Shown: positions 1-64,000 of the stretch, in pieces
Layout of the letters: each line of letters starts with the position of its first letter
How positions within the stretch are numbered: the stretch's first letter is position 1
Origin: Cenococcum geophilum
Taxonomy: Eukaryota
Assembly (NCBI GenBank): GCA_050273025.1
Contig: CP158635.1
Location: forward strand, 15,748,001 to 15,812,000
Direction of reading: 5' to 3'
Length of the DNA stretch: 64,000 bases
Notes under the pieces: model-generated
What the model was told of the DNA's origin: nothing
The model's input: the letters and a program-made list of their open reading frames with translations, nothing else
Database searches by the model: none
Program-made: the position numbers and the translations under genes

Positions 1-404
1 TGGTCGACATCCATAAGCAATTGCTTATGACTTATAGGTATAGGCCTATATAAAGGCCTATATTTGTTGTAGATAGATTCTATATATAGATTCATTCATT
101 CCAATATTATCTAGTTTATTACATCGAAATGCGTTCTAGTAATATGGCAAACAGGAGCTTGCTATACCCTAACTTTTAGCGTGAAAAAGGCATTGCCTTA
201 TTCCTGTCCTTCGTTCTTCACTAGTAAATAAGATCTATATGCTATATGCGATAAAGACCGTTCCAAGCTGGTAATCTCAAGCCGATCTATATTACTCAAA
301 TGCCTAGGTCTTTAGCGCCCTTTATTGTCGGTGTGTCTTAAAGACAGTATATACTGCTTAGGAGGCACGCTTTATATAGCGTATTCCGCTAGATATAGTT
401 ATAC

Positions 405-550
405 CTACTGTAAGTAGTAGGCTAGCGCCTGTTCGCATACAATCCGATCTGGGTAATCCTCGGCCAGCGTGCTTTCTTCAATCTTAACCACCTGCTCTAG
501 CAGCTTTACAGCCTCCTTAACTTGCCCATTCGCCCCGTAAGTAATAGCAA
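405..550 (-). pseudogene. Orphan C-terminal TPR fragment (TPR_10/TPR_12 type, as in fungal NB-ARC-TPR NLRs)
   Basis: Manual translation gives AITYGANGQVKEAVKLLEQVVKIEESTLAEDYPDRIVCEQALAYYLQ*, the typical last kinesin-light-chain-like TPR of fungal NLRs; no upstream continuation is visible. Confidence 0.65.
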
Positions 551-1437
551 TTGGCTAGTATAGCGTATATAGATGGAGATAATGCAGAAACAGGTAATTC
601 TTTACCTGGTCGCCCTTGGAGATAAATGCAACTCCTATAGAGGTTTAGAGAGGACTAAATTATTATAAAATAAATCGCAAGCATTGAAAATAGGTTATAC
701 TAATATTTAGAGTTTTTAAATCGCTGTGTGGATTTTAATTAATTAATTAGTATTGTACGTTATAAAGGTTTAAAGGTATACGTGGGTGGAGGCACTCCTA
801 GCATAAACAACCTTGCCTTTACTTGGAGAGGACTTAGACGAAATATAGAGACTCTTAAATTAACGGAAGAATCTATAAACCCGGATCTTAGGCCCTGCTT
901 ATCCTAGTACTATTCCTTCCTCTATAATATTGACTAGGTAGCAGGCGGAGAAGGTAAAGGTTAGTGCCTTAGGCATTAGGGATATACGTTAAAGACTTTC
1001 GCAGTTATAAACATCATGTAGATAAAAGCGTTTATTAGTTTTGGGCGCCTTAATATCTAAGGCAATAATACCACTTGCAACCAGCTGAAAGCCCCTTACC
1101 GTTCTCCACGAAAGTGCGCATTAAATAACAACTGCATTACGGTTATTAACGGGAAATCTTGCTGTAACACCATTCTCTTAGTATAAAAGCTCTATATAAT
1201 CTAACTTTATAGAGATAAGCTTCTTTCTACCCCAACCTTAATAGCAGATCTAACTTAGTTATACTACATCGCAAAATAACCGTCGACCTTTCGTCCCTAC
1301 CATCTAATGTATAAAAAAGTCAAAGTGAGGCTAGGAGCCTACGATGTCTACACGTTAAGATATATAAGTGCTAGGAGATCTGACCCTCTAACCTCCAACC
1401 CTCTAACCTACTTCCTTATAATTACCCGCTTGTTAAA

Positions 1438-4400
1438 CTAGGCACCTAAATAAATATATGGTGCCTACTTAAGGGGATCTCTAACAAAGCTTGAGCGAAC
1501 CTGTAATAGAGCCTCGCGTAATACTTCTACCACCGTTTGGTTTGAATCCTCCATATCGCTGTATTTGACAAGATACTTATAGAAGTGCCTCGCCACTCGG
1601 ATGTACACTTCATCGTCAGCCGACTATAATGATCCTATAACATGTCCAAATCCGGCCACCTGGAAGGCACTCACGAGATAGAGTGCCTTATCAGTAAAGC
1701 GCGCAGCCTTTACTTCTGCGGTCGAGCATGCTAACAGATAGGCAATCCATGCTCGCCCGAGGCTTTATTCGTTTGAAATCTGTGAAATAGTTAGCTCGTC
1801 GATAGAGAGCCCTAAGGCGTCCCTCTTCTAGAGCAGTAGGTGGCTATTAGAAGGGTTCGCCTGATCTAATAACCCGTAACACGCAAAATAAGTAATGTTA
1901 AATCGCTTTATATCTTTCAGCACGCGGTCCGTAGTGGGGCATTCTAGAGTCTCCACCATATAAATATTTCGAATAGTTTCTTGGATAGCCTCCTTCTCGC
2001 GATTAACCCTATAAAGTGGCCCATAACTAGGGGTTTCTGGCATAGCAACTACAAGAACTAAGGTTTTGCCGCTTTCAAGGTCAGTACTTCTTATTATACG
2101 TGATCTGGAATAGGTGAGTGCCTTAATTGTCGGGGTGTACAAGGGAATCGACTGGCTTAACGTATTCTTAATAGAGTCATTACCGTGATGGCCTGCAGCG
2201 TGGAAGGGTAGAGAGCTTGCGATGCCTATGCCAATCCACCATATCCGGGGAAGCTTGTCGACCGCCGATATTTCACCACCTTTCAATTTTGCGAGCACCA
2301 AGCTCACACAATCCGTCTATAAGCCAGAGAGGAACTCAATATCATCTTCTTTACTTTCGTTCTGTTCACTTTGTATATCTCTGCCGTAATTCTTTTCATT
2401 TTTAACTGCAGCCCGGTACCTTATAAGATCTCATTAGATTCTTCTTAACGCCTTAGACTTAACTAGCTCCGGTAGTGCGATAGCGTAGATATCGGAGGTG
2501 GAAACGATAATGGCATGGCTACTAATGTCAGTAGCATTTACAATAACAATTGGTCCTTCTCTAGCAGCATCCTTTAACTCATCCACGGTAGGCGAGAGGA
2601 GAAATTGTTCGTAGCCAGGCTACTGACGGATCTGCCCTAGGCACTCCTCTATCTCGTGAGCTGCTGCTATACGCTCTCGAACTATCTGCTCTTGAATAGC
2701 AGGTCCCTAAGCGTCGATAACTCGTGATGCCTTGAAGCGAATCGCCTCGTACGTGTTGGCCAAGCTAGGATAGTCCTTTTGTAGTTTAGACAAATCGCTT
2801 CGGCTGTTAATTAAGTATTTAAGGATAAGCCCACGTCTAAACTCTAGCTGTTGCAAAGCATTCTTAACGTTATCAACCTTTAGAGAAAGAGAGTAGGAGT
2901 TAGTAGCAAGACCTAAGGTTTGTAGAACAGTATACTGTTAATCCTTACGACTGAGATGGCGGCTGTATACGAAGGGGAGAAGTTAGACGGCATGTTGGGC
3001 GACTAAGGTGGCGCCTTCCTATTTATCGCGGTCTTAGAGCATTTATATAACGCTATATATAGCTCTAACTCAATTAATAGGAGGTAAAGTTAAATATTTA
3101 AATGAGGTTAGAAAGCAGCCTAGAGTAGCGTCTATATCGTCTAAGTTTCCTATCTACTTATATTGGCTTCTAAGTATATTCCTAAGGCCTTTTAGCCAAT
3201 ATGCCCGGTTAGGATAGTCTTTAGGAGTAATGGATACCGCTGCCTTTACTCTTAAAATAGCCGCTTTTAAGTTATCTATATTTCCCATCCGCTTATATTA
3301 GTAGAATAGCTTAATCCTAAGGTTGTTTAGAGGTAATGCCCGGTAAAAATGGCCTTTAGAAGTAGCGGATACCGCCTCCTTTACTCTTAAGATGGCCGCT
3401 TTTAAGTTATCTATGTTTCCCGTCCGCTTATATTAGCTTAATAGCTTACCCCTAAGGTTATTTAAATATATTGCCCGGTAAAGATAGCCTTTAGAAGTAG
3501 CAGATACTACCTCCTCTACTCCTAAGATAGCCGCTTCTAAGTTATCTATGTTTTCCGTCTACTTATATTAGCTTTTAAGTATAATCCTAAGGTTAATTAG
3601 CTAACCTACCCAGTTAAAATAGTCTTTAGGAGTAGCAGATACCGTTACCTCTACTCTTAAAATAGCCGCTTCTAAGTTATTTATATTTTCCGTCCGCTTA
3701 TATTAGTGTAATAATATACCTTTAAGACCGGCTAGCTGACCTACCTAGTTAGGATAGTCTTTAGGAGTAGTAGATACCGCCTCCTTTACTCTTAAAATAG
3801 CCGCTTCTAAGTTATCTATGCTTCCCGTTTATTTATATCGGCGTAATAGTATATTCCTAAGGCTGTTTAGCCAAACTGCCTAGTTAAAATAGTCTTTAGG
3901 AGTAGTAGATACCGCCTCCTCTATTCTTAAAATAGCCGCTTCTAAGTTATCTATATCCCCTATCCGCTTATATCGACTTAATAGCTTACTCTTAAGGTTT
4001 TTTAGCCTACCTGCCTGGTTAGAACGGTCTTTAGGAGTAGTAAACACTACTACCTCTACTCTTAAGATAGCTACTTCTAAGTTATCTATATTTCCTATCC
4101 GCTTATATTAGCAGATTAGCTTATCCCTAAGGTTATTTAAATATATTACCCAGTTAGAATAGTCTTTAGGAGTAGTAGATACCGCCTCTTCTGCTCTTAA
4201 AATAGCCGCTTCTAAGTTATCTATATTTCCTATCCGTTTATATCAGCTTTTAAGTATATTTCTAAGGTTATCTAGATACCCTACCTGGTAAAGATAGCCT
4301 TTAGAAGTAGCAGACACCGCCTTCTTTACTCTTAAAATAGCCGCTTCTAAGTTATCTATATTTCCCGTCCGCTTATATCGGCTTTTAAGCATATTTATAA

Positions 4401-6075
4401 GGTTGTTTAGTGTAAGTACCTAGTTAGGATAATCTTTAGGAATAGTAAATACCGCTACCTCTCCTTTTAAAATAGCCTCTTCTAAGTTATCTATATTTCC
4501 CGTCCGCTTATATTAGCGAGATAGCATAATCCTAAGGTTAATTAGTATAATTGCCTAGTTAGGATAGTCTTGGGGAGTAGCAAACGCCGCCTCCTTTACT
4601 CTTAAGATGCCCGCTTTTAAGTCATTTATATTTCCTATCCGCTTATATTAGATTCTAAGGTCACTTTTAAAGTTGCTTAACCAACCTACCTAGTTAGGAT
4701 AGTCTTTGGGAATAGCAGATACCGCTACCCCTACTCTTAAAATGGCCGCTTTTAAGTTATCTATGTTTCCTATCCGTTTATATTGGCTTTTAAGTATACT
4801 CTTAAGGTTGCTTAGCCGACCTACCCGGTTAGAATAATCTTTAGGAGTAGCAGATACTACCTCCTCTACTCTTAAAATAGCCGCTTTTAAGTCATTTATA
4901 TTTCCTATCTGCTTATATTAGCCTTTAAGCTTACTCCCAAGGTTGCTTAAATATATTGCCCGGTTAAAATAGTCTTAGGGAGTAGCAGATACCGCTTCCT
5001 CTGCTCTTAAAATGGCCGCTTCTAAGTTATCTATATTTCTTATCCGCTTATATCGGTTTTTAAGTATATTTCTAAGGTTGTTTAGCCAACCTGCCTAGTT
5101 AGGATAGTCTTTAGGAGTAGTAGACACCGCCTCCTCTACTCTTAAAATAGCCGCTTTTAAGTTATCTATATTTCCCATCCGCTTATATCGGCCTTTAAGC
5201 GTACTCCTAAGGTTGCTTAAATACATTACCCGGTTAGGATAGCCTTAGAAAGTAGCAGAAACCGCTTCCTTTGCTCTTAAAATGGCCGCTTCTAAGTTAT
5301 CTATATTTCTCATCCGCTTATATCGGTTTTTAAGTATATTCCTAAGGTTGTTTAGCCGACCTACCTAGTTAGAATAGTCTTTGGGAGTAGCAGACACCAC
5401 CTCCTCTACTCTTAAGATGGCCGCTTTTAAGTTATTTATATTTCCTATCCGTTTATATTAGCGGGATAGTATAACTCTAAGGTTGCTTAGCTACCTTACC
5501 TAGTTAGAATAGTCTTCGGAAGTAGTAGATACTGCATTCTCTGCTCTTAAGATAGCTGCTTCTAAGTCATCCATATTTCCCGTTTACTTATATTAACTTA
5601 ATAGCGTATTCCCAAAGTTGTTTAGTATACCTACGCGGTTAGAATAGTCTTTAGGTATAATAGCGAGAGCTAGCTCTACCTTAGAGATCGCTTCTGCTAT
5701 ATTATCTTTTTTTAAGGTCCGTTTAAACCAAGCTATAAGTAACTCGTTTAGGATGTATAACTTAGTTACTAAATTAAATATGTCCCTAAATAATATTATA
5801 ACTGCCTATTTTATAGCCTAAATAGCTTTATCTAGGTCCTTAGTATTTTACGTTTAGCGAAACTAAGTTATAAGTATATGCTATAAGAGATTAACTCTCT
5901 TTTTTAGTATCCTATTATCTCTAGCTATTATATCTATAGCTTGTTTTGCTCTTTAGATAGACTCTTTTAAGTACTCCATACTACTAGATTGCAAAAATTA
6001 GGTATGGTTTGCTTTTATAAGAATAAATAGCATAGCAGTATTATCTAATAATGGTACGCTAGTAGACAGATCTAT
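1438..6075 (-). pseudogene. TPR-repeat + CHAT (caspase-clan) protease A1, RIP-inactivated
   Basis: CHAT motifs in one frame: RIWWIG...SLPFHAAG, YFACYG (for HFACHG), WIAYLLACSTAEV...LVSAFQVAGFGHVIGSL(W), C-terminal (W)APYIYLGA* ending at 1438. Preceded by 135-bp/45-aa TPR repeats. Many TAA/TAG where CAA/CAG/TGG is expected. Start approximate (ATA, probably a mutated ATG). Confidence 0.9.
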
Positions 6076-6606
6076 AACTTTCCTAAAAGGTGGCTCTTTA
6101 TATATTAATTAGTTATTGATATTAAGTATATTAATTAATGTATTTAAACTTTATAAGACTGAACTTAATATATAAAAGTAATAGGTAAAGTAAAAATGCT
6201 TACTAAGGCAAATCCTACACTATGCCGGCTGCTGTTAAATACAGTAGGGTATGTAAGGGGTAGAGGATATATATTTATAGTTAGATATATAAACCACTTA
6301 GGAGCAATAGCCTTATAATTAAGCTTTTACAAAAAAGAAAGCCCTAGGGCTAGATACCTAACAGCTAGCTATTTATACTTTTACCCTAATATCGCTATAC
6401 AATTGTAGATAAATAAACACTAATAGGTAGAACAGTACTAAGGTTAGGGCTTTCCTACTTAGGGTATAGCCGTATAAATAGGGCTAACCGGCTGCTACAG
6501 CCTAACTACTATAGCCTAGCTGAAATGCCTCGCCGTATATAGCCGCGGAGCCTAGCCTAGTAAAGTCATATTCTAGACAGCTAGCGAAAAGAAGCTCACA
6601 CCTCAC
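2893..6606. repeat. Left arm of large inverted repeat A (partner 12081-14833)
   Basis: 6480-6606 is the reverse complement of 12081-12210, and 2893 gtaggagttagtagcaagacctaagg is the reverse complement of the sequence ending at 14833; differences are mostly transitions. Confidence 0.9.
3120..5700 (-). repeat. 135-bp tandem repeats encoding 45-aa TPR-like units (18 clear units plus degenerate ends)
   Basis: Anchor ccgcttYtaagttatctata recurs at 3261, 3396, 3531 ... 5556 with exact 135-bp spacing; unit approximates HPNRAxxLNNLGxxLxxRYERTGNMDDLEAAISRAEEAVSATPED. Confidence 0.92.
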
Positions 6607-7504
6607 TTTACGGACAACTGGCCAATTGTAGGTTGCGCTACTACTGCCTAATAAAAGTTTTCTGTTAGTCCTCTAAGCTTTATTATAGCGATTTAGTCTA
6701 TTAATCGTATACTTTGACTTTTCAATTTTCCTTATCTGTATATGACGAACTATTAGGCAGTACTTATTAGGTTTGACTTTTACGTAAAAGTCTAATCCCT
6801 TAAAGGAGCTGTTTAAGCTATAGAGATAATTAAGCAGTTTCTTTAGGAAGGAACAAACCCTATAGATATTATAATACCTATAGTAAGTACGCCTTCACAC
6901 CTAAACTCTCGCTATTTAGCTAACACGTCTAATACGTCTGACTTATAACTAATATATACGAATGTAACCTCTAGCCTCGTAAAAATAACAGCTTAGGCAA
7001 AGCTAGGAGATTATATATATATCTATACCCCAAAAAGCATCTAGGTTATAACGCTTTATAACTAATTACTTCTTATATCGGCCCGCGATTCCTAGGTTAT
7101 GTTTTAAGTAGATTCTAATTATCCAGCTATAAGGAATTTTCTCTTATATATACTGCGACGCGCGTATATAAACTAGCTAAGTACTTATATCCCAATCGCC
7201 TTCTACAGGCCATTAATAACGTAGATATCTATACCGGGTATTTGCTTAATATAACACTAAATGGCATTGGTCTAGTGGATCCTATAGCTTGTCCAGCTAA
7301 CATAGCCGTAGTATTTCAACTTTTAGAGCTATTATATATGACGTGTTATCAGCCATTAACTTCCCTACCATAAGAACAGCTAGAAACACTCTACCGCCGC
7401 ATTCTGGTAGGTATATCTTGTGCTCCACGCGACGAGACCCAATTAGTAACGTTGGCTTATAGTGGACTTATTAATTACAGCTTTGGGCACGACCAGCTTC
7501 ACCC

Positions 7505-7937
7505 CCCTCTTTAGTAAAATTATTATTCGCTATATATCCAATTTCGCTTAGTTGCTACTAACTATATATAGCAATCGTAGCGAACGCCTATACTTGGTTG
7601 CAAGAACTTCAAACTTCGCGATCGGCCTTCTCCCGTAGTGTCGCGATCTTCGTTAAATATCGTAAGGTTTCCACCCGTACGATATTGCTAAATTTCATCG
7701 GCAATTGCAGAGACAGCGTTGTATTCGCGTTTTAGCGGCCACGACGGAGGCGTAGTTAAGGGGGGGAAGAGGAAGAGTACGTCTTTAATTTGATTCCCCT
7801 AGCTAACTAAGGCGATTCTCTAGGGCAACCAAAAAGGTCCTTGCGTGCAGGCATATGCGTTCGCTACAATTACTATATACAGTTGGTGGCGATTTGGCGA
7901 GCCCGCGTACTGTAGCGAAATAAATTTTTGCTAGAGG
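7505..7937. repeat. Short imperfect inverted repeat (about 100-bp arms, about 230-bp spacer), MITE/fold-back-like
   Basis: Left ...ctaactatatatagcaatcgtagcgaacgcctatacttg matches the reverse complement of right caggcatatgcgttcgctacaattactatatacagttgg; homology extends to ctctttagtaaaatt / aatttttgctagag. Confidence 0.6.
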
Positions 7938-8584
7938 CTGTATACGCCCCGGCTATGTATGCCGAAAGGATATACTTAGGCGAGCAAGGTGGAATGATAT
8001 TTAAAAGTAGCTCCTCCTTTGCAAGTAAAACATGCAATTTGTTGTCAATCCTATCGACACAGCCTGTTTCGTGCTAGTTGTATCTCGCTATGCTAACCGT
8101 GCTCTGTTAACTACGCAGCAATTACTATTTCCTCCTCGCTCTAGCCGCCGCTAAAGAGTCTTAATAATAAGAACGACGTGCTAATATTAAAAACCGGCTA
8201 GGATTACTAGCTGGTGTTAGCCGGCTCTTAATCGTGGTTAGGTTATGCTCCTACTATTATATCTACTACGGTCATTTATAGCTTGCAACGTTATAGGCTT
8301 TATAATATTATCGGCTCGGAAATAGCCCGGGCTCTTAGACTGGCTCTTTATAATACTTCTAAATACGTACGTTATAGTCGGTCTATACTTATAGTATATA
8401 TAAAAAGTCTATAAGACTATAAGCACCACAAAGCCTTTATTGCAAGAGAAAGGCCATGATAAAATAGGAAACACTTAATCTTACAAACCCTCTATATCAT
8501 TTTACTCACTCTTTAACTGTATCTTTTGGCTCAGTTAGATTGTTAACATTTATAGTTTTGGATTCCCCTTCCGTAATTACGTAG

Positions 8585-9649
8585 ATGCCGAGTTTGCCCA
8601 CGACGTTGCTTGGCAAGCTGGCCCATTGGTTAGTTTTTTTATTCGCGAGCATCCTTGTCTAAGCCTTAATATCTTGTTCTTTGTCCCTATAATCTTAGTT
8701 AGTAATCTAAATGTTATAGGGTTACTATATTAGTTCGACCAGCAAACGGACGTGTTTATGATTAGCACCAATTATATATTATAACTACGTCTTCGACCGC
8801 ATCTAGCCGCCATCCACTACTTTGATCTTAGACAGTCTCTTTCCCTAGGATGCCGTTTAACTTAGTCGCCTAGTCCTGTGTCCTCAGGATCTAGTATAAG
8901 ACTTCTATTAGCCTGACCCTCACTCTTTCTCCGACGACGACGACGTCATTATATAACGGCTTGAGAATTTTAAGCATATCCTCGAGCAGACAAAAGGCTT
9001 ACGGCTTTATACATTCTTATCGCAGCCTCTATATATCTTATATAATGCTTAAAATGTTTCCAGGGTCGATATATCCTCAGCGGTTTGTATTAACCGTTAA
9101 CTTTAAAACTCTAGAGAAATCTTCTAAAGGGTTTGCCACTCTTCGTCGTCTCGGCGATAGCTAGAGCGGGTAATTAGAAGGAGACAGAACGTTTATCTAG
9201 TAGTTGGCATTAGGACTTTGACAGACGCGCGTATTAGCCAACGCGAGTCCCAGTTAGCGGGAGTTGAAGGAGCGATCTAGGTGCCTGTGACCTTGGCCGC
9301 CGCAGCGGGTGGAGTTGTTATACCCCTAGGAGATATTTTAGATGTTGGTGCTGGTATATCTCGGGAACGACGAATAGATGAAACGAAAGGCTTTATTGCG
9401 CCGGGAGAGCAAATATTTGCCGTGCAGTATAGGAAGGTAGAGTTAAGAAGGTTTTCAAGCCGAGACATTGATAATGCCTATCTTGAGTCTGGAAACCGTT
9501 GGAAAATCTACGCAGAAGGGAGAGGAGGGAAAGAAACCGCTGGGATTATTGTTGACGCAGAGGTCCATAAATACTTATAGAAGAGGGACCTTGAACAAGG
9601 GTACTGCGAAAGTCTTATATTTAAGGGTAAAGTATTCCTCTATCTTTAG
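8585..9649 (+). pseudogene. Fungal gasdermin-like (RCD-1/HET-Q1-type) pore-forming protein 1, RIP-inactivated
   Basis: One frame from about 8800: LFP(Q)DAV(Q)LSRLVLCPQD...RR(W)LERVIRRRQNVYLVVGIRTLTDA...FIAPGEQIFAVQYRKV. These match the LGRLV..P, W...VYLVVG and APGEQIxAVQYRKV motifs of fungal gasdermins. 5' structure uncertain (ATG at 8585, possible intron). Confidence 0.8.
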
Positions 9650-9898
9650 GCGTGCACCGGAGCTTAGTACCATTTGCTATATATAGTTTTATAACTTGAC
9701 TATCCCTCTCTCTAGTAGCACGTGGCATCCCAATGTAGTGCGTGCGATAAAATGCGTGATTTTAGGAGGTGAATTTGCCTCGGATATAAAGACGCACGGC
9801 CTATATCCGGATACAATGCGGAGAGAAGAATAGTTTAATCTGTTAGGCCACCAAAATGATCAAAAAGGTCAAAATTCTAAGTATGTATTTTGAGCACA

Positions 9899-11845
9899 CT
9901 ATGAAGTAGCATCTTGTATGGATTGAGGTCGCAAAGAAAAAGGTAGATGCTTAACGGCGTAAGGAATACAATAACCTTAAGTATTACGCGCAATGTCTCT
10001 ATCTTTGCTATAGGCAAACTGGTATATAAGCCTCTCTAAACTAGAAATATCCCCTCTTATCTCAGGACAGGGCAGCAGCGGCTTGGCTAAATGCTGAAGG
10101 TCAACCTCCGAGCTTGATATTAGAAATATTAACCTCTCCTCCACATGCTCTCTTTTAGAGATTGGTTCTGGCCAGAAAATTTCTAGTCCTTTAAGTCTAA
10201 TACCGAACTGACTTTTTCCAAGCGTATACTTACGGCTAGGGCCTAGCTCAATCCCCTTTGGCGAAGATGTTAATACTAAGGTGACTTTTCTAGCAACATT
10301 AACGTCGAACACGGACACAAACACTGTGCTGGTGTCATTGCTACGAAGCGATATATAAACCCGCTCTTTCTCTGTTACAGAGGCTTGCCTATTCTCCGGA
10401 AGTGGAAGTGGATTGCGTTGGCCATCGCGAACAACACCGAATTTAATATCCACCTTATGATTAAGTTTTTTATCGCCAGTTCCTGACTCAAGTTTGAGGA
10501 GGTGCTGCGCTTGAGCAAGCCTCTTAGTATAAATGATAGCCTTTTTAACAGCTGCCTGTAAGGTCCCAATAGTGAACTAATACAAGGCAAGGTGTACTTC
10601 TCGAGCGTTAAGTATGAAAATTTCCCCTCCTTCTTGCCGAAACTCAACTAGCCGTTCAATATCTTCCTTAGGTTTGTAGCATTTAAGAAACTTAAAAGCA
10701 GCTAGCCGTGTTTAAAGAGCCTGGAAGCCATCTAGATATGAAGCGGCGAATTGATAGAGGGTCTCGGCCTGTAAGAAAGCGAGTGCTCCGTTGTAGGGTA
10801 TGCGGCTAGGCGTTGTTCCAAATTCTAACTTGGCTTTGGCTTTAAATCCGTTAATATTAGTGACCTTTGCTATTGCTATAATTTTTTCCTTCTCTACCCG
10901 CTCTGACCCGAAGAGCATGATAGCATAAACATTCCCTTCCCGCACCCCTATGACTCTCCCCCCTTAAATTATTACTTTACTATCTTCCATTTTAATTACA
11001 AACGCCCCGTTTCTTACTGTTTTGATAGAAAAGAGTATGCGCTTATCAGGCCCTTCCACTCGGGGATGCTGTTGAGGGAACTCGATATTTACGCTTTCAC
11101 TAACCCTAAGTAGGACGGTTCGCCACGAAACTTTTTGGCTATATGTTTTCTTAATCGCAGAAGCAAGCGATTCCGTCAGCGCACCTATGGGTTGACCCTT
11201 AAGGTTCTCGTACTCCCATGCGGTCTCTGTGGTAGCCGCGGCGGCTATGCGTATAGCGTAAGGATTGCCCTTAATGAAAATCTCTCTATTAAGCTGTCCC
11301 TCCATCCGGAGCTTGTCCGCATAGTTTAGCAGGATGTTGTGGTGCTGGAGGTTTAGCAAGCTCTTTGGTCGGGCTTTGTCTTTATGACGTAGGTCGCGGC
11401 ATATGCGGGAAGCGTAACAGCAGTCCAAAATGACGGTGACGTTCCGTGTCTTCTTAGTGATGTCTTGTAATATATGTGACATCTTAACGTCTAATATGCC
11501 TTAAAAGTCATTCTTAGTTATCTTATTATAGTCTACCGGAACTATGAACTGAGAGCGCTATGGCTTTTCGGACTATTTCTGCCCATTATTCTTATTCGGT
11601 TTCGACTCCACTACGGCGCCGTGTCCAGAGTAGTAAATTACGACCGTGTTATTGGCAGAAGTATTGGAGATGAGTTGCTGCTATGCCTTGAGAATCCCGG
11701 CCCGAGTAGCATTTTTATCACAACACTTCTCTATCTGAAATGTATACTTTCCAAGAACGGCCGCTATTGTTTTAATATTATTCTTTAGGCTAAGGAGTCC
11801 GCTATAGGGGCTGGCAATAAGTAGGGCGCGATTTTTTAAAGACAT
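9899..11845 (-). pseudogene. Caspase-like (Peptidase_C14/metacaspase) protein 1 with long C-terminal extension, about 650 codons
   Basis: MSLKNRALLIASPY...NATRAGILKA(W)...VVIYYSGHG...VTVILDCCYAS. ORF fragments 10964-11482, 10712-10945 and 9977-10453 share one frame broken only by RIP-type stops. Confidence 0.9.
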
Positions 11846-12080
11846 TATTCCTCTAGGTGTAAGGAAGTGTTTAGAGTTAGATAGGAATTAAAGGCTAATA
11901 CTTAGAAGCTTTGCATTAAGTCACCTCTAGAATATTTAAAGAAATATTAGCGTATTCGATTAATAGACCTTATGGATTATTATAAGGCTAAGTCAATAGT
12001 AAGGTTCCGTTAGGTAGCAATAGCCTTATCTAGCTAATGCGTAACAAGCGAATAGTAAACACTAAGATAAAGTTTTACTA

Positions 12081-14833
12081 AGCGAGGCGTAAGCTTCTTT
12101 CCGCCAGCTGTCTAGAATACGAACTTCGCTAGGCTAGGCTCCATAGCTGCATACGGCAAGGCATTTCAGCTAGGCTATAGTAGTTAGGCTATAGCAGCCA
12201 GTTAGCCCCATTTATACGGCTATACCCTAAGCAGAAAAGCCCTACTACCTTGGCGCTATCCCACCTATTAGCGTTCTTTTATTTATAATGGAAGGGTAAA
12301 GGTATAAATAGCTAACTGTTAGGCATCTAGCCCTAGGGCTTTCTTTTTTATAAGAGCTTAACTATAAGGCTATCGCTTCTTAGTAGTTTATGTATCTAAC
12401 CATAGATATATATCCTCTGCCCCTTACGCACCCTACTATACTTAACAGCAGCCGGTATAGCGTAGGATTCGCCTTAATAAGCATTTTTACCTTACCCATT
12501 ACTTCTATATATTAAGTTCTGTCTTGCGAAGTTTGAATATATTAATTAATATACTTGCTATTAATAACTAATTAATATATAAAGAGCCACCTTTTAGGAA
12601 AGCTATAGATCTATCTACTAGCCTAGATAATGCCGCTATACTTTTTAGTCTTATAGAAGTAAGCTATACCCAATTTCTATAATTAGGTAGTATAGAGTAC
12701 CTAAAAGAGTCTATCTAAAGAGCGAAACAAGCTATAGGCGTAATAGCTAAAGATGACTAGAAACTAAAAGAGAGAGTTGATCTTTTACAGCGCTTATTTA
12801 TAACTCAGTTTCGCTAAACGTAAAGCACTAAGGACCTAGACGAAGCTATTTAGGCTACAGAATAGGCAGTTGCGATTTCATCTAGGGATATGTCTGATTT
12901 AGTAGCTAAGTTATATATCCTAAGCGAGTTACTTAAAGCTCGTTTTAAACGGACCTTAAAAAAAGATAATATAGTAAAAGCGATCTCTAAGTTAGAGCTA
13001 GCTCTTAGTATTACACCTAAAGATTATCCTAACTAGGTAGATATGCTAAACAACCTTAAAAAAATGCTATCCCGCCGATATAAGCAGACGGGAAACTTAG
13101 ATAACTTAGGAGCGGCTATCTTAAGAGTAGAGGAGGCGGTATCTACTACTCCCGAAGACTACCCTAACTAGGTAATATATCTAAACAACCTTAGGAATAA
13201 GCTTAGAATCCAATATAAGCGGATAGGAAACATAGATAACTTAAAAAAAACTATCTTAAGAGGAGAGGTAGCGGTATCTACTATTTTTAAAGACTATCCT
13301 AACTGGGTACTTACGCTAAACAACCTTGTAAATATGCTTAAAAGCCGATATAAATAGATAGGAAACATAGATGACTTAAAAGCGGCTATCTTAAGAGTAA
13401 AGGAGGCGGTATCTGCTACTTCTAAAGGCCATCTTTACCAGGTAAGGTATCTAGACAACCTTAGGAATATACTTAAAAGCTAATATAAACGGATAGGAAA
13501 TATAGATAACTTAGAAGCGGCTATTTTAAGAGCAGAAGAGGCGGTATTTACTACTCTTAAAGACCATCCTAACCGGGTAATATATTTAAATAACCTTAGG
13601 GATAAGCTAATCTGCCGATATAAGCGGACGGGAAATATAGATAACTTAAAAGTAGCTATCTTAAAAGTAAAGGTAGCGGCGTTTACTACTTCTAAAAACC
13701 GTCCTAACCGGGTAGGTAGGCTAAAAAACCTTAGAAGTAAGCTATTAAGTTAATATAAGCGGATAGGGGATATAGATAACTTAAAAGCGGCTATTTTAAA
13801 AATAGAAAAGGCGGTATCTGCTGCTCCTAAAGACTATTCTAACCGGGCAGTTCGGCTAAACAGCCTTAGGGGCATACTATTACGCTAATATAAATAGACG
13901 GGAAGCATAGATAACTTAGAAGCGGCTATCTTAAGAGTAAAAAAGGCGGTATTTACTACTCCCAAAAACTATCCTAACTAGGTAGGTTAGCTAGCCGGTC
14001 TTAAAGGTATACTATTACGCTAATATAAGCGGACGGGAAATATAAATAACTTAAAAGCGGCTATCTTAAGAGTAAAGGTAGCGGTATCTGCTACTCCTAA
14101 AGACTATCCTAACTAGGTAGGTTAGCTAATTAACCTTAGGATTATACTTAAAAGCTAATATAAGCGGACGGAAAATATAAATGACTTAAAAGCGGCTATT
14201 TTAGGAGTAAAGGAGGCGGTATCTACTACTCCCAAAGGCTATCTTTACCGGGCAATATATTTAAATAACCTTAGGGGTAAGCTATTAAGCTAATATAAGC
14301 GGACGGGAAATATAGATAACTTAAAAGCGGCTATTTTAAGAGTAAAGAAGGCGGTGTCTACTACTCCTAAAGGCTATCTTTACTAGGTATTACCTCTAAA
14401 CAACCTTAGGATTAAGCTATTCTACTAATATAAGTGGACGGGAAATATAGATAACTTAAAAGCGGCTATTTTAAGAGTAGAGATAGCGGTATCTGTTACT
14501 CCTAAAGACCATCCTAACTAGGCATATTGGCTAAAAGGCCTTAGAAATATACTTAGAAGCTAATATAAGTAGATAGAAAACTTAGATAATATAGACACTG
14601 CTTTAGACTGCTTTCTAACCTTATTTAAATATTTAACTTCGCCTCCTATTAATTAAGTTAGAGCTACATATAGCGTTATACAAATGCTCTAAGACCGCGA
14701 TAAATGGGAAGGCGCCACCTTAGTCGCCCAACGTGCCGTCTAACTTCTCCCCTTCGTATACAGCCGCTATCTTAGTCGTAAGGATTAACAGCATGCTATT
14801 CTATAAACCTTAGGTCTTACTACTAACTCCTAC
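12081..14833. repeat. Right arm of large inverted repeat A
   Basis: Reverse-complement copy of 2893-6606 lacking seven 135-bp units; homology ends abruptly at 14833. Confidence 0.9.
12605..14833 (+). pseudogene. Inverted copy A2 of the TPR-CHAT gene, 11 TPR units, truncated before the CHAT domain
   Basis: Same N-terminus as A1 (LDNAAILFSLIE...KDLDEAI); repeat anchors at 13111, 13246 ... 14461; the sequence after 14833 does not match A1's CHAT region. Confidence 0.88.
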
Positions 14834-15346
14834 TAAAGTCGCCATCATCTTTAGATTTTAGAAGACGCATTATACTAATAAGTCTATTAGAGAGTATTGG
14901 AAAATATAAAGATAAGTATATAACAACTTACGTTAAGTAAGCGCAATAATATTAGCTATTAGATATTGGGAAATAGTTTAGGGGGCGGGGATAAGCGAAA
15001 TAATACGGGGTAGTACAACTAGGCTACCCCAAGTTTTCTTCTCTTAGCGTTTAAGGCCACTAATAGCGTCGCTAGTACGCTATAGACTTAAAGGCCTCTA
15101 TAGTTTACCTACGCTAGCAGGGAGGGTAGCTAACCTACTCCAGCTATAGGGTTATTAAGGGTCTACTTCCTAGGGAACTATGGTTAGTGTTATTTTAAGT
15201 ATAGCGTTATAGCGGTGATACACTACCTCCGCTGCTTGGCGTTTAGCTTGGCGTGGTTGCTAAGTTAACTAAACTATGCCGAAACCCCTACCAGTCCTTA
15301 AAATGACCACTATTTAACTTTAGGATACAGCCCATCTTATGCCATG

Positions 15347-16100
15347 ATATACGGCTATATTTACATCGCAGCCTCCTTTAAAAGAATCTCAGCATATTAC
15401 ACTGCCTTTAAGCTTTATAGGCGCGCCTTTGACGCCTCCGCAAACTGATAAAAAAGCCTTTACCTAAGCTCCCTAAGTTATCGCACTTCTTAAAGATATA
15501 GCAATCAAAATCCGTAGACATCCTTTTAGCTTATATAAGGGGAATACAATAAGATAGAGCGTCGGCTTAGGCAAGACAAGTCGCTATTTGGGTTTGTTAA
15601 GAATAAAATATAGTACGTAGCCTCTAGCGGGGAAGAGGCACTAGCTAATAATACCAGTCGGATAGATATAACTATAACGGCAGGAGAAATTAACTTACTA
15701 TTCGTATGCCTACTTAGCTATACTAAAGTAGAGCGCTTTTAAGCTTCTATATAAATAAAGGCTTTATAGCGGTAGGTAAAAGAGCTAAATAAAGGGCGGT
15801 ATCCGGAGCGTATATATTCATTATCTTACTACTAAATTAGCAGTTTATGCCCTTAGAGGCATATTCTAGGCACCATCCTCTTAGCGAAGGCATCTATAGG
15901 AAAATATCCTCTTGGGATGCCCCCACTAAGCCTATAGTAGAATGGCCTACTTAGCGCCCCTGCTTTATTTTATTTACAAAATACTATTACTTTCACTGCG
16001 TTTTGGATATTGACTTATAGGTAGCATTACTAGATATTAATATCTAAGATATAAAAGGATCTATATTTACCGGTTAGTGATACCTGCAAGGCTACTACTT
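15347..16100 (+). pseudogene. Degenerate fungal hypothetical gene, possibly a restriction-endonuclease-like (PD-(D/E)xK) family common in accessory regions
   Basis: Reads ...PLSFIGAPLTPPQTDKKAFT(Q)AP(Q)VIALLKDI...GEYNKIERRLRQDKSLFGFVKNKI, then an intron-like break, then YNYNGRRN(Q)LTIRMPT...HCVLDIDL. Family assignment is from memory and weak. Confidence 0.4.
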
Positions 16101-17734
16101 AATATCTTAAAGCTTACCGCAGGCACCTTAAAATGGAATAGTTTAAATATCTAAGTGTATTTTCTTACTACATACAGCTGTTTTTATACATCTTTGCTAC
16201 TAACATATCTGCACTAATATATATAAATCTAGCCTTATTTAAGTAGAGATAAGTATTAATAGTTTATATACCTACCAAAGTCCACTTTCCTTAGCTCTGT
16301 TCTATACTAACAGCTTTAAGAAATATCACTCTATAAAAAGCTATAAAACTATAAATTCCTATAAAAGAAGAGCCAGTATTCTGCCTTAAATTTATAAAAT
16401 TATTCCTTACTATCCACAGAAAGCAGCTAACTCGTCTCTAAAGGTATACTATATATATTTAGGAAATACTCTTATACAGTTACGGTTACTTTTACTCTAA
16501 TAAGTGCACGCGTAAGTGTAATACGGCTAGACAAAATGGCGTATAGTGTGCGGAAAACAATCTAAATAATGTCTGGAATATAAGGACATTATAGGGTATA
16601 TATAGCTGTGATTTAGAGTATAGGACGCCGGAATTGATGTAATAAGCCTTTTAAAGTCAGAAGTGCCCAATGTAGCACTCTTTATTTATAGTTATAAATA
16701 TAGCCAAGTTAAATAAAACCTTAGTCTCTTTCCAAATTCCTCTAGCCTTAGACAGAAAAACTTAAAAATATTATTTCTTAACTCCATCTCTTAAATTACT
16801 GTGTATCTACGATTAACGCTTTATTATATTATTCTAGCTAATATCTCCTACCTCTAATAGACATTTCCCCTTCTTAGGCTTTAAACGGTTCTTCCTTAAC
16901 TTAGTATTATTAGCCAAATGTCCATTAGAGAAGCCTTTAATTAAGAGTACTTATAGCGGCTTTAAATTCTTACCAGATATCCTAGGAGGTACTAGCGTTT
17001 ACTATTTGTATATAAATAGGGTGATCTCTAGGTCTATATCCGCGCCAGTTTTCAATATATCTAAAAGGAACCTCTAGCTTTAGTTAGTATTTATAGATTG
17101 CTTTTAGTTAGTTATTAATACGCCCTAAGAGTTTCGTATCTTTAAGAGTGTGTGCTGTAAGTATGCCACTACGGAGGCGTAATTATAGAAGTTGGAGATA
17201 TATGTCCTCGCTAGGCTTAAAGTAATTAAGTAGTATCGTAATATTTATAAGACTATACGTTATAGCAAAATGGTGAGGCTTGTTCCCTTTTTTATTAAGT
17301 ATAGCGGTTAGATTAGAAATGAGGCCGTTAAGCGCTATATTGAGATCGGGGCCGATATAAATAAGAGTAACTAGAGTAAGCGTGAAGATAAGACGAGAAT
17401 GCCCATCGAGAAGACATTCTAGATTTATTCGGACTTAAGATACTATAAAAGCAATTAGGTAGAGTGAAGAGTTATTAATAGAATTTCCTGTCGCTTAAAT
17501 GATTAGCATTGCTGCTTAACTTGGGGCCGAGCGCTAGAGAGGAAACGATGATGTTAAGGAGGTTTGGGGGATTAAGTAGACCTTGAAAATTAAGTACCTA
17601 ATTTTAGGCGTTAAATAAAAGACTTTTTTGGGTCAGTCGGGTGCTCCCTTAGTCATTGCTTGTTGTGAGGAGTAAGGTGTATATTTTATTATTTGGCCCC
17701 ATACGCGGCGTAGCGCAGTATAGGCACCTAGCTT

Positions 17735-20700
17735 AGTGTTACCTTAGGCGTACAAAGCCTTACACTTTACTATATCTCTAATCTTTTATTCTTTTACTAC
17801 CATTTATACTATTTATAGTTCCTCTATAGTAATTATACTAGAAAATAAAGGTAGGAATAGATAATTGAGATTAGTTTTTTTAGAATTAAGAGCTTCCTAA
17901 AAGCCCTAAACCTAAATATAATGCCTATTAAATTTGTCTTTATATAAAGTTTATGAATATATATAGTGAGAGCTATATTAAGCTTTTTAGTTGTAATAAT
18001 CTATATATATAATTAATACACATCCCTATATACTGCAAAAATCTACACTAATATTTACCTATCTAGTTCTAGGTATTCTATTAAACCTAGCGAGTTAAAT
18101 AGCTCCTCCTTTATAAGGGATCTATCCGTATCCTTAAGCATATATTTTCTCTCTAGAATTGGTCCCAAGAGGAGATTAAGAAAGTGAGTTATCTATTAGC
18201 TATATTTACAGAGAAAACCACTATATTCTTTATCTAAAATATTAATAAGCAATTTAAAATTATCTACTAGAAGTCTTTTAATACTATAGGAAGTTAGCCT
18301 AGTGTAGATTCTGCTAGCAGGAAGGAAGCTTACTCGCAGTTATAAATACTAAAATCACTATTAATTAGGATTAAAGCAAGGATACCAGTGCCAAATTAAG
18401 CTGCTAGTATGTGCTAGTTGCGTCCCTAACTAAGTCTATTTTTTAAGGTGGTTAGTTATTTATTATACTTAACTATATATCTTATAAGTTTAGGATACGC
18501 CTAAGATAGTATATTATCTAAAGCGCGGGAAGCAGCCTAGCCGCAGTGACCTAGTTCTAATATTTGCTCTTTATTTTACTAACGTCTAGTTTACCGGACT
18601 AATTAAAGCTAGTAATTCTATTTTAGCCGCGTATAAGCTTCTACTAATCTAATTAGGTAGAATCGCTTTATAATAAAAGCTGTAGTAAGTAAGACATCTA
18701 ATTAATCTAGAGACTCTATGTTTGCGGATACTATATTACTAAAAAAAAGAATAACTATGCTTATACTCTCCTAAATAGTAAGATAGGAATTCTATAGCTA
18801 TATAAAAGCGTCCTAGCTAGCAACTGTAAAGAATAAGTAAGTAAAGAGCTAGAGCCTATCAGAATTGTCTAATAAGCTATAGTTAGCAAAGGTTTAATAT
18901 ATCTCTATTAACGGAAATTTGTAGTTATAGATAGGTAGAATCTCCTTTAGAGTTTATTTCTATAGCCTCTTAACCTTATAGGAGTGTTAATTATTAACTT
19001 TTTGTTTACTCCAAAGCCGCTTTAATATTGTCCTTCCAGACCTAATAATTGCTGTATTTAGTGTTTTGGTAAGCTTAGCTTACTATAGTTACTTTTTATT
19101 TGTAGGCGATTATACTCCTTCTCTTTAGTATATTTTGCTTTACGGTTTAAAATTATATCTAACTTCTTCTATTATATTATCCCGTCTATAAATATTATCT
19201 AACTCTACTTTATCCTACCCCTCTTTACGCGCCTATATTTAGTCGTCCCGCCTTATATATTAGAGATTATAGTTAATTAATTATTGAGGCTCTTTACAGT
19301 ATTGCTTATCTACCTAAGATAGCGACTGTTCTTTCTCTTCTTTTTAGTTATCCGTATAATTATAGGGTTAACTACTAGGACTTTGCTACAATGTCTCCGT
19401 ACTTTAGATTAATAAGTTTATAGCTATAAAGGGGAACTAGTTTTCCATATAGAATAAAGGGTGTTAAAGAGAAGGCGCGGGAGACTTTTAGGGGGTTATA
19501 TTAGCGCCTTAAGATAGCGTTAAATTACCGTTATAAGAGGAAAACTAATTAGCAGTGCTTACCTTAGTCTATTTAGCTAGCTTACCTATAGGTGAAAGGG
19601 ATAAGCTAGAAGCTAAAAGGAGCTTACTAGGATTAATAAAATTACTATTATAATTCTATAAATCTTCTTTAAATAAGTCTCTGGCAGCAATATAGTATAT
19701 AGCTATAGAATTAATAGCTGTGGAAAGTATAAGCGCCTAATTATAGATTAGTTAGGAATACTTTAAATTTATATCTAAGAGCCAGTTAAGCTTAAAGCAG
19801 ACATTATATTAAAGGATTATAATTTCCTATAATAGCTATATTAGTTATAAAAATTAAACGCGAAGGGGGAAGTAAAGAAGGTATACATTTTCTATCTCGG
19901 CACTAATAGTATTAATCGGTATGCCTTAAGTCGGTTTATTATAAGTAAGGGGATTATAGTTTAAAGGCGGACACTGCGCTTACGTATATAAGTAAAAGGT
20001 GGTAGAATAAAGTCACCTATAGAGATATAGGTCTTAGCTTATTAACTACTTAAATATTTTAAGTAATAAAAGGCAGACCTAGCCTTATAGGGTAACAGCT
20101 CTATTAATAACTACTATTAATAACAATCGCTCTAAGCCATATATTTAAAATCCTAGATAAACCCACCTCCTATAATTATAGCGGCCAACTCTATAGCGGC
20201 CACCTTTCTTTAGCTAAGGAAAGAGGCTTTAGTTAAATAGATAACACCCTATATAATAATTGCGCTAAAGCTTTAACCGCTAATATCTAGGAAACGCCAC
20301 CTTAATAAGGGTATAGTAGGTACAAGTCAGCTATCCTCCCTACTAGTTCCCGCGAGCGTAAGAACCTTAAGATAATACTACTTATATAGTACGTAGTAGG
20401 TACCTAGTGCAATTATATAGATCTATATCTACTACGCTATAATATAAACTAAATGCCTAAACGTACTACAAGGCTAAGGTAAGGGCCAGAAGCTTAAATA
20501 AGGCTATGCTTGCGCTATAAACGCCTAGGTGTCGCGGCCCAACTAGCTCCGCTTATAACCCTTAGTAGAGAAAATAAGTCCTTACTATACACCTTACTAT
20601 AAGCACCTAAATACCAAAGTAGATATATAGAACCCAAAACAACGCGCTTTTCTATCTTATTATATAACCTTTACGACCTAACAGTACTACGTTTCTCTCT

Positions 20701-23700
20701 AGCGTTATATTATTCCTATCTCCATTAAGCGCTATTATACTATTTCCGTCATTTACACCTATATCCTTATCCTTACCGTTTACCCCCACAACCTCTTTTT
20801 TAAAGGTTAGTTAAATCTTTATCTGCCCTAACGTCGCAGATACACTACTATTAAGTTTTATTATTTCCTACGCACTATCCTCTCTAACTAGCCTACACTA
20901 ATTATCCTTATGCATTGTCTTAACTATACTATCGCCCACTTTTATAGCTTTAGGGATAATGTTATAGCTAGCTGTCCTAGCCGCGCTGGTTCCGTCTATT
21001 GCCTAGCTCCATTTAATATCTATATCTTAAAGCGCTCTGACGGCTCTGTATAATCCCCAATATATTACTTTGTCGGTTATACCTTTATCCTAAATAGTCT
21101 TATATAGGAGCCTCGCCATACTAATATAATGGCTATTAAATACCTCCTAAAGCGTACCGATAATATGGCGAAAGCCTATAAGCTAACAGGCACTAATAAG
21201 ATAAATTACCTTATTAGTGAATCTCTTAGCGTTATTTACCCTGGTCGAGCAAGCGGAAAAATAGCTAAAGAATAGTAAGTTTTCTTAAAAGCTATAATTA
21301 TAAAGATCCGCTACTGTCAATAAATTGGTTTTTTAGTCTCTTAAGAGTAAATAGCTCTATAAAGGCTTTAAAGGGTCTAAGCGTCTATAGCCGGCAAAGT
21401 AGAAAATTTTACATATATATAGCTGTGATAGAACATCCTTCTTAAGCTATAGTGGCCTAACTAGCTTTAACTATAGCGACGGGTAGAGTTCCTTTAGTAT
21501 ATCCTCCTTATTACTAATAAAAGGAAGGACTAGATTTATTAATAGACCTAGTGTTTCTTATATAGCGACTAGTAAAGCATCCTTAGACACTAAACGTATA
21601 GGCTTTAGTACGCTATATTAGCGGCTATATATTAGTGCCTTAACTAATAATATATGGGATAATATAACTCTATTAAGTACTATTATAATAAACCCTTTAA
21701 CATAACGGCCCGCCGTATGAATTGGTAAGTAGCTAAGTAGTTTAGTGAGGATCTACTATATATACGGCCAATTGTTATCGGCTGGTATTTGCTAAAAACC
21801 TAGTGCCTCCAATATTGGGTATATAGCGATATTCTATAGCTATTTTAGTGTTTCTAATGTTATGCAAGTCGACCGTATATATTATGCCTTTAGTTTAACT
21901 TCTTCTAGACTTAGTTTAGGCAATTTTAATACCCTAATCTAATACTGCTTAATAAGGAATGCGTTATAATAATAGGGACTTATATTAATTACTATAACAG
22001 GACCTAAATTAGTAGCAGCTATTAATTCCTTTACGGCTAGTAAAAGGAGAAAGTTCTAAAATCTAGGCTAAGCACAAATCTATATAATAACTATATTAAA
22101 CTTTGCACATACTTTGTGGCGTTAATTTACCTATAATGTTAATAAAGGTATAGTATTACTAGGTGCTAGAAGAGCTATCCTATTAGTAGGCGAGTTAAGT
22201 TAATCTTAAAGGGATATAAATTCCTTTGCCAATTTAGGGTGCTACTACTTAATATCGGAAATATCTATACGCATCTCTAATAGAAGACTGGTAATAACGC
22301 CGCGACTAAGTTCTAGGAGTTTTAAGGCATAATAGGGTTCCTTTTCTACGTTTAGAGCAGTTACCGCAGCTGTAGACGCTAAGCCCGTAAACCCCCCTAG
22401 TATCTTCTGCTTATTAGCATTTTTTAATAATTATAGACTTAAGGCTAAGAGAAGCTTTACGGCGCCTTATAGAATATTGCTTAATTCTTCCTAGTTTAAC
22501 TAGGAGGTAAGGAGCCTAGCTATATATTAAGCTAGGGTAATACAAATAGAAGGTAGAGTGGTTTAATAATTCCAGCCTTCCTTAAAAGAGAGAAGGGATT
22601 GTTTAAGATCGTTTATAGCCCTAGTCCGCTCAAATCGCCTACTAAGCCTATTTCCTAGGTTATCTAATATAGCAGCATAATTAGGGTAGTTAAGAGGCGT
22701 AGCGGCCACGGCCTTATTAGCAACGTTAACCGCGCGGTTTAGATTATCTATAGCCCTAGTCTACTTAAATCGCCTACCAAGCTTGTTTCCCAGGTTATTT
22801 AACTAGCTAGCTTAATTAGGGTAGTTAAGAGGCGTAGTAGCTACGGCCTTATTAGTAACGTTAACCGTATAATTTAAATTGTCTATAGCCCTAATCCGCC
22901 TAGATCGCGTACTAAGCTAGTTTTCTAGGTTATTTAATATAGCAGCATAATTAGGGTGGTTAAGAGGCGTAGCGGCTATAGCCTTATTAGCAATATTAAC
23001 TATATAGTTAAGATTATCTATAGCCCTAGTCCGCTTAAATTACTAGCTAAGTAAGTTTCCTAGGTTATTTAACTAGCTAGCTTAATTAGGGTAGTTAAGA
23101 GGTATAGCGGCTACAGCCTTATTAGCAATGTTAACTACGCGGTTAAGATTATTTATAGCCCTAGTCCGCTTAAATTATATACTAAGCCAGCTTCCTAGGT
23201 TGTTTAACCTACTAGCTTAATTAGGGTAGTTAAAAGGCATGGCGGCTATAGCCTTATTAGCAATGTCGACTATATAGTTAAGATCGCCTATAGCCCTAGT
23301 CCGCTTAAATCGCCTACTAAGCCTATTTCCTAAGTTATTTAACTAGCTAGCTTACTTAGGGTAGTTAAGAGGCGTAGTAGCCACGGCCTTATTAGTAACA
23401 TTAACCGTATAGTTAAGATCGCCCATAGCCCTAGTCTGCTTAAATCGCGTACTAAGTAAGTTTTTTAGGTTATTTAACCGGCTAGCTTAATTAGAGTAGT
23501 TAAGAGGCGTGGCGGCCATAGCCTTATTAGCAATATCGACCGTATAGTTTAAATTGTCTATAGCCCTAGTCCACTTAAATTACGTACTAAGCTAGCTTCC
23601 TAGGCTGTTTAACTAGCTAGCTTAATTAGGGTAGTTAAGAGGTGTGGCGGCTACGGCCTTATTAGCAACGTTAACCGTACAGTTTAAATTATCTATAGCC

Positions 23701-25750
23701 CTAATCTGCCCAAATCGCCTACTAAGCCTATTTCCTAGGTTATTTAATATAGTAGTATAATTAGGGTAGTTAAGAGGCGTAGTGGCCACGGCCTTGTTAG
23801 TAATGTTAACCGCATAGTTTAGATTGTCTATGGCCCTAGTCCGCCCAAATCGCCTACTAAGTAAGTCCCTAAGGTTATTTAACTAGCTAGCTTAATTAGG
23901 GTGGTTAAGAGGCGTAGTGGCTACGGCCTTATTAGCAACGTTAACTACGTAGTTTAGATTATTTATAGCCCTAGTCCGCCTAAATCGCCTACTAAGCCTA
24001 TTTCCTAAGTTATTTAACTGGCCAGCTTAATTAGGGTAGTTAAGAGGCGTGGCGGCTACGGCTTTGTTAGTAACGTCGACCGTATAGTTAAGATCGCCTA
24101 TAGCCCCAGTCCGCCTAAATTACCTACTAAGTAAGTCCCTAAGGTTATTTAACTAGCTAGCTTAATTAGGGTGGTTAAAAGGCGTAGCGGCTACGGCCTT
24201 ATTAGCAATGTTAACTATATAGTTAAGATTATCTACGTTCCCTATCCTTTTATATCGCAAGCTAAGTATAGCCCCTAAGCTACTTAATATACTACCCTTA
24301 TAGTGATATCCTATTAGCGCTATACTTAGTAACGCCTCTATAATGCGAATAGCTTCTTTTAAGTATTTTACTGCGCCTGTCTCCTAGTAGCTTCTTACTA
24401 GTTATACGGCTTAATTTCTTTAAATACTAATTTTATTAATTTTAAATACTTGGATTATTCTAATAGATAGTATTAGTATACTAATAGCTTAACTTCCCTT
24501 TAACTTACTAACCACTAAAGATATAGAGGTATACTTGTTTATCTTATAAGTAAGCTCCGCCTTTATTATTGCAAGTGGCCTAAAAGAGGGTAAAGGTTTG
24601 GATAAAACTATAACTTACCTTTCTTCTAAAAGGTTTAGCTTCTTTAGATCTTCTAACTCCTACTCTTACTTGCATATTCTAGCCGATATAGTGTTAAAGA
24701 TTTTCAAGTGTTGCGCCTAGTCCTAGTAGCTATCGGGCGTTACTACTAGCCATTCTTCTGCTCGCTTAATGGCTTATCTAAGATATTTAATTGAGCTTAT
24801 CCTTATAGAGATGAAGAAACAAACGTAAATAAATAATTCGATCTGTATATCGCTTGCGGGATCTTCTTAAAACTCTACAAAGGTGCGTAAGTCTTTATTA
24901 CTTATCTCCTTAAGTAAACTAGCCATCTTAGCCTTAACGTGAAATAACTCTATCTTTAGCGGATATTTATATAAACAAAAAGAGGTAGAGTAGGGAGAAC
25001 GTATATGAAGCTTCTATAAGAGTAAGGTTGATATTATCTAATCTACCGCGATTAGAAACTCCTATAATAACGATATAGGCTAATATAAAAACAAAGTTCA
25101 GCCTTATCTAAAAGGCAGTCCTAATAGCCGTTTACCGTAGAATATCGCTCTATGGGCCTATCCAAAAAGATAGATAATTAAAAAATCTAAGGTATATGTT
25201 TAATAGGCTATTCCTAGCTCTCTTTTACAGCTATATTATCGATTTTAGCTAAGTTTTAGCATATCCATCCTAGGTTGCCTTAGAAACTTATAGCTATTAG
25301 CTATTGGCCTTTAAGCTAAATAGTAAGGCTTAGAGCTCTAGTTTAGTCCTAGTCTATTGACAAGCAGCTTAGAAGCGGTCGGCAAGTATTATAATACCAT
25401 AATAGGGTGGTTATTTCTTAATTTGGAAATCACGGAGGCAGCTAGTGCCGTTTAAATCTTCAATACAGCCCATTGGCTTCTGCCTTCCTATCCTTATGAT
25501 GATAAGCTTAGCTTACCCTACTATAAAAGCCACAAAGCGACCCAGTTCCGTCTATTCTATAAACATAGATTAGTCAGCTCTATATCTACCCCACACAGTT
25601 ATAAATATCGTGCTATATTAGCTATAGTAAACACTCTTCCTTATACGCGGATAACTGTATATATATTGCACAGCTTTTACCATTTTTAGTAATTCTTATA
25701 TTTACGATACAGCTTAGCAAGGTAAAGCCTGGCTAGAAGACGCCAACTAC
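17735..25750. repeat. Left arm of large inverted repeat B (partner about 30915-39590)
   Basis: 17735 agtgttaccttaggcgtacaaagccttacactttactatatctc is the reverse complement of 39547-39590. Matching is continuous through 20600 and the TPR-CHAT gene, then patchy to about 25750. Confidence 0.9.
20607..24953 (-). pseudogene. TPR-repeat + CHAT protease B1, RIP-inactivated
   Basis: 12 clear 135-bp TPR units (anchors 22621 ... 24106); CHAT motifs IFYFAGY(R), SYFSACST, GFRHIIGTL(W)EV and terminal WVLYIYFGI*. Confidence 0.9.
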
Positions 25751-26899
25751 CCACAGACTCGCGAGCGAAGATTACGTCCCTCTATAGCGTTAAGATATTT
25801 ACGCTAGTAAGTAAAGATATTCTTTAACTGTTATAAGGCTGCCGGTAGCGCTAATATATAATTAACGTAGGCTTGTCTTTCACATTGACGCCATCTATCC
25901 TAGAATTGCCTATAAAGGTATATATTGGCAATTGCCTAGCACGGCTGTCGGAGGGCTTTTATGTATATATTTTGCGCGCATACCCGGTACGGTGGCATAA
26001 GTAAGGACAAGATGGCTACTAGTACGACCTTTACAGCATATGCCAGAATTCGTGTTGTAGATTAGGCAAGCTTCTATAGCGTGCGCCCGTATTTGCTACT
26101 ACGGGCATATATAGTAACCCCATATTTCAGCCAACGCCAGTCCCTAACTAATCGCTCTCTTTATAACCAACGCCTGACGCTCTCTGATGCTTAATCCTCT
26201 CGGCGTCGCTGAGCCTCTTATAAACTTGCTTCGACTCTACCTCTTAGGAGTTCCTATTCTCATATTCGTCCTTGCGAACAGCGCATTCATCGTCCTTTTA
26301 CTATACGGCTTTATCATTAGTAGAGAGTAAATTAGTGATAATAGTTAACTATTTGGAGCGTGTAATATACCGGACGTAACACTCTTAAATATATCTCTTG
26401 CATATTAGTGAACAGTACCAGAAGATAGGTTGCTAGAAATTGGCGTCGGCTTCTACTTTCTAGGCACGGCGAGAAATTACCGGAACGAGGACGATGGCAT
26501 TTTCTTAGGTTAAAGTTATGCCATTGCTGCCCAAGCTAATCCTAAAACGGTAATGATCCCTGTCGATTTATGTGTGTGCGTAAACGGATTACCTATGACC
26601 AAATGTGTAGCCCTAAGCGAGTTTGTTAGAGGTTTAACTGTGTTAGGCTAGTATGGTATTTAGGGTAATAAGCACAGGCGTTGCACTCTAAGGCGTATAT
26701 CTGTGCATGCTTCCCCACTTAACTTATTTAGCGAGAACTTTACTATTGCCGAGGAGCGCTATATGTAGAGCGTGGCGAAGCGCGTTTATTAGGTCGGACG
26801 CGCCTTTTTATAGGCTTGTGATATCTTATCCATCTCTCTATAGTTGCATATAATACTTCTAGCGTAAAAGCTCCTGCTCTAAGCGGAGAGATAACTGCG

Positions 26900-27982
26900 A
26901 TGAATACTTACCAAAAGAGAACGTATTTTGTCTATAGCCGTGGCTTAATGCCCGACGACCTAAGGCTGGGGAGTCTTTACATCGATCCCGCAAATCCTTT
27001 AGATGGGGAACAAAAGCGTTTTATGTGCCCTCTAATGTGAGTATTACCCTAAAATCTGATTTTAAGATACTTATCCTCATTATAACCCTAGGGATATAGA
27101 GCTATACGGATGGACAGGCGACGCTAAGTATAATGACTCCTGCATTTTGAACTTCAACACTTTACGCGATTGGCTTGCCGATGCCGGCGTTCTAAGCCTC
27201 TTTAAAAGCGAAGCTGGAACTAGGAGATCCAAGTAGGCAAGGATTAAGGGGAAGAAGGGCCGTCGCTTTTAGATTAAAAGGTCAGTGACTCCTGAACTTT
27301 CAGATATTTGCTGATATACCTCACTAGGCCTAAAGGCTTTCTAAATAAAGTGGTCCTGGAGTCGCCCCTCGCCAAAGCCTGGCTTGGACAACAATTGTCA
27401 ATATTGCGTAAGATGTATTATCTCAGCCGGCTGAAATTTGGAAAATCAAGATATCCCCGGATTTAGTTCATTATAGGTATTTAATATATTAGCAACGCAT
27501 ACGTTGTGAACGGATGGTCTAAGTTGTCCGAAGTTTTTCTGGGTTTTACAGTTCCTATTCCAGAGCCAGTAACTATGGCTGTATTAATAGCAACTACGCA
27601 GGGTGCTCTTAGCGCTAAAGCATCATTGTCTAGCAATTCGGATGCGAGCGTAGTATATCACTACTATGATGAAAGAGTTTGGGCTGTACAGTTTACACCA
27701 CTGAAAGTGAAGTTTTATCCGCAGTTAGAAGGAGCCGACAAGATAGCTTTCCTAACCCGTATTAAGCTTTATGACTTAAAGGATCTTACTATAGCTGGGA
27801 TTCGCTCTAAGGTCTAGTCTAAGCAACCTAGACTAATTGAGGGCTTCGCTAAAATATCTAGATTAGAAGAGCGGAGTAATAAGCAATTATAGGAAACAGA
27901 GAGTAAGCTTATTGAAGTAATGTAAGGGATAGATTGGGACTTTTATGAGGAGTATCTGGAGCTTAAGACTACAGCTTTATGA
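26900..27982 (+). pseudogene. Fungal gasdermin-like protein 2 (divergent from protein 1), 3 exons
   Basis: MNTYQKRTYFVYSRGLMPDDLRLGSLYIDPANP...AKAWLGQQLS...PRI(W)FIIGI(Q)Y...DERVWAVQF. Canonical introns 27037-27091 and 27281-27327 keep the frame through to TGA at 27980-27982. Motif order parallels gasdermin 1. Confidence 0.72.
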
Positions 27983-28182
27983 CCGTCATTTGCTATTAGC
28001 AGCTGTCTAAATCAATTATACTATAAACAAATTGCTTGCTAGACTATAGGTAGAGACTATCTAAATATAGAATATACTAGGCAGAGTGCTGTGGAAATAA
28101 TCAGGTTATAAAGCTATTATGCGCGATTCTAAAGAAAAGTCGCGGCTATTAGATGTGCTTCCTCTTGCTTTATAATACGCTT

Positions 28183-30300
28183 TTAGTTAGATCGCGGAGA
28201 TGTGTGTACTATGAAATCCAAAATTATCCACCTTCCCTTATGCATTGTTCTTTGCGTCGCTATAGGCCTTAGATTCCGGTGAGCGTCAGCTACAGGATTA
28301 TGCCGGACGAAAGCAGCCTCTATAGGGGTATCTGGCCAGATCAGGGAAACCTCCAGTAGTAGATTTAGCAGGGCTAGCTTATCCCACGACAAAGGGTGCT
28401 CGCCCCCGTAAACATACGCCCTTATTATATCATCGATCTCTAATAGATTATCTTCGCTGGCTTTACCAGGAATTTCCATTTCCACTATAGATCTAACAGG
28501 GTTGTTCCCTAATGCCTCTTCGGAAGGCTATCTACCTTAGGGACTTATTTTCTTAATACCCTAAGTGGCATTCAGACTAAAGAAAGCGACGTAGACTAGC
28601 TTTAGCCGTTTGTTGTTTACGAAAGATATAGTAATAGCTTGTCCTTCTTTAACCTTATATCCTCCGGAGGGCGACAGTAGTAGGGGTTTCTTATTAATAT
28701 CGAGAAGCTCAAAAGTAAAACTGTTAGGCGATAGTAAGCTCCGTAGATTATTATTCTAAAGACCTTAGATAGCTTTAAACCGCGCTAGATAGCAAAGAAG
28801 GTAAGCAAGCTTTTCCATTACTTCCTTATTATCTAAGGATATCTCCGGTAGTCGAGCGAGTTATACGCCCTACTCATTCCGAATCTCGAAATACTTTTCT
28901 GGATGGACTAAGATTTAAAAACTTGCTCTAGTAGCCTTATTATTGGAGCAGAGATAAAGCCCGGGCATTCTTTGAATTTCTAACTCTAATAAATTCCTAA
29001 TAATGTTAAGATTAGGCGCGTCCGGCATATAGTTAAACTTTATGTAGGTTTGTGATCCAAGAGCCTATATACAGAGGACGGCGTAACTACCGGGTTGGAC
29101 GGCTATGTCCTAGGGTGTTGTGTCACTATCTATAAGTAGTATGGCCTTAGACCGAAAATCAAAGACCTTATTAATACGGACTTATAGTAGATTTATCTTT
29201 TGGGGACCAAAATCGTCAGTTGGTGGGCCCCATTTAATATCCTATATCTTAGGGTAGATATTATAAATCGCGCCTTTAGCTATACCCTGAGCCCTCCCGA
29301 CATTCAGCTCCATGTAGCCATTGTGCTTCTTTAGAACCCGACACGCAGGTTATTAAATAAGGAGTTTCTCTCTAAAAAATTCGTAGTAGCTGTCACCATA
29401 GAGCACCGGTGATTGCCTTAGTTTTAGCACCATGGACCCAATCCTTAACGCCATATGCTCTCTCACCCTTGTGTATGTGGGCGGCCGCCCTTTAGGATAT
29501 CTGCGCAGAATATCTAACATCTAGCGTGTTAACACGCCGTTTCTGTCTTATACGCTTCCGAATATTTATTCGCCGGCAGTCTTGTTAACTCCGTAAGCAG
29601 TCAGAATAGTACAACTAACAGGATTTAAGAGCCAAGACTGTCTGACAGCAGCATTTCTGTGTCCTGGCTTAGGTGGGATATTAGTGGTGTTAGCGGTGTC
29701 GGCGGCCTTCGCAGTGGCATTAGCGGTCTTATTACTTAATAGCATGGAGTTATTAAATTGGTCCATCGATGTGCGAACCGCGAAGCTAGCTATGTCGCGC
29801 ATGCCTTGCCTAGAGAAGTAACTATCGAGCACTAGAGTCACTCGTAACTTCTTACCTTCTACTATATTCCTGATCTAGACTCCAAGTTAGTACCCCGTGA
29901 GATAGGCTCCCCCAGTTAAAACATCCGTAGGCACTAATACCGTGCCCAAGATATTATCGCCTTCCTCGTCCTATTGCCCTAGTTTATCCCGTCGGATTCT
30001 ATGTCCAGAGTAGTGGATATACACCAGGTCGCCCGGGCTGGCAGCGTCCTTAATGCGCTTCAGTTCGTTTATGATATTATTATAAGTTGGCCACGCGCTC
30101 TCGTCTTCCGTCGGCTTATCACCGCCATTGGATGCGGTAAGCTTGGTAATATCGCAAGGACCAACACTCTGCAAGTAGTTTTCAATGGCGAAGATATCTT
30201 GGACGTAGCCGTTTAAATATTGGTATGTAATAGGTCTCTCCTTGCCTTTGAAATAGTAGTTGATGCCAATTAACAGCGCCTACCTTTTGGTGCTGTCCAT
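28183..30300 (-). pseudogene. Caspase-like (Peptidase_C14/metacaspase) protein 2 with C-terminal extension, about 706 codons
   Basis: MDSTKR(W)ALLIGINYY...LNGYVQDI...WPTYNNII...GDLVYIHYSGH(R)...VTLVLDS(Y)FS(R), i.e. HYSGHG and DSCFSG after reverting G>A changes; ORF fragments share one frame. Confidence 0.9.
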
Positions 30301-30914
30301 TATTGAAATATAGAGGAAGTATTCGAGAGGTCTACCTTAAGGCTAAACTCTTTAGAACTAACCCCTTTGCATAATAATTACACCCTTTAGGAGGGTAAGT
30401 CGTGAAGTATAAATTGGGATAGATGCGCTGTTCTTAAGATAAAGTATAGATAAAGAACCTAAGAAACACGGTTAAGGAAAACTTATTGCAGTATTAGCCC
30501 TTAGGTTTAAGATAGACTTTAAGAACAATAATTTTATGCGAGAAATTCAGCGACACTAAGAAATTAAGGTTAGTTAAAGACTGAGACGAACTGCGATATT
30601 CTCTATCTCTTGCCCAAGACACATTGTCGGAAGCAAACACGGCCGCGCACGCTACAGAGACGGTATATTATCAATGTATCAAAACGGTATAACATGCTAT
30701 AAAGTAGTGTTCCTATTGGCAGAATTTATGCCGGAAACGCCGATTAAGGAAGGCAACAATACGCCTTTATATGCTATTATGTGACGGGGTCGTTGTAAAA
30801 GACATGCCTACGTTAACTGGAGGAGATGCTTATATATTAGCGCCACCAGCAGCCTCACCACAGCTGAAGAAGAGTTGCCTTTATCTGCCGTTATAAATGT
30901 CTTAGCACTATAAA

Positions 30915-33900
30915 GGTAGCCAGGCGTCTTCTAGCTAGGTTTTACCTTGGCTAGGCCAGACCGTAGATGTAGAAAATGCTAAAAATAGCAAACGGTATGT
31001 AATATATGTGCGGTCGCCGACATATTAGTACTCGTCTAGTGGTACAGCCGATATGGCACGAATTTGTGGGGTAGATATAAAGCTAATATGCACTATATAT
31101 TCCTAAGAATCCGAACACACTGCATATTAATATAACCCATGTTTATTAGAATGGACGAACTAGGTCGCTTTGTGGCAAACTAAACTAAGCTTATAATTAT
31201 AAGGATAGGAAGGCAAAAGCCAATAGGCTATTTTGAAGATTTAAACGGCACTAGCTGCCTCTATAATTCTAAATTATAAAATAACCACCCTACTATAGCA
31301 TTATAATGCTCGCCAACCGCTTCTAAGCTGCTTATTAATAGATAGGGACTAAACTAGAGCTCTAAGCCTTACTATTTAGTTTAAAGGTCAATAGCTTATA
31401 GCTATAAGTTTCTGGGGCTATTTAGGATAAATAGTTTAACACTTAGCTAAAACGGATAATAGAGCTATAAAGGAGAGCTAGGAGTACCCTGTTAAACATC
31501 CTCCTAAGATCTTTTAATTACCAATCTTTTTAGTAGTCCTATCCCATACGCTATCAATAAAGGTCTAGTAGTAAGCGAGCCAACTAATGCTCTAGATTTA
31601 ACGTGGCCTTAGTAAAATAAAGTCGTAGATTTAATCAATTAATTACAATATTAAATTGTTGTAAAAAAGCTCCAAATTGATCTATAATAAAGCCTACAAC
31701 CCCTTAATTTAATTAAAGTGTTCCTGCTAGTAAAGCCCATATAGATAGAATGGTATCTTAGTAGAGGGCAGTAGAGACGTTCGGTTTAAAATTTTAGTGT
31801 TTATATATAGGCCACATTCGCTACTGGACCTTAATAGCATATAGGATAGTGCGGGTATTTAGCCAGTAGATAGCAGCTAGGACTACCTTCTAAATAGGGC
31901 TAAACTTTATTTTTTATATCCGCCTACGTCGCTATTATAGCAGCCTCTAACTCCAGTGGATTAGATAATATCAGCCTTACTATTGCAGAAGATTTATATA
32001 TCTTCTTCTAGATCCGCTATTTTCTTATTTATATAAATATCCGCTAAAGATGGAGCTGTTTTACGTCAAGGCTAAAATGGCCAGTTTACTTTAGAAGATA
32101 AGTAATAAAGACCTACGCGCCTTTATAGAGCTTTAAGAAGACCCTATAAGCGATATATAGATTAAGTTATTTATTTATGTCTGTTTCTATATCTCTATAA
32201 GGACTAGCTCGATTAAATACCTTATATAAGCTATTCAGCGAGTAGAAGAATGGGTGGCAGTAACGCCTAATAGCTATTAGGACTAGGCGCGCCGCTTATA
32301 AATCCTTAATACTATATTAGCTAGTATATATAAGCGGGCGCATATATTAGAAGATATTAATGAGCTAAATATTATAGGAGGGAGGTTAGTTATAGTTTTA
32401 TCCGAGCTTATACCCGCCTAGGCTACTATAATTATAAAGATAAAGCTTACTTGTAAGACATAGATAAGTACACCTTTATATTCTTAGTAGTTAATAAGTT
32501 AAAGGGAAGTTAAAATACTAGCGCACTAATGCCTATCTATTAGAACGATTTAAGGATTTAAAATTAATAAAATTAGTATCTAAAGTAATTAAGCCGCACG
32601 ATTAGTAGGAAACTACTAGTAGATGGGTACAGTAGAATACTTAAAAGAAGCGATTCGCATTATAGAGGCGTTATTAAGCATAGCGCTAATAGGTAATATG
32701 CTAAGTAACTTAAGAGCTATACTTGGTTTATAATATAAAAGAATAGGAAGCGTAGATAATCTTAACTACGCAGTTAATATTGCTAATAAGGCCGTGGCCG
32801 CTACGCCTATTAACCACCCTAATTAAGCTAGCCGGTTAAACAACCTTAGGATATAGCTCGGTACGCGATTTAAGCGGACTAGGGCTATAGACAATCTTAA
32901 CCGCGCGGTTAACATTACTAAGAAGGCCGTGGCCGCCACGCCTCTTAACTACCCTAATTGTGCTGGTGTATTAGGTAGCCTAGGAACCTAGCTTAGCACG
33001 CGATTTAAGCAGACTAGGGCTATAAATAATCTTAACCGCGTGGTCAATATTGCTAATAAGGCCGTGGCCGCTTTGCCTTATAACTACCCTAATTAAGCTG
33101 GCTGCTTAAACAACATTAGGATCTGGCTTAGTAGGCGTTTTAAGCGGACTGGGACTATAAACAATTTTAAGCGCGCAATTAACATTACTAATAAGGCCGT
33201 GGCGGCCACGCCTCTTAACTACCCTAATTAAGCTGCCTACTTAAACAACCTTAGGAACTTACTTAGTAGGCGATTTGAGCGGACTGGGGCTATAGACAAT
33301 CTAAACTGCGCGGTTGACGTTGCTAAGAAGGCCGTAGTGGCCATACCTCTTAACTACCCTAATTAAGCTACTTACTTAAACAACCTTGGGAATAGGCTTA
33401 GTACGCAATTTAAGTGGACTAAGGCTATAGACGATATTAACTACGTAGTCAACATTACTAAGAAGGCCGTAGTGGCTACGCCTCTTAACTACCTTAATTA
33501 AGCTGCCTAGTTAAATAACCTTAGGAATAGGCTTAGTAGGCGATTTAAGTGGACTAAGGCCATAAACAATCTAAACCGCGCGGTCGATGTTACTAAGAAG
33601 GCCGTGGCGGCTATGCCTCTTAACTACCCTAATTAAGCTACCTACTTAAATAGCCTTAGGAGCTTTCTTAGTAGGCAATTTAGGCGGACTAAGGCTATAA
33701 ATAATTTAAACTGCGCGGTCGACGTTACTAATAAGGCCGTAGCGGCTATGCCTTTTAACTACCCTAATTAAGCTGCCTAGTTAAATAACCTTAGGAATAA
33801 ACTTAGTAGGCGATTTAAGCGGACTGGGGCTATAAACAATATTAACTACGCGGTTGACGTTGCTAATAAGGCCGTAGCGGCCACGCCTCTTAACCACCCT

Positions 33901-36900
33901 ATTTAAGTTACCTACTTAAATAGCCTTAGGAACTAGCTTGGTAGGCGATTTAAGTAGACTAGGGCTACGGATAATCTAAACCGCGCGGTCGACGTTGCTA
34001 AGAAGGCCATAGCGGCCACGCCTCTTAACTACCCTAATTAAGCTACCTGCTTAAGCAACCTTAGGGGCTTTCTTAGCTAGCGATTTAAGTGGACTAGGGC
34101 TATAGACGATCTAAACCGCGCGGTCGACGTTGCTAAGAAGGCCGTAGCGGCCACGCCTTTTGACCACCCTAATTAAGCTAGCCAGTTAAACAACCTTAAA
34201 ATCTTACTTAGTACGCGATTTAAGCGGACTAAGGCTATAAACGATATTAACCGCGTAGTTAACGTTACTAAGAAGGCCGTGGCGGCTATACCTTTTAACT
34301 ACCCTATTTAAGCTACCTGCTTAAACAACCTTAGGATATAGCTTAGTAGGCAATTTAAGCGGACTGGGGCTATAAATGACCTAAACCGCGCGGTCAACGT
34401 TACTAAGAAGGCCGTAGTAGCTATACCTCTTAACTACCCTACTTAAGCTAACTGCTTAGATAGCCTTAGGAACTAGCTTAATAGGCGATTTAAGCGGACT
34501 AGGGTAATAAACAATTATAAACAATCCCTTCTCTCTTTTAAGGAAGATTAGAATTATCAAACCGCTTTACCTTCTATTTATATTACCCTAGCTTGGCTTA
34601 CAGCCGGGCTCCTCGCCTTATAGTTAAACTAGGAAGAATTAAGCGATATTTTATAGGGTACTATAGAGCTTCTCCTAGCCTTAAGCGTATAATTATTAAA
34701 AAATGCTAATAAACAGAAGATACTAGGGGAGTTCGTGAGCTTAGCGTCTATAGCCGTAGCTACTGCTCTAAATATAGGAAAGGGAGCTTATTATACCTTA
34801 AAGCTCCTAAAACTTAGTTAGGGCGTTATTGCCGGTCTTTTATTAGAGATGCGTATAGATGTTTCTAATATTAAATAGTAGTATTCTAAATTAGCGGACG
34901 AATTTATATCCCTTTAAGATTAACTTAATTTACTTACTAATAGGACAGCTCTTCTAATACCTAGTAATAATACGCCTTTGTTAATATTATAGGTAAATTA
35001 ACGTTATAAAGTGGCTGAAAATTTTAATAAGGTTATTATACGAATTTATACTTAGCCTAGATTCTAGAACTTTCTCCTTCTACCAGCTATAGAGGAATTA
35101 ATGGCCGCTACTAATCTAGGCTTTATTGTTATTATTAATATAAGTCCCTATTGTTACAACGTATTCCTTATTAAGAACCACCAAATTAGAGTGTTAGAAT
35201 TGCCTAAACTAAGTCTAAAAGAAGTCAAACAGAGGGCGTAAGGTATATAATTAGCTTCTATAACATCTAAAATACTAAAATAGCTATGGGATGTCGCTAT
35301 ATACCCAATACTAGAGGTACTAGATTTCTAGCAACCGCCCGCCAATAACAATTAGCCTTATCTATAGTGGATCCCTACTAGACTACTCTACCACTTACCG
35401 CTTTACGCGGCAGGCCATCACGTTAAAGGGTCCGCTGTAATAGTGCTTAATAGAGTTATATCGTCCTATATATTATCAGTTAAGGCACTAATATATAGCC
35501 GCCAATATAGCGTACTAAAGTCTATACATCTAGTGTCTAAAAATGCTCTCCTAGTTACTATATAAGAAACGCTAAATCTATCTATAAATCTAGTCCTTCC
35601 TTTTATTCGTGACAAAGTAGAAATACTAGAGGAACTTTGCCCATTGCTATAGTTAAAGCTAGTTAGGCTATAGCAGTTTAAAAAGGACGTTCTGTCACAG
35701 CTGCGTATATATAAAATTTTCCACTTTACCAGCTATAGACGCTTAGACCCCTTAGAGCCTTTATAGAGCTATTTACTCCTAAAAGACTAGAAAACCAATC
35801 TATTAACAGTAGCAAATCTCCATAATTACAGCTTTTAGGAAAACTCGCCGTTCCTTAGCTATCTCTCTACTTACTTAACCGGGGTAAACAACACCAAGAG
35901 ATTCACTAATAAGGCAATTTATCTTATTAATGCCTACCAACTCGCCGGTTTTCGGCATATTGTCGGAACGCTTTAGGAGGTATTTGACAGCCACTGTGTT
36001 AGTGTAGCGAGGCTCCTATATAAGATAATCTGGGATAAAGGTATAACTAATGGGGCGATATATTAGGGATTACACAGAGCTGTTAGAGCGCTTTAAGATA
36101 GGGATATTAAATAGAGCCAGGCGATAGACGGGAACAGCGCCGCTAGAATAGCTAGCATTAACATTATCCTTAAAGCTGGGAAAGCGGGTAATAGTATAGT
36201 TAAGATAATAGAGGAGGATGGTGGTCAGTCTAGGCTAGTAAAAGAGGATAGTGCGTATAAAACAATAAAACTTAATAGCACTATGTTTATAACGTTGGGG
36301 CGGATAGAGGTTTAACTAATTTGCGAGAAAGAGGTTAAGGGGGAGAACGGTAGGAATAAGGATATAGGTGCAAACGATAGAAATAATATAATAGCGCTTA
36401 ATAGAGATGGGAACGATACGACGCTAAAGGTAAGAAATGTGGTATTATTAGGTTGTAAAGGTTATACAACGAGATAGAAAAGCGCGCTGGCTTAGGTTCT
36501 ATATATCCACTTTAGTGTCTAGGCGTTAATAGCAAGGTATACGGTTCGGTGCGGTTAGACATAATAGCGGAGTAAATTTAAAACGTCTAGCATCTCCTGC
36601 GCAGCGGCAAGCTTAATAAGCATAGCGCACCCATCCTATCATATAGTCTCCGACTTAAAGGCGGTGGTGTTTCATTGCTAAGGGTAGACAGTAGATAGTA
36701 GATATATACATTAGAACTATATTGAGGACTTATCTTCTCTTACGAGTAAAGCCAGTCGGCCGCGGCACCTAGGCGTCTATAGCGTAAGCACAGCCTTACC
36801 TAAGCTTCCCGGCCTTACCTTAGCCCTATAGTACGTTTAGGGATTTAGCCTCTTTTGTAGCGCAGCAGATATAGATCTACGTAATTGTACTAGGTACCTA

Positions 36901-39590
36901 CTATATACTACAATAGCAGTATTATCTTAAGGTTTTTACGCTCGCGGAAACTAGTAGGGAGGATAGCTAACCCGTACCGGCTATACCCTTGTTAAGGTGG
37001 CGTTTCCTAGATATTAGCGGTTAAAGCTCTAGTATAGTCATTATGTAAGGTATTATCTATTTAACTAAAGCCTCTTTCCTTAGCTAAAGAAAGGTGGCCG
37101 CTATAGAGTCGGCCGCTATAATTATAGGAGGTGGGTTTATCTGGGATTTTTAAATATATAGCCTAGAGCGATTGTTATTAATAATAGTTATTAATAGAGC
37201 TGTTACCCTACAAGGCTAAATCTGCCTTTTATTACTTAAAATATTTAGGCGGTTAATAAGCTAAGACCTATACATTAGTCTCTATAGATGACTTTATTTT
37301 ACTACCTTTTATTTATATACGTAAGCGCAGTGTCCGCCTTTAAACTATAATCCCCTTACTTATAATAAACCGACTTAAGGTATACTAATTGATACTATTA
37401 GTACTAAGATAGAAAATATATACCTTCTTTACTTCCCCCTTTATATTTAATTTTTATAATTAATATAGCTACTATAGGAACTTATAATCCTTTAATATAA
37501 TATCTGCTTTAAGCTTAACTAGCTCTTAAATATAAATCTAAAGTATTCCCAGCTAATCTATAATTAGGCGCTTATACTTTCTATAACTATTAATTCTATA
37601 GCTATATACTATATTACTACCAGAGACTTATTTAAAGAAGATTTATAAAATTGTAATAGTGATTTTATCGATTCTAGTAAGCTCCTTTTAGCTTCTAGCT
37701 TATCCCTTTTACCTATAGGTGAGCTAGCTAAATAGACTAAGGTAAGTACTGCTAATCAGTTTTCCTCTTATAACGGTAATTTAATACCATCTTAAGGCGT
37801 TAACACGACCCCCTAAAAGTCTCCCGCGCCTTCTCTTTAACACCCTTTATTCTATATGGAAAACTAGTTCCCCTCTATAGCTATAAACTCATTAATCTAA
37901 AGTATGGAGACATTATAGTAAAGTTCTAGTAGTTAACCCTATAATTGTACGGATAACTAGAAAGAAGAGAAAGAATAGTTACTATCTTAGGTAGATAAGT
38001 AACACTATAAAGAGCCTTAATAATTAATTAACCATAATCTTTAATATATAAGGTAGGACGACCAAACATAGGCGCGTAAAGAGGGGCAGGATAAAGTAGA
38101 GTTGGATAATATTTATAAACGGGATAACGTAATAGAAGAACGTACAAAAGATGTTTCTTTTATTAGATATGATCCTAAACCGCAAAGCAAAACATACTAA
38201 AGAGAAGGAGTATAATTGCCTATAAATAAAAAGCAACTATAATAAGCTAAGTCTACTAAAATACTAAACGCAGCGATTACTAGGTCTGGAAGGACGATAT
38301 TAGAGCGGCTTTGGATTAAACAAAAAGTTAATAATTAGCACTCCTATAAGGTTAAAAGGCTATAGAAACAAACTCTAAAGGAGATTCTACCTATCTATAA
38401 CTATAAATTTCCATTAATAGAGATATATTAAACCTTTACTAACTATAGCTCGTTAGATAATTCTAATAGGCTCTAGCTCCTTACTTACTTATTCTTCGCG
38501 GTTACTAGCTAGAATACTTTTATATAGTTATAAAATTCCTATCTTACTATTTAGGAGAGTATAAGCACAGTTATTCTTTTTTTTAGTAATACAGTATCCG
38601 TAAATATGGAGTCTCTAAATTAATTAGATATCTTACTTACTATAGCTTTTATTATAAAGCGATTCCACCTAATTAAATTAGTAGAAGCTTATATATAACT
38701 AGAATAGAATTACCGGCTTTAACCGGTCTGGTAGACCAGATATTAGCGGAATAAAGAGCGAATATCGGAACTAGGTTATTGCGGCTAGGCTGCTTCCCGC
38801 GCTCTAGACGATATACTATCCTAGGCATATCCTAAACTTATAAGGTATATAGTTAAGTATAATAAACGATTAACTACCCTAAAAAATAGACTTAGTTAGG
38901 GACACAACTGGCATATACTAGCAGCTTAATTTAGTACTAGTATCCTTACTTTAGTCCTAATTAATAGTGATTTTAGTATCCACAACCGCGAGTAAGCTTC
39001 CTTCCTGCTAGTAGAATCTACACTAGGCTAACTTCCTATAGTATTAAAAGACTTCTAGTAGATGATTTTAAATTGCTTATTAATATTTTAGATAAAGAAT
39101 GTAGTGGTTTTCTCTATAAATACAGCCAATAGATGACTTACTTTCTTAATTTCCTCTTAGGACCAATTCTAGAGAGAAAATATATGCTTAAGGATACGGA
39201 TAGATCCCTTGTAAAGGAGGAGCTATTTAACTTACTAGGTTTAATAGAATACCTAGAACTAAATAGGTAAATATTAGCGTAGATTTTTACAGTATATAGG
39301 GATATGTGTTAATTATATATATAGATTATTATAACTAAAAAGCTTAATATAGCTCTTACTATATCTATTTATAAACTTTACGCAAAGACAAATTTAATAG
39401 GCATTGTATTTAGGTTTAGGGCTTTTAGAAGGCTCTTAATCCTAGGAGAATTAATCTTAATTACCTATTCCTACCTTTATTTTCTAGTATAATTACTATA
39501 AAGGAACTATAAATAGTGTAGATAGTAGTAAAAGAATAAAAGATTAGAGATATAGTAAAGTGTGAGGCTTTATACGCCTAAGGTAACACT
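30915..39590. repeat. Right arm of large inverted repeat B
   Basis: Reverse complement of 17735-25750; carries an extra about 300-bp segment near 31550-31850 that is not in the left arm. Confidence 0.88.
32050..36522 (+). pseudogene. TPR-repeat + CHAT protease B2 (inverted paralog of B1), RIP-inactivated
   Basis: ATG at 32050, intron-like gttagt near 32385, 13 clear 135-bp units (anchors 32874 ... 34494), CHAT motifs (W)WIPT...HLPLYAAG, KIFHFTSY, LAGFRHIVGTL(W)EV and terminal (W)VLYIHFSV*. Confidence 0.9.
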
Positions 39591-39860
39591 CTAGGTAATA
39601 TAAAAGTCAAATAGTATAATAAAAGAGCTGTATTTTATTTTAATAATAATAAGAACACTAGGGAAATGCAATAGAATATTAAGGAGGAATTGTTAAGAGT
39701 AGGGACTTATTAAGAGTAGGGACTTATTAAGCTATATCCGTTTAATTAGTATTATATTCCTAAGTCGTTTCTTATAATACTAGTAAAGGAATATAGTGCT
39801 AGGGAAGTGCGGGCCAATTAAAAGCCGAGAAGCTAAGGACAAAAATAAATCCTAGCGCTC

Positions 39861-39950
39861 TATTCCCCTAGGGGATTATTCCCCTAGGGCTTTATTCCCC
39901 TAGGGCTTTGTTCCCTTAGGGCTTTATTCCCCTAAGGCTTCATTCCCCCC
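39861..39950. repeat. About 16-bp tandem repeat x5 (tattcccctagggctt) ending in a C-run
   Basis: Directly visible; the core ccctaggg is palindromic. Confidence 0.8.
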
Positions 39951-40104
39951 CCTTTAGCGAGCGCTCTAGAATTTTAAATTTAGTACGCGTATCTAATCTC
40001 GCTTAGTTACCACTAGCTGTATATAGTAATTATACTAAAGCCATATACTTAGCTGCGGCTGTGAGGTTTCCACCCATATAATATTGCCAAATTTTATTAA
40101 CCTC

Positions 40105-40265
40105 TTTATAAACGTCCTGGATTATAGCTTTGACCGTACTAATGTCTGGAAAACGCCACCTTGATAAGGGTGTGGCCGGAGTGGGTTAGCCGTCCTCCCT
40201 ACTAACGGTGGCGAGCTTAAGTATCTTATACGTTAATTATCTCCTTATAAATACTACTAATTATC
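40105..40265 (+). repeat. Dispersed about 100-160-bp non-coding element (other copies about 20270-20370 +, 36920-37030 -, 45455-45545 -, 49605-49735 -)
   Basis: Core ...tctggaaaacgccaccttgataagggtgtggccg...gccgtcctccctactaacggtggcgagcttaag, or parts of it, recurs at the listed sites. Confidence 0.7.
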
Positions 40266-40550
40266 CTACCCCCAAACGATTACCGTTGCTTAATTTATAC
40301 GATAATTTGCTTTACATAGCCACTTAACCTCTTATAGATTTGCAGCGCCACTAAGTAAGTAGTTAATAACTAATAATTGTAACACTAATATATTTAGGTA
40401 GTAGTTAATAAAACTACCCTATACCTATAAATATAACTTAAACCATCCTTTTATAACAATATAGTTACCTATCTACCTACCTATATAATCTTTAACAGCG
40501 TATCCTTTTCTCTTATAACTTCGCTTCTAATAGTTCTAGTAAGTAAAGGC

Positions 40551-43500
40551 ATAGGTAATAATTAGTCATTTACGGTAGGCTATAGCCCCTACTATAAGGC
40601 CTTAATATTAGTTAACAGCATAACTAGAGGGTAAGTATTCTCTATAGGATAATTAATATTATTCTAATATACTTATTTATAGGAGGTAAGTAGACCTATA
40701 AACACTGACCTGCGAGGCTGCTGCTAATAGTATTATATTTAGTAGTATAGGACGTAAGTAAACCTGCGAATACTAACCTGCGAGGCTACTACTAATAGTA
40801 TTATATCTAGTAGTGTAAAAAGTAAGTAGACCTATAAATACTAACCTATGAGGCTGCTACTAATAGTATTATATCTGGTAGTATAGGACGTAAGTAAACC
40901 TATAAACACTAACCTATAAGGCTGCTGCTAATAGTATTATGTCTAGTAGTGTAGGACGTAAGTAAACCTATAAACACTAACCTATAAGGCTGCTGCTAAT
41001 AGTGTTATATCTAGTAGTGTAGATAGTAGGTAGACCTATAAATACTAACCTATAAGGCTGCTGCTAATAGTATTATATCTAGTAGTATAGATAGTAAGTA
41101 GACCTATAAATACTAACCTATAAGGCCGCTGCTAATAGTGTTATATCTAGTAGTATAGGAGGTAAGTAGACCTGCGAATACTAATTTACGAGGCTGCTGC
41201 TAATAGTATTATATCTAGTAGTGTAGACGGTAAGTAGACCTGTAAATACTAACTTATAAGGCTGCTGCTAATAGTGTTATATCTAGTGGTGTAGTATATA
41301 AGTAGACCTACAAACACTAACCTGCGAGGCTACTACTAATAGTGTTGTGTCTAGTAATATAGGAGGTAAGTAAACCTACAAATACTAACCTATAAGGCTA
41401 CTGCTAATGGTGTTATATCTAGTAGTATAGGACGTAAGTAGACCTGCAAATACTAACCTATAAGGCTGCTGCTAATAGTATTATATCTAGTAGTATAGCT
41501 AATAAGTAGACCTGCGAACACTAACCTACGAGGCTGCTGCTAATAGTATTATATCTAGTAGTATAGGAGGTAAGTAGACCTGTAAATACTAATCTGTAAG
41601 GCTGCTGCTAATAGTATTATATCTAGTGGTATAGACGGTAAGTAGACCTATAAACACTAACCTATAAGGCTGCTGCTAATAGTGTTATATTTAGTAGTAT
41701 AGGAGGTAAGTAGACCTGCGAATACTAACCTACGAGGCTGCTGCTAATGGTGTTGTGTCTAGTAGTGTAGATGGTAAGTAGACCTATAAATACTAACCTG
41801 CGAGGCTGCTGTTAATAATGTTATATATAGTAGTATAGGCGGTAAGTAGACCTGCAAATACTAACCTGCGAGGCTGCTATTAATAGTGTTATATTTAGTG
41901 GTGTAGGAGGTAAGTAGACCTATAAACACTAACCTACGAGGCTGTTGCTAATGGTATTGTGTCTGGTAGTGTAGGACGTAAGTAGACCTACAAATACTAA
42001 CCTACAAGGCTGCTGCTAATAGTATTATATTTAGTAGTATAGAAGGTAAGTAGACCTACGAACACTAACCTACGAGGCTGCTGTTAATAGTGTTGTGTTT
42101 AGTAATGTAGGTAGTAAGTAGACCTATAAATACTAACCTATAAGGCTGCTATTAATAGTGTTATATTTAGTGGTATAGATAGTAAGTAGACCTATAAATA
42201 CTTACCTATGAGGCTACTACTAATAGTATTATATCTAGTGGTGTAGGACATAAGTAGACCTATAAATACTAACCTATAAAGCTGCTGTTAATGGTGTTAT
42301 ATTTAGTAGTATAGAAGGTAAGTAGACCTGCAAACACTGACCTATAAGGCTGCTGTTAATAGTATTATATCTAGTAGTATAGGTAGTAAGTAGACCTGTA
42401 AATACTAACCTATAAGGCTGCTGCTAATAGTGTTGTATTTAGTGGTGTAGATGGTAAGTAGACCTATAAATACTAACCTACGAGGCTGCTGCTAATAGTG
42501 TTGTATTTAGTGGTGTAGGACGTAAGTAGACCCGCGAATACTAACCTACGAGGCTGCTGCTAATAGTATTATGTCTAGTAGTATAGGACGTAAGTAGACC
42601 TGCAAATACTAACCTACGAGGCTACTGCTAATAGTATTATATCTAGTAGTATAGGACGTAAGTAGACCTACAAACACTGACCTGCGAGGCTGCTACTAAT
42701 AGTATTATGTCTAGTGGTGTAGTTTATAAGTAGACCTACAAATACTAACCTACGAGGCTGCTGCTAATGGTATTATGTCTAGTGGTATAGCCGGTAAGTA
42801 GACCTGTAAATACTGACCTACGAGGCTGCTGCTAATGGTATTATATCTAGTAGCGTAGTATATAAGTAGACCTACAAACACTGACCTACGAGGCTGCTGC
42901 TAATAGTGTTATGTCTGGTAGTATAGGATGTAAGTAGACCTGTAAACACTAACCTGCGAGGCTACTGCTAATGGTGTTGTGTCTGGTGGTGTAGGACGTA
43001 AGTAGACCTGCGAATACTGACCTGCGAGGCTGCTGCTAATAGTGTTATGTTTGGTAGTATAGCCGGTAAGTAGACCTATGAACACTGACCTGCGAGGCTG
43101 CTGCTAATAGTGTTGTGTTTGGTGGTATAGGACGTAAGTAGACCTGCGAGCACTGACCTGCGAGGCTGCTGCTAATGGTGTTGTGTCTGGCGATGTAGCG
43201 GGTAAGTGTACCGCGGATTGCTCCTATATGTGACCGCTAGAACTAATAACAATTTGGAAGTAGTACAATGATTGGTATCTCGATTTCAACGATTCCTTTG
43301 CAAGAGGCTTCTACGCAGATTTTCCATCGCGTGCGCTACCTGCCACAGTGCACTGTTGTCCCTGCTGCAGCACCTTTCTAGATAATGCTATTGGGGGTGC
43401 TGCTTATAAGGCTAGCCTTTCCGATCTATGTACTTCTGCGGAAAGCTGTTCGGTCTGCGGAATGCTTCTCCGAGCATTTAAGCACTGCCGCAATGATAAT

Positions 43501-45223
43501 AACGGAAATATCGTCGTAGAGCGAATAAGCTCGGCACTTAGGGCAGGAATAGGAGGCCCGCGCCTTTTGCGGTTTTGTATGGATCCAGGTTAGTGTGTAT
43601 AACTCCTCTTATGCATTGGACAGAAACAATACTAATTGCATATCTTTGCTATAGAATACGCTGTTTACACTAATTATAACACCCTAATCGGCCTCCCAAT
43701 TCAACCTGAACCTGATAACTATGTATGATTTGCACTGCTTTGCGCATGGCTTCGTTGGTGCGATAAGTCCCACGACTGTAATAAGCACCAAGGTGAATCG
43801 AAGATAGCATTGCCAACAAGAGTCCTCTACGTTGGTGATCTAAACGATTTGGGTTATAGTTCAGATTTTATATGTCTGGTTTGTGCCTTGGAAACAAACA
43901 GGTAGGAATACATCGCATTATCTCACTGCTGGGGCAACCTCTCAGTCGAAAAGAAGAAAGGGTACTGCATAACACAGGACAATATTAGCCAACGGCTGGA
44001 AGGATTTAGTCTCTCTGAACTACCGAAGACTTTCCAAGACGCTGTTAAAGTGACCCGAGAACTTGGCGTCCCATACCTCTGGATCGACTCTCTCTGCATC
44101 ATCCAATACGAGGACAATGATGAGGACTGGAAACGCGAATCTGTCCAAATGGAAGCCGTCTTTTCGGCAGCTTATTGTACAATCGCTGTAACTGCGGCTG
44201 TCGACTCTAACGCAGGGTTCTTAGAGCGGGACGTAAACCCTAAGTCTGTCTATGTTCAAGATACCTTAGGCAAGCAGTTCTATATCAGCGCCGATATAGA
44301 TGATTTTGACAGCGATGTGGCCAAGGCTTAGCTCAATATGCGAGCATGGGTAATGCAAGAAGGGGTTTTAGCGCGACGGACTATCCACTTCAGCGCCAAT
44401 CAGATATACTGGGAGTGTGGGAAAGGGGTTTACTGCGAAAACCTTACTAGGCTGGAAAGGTACGAGCTCTACAAGACCTAAATTAAAACGCTCCTAACTA
44501 GACATCTTTCTCATCAGCAAATTTGAGAAAAAGCACTTTACGCTCGATCCAAACTTCCTAAGTTGGCTTATTGGATTAGGCAGGGAGCGTACCACGAGGT
44601 TCATTTACTTTCTCTTTGAAGACTACTCGAAGCGGGACCTTACAGTCGAAACCGACAGATATGTTGTAATATCTGGGTTACAGAATCGTATTGCAGGCGC
44701 TTTAGGATGTTAAAGCAGATACGGTGTCTTCTAGAAGTCCCTTTACAGGAATCTCCTCTGGCGGCCGTCTGATAATAAAATAAAGAAGATTCTATACAAA
44801 ACCTAGCATATGCCATTGTGGTCATGGATGGCATATAGTGGAGGCATTCAGTTTATAAAAATCCCTTACAGCAAAGTTGACTGGATTAATAACCTCCGGT
44901 TTAATAAAGAGCGTAAATAGGCACTAGTTACCAACCTAGGAGGTTTCAGGTACTGTATGATGGAACCGGATGGGAAACAGTATGCTATCTTGGATTTTAG
45001 TGGAACGAATAGAGGCTGGGTATAGTACGATGTTGAGGACGGCGAAGATATTTGTAAAGAATAATGTGTTGTTGTAAAAAGGACGAGGAATAGTAATGTT
45101 GAGAAGTACTATGTACTAGTTATCAGGCTGACCAGTATGGATGGTAAGTATGGGAGGGTTGGAGTTGGGCTGATTCAGAGTGGCTGTGTACTGAGATAAG
45201 AAACTAACGTGCGAGTAGTGTGA
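40551..45223 (+). pseudogene. HET-domain (PF06985-type, tol/het-6-like) gene whose 5' part is built from single-codon micro-exons
   Basis: Exon from 43264 (YNDWYLDF...CPCC...CSVCGML), introns 43589-43654 and about 44460-44517, HET motifs LPTRVL, YIALSHCWG, LPKTFQDAVKVTRELGVPYLWIDSLCIIQ, DWKRES..M..VFSAAYCTIA, RAWVMQE; stop at 45221-45223; several premature stops. Start uncertain (ATA at 40551 or 40530). Confidence 0.85.
40686..43201 (+). repeat. 37 x 68-bp tandem array; each unit is a 65-nt intron-like sequence plus a variable 3-nt micro-exon
   Basis: Consensus GTAAGTAGACCTGCGAACACTGACCTGCGAGGCTGCTGCTAATGGTGTTGTGTCTGGTGGTGTAG + NNN; exact 68-bp period from 40686 to 43134; non-transition variation is almost confined to the NNN. 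Confidence 0.93.
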
Positions 45224-45789
45224 ACGAAGTTGCGCTAGAACATCTGGAGGAGTGGCGGATGCACACATAGACTTAATGTCGATTTCTAGCATAGTCTGCG
45301 TATACTCTTCGTCTACTTATATGACGTTTGACAGTGAAAGATCTCACCATAAAGACAGCTGGATTAAATGAATCTAAGCAGGTTTGCTAAATGCTTGGGC
45401 GCGGGGGCGACCATTTATCGACCCTTATCCACTCCCTATACGAAACGGATTTAGTGGCAAGATAATTAGTGGTATTTAAAAGTAGACAATTGACGCATAA
45501 GATACTTAAGCTCGCCACCGCTAGCAGGGAGGACGGCCGGAGCGGGTCGGCCACCCTCCCTACTAGCGCAACGAAGGGGCAAGAACTTTGCCACGTATCG
45601 TCGCCCTTAACATTTTCTGGAAACATCTAAAATCCTAGCAGCTAATTTAACTACGATAGGCCTAATAGAAACTGCTAGGAGAGATATATACTATAAATAT
45701 ATATTGCCCTCCAGAACCTTTTATAGAATAGTGAGTTTAGAAAGGTATAAATCGTCCTATTGCTAGCTTCTTAAGAACTATACTAGCGC

Positions 45790-48700
45790 TAACTACATCT
45801 TACCTTATTAAGACGGAGTTAAAGAAATGTTATCCTACCTAATGAATGCCCTATATAGATTAAGTCTCTATTAACGGCGGTGCAGTTTGGTCAATATTTA
45901 GGGGGAAGCCAAAGGATAGCCTTCTTATTAGAACTTATTCACTCATTTTCAACAAATATAGCAGTTAGCTCTTTTTCCTAAGAAAGGAATGTCCTTAAAC
46001 AAGACTAAGGAAGAAGGATATCTCCTCTATCTGTCTTTAGATACCGGCTATTAGGCGAAAAGGCTACAGTAAGGACTAAGTTAGAATGATCCTTGAGGGT
46101 ATTGCGGCAAGACCCTATCACTACATTCCAGAACCGTATAGTGTCGTCTTTAGATGCCGACGCTATTAGCTAGCCATCTGGAGAGAAAGCTACAGCCCTA
46201 ACCCAGTCAGAATGGCCCTTAAGGGTGCCGCGGCAAGACCCCGTCACTACCTCCCACAGCCGTATATTGTAATCGTAGGATGCCGATACTACTAGCTGAC
46301 TATCTGGCGCAAACGCTATAGTAAGGACCGAGTTAGAATGGCCCTTAAGGGTGCTGCGGTAAGACCCTGTCGCTGCGTCCCAGAGCCGTACAGTGTGGTC
46401 TCCGGATGCCGACGCTATCAGCTGGCCATCCGGCGAGAAGGCTACGGCGTTAATGGGGCTGGAATGGCCCTCGAGCGTGTTACGGCAGGATCCTGTTGCT
46501 ACCTCCCAGAGCCGTACAGTGTGGTCGTTAGATGCCGACGCTAACAGCTGGCCATCTAGAGAGAAGGCTACAGTAAGGACCGAGTTAGAATGGCCCTCGA
46601 GCGTACTACTGCAGGACCCTGTTGCTGTCTCCCATAGCTATATAGTGTGGTCATTAGATGCCGACGCTACTAGCTGGCCATCTAGGGAGAAGGCTACAGC
46701 AAGGACCCAGTCGGAATGGCCCTTGAGCGTACTATGGCAGGACCCTGTCACTGCCTCCCAGATCCATACAGTGTGGTCGTCAGATACCGACGCTACTAGC
46801 TGACCATCCGGCGAGAAGGCTACAGCCCTAACCCAATCGGAATGGCCCTTAAGTGTACTGCGGCAAGCGTCCCAATTATCTTCGCCCTTTAATAGCCTAC
46901 TAATCCACCCCGGAATATGGTTGGTAAATACCTTCCGTATTATACTTATTTCTAGGGCGAAAATAAGGGCTGAAGAATAAACCTATAGAGGTGCATCTTC
47001 TAATATGGGTTGGAACCGCCGAATAAATTGCTTCGTATTATAAAGAAATCTTAAGCTAGCACTTTTATTAGACTGTGTTATAAGTAAGCATAGTAAGTAT
47101 AATAGAATGCGTAAGCCGTCTTACTTCTATAAGCGCTTATAGGCTATTAACTATAGGAATGCATTTATATGTTTCTCTAATAAGGCTTATGGCTTCTAGC
47201 TAGTAAAGGAAATACTTATAGAGGAAAAGGTAGATTAAGTCCCCGTTGTGGATATAGCGTTTTCTCTACTTTAGATGGTGCACCTAATAACAGCAAGTAT
47301 ACTATAACTTAGGTGGTAGACCGCGAGCAACTATTTGTTTATTAATCTTGCTTCTCAAAATCCCGGGTACGGCAAGGTTGCATATATTCTGCCGTAGGCC
47401 TTTTAGGCTAGATATTAGTTCAAGGCACTAAGATACTAGCCGGTTATGTATATCCTTCTCATCTATCCAGAATGGGTTCTTTCCCTGCTTTTAAAGATCG
47501 ATAAGAAACTCGCGGAAGGACAGATACAGGAGCCTTACGGGTACATCCTCTCTATAAGGAATGCTGAGAACAGAATATAGAGAGTCTAGCTAGCACCTAA
47601 TCTGCTATTAGGGAATTTGAAGAAGGTGTGCAAGTAAGGTAATAGAGAGAGGACTCCCTAAAACGATAATACTTCCAACTAGTTCTTGGAATCCGCGAAG
47701 CCATACTTCCTTGTCTTCCTCCTCCTAGTTAGCAAGTAGCTGGTTTAGGATAGGGAGATAAGTCCGCTCGAGCTGCGAGAATGTTAATCTACGGTACTGC
47801 AGAACATTTTTCAAATAACCTTCAGGATCGCTCCCTTTAGATCCAATGTACCGACAGACTATGGCAGCGAAGATAAACAATGGGACACTCAGCTCCACCA
47901 GGGCCTGGATTTGGTCTCTACTAGGCCAGTTTGGGGACAGTAAGCGCTACTGTCGTATTTCTCCGAGTTTATGCTCTAAGAAGAGGCGTATGTCATGTTT
48001 AATCGTTTGCTTCGCGACCTTATCCAGGATTAGGTCTTAGTATATGCCATCACGCATTTGTCTAAAACTAAGGCGAATGTGTAGCTTTAGTCTGCTTGTT
48101 ACAAAGACCTATAGCGACACTAGCTTAAGGCCCCTAGTTCGTAAAAGAAGCTTAAGAATTACTCATACATCTTTATCTAGCTCGCACTTATCTAGCGCGT
48201 CTATTACGACAACTAGATCTAAAGCTTAAAGAGGTACTGCTTCTAAAAGCGGCTAAAAGATTAGCTTCTCAAACTGGTCTTCTAGAGCCTTCTCGGAGAT
48301 AGCTGGATCCGCATTAATTACTTTCCTAACGCCTAATCTCATTCCTAGTACATAACCTATTAGATCTATAACAATAGTAGTAAAGAATCGTATGGCATTG
48401 CCACATTCTCCCTCGCCCCTCCTAAAGAAAAAGCTGGCTCCTAATTAACATTAGTTGGAGAATAACTGGGAAACAGTACGTGTAATTATAGACTTTCCCA
48501 TACCTGCTATACCATTTAGCCAGAATATAGGTTTGCTGCTTTTATCCCTTGCCCATTCTCTTATTCAATACAGCAACTCAGTTCGCGTGTTTAGAAGGCA
48601 TCTTGTATTATATTCCTCCATATACGAGTTAAAAGACGCTCCTTTTGCGATCAGTAGGTCAATTAAGTTATTATCCTTAATCTCTTTCCGGAGTCGATTT

Positions 48701-49401
48701 AGTGCCTTCTACCTCCCTTCGCCATAGATAAGCGGCATATAGATATTGAAAATGCCTAGTAGAGAGTATGCTGCGTCTTCTTCTCGCTTTATCTGGCGTT
48801 TGTCTGCCTAAGATATACGCTCGTTTATACTAAAATAAGATAAGGGGATTCCTTAAAGAGCTTAGATAGCGATTCCTGTTATTTCGTAGAGAGTCTGTTC
48901 TAGTAATTGCTTATTACTAAGCTATATTCCCTCCTTAGAGAAGAATTCAACTAATGCCGGAGCAATAAGTTCTTAAAGCGTCCAGCCACAGGTAAACTAT
49001 CTGCTTCTCTTAAATACCGGTTTCCATCTTTAAGAGAACCCGTCATCTTTAGCTAAATTACTAACTAAAACATCCGACAAATATACGTAGCATCTAGTCG
49101 CAGCCTAATACTAGTAGAATATAGAGTTAATCGCTTCTAAAAGCTCTGCGCTGCTTAATTTATTAATATAGCAGGTGTCAACCCAGAAGAACTGCAGGCC
49201 GTTACTAGCAGCTTGCTTCCTATAGAAGCGGATGTTGCTGTAACCAGGTTTGCTCTTACCTGTACCGTCTACTAAGTCTTTAAATGTAACCTCTTTGTGA
49301 TCTGCTCCCTAGGTATGCGAAAGAATAGTAAAGCGCGGAATGTTGCTAATAAATTCAAGCAGGCCGAATTCGCCGTTATCTTTAAGCTGTAAAAGACGCA
49401 T
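45790..49401 (-). pseudogene. HET-NACHT-WD40 NLR (HNWD / het-e-like), RIP-inactivated
   Basis: MRLLQLKDNGEF...ILSHT(W)GADHKEVTFKD...FFWVDTCYINK (HET); FWLNGIAGMGKSII (NACHT P-loop), LVVVIDALDKCE (Walker B), PLFIFAAIVCRYI; then 126-bp WD40 repeats. Confidence 0.92.
46050..46870 (-). repeat. 126-bp WD40 repeats (6 full plus 1 partial) with high internal conservation
   Basis: Anchor gatRccga at 46153, 46279, 46405, 46531, 46657, 46783; unit TLEGHSxxVxAVAFSPDGQLVASASxDHTVxLWE. Confidence 0.9.
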
Positions 49402-49872
49402 AAGAGGATTATTAGAGAGCTCTAGGTACGCAAATTATTGAAATAGACGTAAGGAAGATATATACGGGTAGGGCAGTTAAAAAACTAAGGGACTATGTTA
49501 GGCTACTAGGTATATAGAAGAGCACCTAAAGGAACGAGGTAGTGGGGTGATGGTGGCGCGGGGGGCAGTGTAAAGTGGCTGAGTAAACGAGCTTATACTT
49601 AATGTTAACGTTGCCACCGCTAACAGGGAGGATAGACGACCCGCTCCGGCCATAGCCTTGTTTTATAGCGTTTCCTAGACATTAGCGCGGTCAAAGCTAT
49701 AATCCACTTTATAAAGGAGACAGGACGTTTATACCTAAGCGAATAATAAGCCGATCTTAATAAGCGAATACACTTAAGGATCCCCTCTCCTATACCTCCT
49801 AACCGACTATACTAGCGGCGCGAAGAAATTCTGAAGAGAATACGTTAATTAGCCTAAAGAGGTAAAAAGCTA

Positions 49873-50265
49873 ACTAATAAGAGGGCGAGAAGATTTAACA
49901 AATAAGAGGGCGAGAGATTTAATGAATAAGAGCGTAAGAAGATTTAATAAATAAAAGCGTAAGAAGATTTAATAAATAAGAGCGAAGAAGATTTAATAAA
50001 TAAAAGCGAAGAAGATTTAATAAATAAGAGGGCGAGAAAATTTAATAAATAAAAGGGCGAGAAGATTTAACCAATAAGGGCAAAAAAATTTAACTAATAA
50101 GAGGGTAAGACGAGCTTAACCTAATTTTTTCTTAGGCGGTATTTAACTCCTTTTAGAACTGACGTTCCTCTAGGCAAATTTAGCTAATAAGAGGGCAAGA
50201 CGAGCCTAACCTAATTTTTTCTTGGGCGGTATTAAACTCCTTTTAGAACTAACGTTCCTCTAGGC
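49873..50265. repeat. About 24-25-bp minisatellite (about 9-10 units) followed by a 90-bp-period direct duplication
   Basis: aataagagggcgagaagattta repeated 49873-50100; 50094-50175 duplicated at 50184-50265. Confidence 0.8.
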
Positions 50266-50849
50266 ACTATTAGCTACTTTTTCCACTCCCCTATGGAAAC
50301 AAATCCCCTATAAATTCCGTTCCTGTATACAGTAACTATATCTTCTACTGCCCTGTAAGAACCGTACCCTATAGCTTCTATTCCTATACGGCTTTTACTT
50401 CTCTATAGGAATTAGTGGTAATAACTTCCACTCCCTTACGGAAACTAATCTCTTATAGCTTTTAGTTCTCTATGGGAATTAGTACCGCCGTCCTCCGTCT
50501 CTTTATAGCTTTTAGTTCCTTATAGGAACTAATACCTACGTCTTTTACTTCTCTACGGGAACTAATACTCTACGGCTCCCGTTCTCCCGTTCCTAAATTC
50601 GCCTACGTTATAACCTACCGTATAGGCCTTATTATTATAGGAGTAAGGAAGTATATAGGCTTATATCCCGTATAGGAATGGGAGCTATTTACATACTAGC
50701 TACCCGCAATTGAGGTTTTAGGAGGGCAGTAGGTACTTTAAGTTATCTAGTTATATTCGTTAGAACCTGGGCCCGTAACTAGGGATTTAATATATAACTA
50801 CCCGACTATATTTATATCCAAAATCGCAGCCGCCTAGAAGTCTTAAAAA

Positions 50850-53352
50850 GTGGGAAACACTTAGCAGTAAGTGTCTAAATTGCCAACTTGGCCTAGACCC
50901 TTATAGTTATAGTTAAACTTATTACCTAGTTATAGAACTGTTTCCAAATACTAATAGGATAACAATTTTTTTTCCTCGTGCGCTAAGGTAAGGGCTACTC
51001 CTATAGCATTTTTAATCTGCGAAATATGAATAATTTAGCACAAAAATTCTCTACTAGGACTTTAGTATTCCTACCTATCGGCCGTTAAGCTTCCGTTGTG
51101 CTAATTCCTTAAGCTCTTTGTAACTAAATCTTGCCCCACTAGTAACTGCCTTTATTAGGAAACTGGCCTAAAGGCCCCATCTCGTATTAGCGCCTAAGGG
51201 AGGGTATTTTATAGCTATACGTATTCTGCTTCGCATTACGTTATTAAAGTCTTTTACACAATTAGTAGTGAGGATTATAATTCCTTTATAGTATTTAAGT
51301 TTCCGCAGAAAAATTAAAGTTAGGTTGTTGCCTATATAATCTAATAATCGTTACTTTATAAATATGTTAGCTTTATCTAATAAAAGTATAGTATTCTAAT
51401 AGCTGGCCAGCTGGAAAGCGCAAGAAAGCTGAATTTCAACCTCCTTTATGTTGGTGGCTAGGTCCCCACTAGACAACTAGAAGAGTTAGGTAAATAGTAG
51501 CAGTTTAAATAAGTAGGGTATACTGTGTAAAGTGGCTTTTATAGCTCTTCTAAAAGTCCTTTTATAGTTAAGGTCTTTCTAACTCTAGGAGGACTACTAA
51601 TATTCTATATTAGTTTTCTCTAAGTATAAAGTAAAACGGAGCTCGTATTATAGTAGTATAATTAAATTACGTCCTTTGCCTGGTATAAAATTATTAAACT
51701 AAGCCCTATTTGCGTAAGAAGCTGCAAGAGCCTAAATAAGCTTCTTCCGGTCCTCTGGGATGGCAAGATTCCGAAAGGAGAGGGGATTCCACTTAATATT
51801 GCTAATATTGTTAACAGCAAACTCCACTATGGGATATTAAATTAGCTTTATAGTCTTCTTAGCTTATAAATCTAGGAACTTATACTAGAGCTTATTATTA
51901 AGACTAAACCCTAATATAGTTGGGCTATAAATAAGCAAGTCCTTATATTTTAACTCGGTAGGCTCCTTACTATTACTTTTAACTTTATTAAGTTTTTTCT
52001 TAGCCGGTTTGTTAAAACAAATCGTCTAAATGTCGTTGGTTTGGTATTTTCGCTACTTATCAATACTAGGTTTGGCGTAGTTTGGATTATTCTCTTAGAA
52101 AAGTACTGGGTTAACTATAATCTAACCATTAACAGATAATTTGGAGGGCTTTCCTTTCTCTATATAAAAGGCTTCACCTTTATACTATTAGTAGTGCGTC
52201 CCTATTAATAAAATAAATTTATAACCGCTATTAGTAAGTTCTTGCTTCTCCTTCTTTATGTTAGGGTAATATTTAAGGGGAAAATATGCAAGGCTGTGTA
52301 TTAGCTTTAATCCCTAGAACTTCTAAATAGTAGCTATGGTTACAGCCTTACTAAATTTTTTGCTATTAAAATTTAGATACTGACCTTAAATGCGGAAATA
52401 TTCATTTCCTTTATCGTCCTCTTTCACCTTACCCGAGTTAAATCTCGTGCATCTATACTTCTTGGTGCTATAGTATTTCCTATATACCAATTTATTTGAC
52501 TTAAAAAGAGTCCAAAGCAGATTAAATGTAATTTCTCCGCTATCTTATAGTGATTTAAGGCGCTGTTTTGTTAAGGCATATATATTCCTAATATAGTTTA
52601 CTAAGAGGTTAAGGTAGGTGCTGTTCTCTGGGGCTCCCTTATAAGCTTTTAGCTTGGGAAGGAAGTAGTATAATATATTCTATTTTACCTAGTCTTAAGT
52701 TAGCAGCTAATCTAGGGCCTAATAAATAGGGTTTTATACCGTAGGTTTGTCTTCCTTAAGAAAAGTTTTATCTATACCTTATAGAACGGACCTAAGTATA
52801 TCCCGTAGGCCTTTAGACTTAACGTTAATAAGGTGCGTTATACGTTTAGTCTTCTTATTTGTTATTTTACCGTTAGTAATATAAATCCGGTAGCTATTTT
52901 TGTGCTTACTAATATATATACGAATAACAAATATATATTCGTTATATGCGTCCACCTTAGAAGGTACTGTAGAGGATTTAACTATCTTATACTTTGAGGT
53001 TGTATCATCCTAGCTACGTACGGCAAATCAGCTAGGGTTATACTTTCGGTTTAGCAGAGATATACATTTTATTAACTATCTTATACTCTACCTTTAAAGC
53101 TTAGGCTCTTGGTTCTTAAGGTTAGGAACTGTCTATAGCTTAAGGCTTAGTAGCCTTAGGAGAGTCTATAGCGCTAGGTATTGCTTTTACTACCTTTAAT
53201 ACGTCCTTAAGCAGCTCTATAAGATAAAGGACAGTAACTAGGTCTAAGGGCGGTATAACTAGGCTAGAAAGAGGCGTTTGCGGACTTCCGTAGCTAAGAG
53301 GGGTGTCTAGAGACACCTTATACGGCTTTATAGTCTTAGGCTAGTTTAACAT
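50850..53352 (-). pseudogene. Fungal AAA+ ATPase, RIP-inactivated
   Basis: FIPGKGRNLIILL / SPPRVRKTLT (GPPGVGKTLT after reverting G>A), ILLLDKANIFI (Walker B LLDEADVF), IFLRKLKYYKGIIILTTN, RSRIRIAIKYPPL. Ends approximate; a low-complexity tail may extend to about 50100. Confidence 0.82.
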
Positions 53353-56300
53353 TATTGCTTTACAAAGCTTTAGTAATGTAGTGCTAAATTAAAGTATAAA
53401 ATTGGTAATAAGCTAAGTGTATAGAGTAAGGAGCTAAGTGTAGAGAAAATTAATGGTATTAATTCTTAAATAAGATCCGCCCTCTTTATACCTAGTAATA
53501 TAATATGCCATGTAAATGCTTTCCCCTATTTATTCTAGGAGACGCCATATTATATATATTAACATTAGTTCCGATATAGTAGAGGACCAAGTAAATATTA
53601 TATAATTTTGCCTTAACTATAGAAACAGAGCTAAGCCCTATATTTAGGAGCTTAGCGGAGCTTACGCCGCGGTTATATTCTTACTATTGCTGCGGAGATA
53701 TCGCGAGGGCTTATATGCGGGATTCTTATTCCAACTATTAGAGTCGCGCTAAAACTGATATAACTGCATTGGTTTATATATAGTAGTGAAGGTAGATATT
53801 ATAAATCGAAGGGAAAGAGATACGTATATAGCATTAGGTGCGCCTTTTAAACAAGAGAAGATTTAAATAAGCCCCTATTAAATATAAGCGACATTACTAA
53901 GCCCCATACTACTCCGCACTTTAAGCTACTAAATTAGGCTAAGGATTCTAGAGAGATATACGTGTAGAATGGAGTAGGTGCGCTGTTAAGCAATGGGAAT
54001 CGTTGTATCGGGATGCAGCCGCAATTGGTCTAAACTTGGGTTCCCGCTATATGGTCTAGTCTAGTCCGGTTTAGTCGTATTTTTGTCCTACCTTAGTGTT
54101 ATTCTTTCCTTATCTTATCCGCTCCGCTCCTATTAGCTCCTATCCCATTCTAGCCTTATCCGTTTGTTTTTAATTCTGCTATATCCTTAAAGTCTATTAA
54201 ATTAAATAACTAGTTAATTAAATAACTTAAGAAAAAGAGAGCGATATTTAATAATGATATGTACCTATTACTCTTATACCAAATTAATGCGTTTAGATCG
54301 TGTTATAATTTACTATAAGAGGATATAGTATCCTTAGCGAAGCGGTTAAAATAAAGTTATAGTAAGAGGCTATAAGTACGCACTTTTTTAATAGATGTTT
54401 TCCTAGGCGTAGGACCTAAAGTGTTCCTATTATGCATCTTAGTAGCACCTATCTTAAAGTTATATAAAATAACGCTAAAGGGCCTCCTTCTAAAACTTTA
54501 AAGTTAGTAGAAGTCTGCCTTGCGCTTATAAGGACTAATAGTGGCTATAACGGAACTTTATAAGGCTAATTTGGTTAGTACCTTAATTTCCTTATCTTAG
54601 AAACGTTAGTTTTTAGAGATTACTCTCGCTACTAGTAGACAAACTCTTTTATCTTAAATAACTTTATTACTAATTCTTAATAGAGTAAGGCCTATCGCAA
54701 AGCACATATGCTCCTTTGTTAGAGAGTTACTTACTAGGCCTTAATACAGATCTAAACCTAGGGAGTACTCTACCTACTTAGACTCCGTAAACTATATATG
54801 CCTAGGTTATATACTAAACACTAGGTATATATAACTCTTCCACTCTTAATAACTAGTTACTTATTTGTAGTAGAGTAAGACTTAGCGTAAAAAGAAAGCG
54901 CTCTTATATTGGATATGCGAAAGATAAATGGTTTAGAAACCTCGTCCCTAAACTTTAATAATGGCTTATTTAAAGGTAGATGCCTTATTAGATTCTCGTT
55001 CTAACGCTATATTAGTTTTAAACCTTAAATTTACAGATCTCCTTAGCTTCCTATAGTAATATGAGGCTAGCTACCTAAACTTACAAATAATATATCTGTA
55101 TATTGGTGTGCCGTTACTATCTATTAACATTAACTTGGAACTAACTCTTAGATTAAGTGTAAAAGTGGAATTCTCTCTTTAATTGAGTAAGGCGTTACTT
55201 TAATATATGCTTACTTTAAGAACTATAGCGGCGAAAGTACTGGATAGAAGGACTACTAAATAGCCTATAAGTTTCACTAGGCCTTATAATAACAATAATA
55301 AAACTAGCACCCTTATTTGGACCTGTGACTATGTTCCTTATCAGGTTACTAAAGACTTTAATAGCCCTACTGGCGCTGTGTTTCTTAATAAGGATTGCGT
55401 AAACCAATAAGTCTGTACTAATTGTCTCGGGGTCTATAATAAGATCTACTTTAGACTAGATAGTATTTAGCAAAAATATATTCCTGTAAGCCCTGTAATT
55501 ATCTTACTAATTATATAGCCTTCTCCTTAAGCTTATAATCATCTTACGCGATATTATTAACCAGTATTATTTGACTTATCCTAGCTATAATTAGGGCCCT
55601 TATATAGTCTAGCGTGAGGCAGGACAATATATATTTGGAAAATAGTGCCCTATTATATAAAGGCCGTCTAAGATTAGATTAAGGTCTTTGTTAATAGCGT
55701 ATAAGATTTAATAAGGGGGCAGGTCTCTTGGCGCGCGCTTGGTAAAATCCTGTAGTAATGTCTTAAGGTGATAATTATAGGGCCTAGTTAAGGGGAAGAA
55801 GTGTTTATATATAAGAATGCGTCTTCTACTAAGGGGAGGGCTTAGTTAAGGATATCCTCTAAAAAGGAGGAGGCGAGAACGTATATATGCTTACTAAAAG
55901 TGCTGCCTATAGGATAAGTAACTGTATAATTGCTATAAGGATGGAAAGTTACTTATATACAACTTACCTTAAAGTTTTAGAGGTATTATTAGGCTAATAA
56001 GATTTTAGAGAAGAGGGGCTGTTTGCGCAAAGCTGAAAAAGTTAAGTTAATTAAAATAAAGATAACCTATATGCTATATAGCAAACTATAAAGTGCATAT
56101 AATATTTAAAAGAATATATAAGTAAAAGCGTATAGCGCGAGAAGGCGAAATAGGCCTTATTTAAAGTAATGCTAGCTATAAATATTAATGCCCAACTTAT
56201 ATAATGGCTACCCCTTTAACTTTTGGTAGGGCGGATATTACGTGCCTAATAGCTAAGGGTTAAGCGCTGGACCGTTAGATGTGGCTCGCCCTGGCCTATA

Positions 56301-59300
56301 GTATTAGTGTTAGTTAATATAAGTAGCTTTTACTTACCGTTTATAAATAATAGCTTTTACTTAGCCTTTTAACCCTTTTATAGATGTTTATGGCTAACCC
56401 TTATTTAATAAGGCGAACTGGTAGGCAACGAGTGCCTATATATGGCCAGTTTAGAACTATCCTAATTATAATTTAGGTATTAAATACACTGAAGGTTAGG
56501 TTTAAGATCGCTACTATAGACTTAATCCCTAAAGGGAGTCTAGTTAAAGAGAATGGAAAACTAAAAAAATTAATTATAGCTTCGACCCCGAAGACAGATG
56601 ACTCCCTTAGATGGCTATACTTTAGCTATCTTCTGCGCTAAATCTATCCTTACTAGACCCTCTGCGCCTAATCGCCTTAATACTTCTCCTTATCTATAGT
56701 ACTTTTAGGCTTGTATAGAAACTCTTACACTAATTATAATATAGGCCACAATATACTCTCCCTGCTTGGATTAGTGGGATATCTTGAAAAGCTAAGAGAC
56801 TTACTTACTAAAAGAAATAAGTATACGCTATCCACTAATAGGAGAATTATGCTTGTTACCGCTGCGACAATCCTAATAATTATAGTGTATAAGGCTCCCT
56901 ATAAGTCTGTCCTTTTAAGAAATTATATTGCTTTAATATGGAAGGGCTCTTCTAGCTCTCGCAGGTATAGTGCCTTGTAAATTAGAAAGATTGGAACCGA
57001 AATAAAAAGCGTATATATTAGGAAACTTCCTAGTGCTATTAAGGCACATCCTAACTGGTGGTGCAATTTTAGCTGGGATATTAAGGTGCCGCTAGCTTAG
57101 GATAAAACAATAATTACACTGGCCGAGGTGGGCATAAGGTAAAAGATTGGCCGGCCGGCCTCTGTAAGCCGTCTGTATAGCCACTATAGGGCTGAAATCT
57201 AATTCTTCTTAGTGGTTTTCTTTAGTAGGGTGGCAGCACGAACCTAAAAACTTAGTGTAGTTTATAGCAAAAATGCTAATAACCAACCTATCGGCTGGAA
57301 GGGGATCTAGGGCAGTTAAAGCTCCTAGTCCGCTAGATAGAACTAAATAAGAACGCTAATAGTGACTTAGAACGGAATAAAGCGGAGGAGTATTTAAACG
57401 ATAAGGTACTTCTAATGGGGGGAATAGTGGTAGCGCCATCTAAGTAGAGAAATATTTATAGAACGTAAGTAAAAAACATTATAATACCAATAAAGCAGTA
57501 TATTAAGAAGTATAAGGTAATAAATAAGTTTTGTATAGAAGTAGGCAGCGTAAGCAGGTAACTAATTAGGCATCTTTGGGAGAGCAAAGGCGGAAGGTAA
57601 AAGCCTTAGCCTCATCTAGTGCGCTATTTATTAAATATCTCCAATATTAGGTATATTGGCAATAGGCTTAAATTAAAGGATCTCTCTTAGCTAGAAGGGG
57701 GTTAGGCCGGAATAGGCTATATCCTACCCTATTCCTATCTATACTAGTCTAGTCTAGTCCAGTCCGGTCCCCTTATTTTACTCTTAAATATTAGTTAAAG
57801 TAAGTTTATAATAAGATTTTTGCCTTCTATCCCTACGTAAAGATACGCTTCCTAGACAAATACCATAAACATAATAGCCCGCGCACTATCTCCTTATATC
57901 TATTAAGACACGGTTAACTAAAGATAAGTCGCACTAGCTCCTGTATATAACTAGGACCCAGACCTAGGCCCCAGCATATAGCCCCGTACTTTAAGCCTAT
58001 TACTTAGCTTAAAGTTAGGAGGATATTAGTATGATCTAGCACTCTAGTACTTGCTAGCTTAGCTATCTAAACGCCTTTATACCTGTAATATCTTGCTAAT
58101 AAATTTTTTTATAGGCAATTAGCGTTCTATTCTCGTTTTCTAAGTTATTTAAAGCCTCTGATTTTAGACCTACGCATACTTTCGCACGAATCTCTTCACT
58201 CTTTAACATTTTTAGTCTTTTAGTTTGTTTAAGTTAAGGTTAAGGATACGGTATATAGTTAATTGAAGATAGTTATATGCTTGGCTCTAAGAACACTCCC
58301 CTAGTATTTCTAATATCTATAAAATCGTGTCCCTAGTAATATGTTCCGTATATAATATATAGAATAATTGCCAGCCTTTATATGTAAGTTTTTGTAGCTT
58401 TATATATTGTAGCTAATCTAGCTTTTAACGCTAAAATAGAGTAAAATTAGCGACGACTAAAAGAAGGAATTCGAGAGATAACGCGATATTATTTACTCTT
58501 ATTTTAAAGATAATAGGTTTATAACGGATAATAAAGAAGATAAGGCTTTCTAAAACCTTATTAATTACTGTAACGCTTATAATAATCCAGAGAAAGTTTA
58601 ATATTTAAAGGAGATACTACTTAACCTCGTTTAAGGTAAGACCTAATAAGAGATATTTATTAAGAAAATATTATAGGAAGGATAGAGATATTAAGATATG
58701 GAATTTAGATATACTACAGGCCTTAAGAAGCTCTTAGATATAACTTAGTAATAATATAGCGGTGGTTAATGGATCATCTCCCCCCGTTATAGCTGAATGT
58801 GTAATATAACTTTTATTTAATTTATTTAAAGGGGTATTATCGCTAGGTATGCCGTAATAATAGTAGAGATTTACGACTAATAGAGTAATTATATCCCGCT
58901 AGCTTTAAGAGTATTCCCCTAGCACTCTAAGCGTCTGTAAAATTTTATTACTAGTAGGACTGGGGTCTAGCTAAGCCTTGCGGAATTGGTTAATATAGGG
59001 TGGCTTTTAGTTTTACCTTTTGGAGATTCCTGTGATCCTAGTACCTGCTACAGCCCTAACAGCTATAGGAAGTTAGTAATGGCCTTATTAGTGGCGCGTG
59101 GGTAATAAGCTAAGTGCACTTATGGGAGAAGGGTTAACAGGACTATAAAGTGCACTTAGAGCGGCCTAATTTAACGCACTAGCTTATTATACGATTAATA
59201 AAATCTGACTATGCCCTCCTGCCCTTGTTTAAAGACGCGCTATTGACGTACGTTAACTAGTGGGGTTTTCTAGGCAGCCACTAATGTACGTAGTGATCGC

Positions 59301-59869
59301 ATCTCTAAAATCTAGCGACCTGCAGATACTTAATGCATGCTATGTCCTAGCTAACCAATACGGGCGCTCCGTATTATTAGCGTTGAGAGCTGGCTAGGGG
59401 CGTGTTGTTGTAGCTAATGCTCTTAGGTATAAGATGGCTAACTTAGCTCGTCTAACGTCCGTCCCTAAGTATAGAGACGCACCTTAACTTAAGCAAAATG
59501 TATACCTATGTTAATAACCCCTACTTATACTCTAAATATAAGCAGAACCATACCTTCCCTAAATAATTATACGATTACTGCTAGGATGGCAGTGCGGTAA
59601 CCGGCCCTTGTAACAATCCCACACCGGCTAAAGGGGTAAATGGATAAATAATTACCTTTGGCAGTTCTAAGAAGCCTAGGAAATACCCGCTCTGCGCTTA
59701 TTATATAACCCTATCCTCCTAATTTATTATCGCCTTACTAATCTATAGGTAAGGAATATGAGTAAGCTAAGAACTAAAACTGCAATAGTTGTCTTAAGGA
59801 GGGGAGGAGCGAAGGGATAGGTTCTATTATAGAAGTTAATAGCTAAACGGCGTTAGTATATAACAGTTA

Positions 59870-60610
59870 AGGGAGATTAATAAGTGGTATACCTTTAAAA
59901 ATATTATCTGCACTTATAAACCTGCCTTACCAGCACCCTATAATAATGTCGCCTATTAGTCCTAGACTTTTTATCTTAGGAAACTTAGATTGTTTAAACA
60001 AATTGGTAATTTCTATCTCTTTAAGCCCAAGCTTAAAGTATAGAGGTTTGCCTATTTAGATTTCGTATAGGGTAGAGCTAAGGGCAAACAGGTCCGCCTA
60101 AGTTAATTTTAGGTCGGCTTTAGGATATTTATAGCTCGCAGTCACTATAATAAATGGCTTAGAGCTATCTAATAAGGAGCTACTAAAGTTAAGGAGCTTT
60201 GCGTATAGGCTGTCGTCTAAGGAAATATTGCCGTATGTTAGATCTATATAAATAACATTTATTAAATAAATAAAGGCAAGTGCACTAGTAACTTGTTAAG
60301 CCTATTAAAGGCGTTACTTAGTATAAACTTTATAGGTTTAGATATATTAGCGGAGTCTATTTTTACTTATATATTCTAGCTAGATGCCGGATTTAAAGGT
60401 ACTATAAAACTTTAGCAGACCTTTATGCCCGCTGTGTTACTAAAACCGCTTATAGATCCGTCTCTTAACTTTAATAGTGGGCTCTTCTTCTACTTAGTAA
60501 GGATATTTAATAACAGTATTAAAGGAGGAGTCTAGGTATACTATGCTCGTAAGTCCGGAGCTAAGGTAGTTCGTTATATTAAACCCGGTTAGGAATCTAA
60601 TAGCGGTTAT
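59870..60610 (-). pseudogene. Small fungal protein kinase-like gene, RIP-inactivated
   Basis: VIKYP...RRIYKRF...I(R)LEY...ALAFIY...VIYIDLTYGNISLD...AKLLNFSSS (for DFGGS)...ADLFALSSTLYEI...IIIGCW. Confidence 0.8.
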
Positions 60611-61829
60611 TTTTTAGTTGTGCGGTAAAGGAGTAGGGGCGGTCCTAAGTTAATATAACTTGTATAGCTTATACAAGTAGCTGTTTATTACTAGAGGGTA
60701 TAATTCTTCTATAAAAGGGTTAAGAGAGGGATATTATTACTAAAACCGTATTAGGGAATATAGTTATGGCAGCGAAGTGGCTCAAAGAAGGTAGCGAGGC
60801 ACGTTAGTCCGTAATGGGGAGGCGCGATTGTAAAATAGGGTAGATAACAGCGAGCTTAAAGACAGGACGGACGTGGTTAGGAGACGATGTGGTCTATTAA
60901 ATGCTATAAGCAGTTTGTTATAGCTAATGCGGTCTACTATAAGTTGCGCCTTAAGAAGTCGCAGATTAAACGCGTTATTGGAGATGCTTAGAGGCGGCGG
61001 TGGAGGTAGCTCTAGGCTTTGGCTTCGTGCCTATGCGGTTAAAGGATAGGAGGCTTTACTAAGGCTCTGTTAACGCTGCCTTAAAACTTAAGGTAGTATA
61101 CTAAATAGCCTATAGCATTCTTTAAGCTTAATAGCGTCGGGTTAGGTATTTTTACCATTCTAAACCGCGTGGGGCTTAGCCTTAAGGTTATAAGAAATAC
61201 CAGTTATATATACCGTAAGCTATAGGCGCAAGCTACAGGTTAACCTCAGCTTGCTTATATATATTTAGTTATAGTATCGGCTTAGCTTAGGATCCCTAAT
61301 AGGTCTAATTAGAAGTACTGACTAAGGTGGTAACCTTATATAAATTTGCGCGCAATAGCAGATGGTCTTCTAAGCCTAGGCTTTTCTTTAGTGTTTCTAG
61401 AGCGGAAGGAGAACTTTTATTAAGTAGAGCTGGTATCTAATTGGCATTAAGGCTGTTATTTCCAATCTAAATGCTTTTAATTGTTTTAACTCTTTATACT
61501 TCGTTTTAACTAGCTATATATAAAAAGAATAGGATAAGTATATTGAGAAGATTATAGGCTAGGTCTCTAAATTTTCTATAATGTTATAAAACTTCGCCGC
61601 TTTAGACAAAATTAGATAATAAAGAGAAGGAGAAATTCCAGAGACTAACTCCTTTAGGGAGATTGGAATTATTTCTTAATATTAGTATAGTGTATATAAT
61701 TCTATAGACAAAATAGTAAGGGAATCCAGTAGTAAATAGGATAAAGTGCTATAGTTGTAATAAACCTTACTCTATAAGAACGGTTTGGGAGATCCTAAGG
61801 ATATTGCAGCGGCCTTAATAAATTACTTC

Positions 61830-63440
61830 CCTTATAATATATGCTAGTGCGCCCATACTACACCTAGCGTCCGATCTGGGAAGCGACTAAATATATCGTC
61901 CTACTTTATACCTATCTTATTCTTGTACGCGAGTAAGCGCCAATTATCTAACTTTAGCCACGGCCGACGTGTTCGGACTTATACGCGCCTATGCTCTCTA
62001 TAGAGCCGCCCGTTGTCGGCGGCGCTAGTATTAGAATTACTACCGCCTAAGCTTTCGCTGCCTAAGCTTTGGCTGCCATTCCCAAAATCATTGTCTCTGT
62101 CGTTGTTGTCCTCGTCGTCGTCTAGACTAATAGCATTATTATTAGCACCTTTGCCGTGCGGACTACGCGTATTAGTTTTACTGGCGGTATAGTTACTGCT
62201 TTGCTGTGTTAAGCTCGGACTAGCGTATACGTTTAGTACATTATTATACTAATAGCCCACTAATAGCTATAAATTTGACGTTAACTGCGTTATGTAGATA
62301 AGTTGCCCTACGTTACCGAGTAAGTTATATATAATTGTTAACGGTTTTAAAGATAACTTTAACGTTATCTTATTTTAATAGACAATCGCCATTACTAATA
62401 TTGTGCATTCTGGCACCTAGTAAAGGGTAATATTGGTTAGCTAATAGTCCGCATAGTCACTCTGTCTATAGTTAATAGTATAGTTATATACTACCTTCGC
62501 TCCTAAAGAGGATGTTTAAAGGGAGGCAGACTAAGTTATAATATCTGCTTTAGATCTAAAGTGGCGGCGTACTGGTGATAACTTTAGATGTTATAATTTT
62601 CTTATGGGCCTTATGCTCCCGTTAAGCCGTTTAAGACTTATTTCTATTGGACCGCGCCGCTTATCCTAGAATAGATAATTGCTACATTTATATTGCTATA
62701 AAGTTGCTACACTAGCCCTACGGGACACCTCCTAGTCGCCATTAGGGTTATCCTTACCGCTTTCCCTAACCTTACCATCGCTACTATTGCTTTTATCTTT
62801 ACCCGTATATATATCCTTACTAATGTATTAATCGCCCTCCGTTCGTCTATATAGAGAGACTAATTAGCTTAAGGGCTCTAGCGGCCCCGTATCTAGCCTA
62901 TGCCCTTAGTATTTACTATCCCCGCCGTTTACTAAATTAAGGATATTGCTTTGAGGTAAGTCTAGGATATTAGCGTTATTGTCTTTACTGCCACCGTCTA
63001 GGTTTTTAGCATTTGGATTATTACTAGTTCTAAGAGGCGAAATTAAGCTACCGCGGCCCGGCGGCGGCGTTAACTTTAGTATATATACAGGACTAGATAT
63101 AAGGCTCTCTGCCTATAGCTAGGCCGACCTTCGCCGCTTTGCTAAATAAGAGTCTTCTAGAACCGGTTCTAAGGTTAAGTCTAGTACTTTTATGGAGGAG
63201 ATAGCCGTATTAGTGGATAAAGTGCGCTTCCGCTTATGTGTTATAGATGGCCGACTCATTATACCTAGATCCTTATAGAGAGGTTCGTCCCGCTTTAGTA
63301 GACTATTTTTAAATACGTTAAAATAGGGACTCTATAAGTCTGTAGGAAGATTACTTACTGTTATATACGCCTCCGGTATTCTCTATAGAGGGGGCGTGTA
63401 TACTAGCTACGTTTAGACCGTTATTCTAATATTCTGGCGA
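61830..63440 (-). pseudogene. Low-complexity protein with C-terminal Myb/SANT-like domain
   Basis: Acidic/Ser-Gly stretch DDEDNNDRDNDFGNGSQSLGSESLGG followed by RPWLKLDNWRLLAYKNKIGIK(W)DDIFSRFPDRTLGVV.AH(W)HIL, with the spaced-Trp Myb pattern; 5' end approximate. Confidence 0.62.
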
Positions 63441-64000
63441 CCCGCCACCGGATTAGATATCCCCTATGCTATAGCTTACTCTAGCTATATCGTCCTCTAG
63501 AAATAAAGGAAATTTTATTATTAATTAGTAAATAAAAGCCGTAATGCTATTAATATATCTACCTAGACTGCTTCTATTAAATAACCTATTTATGGCCAAG
63601 TTTATCTCCTTAACGCCTATAGCCTGGTTAGCCCCTTCCTAGCTAGGCTAGTAACTCTGTGGTATTTGCGAAGGAATGGGGCTGAAACCACCTTCGCCGT
63701 CTATACGTATGTATTAGCCAATATCTATTATCTTATACTATTTGAGACGCAGATAATACCTTAATATAGCGAACCTAAAGGATTAATAGCTTTTACTGGA
63801 ACCAGTAGTCCTAGATTTAGAGAACGCAACGCTTTAAAGTCTGGTAGATTAGTTAAGAAGTTGTTAATATTAGCCTACTCTCTATTATATTTGGGGGAGC
63901 TAGCTTTACTAAGGTTAGGTTCTATTATTTTAGGCTTCGCCTTAGGCTTAGCCTTAGATTTCGTTTTAGGCTTAAGTGTTAGAGGAATATAAGGAATATA

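Follow-up and report, generated by a model that had tools for sequence, protein, structure and literature searches.

What does a tandem run of 68-nt units encode when it stands directly upstream of a HET-domain gene? The question is raised by a locus of Cenococcum geophilum in the window analysed here, a 64,000-nt stretch of contig CP158635.1 (positions 15,748,001 to 15,812,000 of the forward strand). An earlier note on this DNA proposed that each unit is a small intron followed by an exon of one codon, and that the run leads in frame into the HET gene. From the comparison with related arrays described below, we consider it probable that the array consists of consecutive coding exons the size of a codon and that the window copy is the 5' module of one HET-gene family, inactivated by RIP, the repeat-induced point mutation of fungi.

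Results

The array occupies positions 40686 to 43201 of the plus strand and was delimited by a repeat finder, a register cut and RIP analysis. Cut strictly every 68 nt from position 40686 onward, the sequence gave 37 units of exactly this length, each consisting of a 65-nt intron-like part and a 3-nt spacer; about 96% of a unit is intron and one codon is exon. Tandem Repeats Finder reported positions 40678-43182 with a period of 68, 36.8 copies, 84% matches and 0% indels. The number and length of the units given in the earlier note were thus confirmed, and the register cut recovered its ordered list of 37 triplets without any difference. GTAAGT and TAG had been claimed for every unit. This holds nearly throughout for the acceptor (TAG in 36 units and TAA in one) but not for the donor, which is GTAAGT in only 31 units, ATAAGT in five and GTAGGT in one. 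As had been noticed, the intron part varies by transitions and the triplets also by transversions: transversions account for 2 of the 2405 cells in the 65 intron columns, where variation is otherwise by transitions, and for 36 of the 111 cells in the three spacer columns. The triplets are indeed free of stop codons, but in the window array by itself this is not significant (P ~0.34, computed from column frequencies). The series GAC AAG GTA ATR occurs twice among them, a higher-order repeat that points to duplication of several units at once. A search of the 64-kb window found 37 matches to the unit, all within the array.

The array is bracketed by other introns, as the earlier note had stated. 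On the upstream side, alignment with loci L005, L007, L013 and L014 revealed an eight-codon remnant of exon 1 (40552..40575, plus strand, as are all features of this gene) that is homologous to the ATG..TGG TCA TTT ACG exon (MEKKWSFT type) of other loci; in the window its start codon is ATA and its Trp codon is TAG. It is followed by intron A (40576..40627, 52 nt), whose donor and acceptor were aligned in five loci and whose position is also kept in type-II loci. Cross-locus comparison then placed a one-codon exon a (AGG, 40628..40630), which is AAG, AAC, AAA or AGG in other loci, intron B (40631..40682, 52 nt) and a one-codon exon b (GAG, 40683..40685). Introns A and B are both unrelated to the array unit. 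On the downstream side, the last intron (43202..43263, 62 nt) is not an array unit, and homologous loci have it in the same place. Over its first ~16 nt it is similar to the array unit, and a tblastn alignment with protein P0001 extends into it.

The first large exon (43264..43588), recognised from its sequence and its homologues, begins with YNDW, is Cys-rich and lies upstream of the HET domain. Its frame is open, and a full HMMER scan gave 42 homologues at E<=1e-3. A phase-1 intron of 66 nt (43589..43654; GTTAGT ... ACTAAT ... TAG) follows, and the corresponding gap recurs in tblastn alignments of homologues. The HET-domain exons (43655..45220) were recognised by a Pfam match and by tblastn, and are degraded. 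PF06985 matches at 43906-44328 with E=6.8e-26 and 91.8 bits against a gathering cut-off of 22.5, and in-frame stops occur at 43726-43728, 43903-43905 and 44329-44331 and further downstream. The proposal that the exon starting at 43264 is in frame with a HET open reading frame is therefore right as to phase, through the phase-1 intron, but the HET frame is interrupted by stops. No domain other than PF06985 (HET) was found in the window gene or in proteins P0044, P0012 and P0009. The N-terminal extensions of about 140 aa in P0009 and P0019 had no counterpart in the window by tblastn, and word-index protein searches with the YNDW exon of the window and with a minus-strand open reading frame running through the units returned no match.

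The mutations of the window array bear the mark of RIP. Changes affect 62% of CpA, 59% of TpG and about 50% of CpG sites, and 3-8% in other contexts; the indices (TpA/ApT 2.38; (CpA+TpG)/(ApC+GpT) 0.50) are those of RIP-mutated DNA. We defined a splice-competent unit as one with GTRAGT, CTRAY, YAG and the acceptor as the first AG after the branch site. Only 2 of the 37 units in the window are fully competent. The window copy is a RIP-inactivated pseudogene. In the other loci described below, the dinucleotide indices are confounded by unit composition, and GC content and erosion of the splice signals were used in their place.

RNA reads were compared across 43134-45300. The RNA over this interval begins at 43661 and is spliced on the minus strand, with no sense RNA over 43207-43644. 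Contigs from runs X6 and X7, identical to the window sequence, outline a spliced antisense transcript over the HET pseudogene (43661..45300, minus strand), the introns of which (44388-44447 and 44498-44592) end CT..AC on the plus strand. Run X21 contributed only reads of 90-95% likeness, which derive from paralogues. In the same interval no read or cDNA carrying a micro-exon in mRNA was seen. Run X7 also yielded an 85-nt contig, 40 nt of which match a unit before it continues like a unit of the L002 type; it represents either unspliced RNA or carried-over DNA and has no weight as evidence.

The earlier note had suggested a search for copies untouched by RIP. A scan of metagenomes, in which two unit cores 68 nt apart were required, gave 14 loci. 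L006 and L011 are unrelated GCT-rich repeats and were rejected as arrays; the other 12 are true arrays, 11 of them distinct because L007 and L010 are the same. Some are unmutated, and L014 is an intact gene in which stops are confined to the introns. By a junction parse, which set the array edges and counts, these 11 arrays contain 3-58 units, with at least 58 in L009. Fully splice-competent units make up 21/21 in L002, 5/5 in L004, 5/6 in L008 and 13/18 in L014, and many copies are dead. One-codon exon a of L014 is followed by the donor GCACGT and may therefore be skipped or lost.

The layout is common to these arrays. A short ATG exon comes first, followed by two unrelated introns that flank one-codon exons. 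Of the 10 loci that retain the 5' edge, 9 have a Glu codon (GAA or GAG) directly before the array. L002 lacks intron B, and its flanking codons ACG GAA are contiguous. All nine loci with downstream DNA continue into the same HET family. A direct junction of exon 1 with the YNDW exon would be in frame as well, since the two are phase 0. Within each array the units are nearly identical, whereas between arrays they differ; a core of the intron is conserved across paralogues beyond the splice signals.

It had been argued that non-3n spacers or stop triplets at random frequency in such arrays would speak against coding exons. YAG-N3-GTRAGT is the junction in all 12 sets (the 11 distinct arrays and the window). 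Spacings of n=0, 5, 6 or 8 were also counted; those of 5 and 6 are single matches, and those of 0 and 8 are due to triplets that read CAG or TAG, or to one more TAG upstream. The modal intron length is 65 nt in every set. Intron-length variants of 61-69 nt keep the 3-nt spacer as well and are too few for a separate test. In each of the 10 arrays that have four or more units, transversion diversity lies within 0.22-0.52 for the spacer and 0-0.075 for the intron columns. Stop triplets are depleted: none is found among 82 triplets of unmutated arrays (3.3 expected, P ~0.02) and five among 236 overall (16.5 expected, P ~1e-4), P values that overstate independence because triplets within an array copy each other. 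The five are all TAG and all lie in RIP-mutated arrays. Over the arrays, TAT occurs 15 times, TAC three times and TAA never; TGT occurs eight times, TGG three times and TGA never. If a unit of the window, L002 or L014 consensus is retained, frame 0 runs into TAA or TGA.

The closest named relatives of the HET family belong to the Pleosporales (Dothideomycetes). P0044 is a 614-aa open reading frame on a 2060-nt contig from which both downstream introns have been removed, and it begins with MPW immediately before YNDW. This MPW is neither an acceptor nor the end of either exon-1 type, MEKKWSFT or M.QETW; it hints at upstream exon codons, and it could also be the end of an ordinary exon. Two observations count against the coding reading: the annotated relatives P0004 and P0012 are without such exons, and P0005 and P0028 start directly at M-YN.W without an array. 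The gene model of P0004, from Lentithecium fluviatile CBS 122367 (KAF2681922.1), starts inside an intron unit.

Discussion

The structural reading, that introns alternate with phase-0 exons of one codon that lead in frame into the HET gene, is based on the invariant 3-nt spacer, the hypervariable triplets, the depletion of stops, the conserved one-codon exons between unrelated introns, one case of presence or absence of an intron, and one intact gene. In this respect the 11 other arrays bear out the earlier note. Such a layout seems to be a genuine, if uncommon, means of encoding a variable peptide. An intact gene is ordered as an ATG exon 1, two unrelated introns flanking one-codon exons, the tandem run of spliceosomal introns of about 65 nt with one phase-0 codon after each, the distinct last intron, the Cys-rich exon and the HET domain. 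All three splice signals are present in each small intron: a GTAAGT donor, a CTRAY branch site ~22 nt before the 3' end, and a YAG acceptor. Splicing would take the introns out successively, and the codons left over would spell a peptide close to the N-terminus, which is predicted to vary in length and to be rich in acidic, charged and aromatic residues. Since the exons are 3 nt long, the frame would be kept by exon skipping, by pairing of any donor with any later acceptor, and by gain or loss of units through unequal crossover. Retention of any unit would bring in a TAA or TGA in frame at the branch site. Diversification of the N-terminal peptide is a plausible role of the array, in agreement with the proposal for the Tuber genes discussed below.

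The same features have to be weighed against readings in which the triplets carry little or no message. The array might be a minisatellite that codes for nothing and lies within a single long 5' intron that is always removed whole, its 3-nt spacing making any internal splicing harmless. Direct joining of exon 1 to the YNDW exon would fit this, as would the lack of RNA with triplets among the reads compared across 43134-45300 and the gene models of relatives without the codons. A plain minisatellite, however, should not show three hypervariable columns against 65 constrained ones together with depleted stops and preserved splice signals; the transversion variability of the spacer exceeds that of the intron columns 5- to more than 250-fold in all ten arrays compared. 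The Glu codon before the array and the contiguous ACG GAA of L002 would have no place in such an intron, P0044 does not begin as either type of exon 1 joined to YNDW would, and the introns would be 1.5-4 kb long where the surrounding ones are 50-66 nt. We regard one long intron as unlikely. Small functional RNAs made from each 65-nt intron, in the way of snoRNA host genes that have tandem introns, with the exons as mere spacers, would explain why the introns are conserved while the exons vary, as is described for host genes such as SNHG14. Only about 45 nt would be left for such an RNA after the splice signals, and Rfam gave no match at gathering thresholds for L002 and L014 or at E<=1 for positions 40000-43600. 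Folding of the unit does not depart from that of shuffled sequences (z -0.9 to +1.3), and the stop depletion and the coding context would be left unexplained, so that this idea is hardly credible. Intron B of the window gave a folding z=-2.8 in AT-rich, RIP-mutated sequence, which we do not interpret.

Two other readings accept the splicing and give the codons a lesser part. The array could be a gate, with the codons included in the mRNA and their content of minor importance, dozens of introns serving to limit or postpone the output of a dangerous cell-death protein; all introns must go, and any retained unit is a premature stop. The in-frame stop of a retained unit, the intron length fixed at 65 nt (3n+2) in all 12 arrays and the intron core conserved beyond the splice signals suit a gate, which has no need for hypervariable triplets. 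As the main account of the array we think it quite unlikely. It is compatible with codon-sized coding exons, and the two are not exclusive. Neutral or selfish expansion of an intron in tandem, in the manner of an introner-like element that the gene tolerates since spacers of 3 nt leave the frame intact, would produce units that are nearly identical per array and different between arrays, the multi-unit duplications seen among the triplets, and numerous dead copies. Such an element would not be expected upstream of one HET family in nine of nine loci and nowhere else in the 64-kb window, or to persist in paralogues despite diverged units, and the triplet pattern needs selection. We find it very unlikely.

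Codon-sized coding exons, which we prefer, leave some features unaccounted for: within an array the introns are homogeneous but the triplets diverse, and the core is conserved across paralogues. One possible extension, which we put forward tentatively and rather doubt, is that concerted evolution keeps the introns of an array interchangeable. With every donor free to join any acceptor downstream of it, one HET gene could yield N-terminal peptides from any ordered subset of its 20-58 codons, which would amount to a very large set of isoforms. Gain and loss of units would superimpose heritable variation on this single-residue diversity. An expanded array would also be a multi-kilobase tandem repeat and a target of RIP, so that long arrays would be prone to destroy the gene that carries them and the family would pass through a cycle of birth and death.

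Several known systems share parts of this architecture. The micro-exon genes (MEGs) of Schistosoma contain runs of symmetric micro-exons of 6-36 nt; there too, skipping keeps the frame and varies the protein, but their introns are long and unrelated to each other and the products are secreted proteins of a parasite. Introner-like elements of Dothideomycetes and the sister (stw)introns of Hypoxylaceae (PMC4457414, PMC8469720) are likewise described as families of nearly identical spliceosomal introns that multiply in fungal genomes. They are dispersed in unrelated genes according to these reports, whereas the present units are in tandem, all window matches fall in the array, and the arrays precede a single gene family. 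Highly internally conserved (HIC) repeats, which occur as WD40, ANK or TPR types in the NLR genes of fungi (PMC13449251, PMC10197012), resemble the array in their tandem, nearly identical DNA units, in the diversity proposed to arise by reshuffling, and in their occurrence in cell-death and immune genes; as described there the whole unit is coding, unlike the one codon per unit found here. An example of HIC repeats is present in the window, on the minus strand at 46054-46867.

The closest precedent is the nank (NACHT-ANK) family of Tuber melanosporum, so that the earlier note's view of the architecture as previously unknown does not hold. Papers citing Iotti et al. 2012, Fungal Biol 116:261 (PMC4986451, PMC3689799, PMC13449251, PMC10197012), describe tens of alternatively spliced codon-sized microexons in these genes, report that their splicing was shown experimentally, and mention the proposal that alternative splicing diversifies the protein. 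The arrays described here agree with this type in having tens of consecutive 3-nt exons with canonical junctions in a fungal gene family of nonself recognition and cell death, in frame and free of stops in the live copies. They differ from nank as portrayed in those papers. The present genes have only PF06985 and lack NACHT and ankyrin domains, and the fungal class is another one; the microexons of Tuber lie in sensor domains (PMC10197012) and the present ones at the N-terminus before the HET domain. Splicing there is reported from experiment, and the present array is known from DNA comparison. Our literature search found no paper on codon-sized exon arrays in HET genes.

If the codons are spliced in, few known runs of minimal exons would be longer than those described here, which comprise 37 exons in the window and at least 58 in L009. 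The little-known mechanism of codon-sized microexons would then have a second example, independent in fungal lineage as well as in gene family, and, if the introns are interchangeable, the Tuber-type mechanism would extend from NLR sensor genes to the HET-domain genes of another fungal class. Because gene finders miss exons of this size, annotated N-termini of the HET family in fungi are likely to be wrong, as in P0004. The set of arrays compared here constitutes a natural experiment on how the spliceosome handles 3-nt exons between nearly identical introns, on how introns are homogenised while single codons stay diverse, and on the interplay of tandem repeats within genes and RIP.

Results

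Tandem Repeats Finder detected a single tandem array at 40678-43182 (period 68, 36.8 copies, 84% matches, no indels), and in a strict 68-nt register 37 units, each a 65-nt intron-like stretch followed by a 3-nt putative micro-exon, run from 40686 to 43201. The donors of the 37 units are GTAAGT (31), ATAAGT (5) and GTAGGT (1), and the acceptors are TAG in 36 units and TAA in one. The 37 triplets listed in the earlier note match the 3-nt spacers of this register exactly. Its observation that the intron part varies almost only by transitions while the triplets also show transversions was confirmed, with 2 transversion cells of 2405 in the 65 intron-like columns versus 36 of 111 in the three spacer columns. 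This regularity is real and far beyond chance. Blocks of triplets recur within the array, indicating that units duplicate in groups. As the note stated, the 37 triplets contain no stop codon, but taken alone this absence does not reach significance (P about 0.34).

The array transitions bear the signature of repeat-induced point mutation (RIP): 62% of CpA sites, 59% of TpG sites and roughly half the CpG sites are altered, compared with 3-8% in other contexts, and TpA/ApT is 2.38. The window is AT-rich throughout (GC 31-52%), and the AT-rich DNA upstream of the HET gene holds a 16-bp tandem repeat of 6.1 copies (39851-39948) and a perfect 17-bp repeat (39693-39731). We regarded a unit as splice-competent when it had a GTRAGT donor and a CTRAY branch site lying 15-30 nt before its end, followed by a YAG acceptor with no AG in between; only 2 of the 37 window units remain so, and the others lost competence mostly through the RIP change TGG to TAG. 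The remnant of exon 1, the short ATG exon upstream of the array (40552-40575), reads ATA ... TAG TCA TTT ACG, and the HET frame has stops at 43726, 43903, 44329 and further downstream. A second DNA source (run X5) is identical to the window over 43135-44446, stops included. The window copy is a pseudogene killed by RIP.

Downstream of the array, the first large exon (43264-43588, plus strand; YNDW exon) has an open frame, and a phase-1 intron (43589-43654, plus strand) leads into a region matching Pfam HET (E=6.8e-26). As the note proposed, the YNDW exon is in frame with the HET region across this intron; the HET frame of the window copy itself is broken by stops. A full HMMER scan found 42 proteins homologous to the YNDW exon at E<=1e-3, and those with names are HET-domain proteins of Pleosporales (Boeremia exigua, Plenodomus tracheiphilus and Lentithecium fluviatile). 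Many short ORF-type matches start with ..IQ|YNDW, which is the acceptor read through, so an intron directly 5' of the YNDW exon is conserved. In the L. fluviatile protein KAF2681922.1 (P0004), residues 1-19 are a translated array-like unit matching many window units, and the YNDW..FDN.F residues are absent; its annotation starts inside an array-like intron unit, and the gene model is probably wrong at the 5' end. Some family members (P0005, P0028, P0012) start with M or MDH immediately followed by YN.W and show no trace of an array further upstream.

Other copies of the unit were sought with a pattern that pairs two unit cores at a distance of about 68 nt; it matches 32 of the window's 36 neighbouring pairs and nothing in shuffled sequence. 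Fourteen metagenome loci matched; two are unrelated GCT-rich repeats and were rejected, and 12 are arrays of the same kind, 11 of them distinct since L007 equals L010. Several are unmutated. The arrays contain from 3 to at least 58 units with a modal intron of 65 nt throughout, and the units are uniform within a locus and divergent between loci. The core common to the loci comprises the donor, the block CTGCGA, GGCTGCTGCTAAT, which includes the branch site, and TGGTGGTGTAG. Transversion diversity is 5- to more than 250-fold higher in spacer columns than in intron columns in all 10 arrays of four or more units. A distinct last intron and then a YN.W..FDN.FA exon belonging to the same HET family follow the array in 9 of 9 loci with downstream DNA, the remaining three array contigs stopping in or just past the array. 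In L009 (array orientation), the last intron and the HET exon start are present twice, at 8824-8997, mid-array, and from 10015 onward, which shows tandem duplication of an array segment together with the exon start.

The earlier note held that stop triplets or non-3n spacers at random frequency in homologous arrays would count against coding micro-exons. All arrays together have 5 stops among 236 triplets versus 16.5 expected, and the six unmutated arrays have none among 82 versus 3.3 expected (column shuffles, P about 0.02); P values for this depletion are generous, as the triplets are partly copies of one another. All five stop triplets are TAG, confined to three RIP-mutated arrays, in two of which CAG, one RIP step from TAG, also occurs. 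TAT occurs 15 times versus no TAA, and TGT 8 and TGG 3 times versus no TGA. The junction YAG-three bases-GTRAGT is found in all arrays; the only other spacings counted were n=0 and n=8, which reflect CAG/TAG triplets or an extra upstream TAG, and n=5 and n=6, which are single matches.

The 5' region has the same order across loci: an ATG exon (MEKKWSFT-like or M.QETW.D.LF.-like), intron A, one-codon exon a (AGG, AAG, AAC or AAA), intron B and one-codon exon b, which is GAA/GAG in 9 of 10 loci with a preserved 5' edge and AAA in RIP-mutated L009. Introns A and B are unlike the unit and diverge between loci, but the single codons and splice signals do not. Locus L002 has no intron B and its two codons are contiguous (ACG GAA), which identifies both flanking triplets as exon. 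Locus L014 is an intact gene: its 5' architecture is complete, it has 20 units, its HET reading frame is unbroken and stop codons lie inside introns only. Its donor after one-codon exon a (oriented 5819-5827) reads GCACGT, against GTAGGT in L005 and L013; fusion of the two introns may have removed this exon from L014, with the frame still kept. Splice-competent units number 21 of 21 in L002, 5 of 5 in L004, 5 of 6 in L008 and 13 of 18 in L014. Retention of a unit introduces a stop in frame, TAA or TGA, at its branch site.

RNA metatranscriptome contigs contain 56-68% of the words of 43134-45300, the region on which reads were placed. RNA contigs from runs X6 and X7 are 100% identical to the window from 43661 onward only, to 45300; their joints skip 44388-44447 and 44498-44592 with ends CT..AC, which marks minus-strand introns. 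The RNA is therefore a spliced transcript antisense to the HET pseudogene (43661-45300, minus strand), which may belong to the neighbouring minus-strand gene as the 3' portion of its transcript. Among reads placed on 43134-45300, neither window-identical RNA over the YNDW exon or a unit nor sense expression of the pseudogene was seen. An 85-nt contig of the X7 RNA library matches 40 nt of a unit at 43134-43173 with 4 differences and then continues as an L002-type unit, indicating unspliced paralogue unit sequence in that library, as pre-mRNA or DNA carry-over. Protein P0044, a 614-aa ORF on a 2060-nt contig lacking both downstream introns, starts with MPW directly before YNDW; MPW does not represent an acceptor, and neither exon-1 type ends in it. 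This mRNA-like ORF gives a weak RNA-level hint of upstream codons.

The neighbouring gene (46054-49308, minus strand), of cell-death type and convergent to the HET pseudogene, carries WD40 repeats (Pfam WD40 E=1.6e-47) encoded by a tandem array with a period of 126 bp (6.5 copies, 77% matches). At 49111-49308 (minus strand) there is a HET-like segment, and the ORFs between it and the WD40 array are broken. It looks like a partly degraded HET/NACHT/WD40 NLR with highly conserved repeats.

Discussion

The reading of the triplets as phase-0 one-codon exons is well supported at the sequence level by the conserved one-codon exons, the missing intron in L002, the depletion of stops, the intact L014, the splice competence of units in unmutated arrays and the stop gained when a unit is retained. 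The structure is real, conserved and highly unusual, and it most probably consists of consecutive coding exons of one codon each. A plain minisatellite was rejected as a misfit, and introner-like elements were rejected as the units are not dispersed in the window or among the loci with downstream DNA. Rfam gave no family match.

The earlier note named no example of this architecture. One exists: the same kind of architecture has been reported once in fungi, in the nank (NACHT-ANK) family of Tuber melanosporum, the closest known case, where tens of codon-sized microexons are reported to undergo alternative splicing (Iotti et al. 2012, as cited by others). The present case differs in lying in another gene family and another fungal class, and its position is N-terminal in a HET-only protein; membership of the nank family was rejected, as the window gene has no NACHT or ANK domain. 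No paper on this HET architecture was found in the literature searched.

Each unit resembles the small introns common in fungi, which are recognised by intron definition. With each donor 3 nt past the previous acceptor, adjacent introns would hardly be recognisable simultaneously, and their removal would be stepwise. For stwintrons in this fungal group, splicing in sequence at sites that overlap is established (PMC8469720). One codon would be left per spliced unit. Glu (42), Asp (38), Arg (26), Leu (21) and Tyr (18) predominate among the 236 codons pooled from all arrays, and the product would be a charged, probably disordered stretch between a short N-terminal exon and a Cys-rich region.

Array expansion may itself attract RIP. 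Among the five arrays exceeding 20 units, the window, L003 and L009 are RIP-mutated, L002 is unmutated and L005 was assigned to neither class, giving no clean rule.

The micro-exon module seems to have been added in a single sub-lineage of the HET family. Any donor joined to any later acceptor would keep the frame, as would gain or loss of units; the order of splicing, exon skipping and any role of the module in recognition are inferred.

Follow-up and report, generated by a model that had tools for sequence, protein, structure and literature searches.

Tandem genomic duplication is described as a route of intron gain in the available part of one account (PMC4974935), and within-gene tandem duplication made up less than 1% of the recent single intron gains in Zymoseptoria, as far as the available text of a second account covers them (PMC4457414). 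Our search of literature outside subscription journals found no fungal example either of near-identical introns arrayed in tandem around 3-nt exons or of runs of 3-nt exons.

Here we analyze a locus in a 64,000-nt stretch of Cenococcum geophilum DNA (contig CP158635.1), referred to as the window. The original prediction held that micro-exon-like triplets between repeated introns spell an acidic peptide, reshuffled by recombination and possibly selected. We confirmed the micro-exon-like triplet array, and the interpretation attached to it was partly supported. We lean toward the view, with somewhat more belief than doubt, that the triplets are one-codon spacers in a RIP-killed copy of a tandem array whose repeated element is a complete short intron plus one codon, and that this copy is one member of a family. 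The parts of the locus are as follows.

40189..40276, no strand: left arm (88 nt, 86%) of an inverted repeat with the array and the HET pseudogene between its arms
40631..40682, plus strand: intron A, an ordinary, RIP-mutated intron of 52 nt directly 5′ of the array
40683..43201, plus strand: the array, with 38 triplets (first GAG 40683-40685, last CGG 43199-43201) and 37 units of 65 nt, donors at 40686+68k
43202..43263, plus strand: last intron, unique, 62 nt, GTAAGT ... ACTAAT ... TAG, its first 11 nt resembling the unit start
43264..43588, plus strand: exon encoding the conserved N-terminal region of a HET-domain gene family, beginning YNDW
43589..43654, plus strand: intron, GTTAGT ... TAG, at the same position as in the related locus L005
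43655..45220, plus strand: remainder of the HET-domain pseudogene, with Pfam HET at 43906-44328
43726-43728 (TGA), 43903-43905 (TAG) and 44329-44331 (TAG), plus strand: in-frame stops in the pseudogene, where relatives have R, Q and Q
near 44460-44530, plus strand: further intron in the pseudogene
45450..45537, no strand: right arm of the inverted repeat, pairing with 40189..40276

TRF reported a single array at 40678-43182 (period 68, 36.8 copies, 84% matches, 0% indels), and a degenerate unit pattern matched 37 times in the window, always in register, against 0 matches expected. Cutting at 40686+68k gave 37 units of 65 nt, each preceded by 3 nt, starting with GTAAGT or a transition variant and ending with TAG, except for TAA in 1/37 (unit 2). 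The first G of the donor was changed to A, giving ATAAGT, in 5/37 (units 10, 13, 24, 31 and 33). Among the 36 parsed units, the donors were GTAAGT (30), ATAAGT (5) and GTAGGT (1), and the acceptors TAG (35) and TAA (1). The units have the GTAAGT-type donor and YAG acceptor of U2-type GT-AG spliceosomal introns, together with a CTRAY branch-site block (GCTAAT, GCTAAC or GCTGAT) about 22 nt ahead of the acceptor that is kept in every array; those in the window carry an additional ACTRAC motif. As in introns that arise by tandem duplication, the units follow one another head to tail as direct copies that all bring a donor and an acceptor of their own, and the frame is kept. Plus-strand read-through meets stops in all three frames of every unit.

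Several other identities of the units were rejected. Minus-strand coding would give ORFs of just 63-64 aa, with a stop at every third unit. Fold z-scores of +1.2 to -0.5 indicated no unusual stability of the kind sought in a structured RNA. As for a snoRNA host, Rfam placed no family on the arrays of L003, L005 and L008 and gave one sub-threshold match elsewhere. A DNA-transposon-type introner with a 3-bp target duplication was discarded, as visual inspection showed no terminal inverted repeats and adjacent triplets mostly differ.

The gene behind the array belongs to the HET-domain class: Pfam HET (PF06985) matched 43906-44328 with a score of 91.8 bits (E=6.8e-26; cut-off 22.5 bits), and the homologues are Pleosporales HET proteins. 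The YNDW exon lacks a Met before its conserved part, and therefore translation must begin upstream. Intron A has a homologue, by both position and sequence, in the intron preceding the first triplet in L004, L005 and a second, large array, and a phase-0 intron at the position of the 43202-43263 intron is also present in L004 and L005. By eye, the N-termini of several homologues resemble read-through of an intron like the one at 43202-43263, and in a Lentithecium HET protein the N-terminus, as annotated, is translated unit-like sequence at the same place.

The window copy itself is dead. Of the 65 intron columns, 31 were invariant, 32 varied by transitions only and 2 contained one transversion each, so that 2 of 2405 intron cells were transversions. 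RIP is marked by C-to-T and G-to-A transitions, mainly at CpA/TpG, and by skewed dinucleotide indices; here variable G columns were mostly preceded by T, and the RIP indices of the array were skewed by the usual thresholds (2.38 and 0.50). Six splice sites in the array have been destroyed. The exon ahead of intron A is destroyed by an in-frame TAG at 40625-40627, and because of this stop no start codon is reachable upstream of the array. With the three in-frame stops in its HET-domain gene, this RIP-mutated copy is unable to function.

The 37-letter peptide of the original prediction was reproduced exactly from the second triplet onward, but the array contains 38 triplets, and the first, GAG, adds one E. 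Asp and Glu account for 17/37 of the triplets counted earlier, as had been stated, and for 18/38 of all, and past the unique 62-nt intron the frame does continue into the exon beginning YNDW. The suggested RIP origins of gta (from gcg), cta (from ccg) and ata (from acg or atg) involve pure transitions and are consistent with the spectrum of the intron columns. All four bases occur in each of the three triplet columns, and the triplets fall into seven purine/pyrimidine classes that RIP cannot interconvert. Set against the two transversions among the intron cells, and with a similar excess in 7/7 arrays, these classes bear out the proposal of a limited codon vocabulary rather than a single decayed ancestral triplet.

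A duplicated block of four units had also been proposed. Two such blocks do lie side by side, three triplets being identical and the fourth one transition apart, but the statistics are equivocal: a strictly tandem four-triplet block had P ~0.01 in shuffles of the 38 triplets, and the longest repeated run anywhere, a less tailored statistic, had P 0.43. The window introns gave no support for the block repeat (mean identity was flat at 0.85-0.87 over lags 1-20, with no matching diagonal), and a search by intron similarity found higher-order repeats in none of six arrays. Block duplication is seen in one relative, which contains an internal copy of the array end together with the exon start.

Selection for an acidic segment was not supported. 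The D/E fraction was 0.49 in the window versus 0.16-0.43 in six homologous arrays (16-49% across all arrays compared), and the spelled peptides were dissimilar. Pairwise comparison of the arrays gave P<0.05 in 1/21 pairs (L002 versus the large array, P=0.023), which is the chance level, and the window and L005 peptides showed no significant similarity (P=0.22). The acidity of the window is largely that of GAC and GAG, two founder codons that would have been amplified here, and is without conserved acidic function; a GA- start also matches the exon side of the splice-site consensus. A bias against stop triplets was not significant (P(0 stops)=0.32 in the window; 0/52 versus 2.6 expected in un-RIPed arrays, P=0.07). 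For the suggested link to caspase-clan proteases we found nothing but co-location, with CHAT and Peptidase_C14 fragments 10-38 kb away that are themselves broken.

A metagenome scan revealed at least six further arrays of the window design; a scan with the 5′ half of the unit as query gave 0 matches. Of 13 metagenome loci, 11 contained units, three of these being pieces of one contig, and 2 were chance matches; L012 and L013 have just two units each and no identified gene behind them. In the window, the large array, L004, L005, L006 and L008, the gene behind the array is of the same HET family. Among nine unit-bearing contigs the gene behind could be identified in six, and in 6/6 it was of this family and at this position (L002, L003, L012 and L013 are left out of this count). 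RIP mutation has affected four of the seven compared arrays, namely those of the window, the large array and L004, which have stops in the exon behind, and that of the L002 contig, which has no gene. Three of the further arrays are un-RIPed, one ahead of an intact HET gene and one ahead of an intact first coding exon; a long HET reading frame is open in L005, as is the first coding exon in L008. A first exon with ATG measures 36 nt in L003, 36 nt in L013 and 24 nt in L005, and is therefore in phase with the triplets.

Splice signals and spacing are retained in these relatives. All 22 donors of L003 are GTAAGT and all 22 acceptors are of the YAG type; L005 has 20/21 GTAAGT and one GTAAGC, with AG at 21/21 acceptors. 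Un-RIPed arrays have an AG acceptor throughout despite intron diversity of up to 0.21 per site. An HMM parse gave a spacer of 3 nt at 184/189 junctions, the other five being parse artefacts or one interruption, and intron length ranged from 61 to 72 nt. The absence of spacer indels is itself expected by chance, as ~0.6 would be expected given ~14 intron length variants. Transversion diversity was 4.7 to 248 times higher in triplets than in introns in 7/7 arrays, and the ratio remained high relative to the least constrained intron segments.

We predict from these sequences that in live relatives the triplets probably serve as real one-codon exons. The array has a short first exon ahead of it and, behind it, the exon for the conserved N-terminal region of a HET-domain gene, and at this place related HET genes on Dothideomycete-like contigs have 1 to ~60 units. 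Units would most likely be spliced out singly as ordinary short introns, leaving 3-nt exons that may encode a low-complexity, fast-changing linker. The array probably grows and shrinks by copying of units, each a triplet with the intron behind it, and of bigger blocks, which would be tolerated because a unit, if spliced, contributes a single codon and the frame is kept whichever donor is paired with whichever acceptor.

It is also possible, if on balance doubtful, that the array is a non-coding composite intron or 5′ leader, which is spliced out whole, skipped or left untranslated so that triplets never reach a protein. Skipping of all units would keep the frame, since phase 0 applies to the first exon as well as to the coding exon that follows, and homologues that lack an array begin 1-3 residues ahead of YNDW. 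The lack of peptide conservation between arrays and of significant stop avoidance would fit as well, as would the unspliced units in RNA libraries. Contigs X6, X7 and X14, from a paralogue and one from each of three RNA libraries, run unspliced from the end of a unit across a triplet into the following donor, and raw reads of organism B contain a unit unspliced. However, neutral triplets are not expected to exceed neighboring intron sites in diversity by the 4.7- to 248-fold given above, internal donors, acceptors and the 3-nt spacing are retained in diverged arrays of intact genes, and one-step removal of introns of 1.5-4 kb would be unusual in filamentous ascomycetes, in which introns are short.

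RNA mapped to 42990-45000, a region that includes about three units, gave no support for splicing of array units, and in such mapping spliced forms are invisible as 3-nt exons are not alignable. Identical contigs covered only the sequence from 43661 onward, and their two joints end CT..AC and are therefore minus-strand introns. Read depth was zero over 43194-43660 in 4/4 runs, which is uninformative by itself, and neither reads nor contigs covered the last units of the window array and the first exon. Protein word searches gave no match for the N-terminal exon among longer proteins or for the 63-aa minus-strand ORF of the array, and with the L005 exon among proteins of near length they returned only P0003, a genome-derived fragment; thus these searches returned no protein of transcript origin that shows spliced triplets.

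The original prediction also raised the question of whether triplet identity follows intron lineage. In the window, an intron tree that ignores transition sites would have just the two single transversions to draw on. Among the arrays compared, triplet identity followed the downstream intron in L005 (P=0.005), L002 (P=0.002) and L004 (P=0.010), but in only 3/7 arrays. These results support the copying of units along with their own triplet. This bears on the idea that the array arose from a mobile intron of the introner-like kind, which inserted repeatedly between adjacent codons and cut up an old exon into triplets. Exact intron boundaries are copied while the flanking triplets differ, the lineage is Dothideomycete-like, in which introner-like elements are known from the available text of PMC4457414, and in one organism B read set a unit follows GC-rich sequence that differs from its normal surroundings. 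Nevertheless, we consider such insertion very improbable. It would take ~190 insertions at an exact 3-nt spacing for which no ruler is known, triplets travel with the downstream intron in three arrays, and the large array consists of about four founder codon classes across 60 units. Moreover, array peptides did not match the N-terminal extensions of array-less homologues beyond chance (21 comparisons, best P=0.05), and all identifiable hosts of units are one HET family at one position (6/9 unit contigs), never unrelated genes.

Copying of units is not the whole explanation. The introns of L003 are near-identical while its triplets differ at up to 3/3 positions, and unit duplication alone does not account for this. 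Identical introns beside unlike codons require very strong selection or else a process that copies introns alone. Selection is central to a reading that follows the line of the original prediction, in which the triplets are a specificity code, translated and varied as a recognition or bait segment, with identical introns serving as recombination substrates. The host belongs to the HET-domain family and lies amid broken WD40, CHAT and caspase-domain genes, types that also occur among the NLR-type immune genes of fungi; the triplets approach saturation in diversity and the introns are near-identical, a pattern like that of the hypervariable sites in conserved WD repeats of Podospora HET/NWD genes in the available parts of the reports (PMC1805685, PMC2873952). 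Even so, such a code seems improbable to us, as the peptides are low-complexity and unrelated between loci, have no acidic or other common property, and are tied to proteases by co-occurrence in the window only, and selection alone would require 3 changes in 3 nt and 0 in 65 nt between neighboring units.

An extension of the one-codon exon reading, which we put forward tentatively as rather unlikely, is that the live family has true runs of one-codon exons whose introns are homogenized by a process that halts at intron borders, with single codons shuffled, added or dropped. This process could be, to name one candidate of our own, gene conversion with DNA copied from excised introns, and identical introns would then permit unequal exchange and free donor-acceptor pairing to shuffle, add and drop single codons.

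The window alone gives a modest result, namely an unconserved acidic peptide in a pseudogene. Should the triplets be spliced in, the arrays would contain the longest known runs of 3-nt exons, and the protein could be changed codon by codon with the frame never broken. If the extension with homogenized introns is true, the array would generate diversity one codon at a time at the N-terminal end of fungal self/non-self proteins, and would also attract the RIP that eventually kills its gene, as in the window. The RIP mutation of 4/7 compared arrays shows a cost. With dozens of young, near-identical introns per gene, and old and young arrays available for comparison, the family offers a natural experiment on intron gain. 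Either outcome, selection or intron-limited copying, would be relevant to the origin of introns and to fungal allorecognition.

The WD repeats of Podospora HET/NWD genes, which are built from units of 42 residues, are wholly coding, whereas in the HET arrays the conserved part is intron, with stops in 3/3 frames, and the variable part is the entire exon. As far as the available parts of the reports describe them, both consist of conserved tandem repeats with few hypervariable positions in incompatibility or NLR-type genes, and both undergo reshuffling by unequal exchange and exposure to RIP (PMC1805685, PMC2873952, PMC4986451). The micro-exon genes of Schistosoma, in the available part of a preprint (bioRxiv 10.1101/2023.06.21.545858), have symmetric exons of 3-81 bp and lie at a self/non-self interface; in the arrays, too, the predicted exons are multiples of three and any subset is in frame. 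However, all predicted array exons are 3 nt and their symmetry is seen at the DNA level only, whereas micro-exon genes are defined by runs in cDNA, and the Schistosoma introns are long and mutually unrelated in genes for secreted worm products, as opposed to 65-nt near-copies in a fungal gene with a cytoplasmic HET-domain product. Introner-like elements resemble the arrays in being near-identical canonical spliceosomal introns with exactly copied boundaries in Dothideomycete or similar lineages, but according to the available text they are defined by many copies in unrelated genes (PMC4457414), and the array units are in tandem, their identifiable hosts being one HET family at one position. 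Tandem-duplication introns, in the available part of their description (PMC4974935), are likewise direct tandem copies with their own splice sites, in which the extra copies are spliceable and the frame is intact. The cases known from that text are single, whereas the HET arrays repeat a whole intron plus one codon up to ~60 times, recur in one position across a gene family, and combine codons that differ with introns that are alike.

Tandem Repeats Finder detected a single tandem array at 40678–43182 of the window (period 68, 36.8 copies, 84% matches, no indels). A degenerate unit pattern matched 37 times in the 64 kb, all matches lying in the array at 68-nt spacing, with no match expected by chance. 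When cut at 40686+68k, the unit is 65 nt long, begins with GTAAGT, contains the branch-like motifs ACTRAC and GCTAAT and ends with TAG, and three bases precede each unit. ATAAGT is now present at five donors and TAA at one acceptor. Counting the triplet 3′ of the last unit, 38 triplets lie within 40683–43201. As originally predicted, the array is triplet-spaced, and the 37-letter peptide proposed for it was reproduced exactly from the second triplet onward (17 of 37 residues are D/E, or 18 of 38 for all triplets). The following features border the array:

40625–40627: in-frame TAG, 5′ of the 52-nt intron
40631–40682: upstream AT-rich intron, 52 nt
43202–43263: unique last intron, 62 nt, followed by an open exon starting YNDW

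Because the TAG closes the frame, there is no reachable start codon upstream of the window array. The AT-rich stretch 5′ of the array also holds two short tandem repeats, at 39693–39731 (17 nt × 2.3, 100% matches) and 39851–39948 (16 nt × 6.1, 85%). An 88-nt inverted repeat (40189–40276 and 45450–45537, 86% complementary) flanks the array together with the HET pseudogene described below, and 36928–37017, 3 kb upstream, holds another related copy; these copies may be mobile-element ends or remnants of a dispersed repeat.

A representative library yielded 42 relatives of the exon at 43264–43588 with E no higher than 0.001. Of five relatives looked up by name, four belong to Pleosporales (Boeremia, Lentithecium, Plenodomus), and two of the four are annotated as HET-domain proteins. 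A Pfam HET match follows at 43906–44328 (E=6.8e-26), and a 640-residue Boeremia protein could be aligned over 43264–45220. The reading frame is interrupted by stops at 43726–43728, 43903–43905 and 44329–44331, where relatives have R, Q and Q, respectively, and each stop is one C-to-T step from the relative-type codon. The AT-rich neighbourhood contains broken WD40, CHAT and Peptidase_C14 pieces; the window copy is a pseudogene amid a RIP graveyard. On the minus strand at 46005–46982 (ORF pieces to about 49308), a WD40-repeat gene with very similar repeats is split by stops into consecutive same-frame ORFs; it probably represents an NLR-type gene that RIP has damaged and that converges on the HET pseudogene. 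Short open CHAT-domain and Peptidase_C14 (caspase-domain) fragments at 1831–2316 and 29974–30279, both on the minus strand, correspond to the "caspase-clan proteases" of the original prediction, whose suggested link to the acidic peptide was unsupported.

Among the 65 intron columns of the 37 window units, 31 are invariant, 32 vary only by transitions and two carry one transversion each, such that 2 of 2405 cells are out of class. Variable G columns mostly follow T, variable C columns are followed by A or G, and the array dinucleotide indices are 2.38 and 0.50, read against the customary thresholds for RIP. Since the differences are almost exclusively transitions with a RIP signature, the 37 introns must have been practically identical before RIP, leaving no informative differences for the proposed intron tree that ignores transitions. 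The triplets behave otherwise: all four bases occur in each of their three columns (1.5–1.85 bits each), and the 38 triplets occupy seven of the eight possible purine/pyrimidine classes. As transitions never exchange purine for pyrimidine, at least seven distinct triplets were present before RIP. The RIP derivations suggested earlier for individual triplets each stay within one such class and are plausible.

Metagenomes were scanned for related arrays. The 5′ half of the unit gave no matches, whereas its conserved middle block identified 13 loci. Two of these (L001 and L007) were rejected as chance matches inside unrelated coding sequence. The remaining 11, on nine contigs, contain units; a single contig of about 60 units, hereafter the large array, accounts for three of the 11. 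For seven arrays we compared mean pairwise transversion diversity between triplets and introns.

Units per HMM parse and ratio of triplet to intron transversion diversity in each array
Window: 37 units; ratio 248 (triplets 0.43, introns 0.002)
Large array: 61 units; ratio 48
L002: 18 units; ratio 28
L003: 23 units; ratio 22
L004: 25 units; ratio 13.5
L005: 22 units; ratio 6.7
L008: 8 units; ratio 4.7
L012: 2 units
L013: 2 units
L006: 1 unit

Neutral decay of one ancestral triplet does not describe these arrays, as the triplets are far more diverse than the introns. Within an array, even those intron segments that are most divergent between arrays stay far below the triplets in diversity (0.09 versus 0.62 in L003), and neighbouring L003 units can have identical introns beside triplets with a different base at every position. 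This combination could be explained by strong selection on triplets, by recent expansion of a few founder units or by copying limited to the intron. In L005 (P=0.005), L002 (P=0.002) and L004 (P=0.010), triplet identity tracked the lineage of the intron downstream, and in L004 that of the upstream intron as well. Tracking was weak in the large array (P=0.07) and absent from L003 and the window. Such tracking indicates that units were copied together with their triplet. The four-unit block duplication proposed for the window held for a strictly tandem block (P~0.01) but not for any repeated run (P=0.43), and no matching pattern was found in the window introns. The broader claim of a limited, duplicated codon vocabulary beyond neutral decay was borne out.

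Where a gene is present 3′ of the array, it belongs to the same HET family (window, large array, L004, L005, L006 and L008). At L005 the HET reading frame is open over a long stretch, and at L008 the first coding exon is open. RIP mutation is absent from the flanks of L003, L005 and L008 but affects the large array, L002 and L004; of these, the large array and L004 are followed by exons with stops. An ATG-initiated first exon of 36 nt in L003 and L013 (with a similar 12-residue peptide) and 24 nt in L005 is in phase with the triplets in all three cases, and the last intron has a unit-like start at several loci. The large array is interrupted (reverse strand, merged coordinates about 5555–5660) by a 106-nt copy of its last intron joined to ~50 nt from the start of the following exon, and then resumes; this is a segmental duplication that included the array end. 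L002, which fills a 1207-nt contig, has introns of 65 and 66 nt differing near columns 13–17, the 65-nt class mostly following the triplet TAT; the array thus resembles a higher-order pattern of two types.

The HMM parse gave a 3-nt spacer at 184 of 189 junctions. Four exceptions were parse artefacts beside small intron deletions, and the fifth was the internal array-end copy in the large array. Intron length ranges from 61 to 72 nt across arrays, and the ~14 length variants in introns lead to only ~0.6 expected in spacers by chance, so constant spacing fits constraint without proving it. Stronger support comes from the diverged array of the intact L005 gene, in which introns differ at 0.21 per site while the donors are GTAAGT (20 of 21) or GTAAGC (1), all acceptors end in AG and the branch block is kept.

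Acidity as a selected property was not upheld. The D/E codon share of 0.49 in the window did not carry over to six other arrays (0.30, 0.16, 0.23, 0.28, 0.43 and 0.35), and the commonest other codons vary from array to array. The pooled share of GA- triplets is high (63 of 192 parsed), but splice-site consensus also favours G after the acceptor and A two bases before the donor, and GAA/GAG is the shared first triplet: all six arrays that keep the upstream intron begin with GAA, or with GAG or AAA in its place. Similarity between array peptides did not exceed that of shuffled ones (P<0.05 in 1 of 21 pairs; window versus L005, P=0.22), and the peptides did not match N-terminal extensions of array-less homologues. 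Stop triplets were not significantly depleted in the window (0 versus 1.1 expected, P=0.32) or in the three un-RIPed arrays (0 of 52 versus 2.6 expected, P=0.07); RIP-mutated arrays contain 4 in 140, all TAG.

Among public runs, the stretch was matched by DNA from organisms A and B and by root metatranscriptomes that contained 0.24–0.29 of its words. For 42990–45000, the comparison covered three sets of RNA contigs and a single raw RNA run. RNA contigs identical to the window covered it only from 43661 onward; coverage was zero at 43194–43660, a zero that proves nothing. In three libraries, contigs of 775–1509 nt shared a 34-nt match to a unit end, triplet and next donor with flanks unlike the window, and are a paralogue with the unit unspliced. 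Raw reads of organism B (depth at the site at most 9) contained another unspliced unit. These results neither show nor exclude unit splicing. In the window-identical root metatranscriptome contigs, segments are skipped at two joints, 44387 to 44448 and 44497 to 44593, and both segments have CT..AC ends. Read on the minus strand these ends are GT..AG, so an antisense transcript that is spliced crosses the dead HET gene (43661–45000, minus strand).

Arrays of this family repeat a unit made of one whole short intron and a single codon. They occupy the same position in a family of HET genes, keep intact splice signals in live genes and are RIP-decayed in the window. The conserved N-terminal region of the family exon contains no Met, and array-less homologues start 1–3 residues before YNDW or have a longer extension. 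Lacking its own start codon, the YNDW exon must be read across the array in live copies, which would require exact removal of every unit. Short introns in filamentous ascomycetes are defined one at a time, so units would be removed singly, and the mRNA would retain the triplets as exons of 3 nt that encode a low-complexity linker of variable sequence. On balance we lean towards this reading. That the whole array is instead spliced out, skipped or part of an untranslated leader, such that triplets never reach protein, seems to us unlikely. Arrays probably grow and shrink by duplication of units and blocks, tolerated because frame is kept at any copy number and with any donor–acceptor pairing. 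The annotated N-terminus of P0004, a Lentithecium fluviatile HET-domain protein, is translated unit-like sequence directly 5′ of the homologous exon: residues 1–21 match a unit-like intron and the conserved YNDW start is skipped. Its public gene model is probably wrong at the 5′ end.

The window copy is dead, and its interest lies in the array family that it reveals. A literature search found no account of tandem near-identical introns with single-codon spacing. The nearest known concepts include intron gain by tandem duplication (PMC4974935) and schistosome micro-exon genes (bioRxiv 10.1101/2023.06.21.545858). Introner-like elements (PMC4457414) are defined there by spread to unrelated genes, which was not seen in the present sample. 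Also among the nearest are the WD repeats of Podospora HET/NWD genes (PMC1805685, PMC2873952), described there as hypervariable yet internally conserved.
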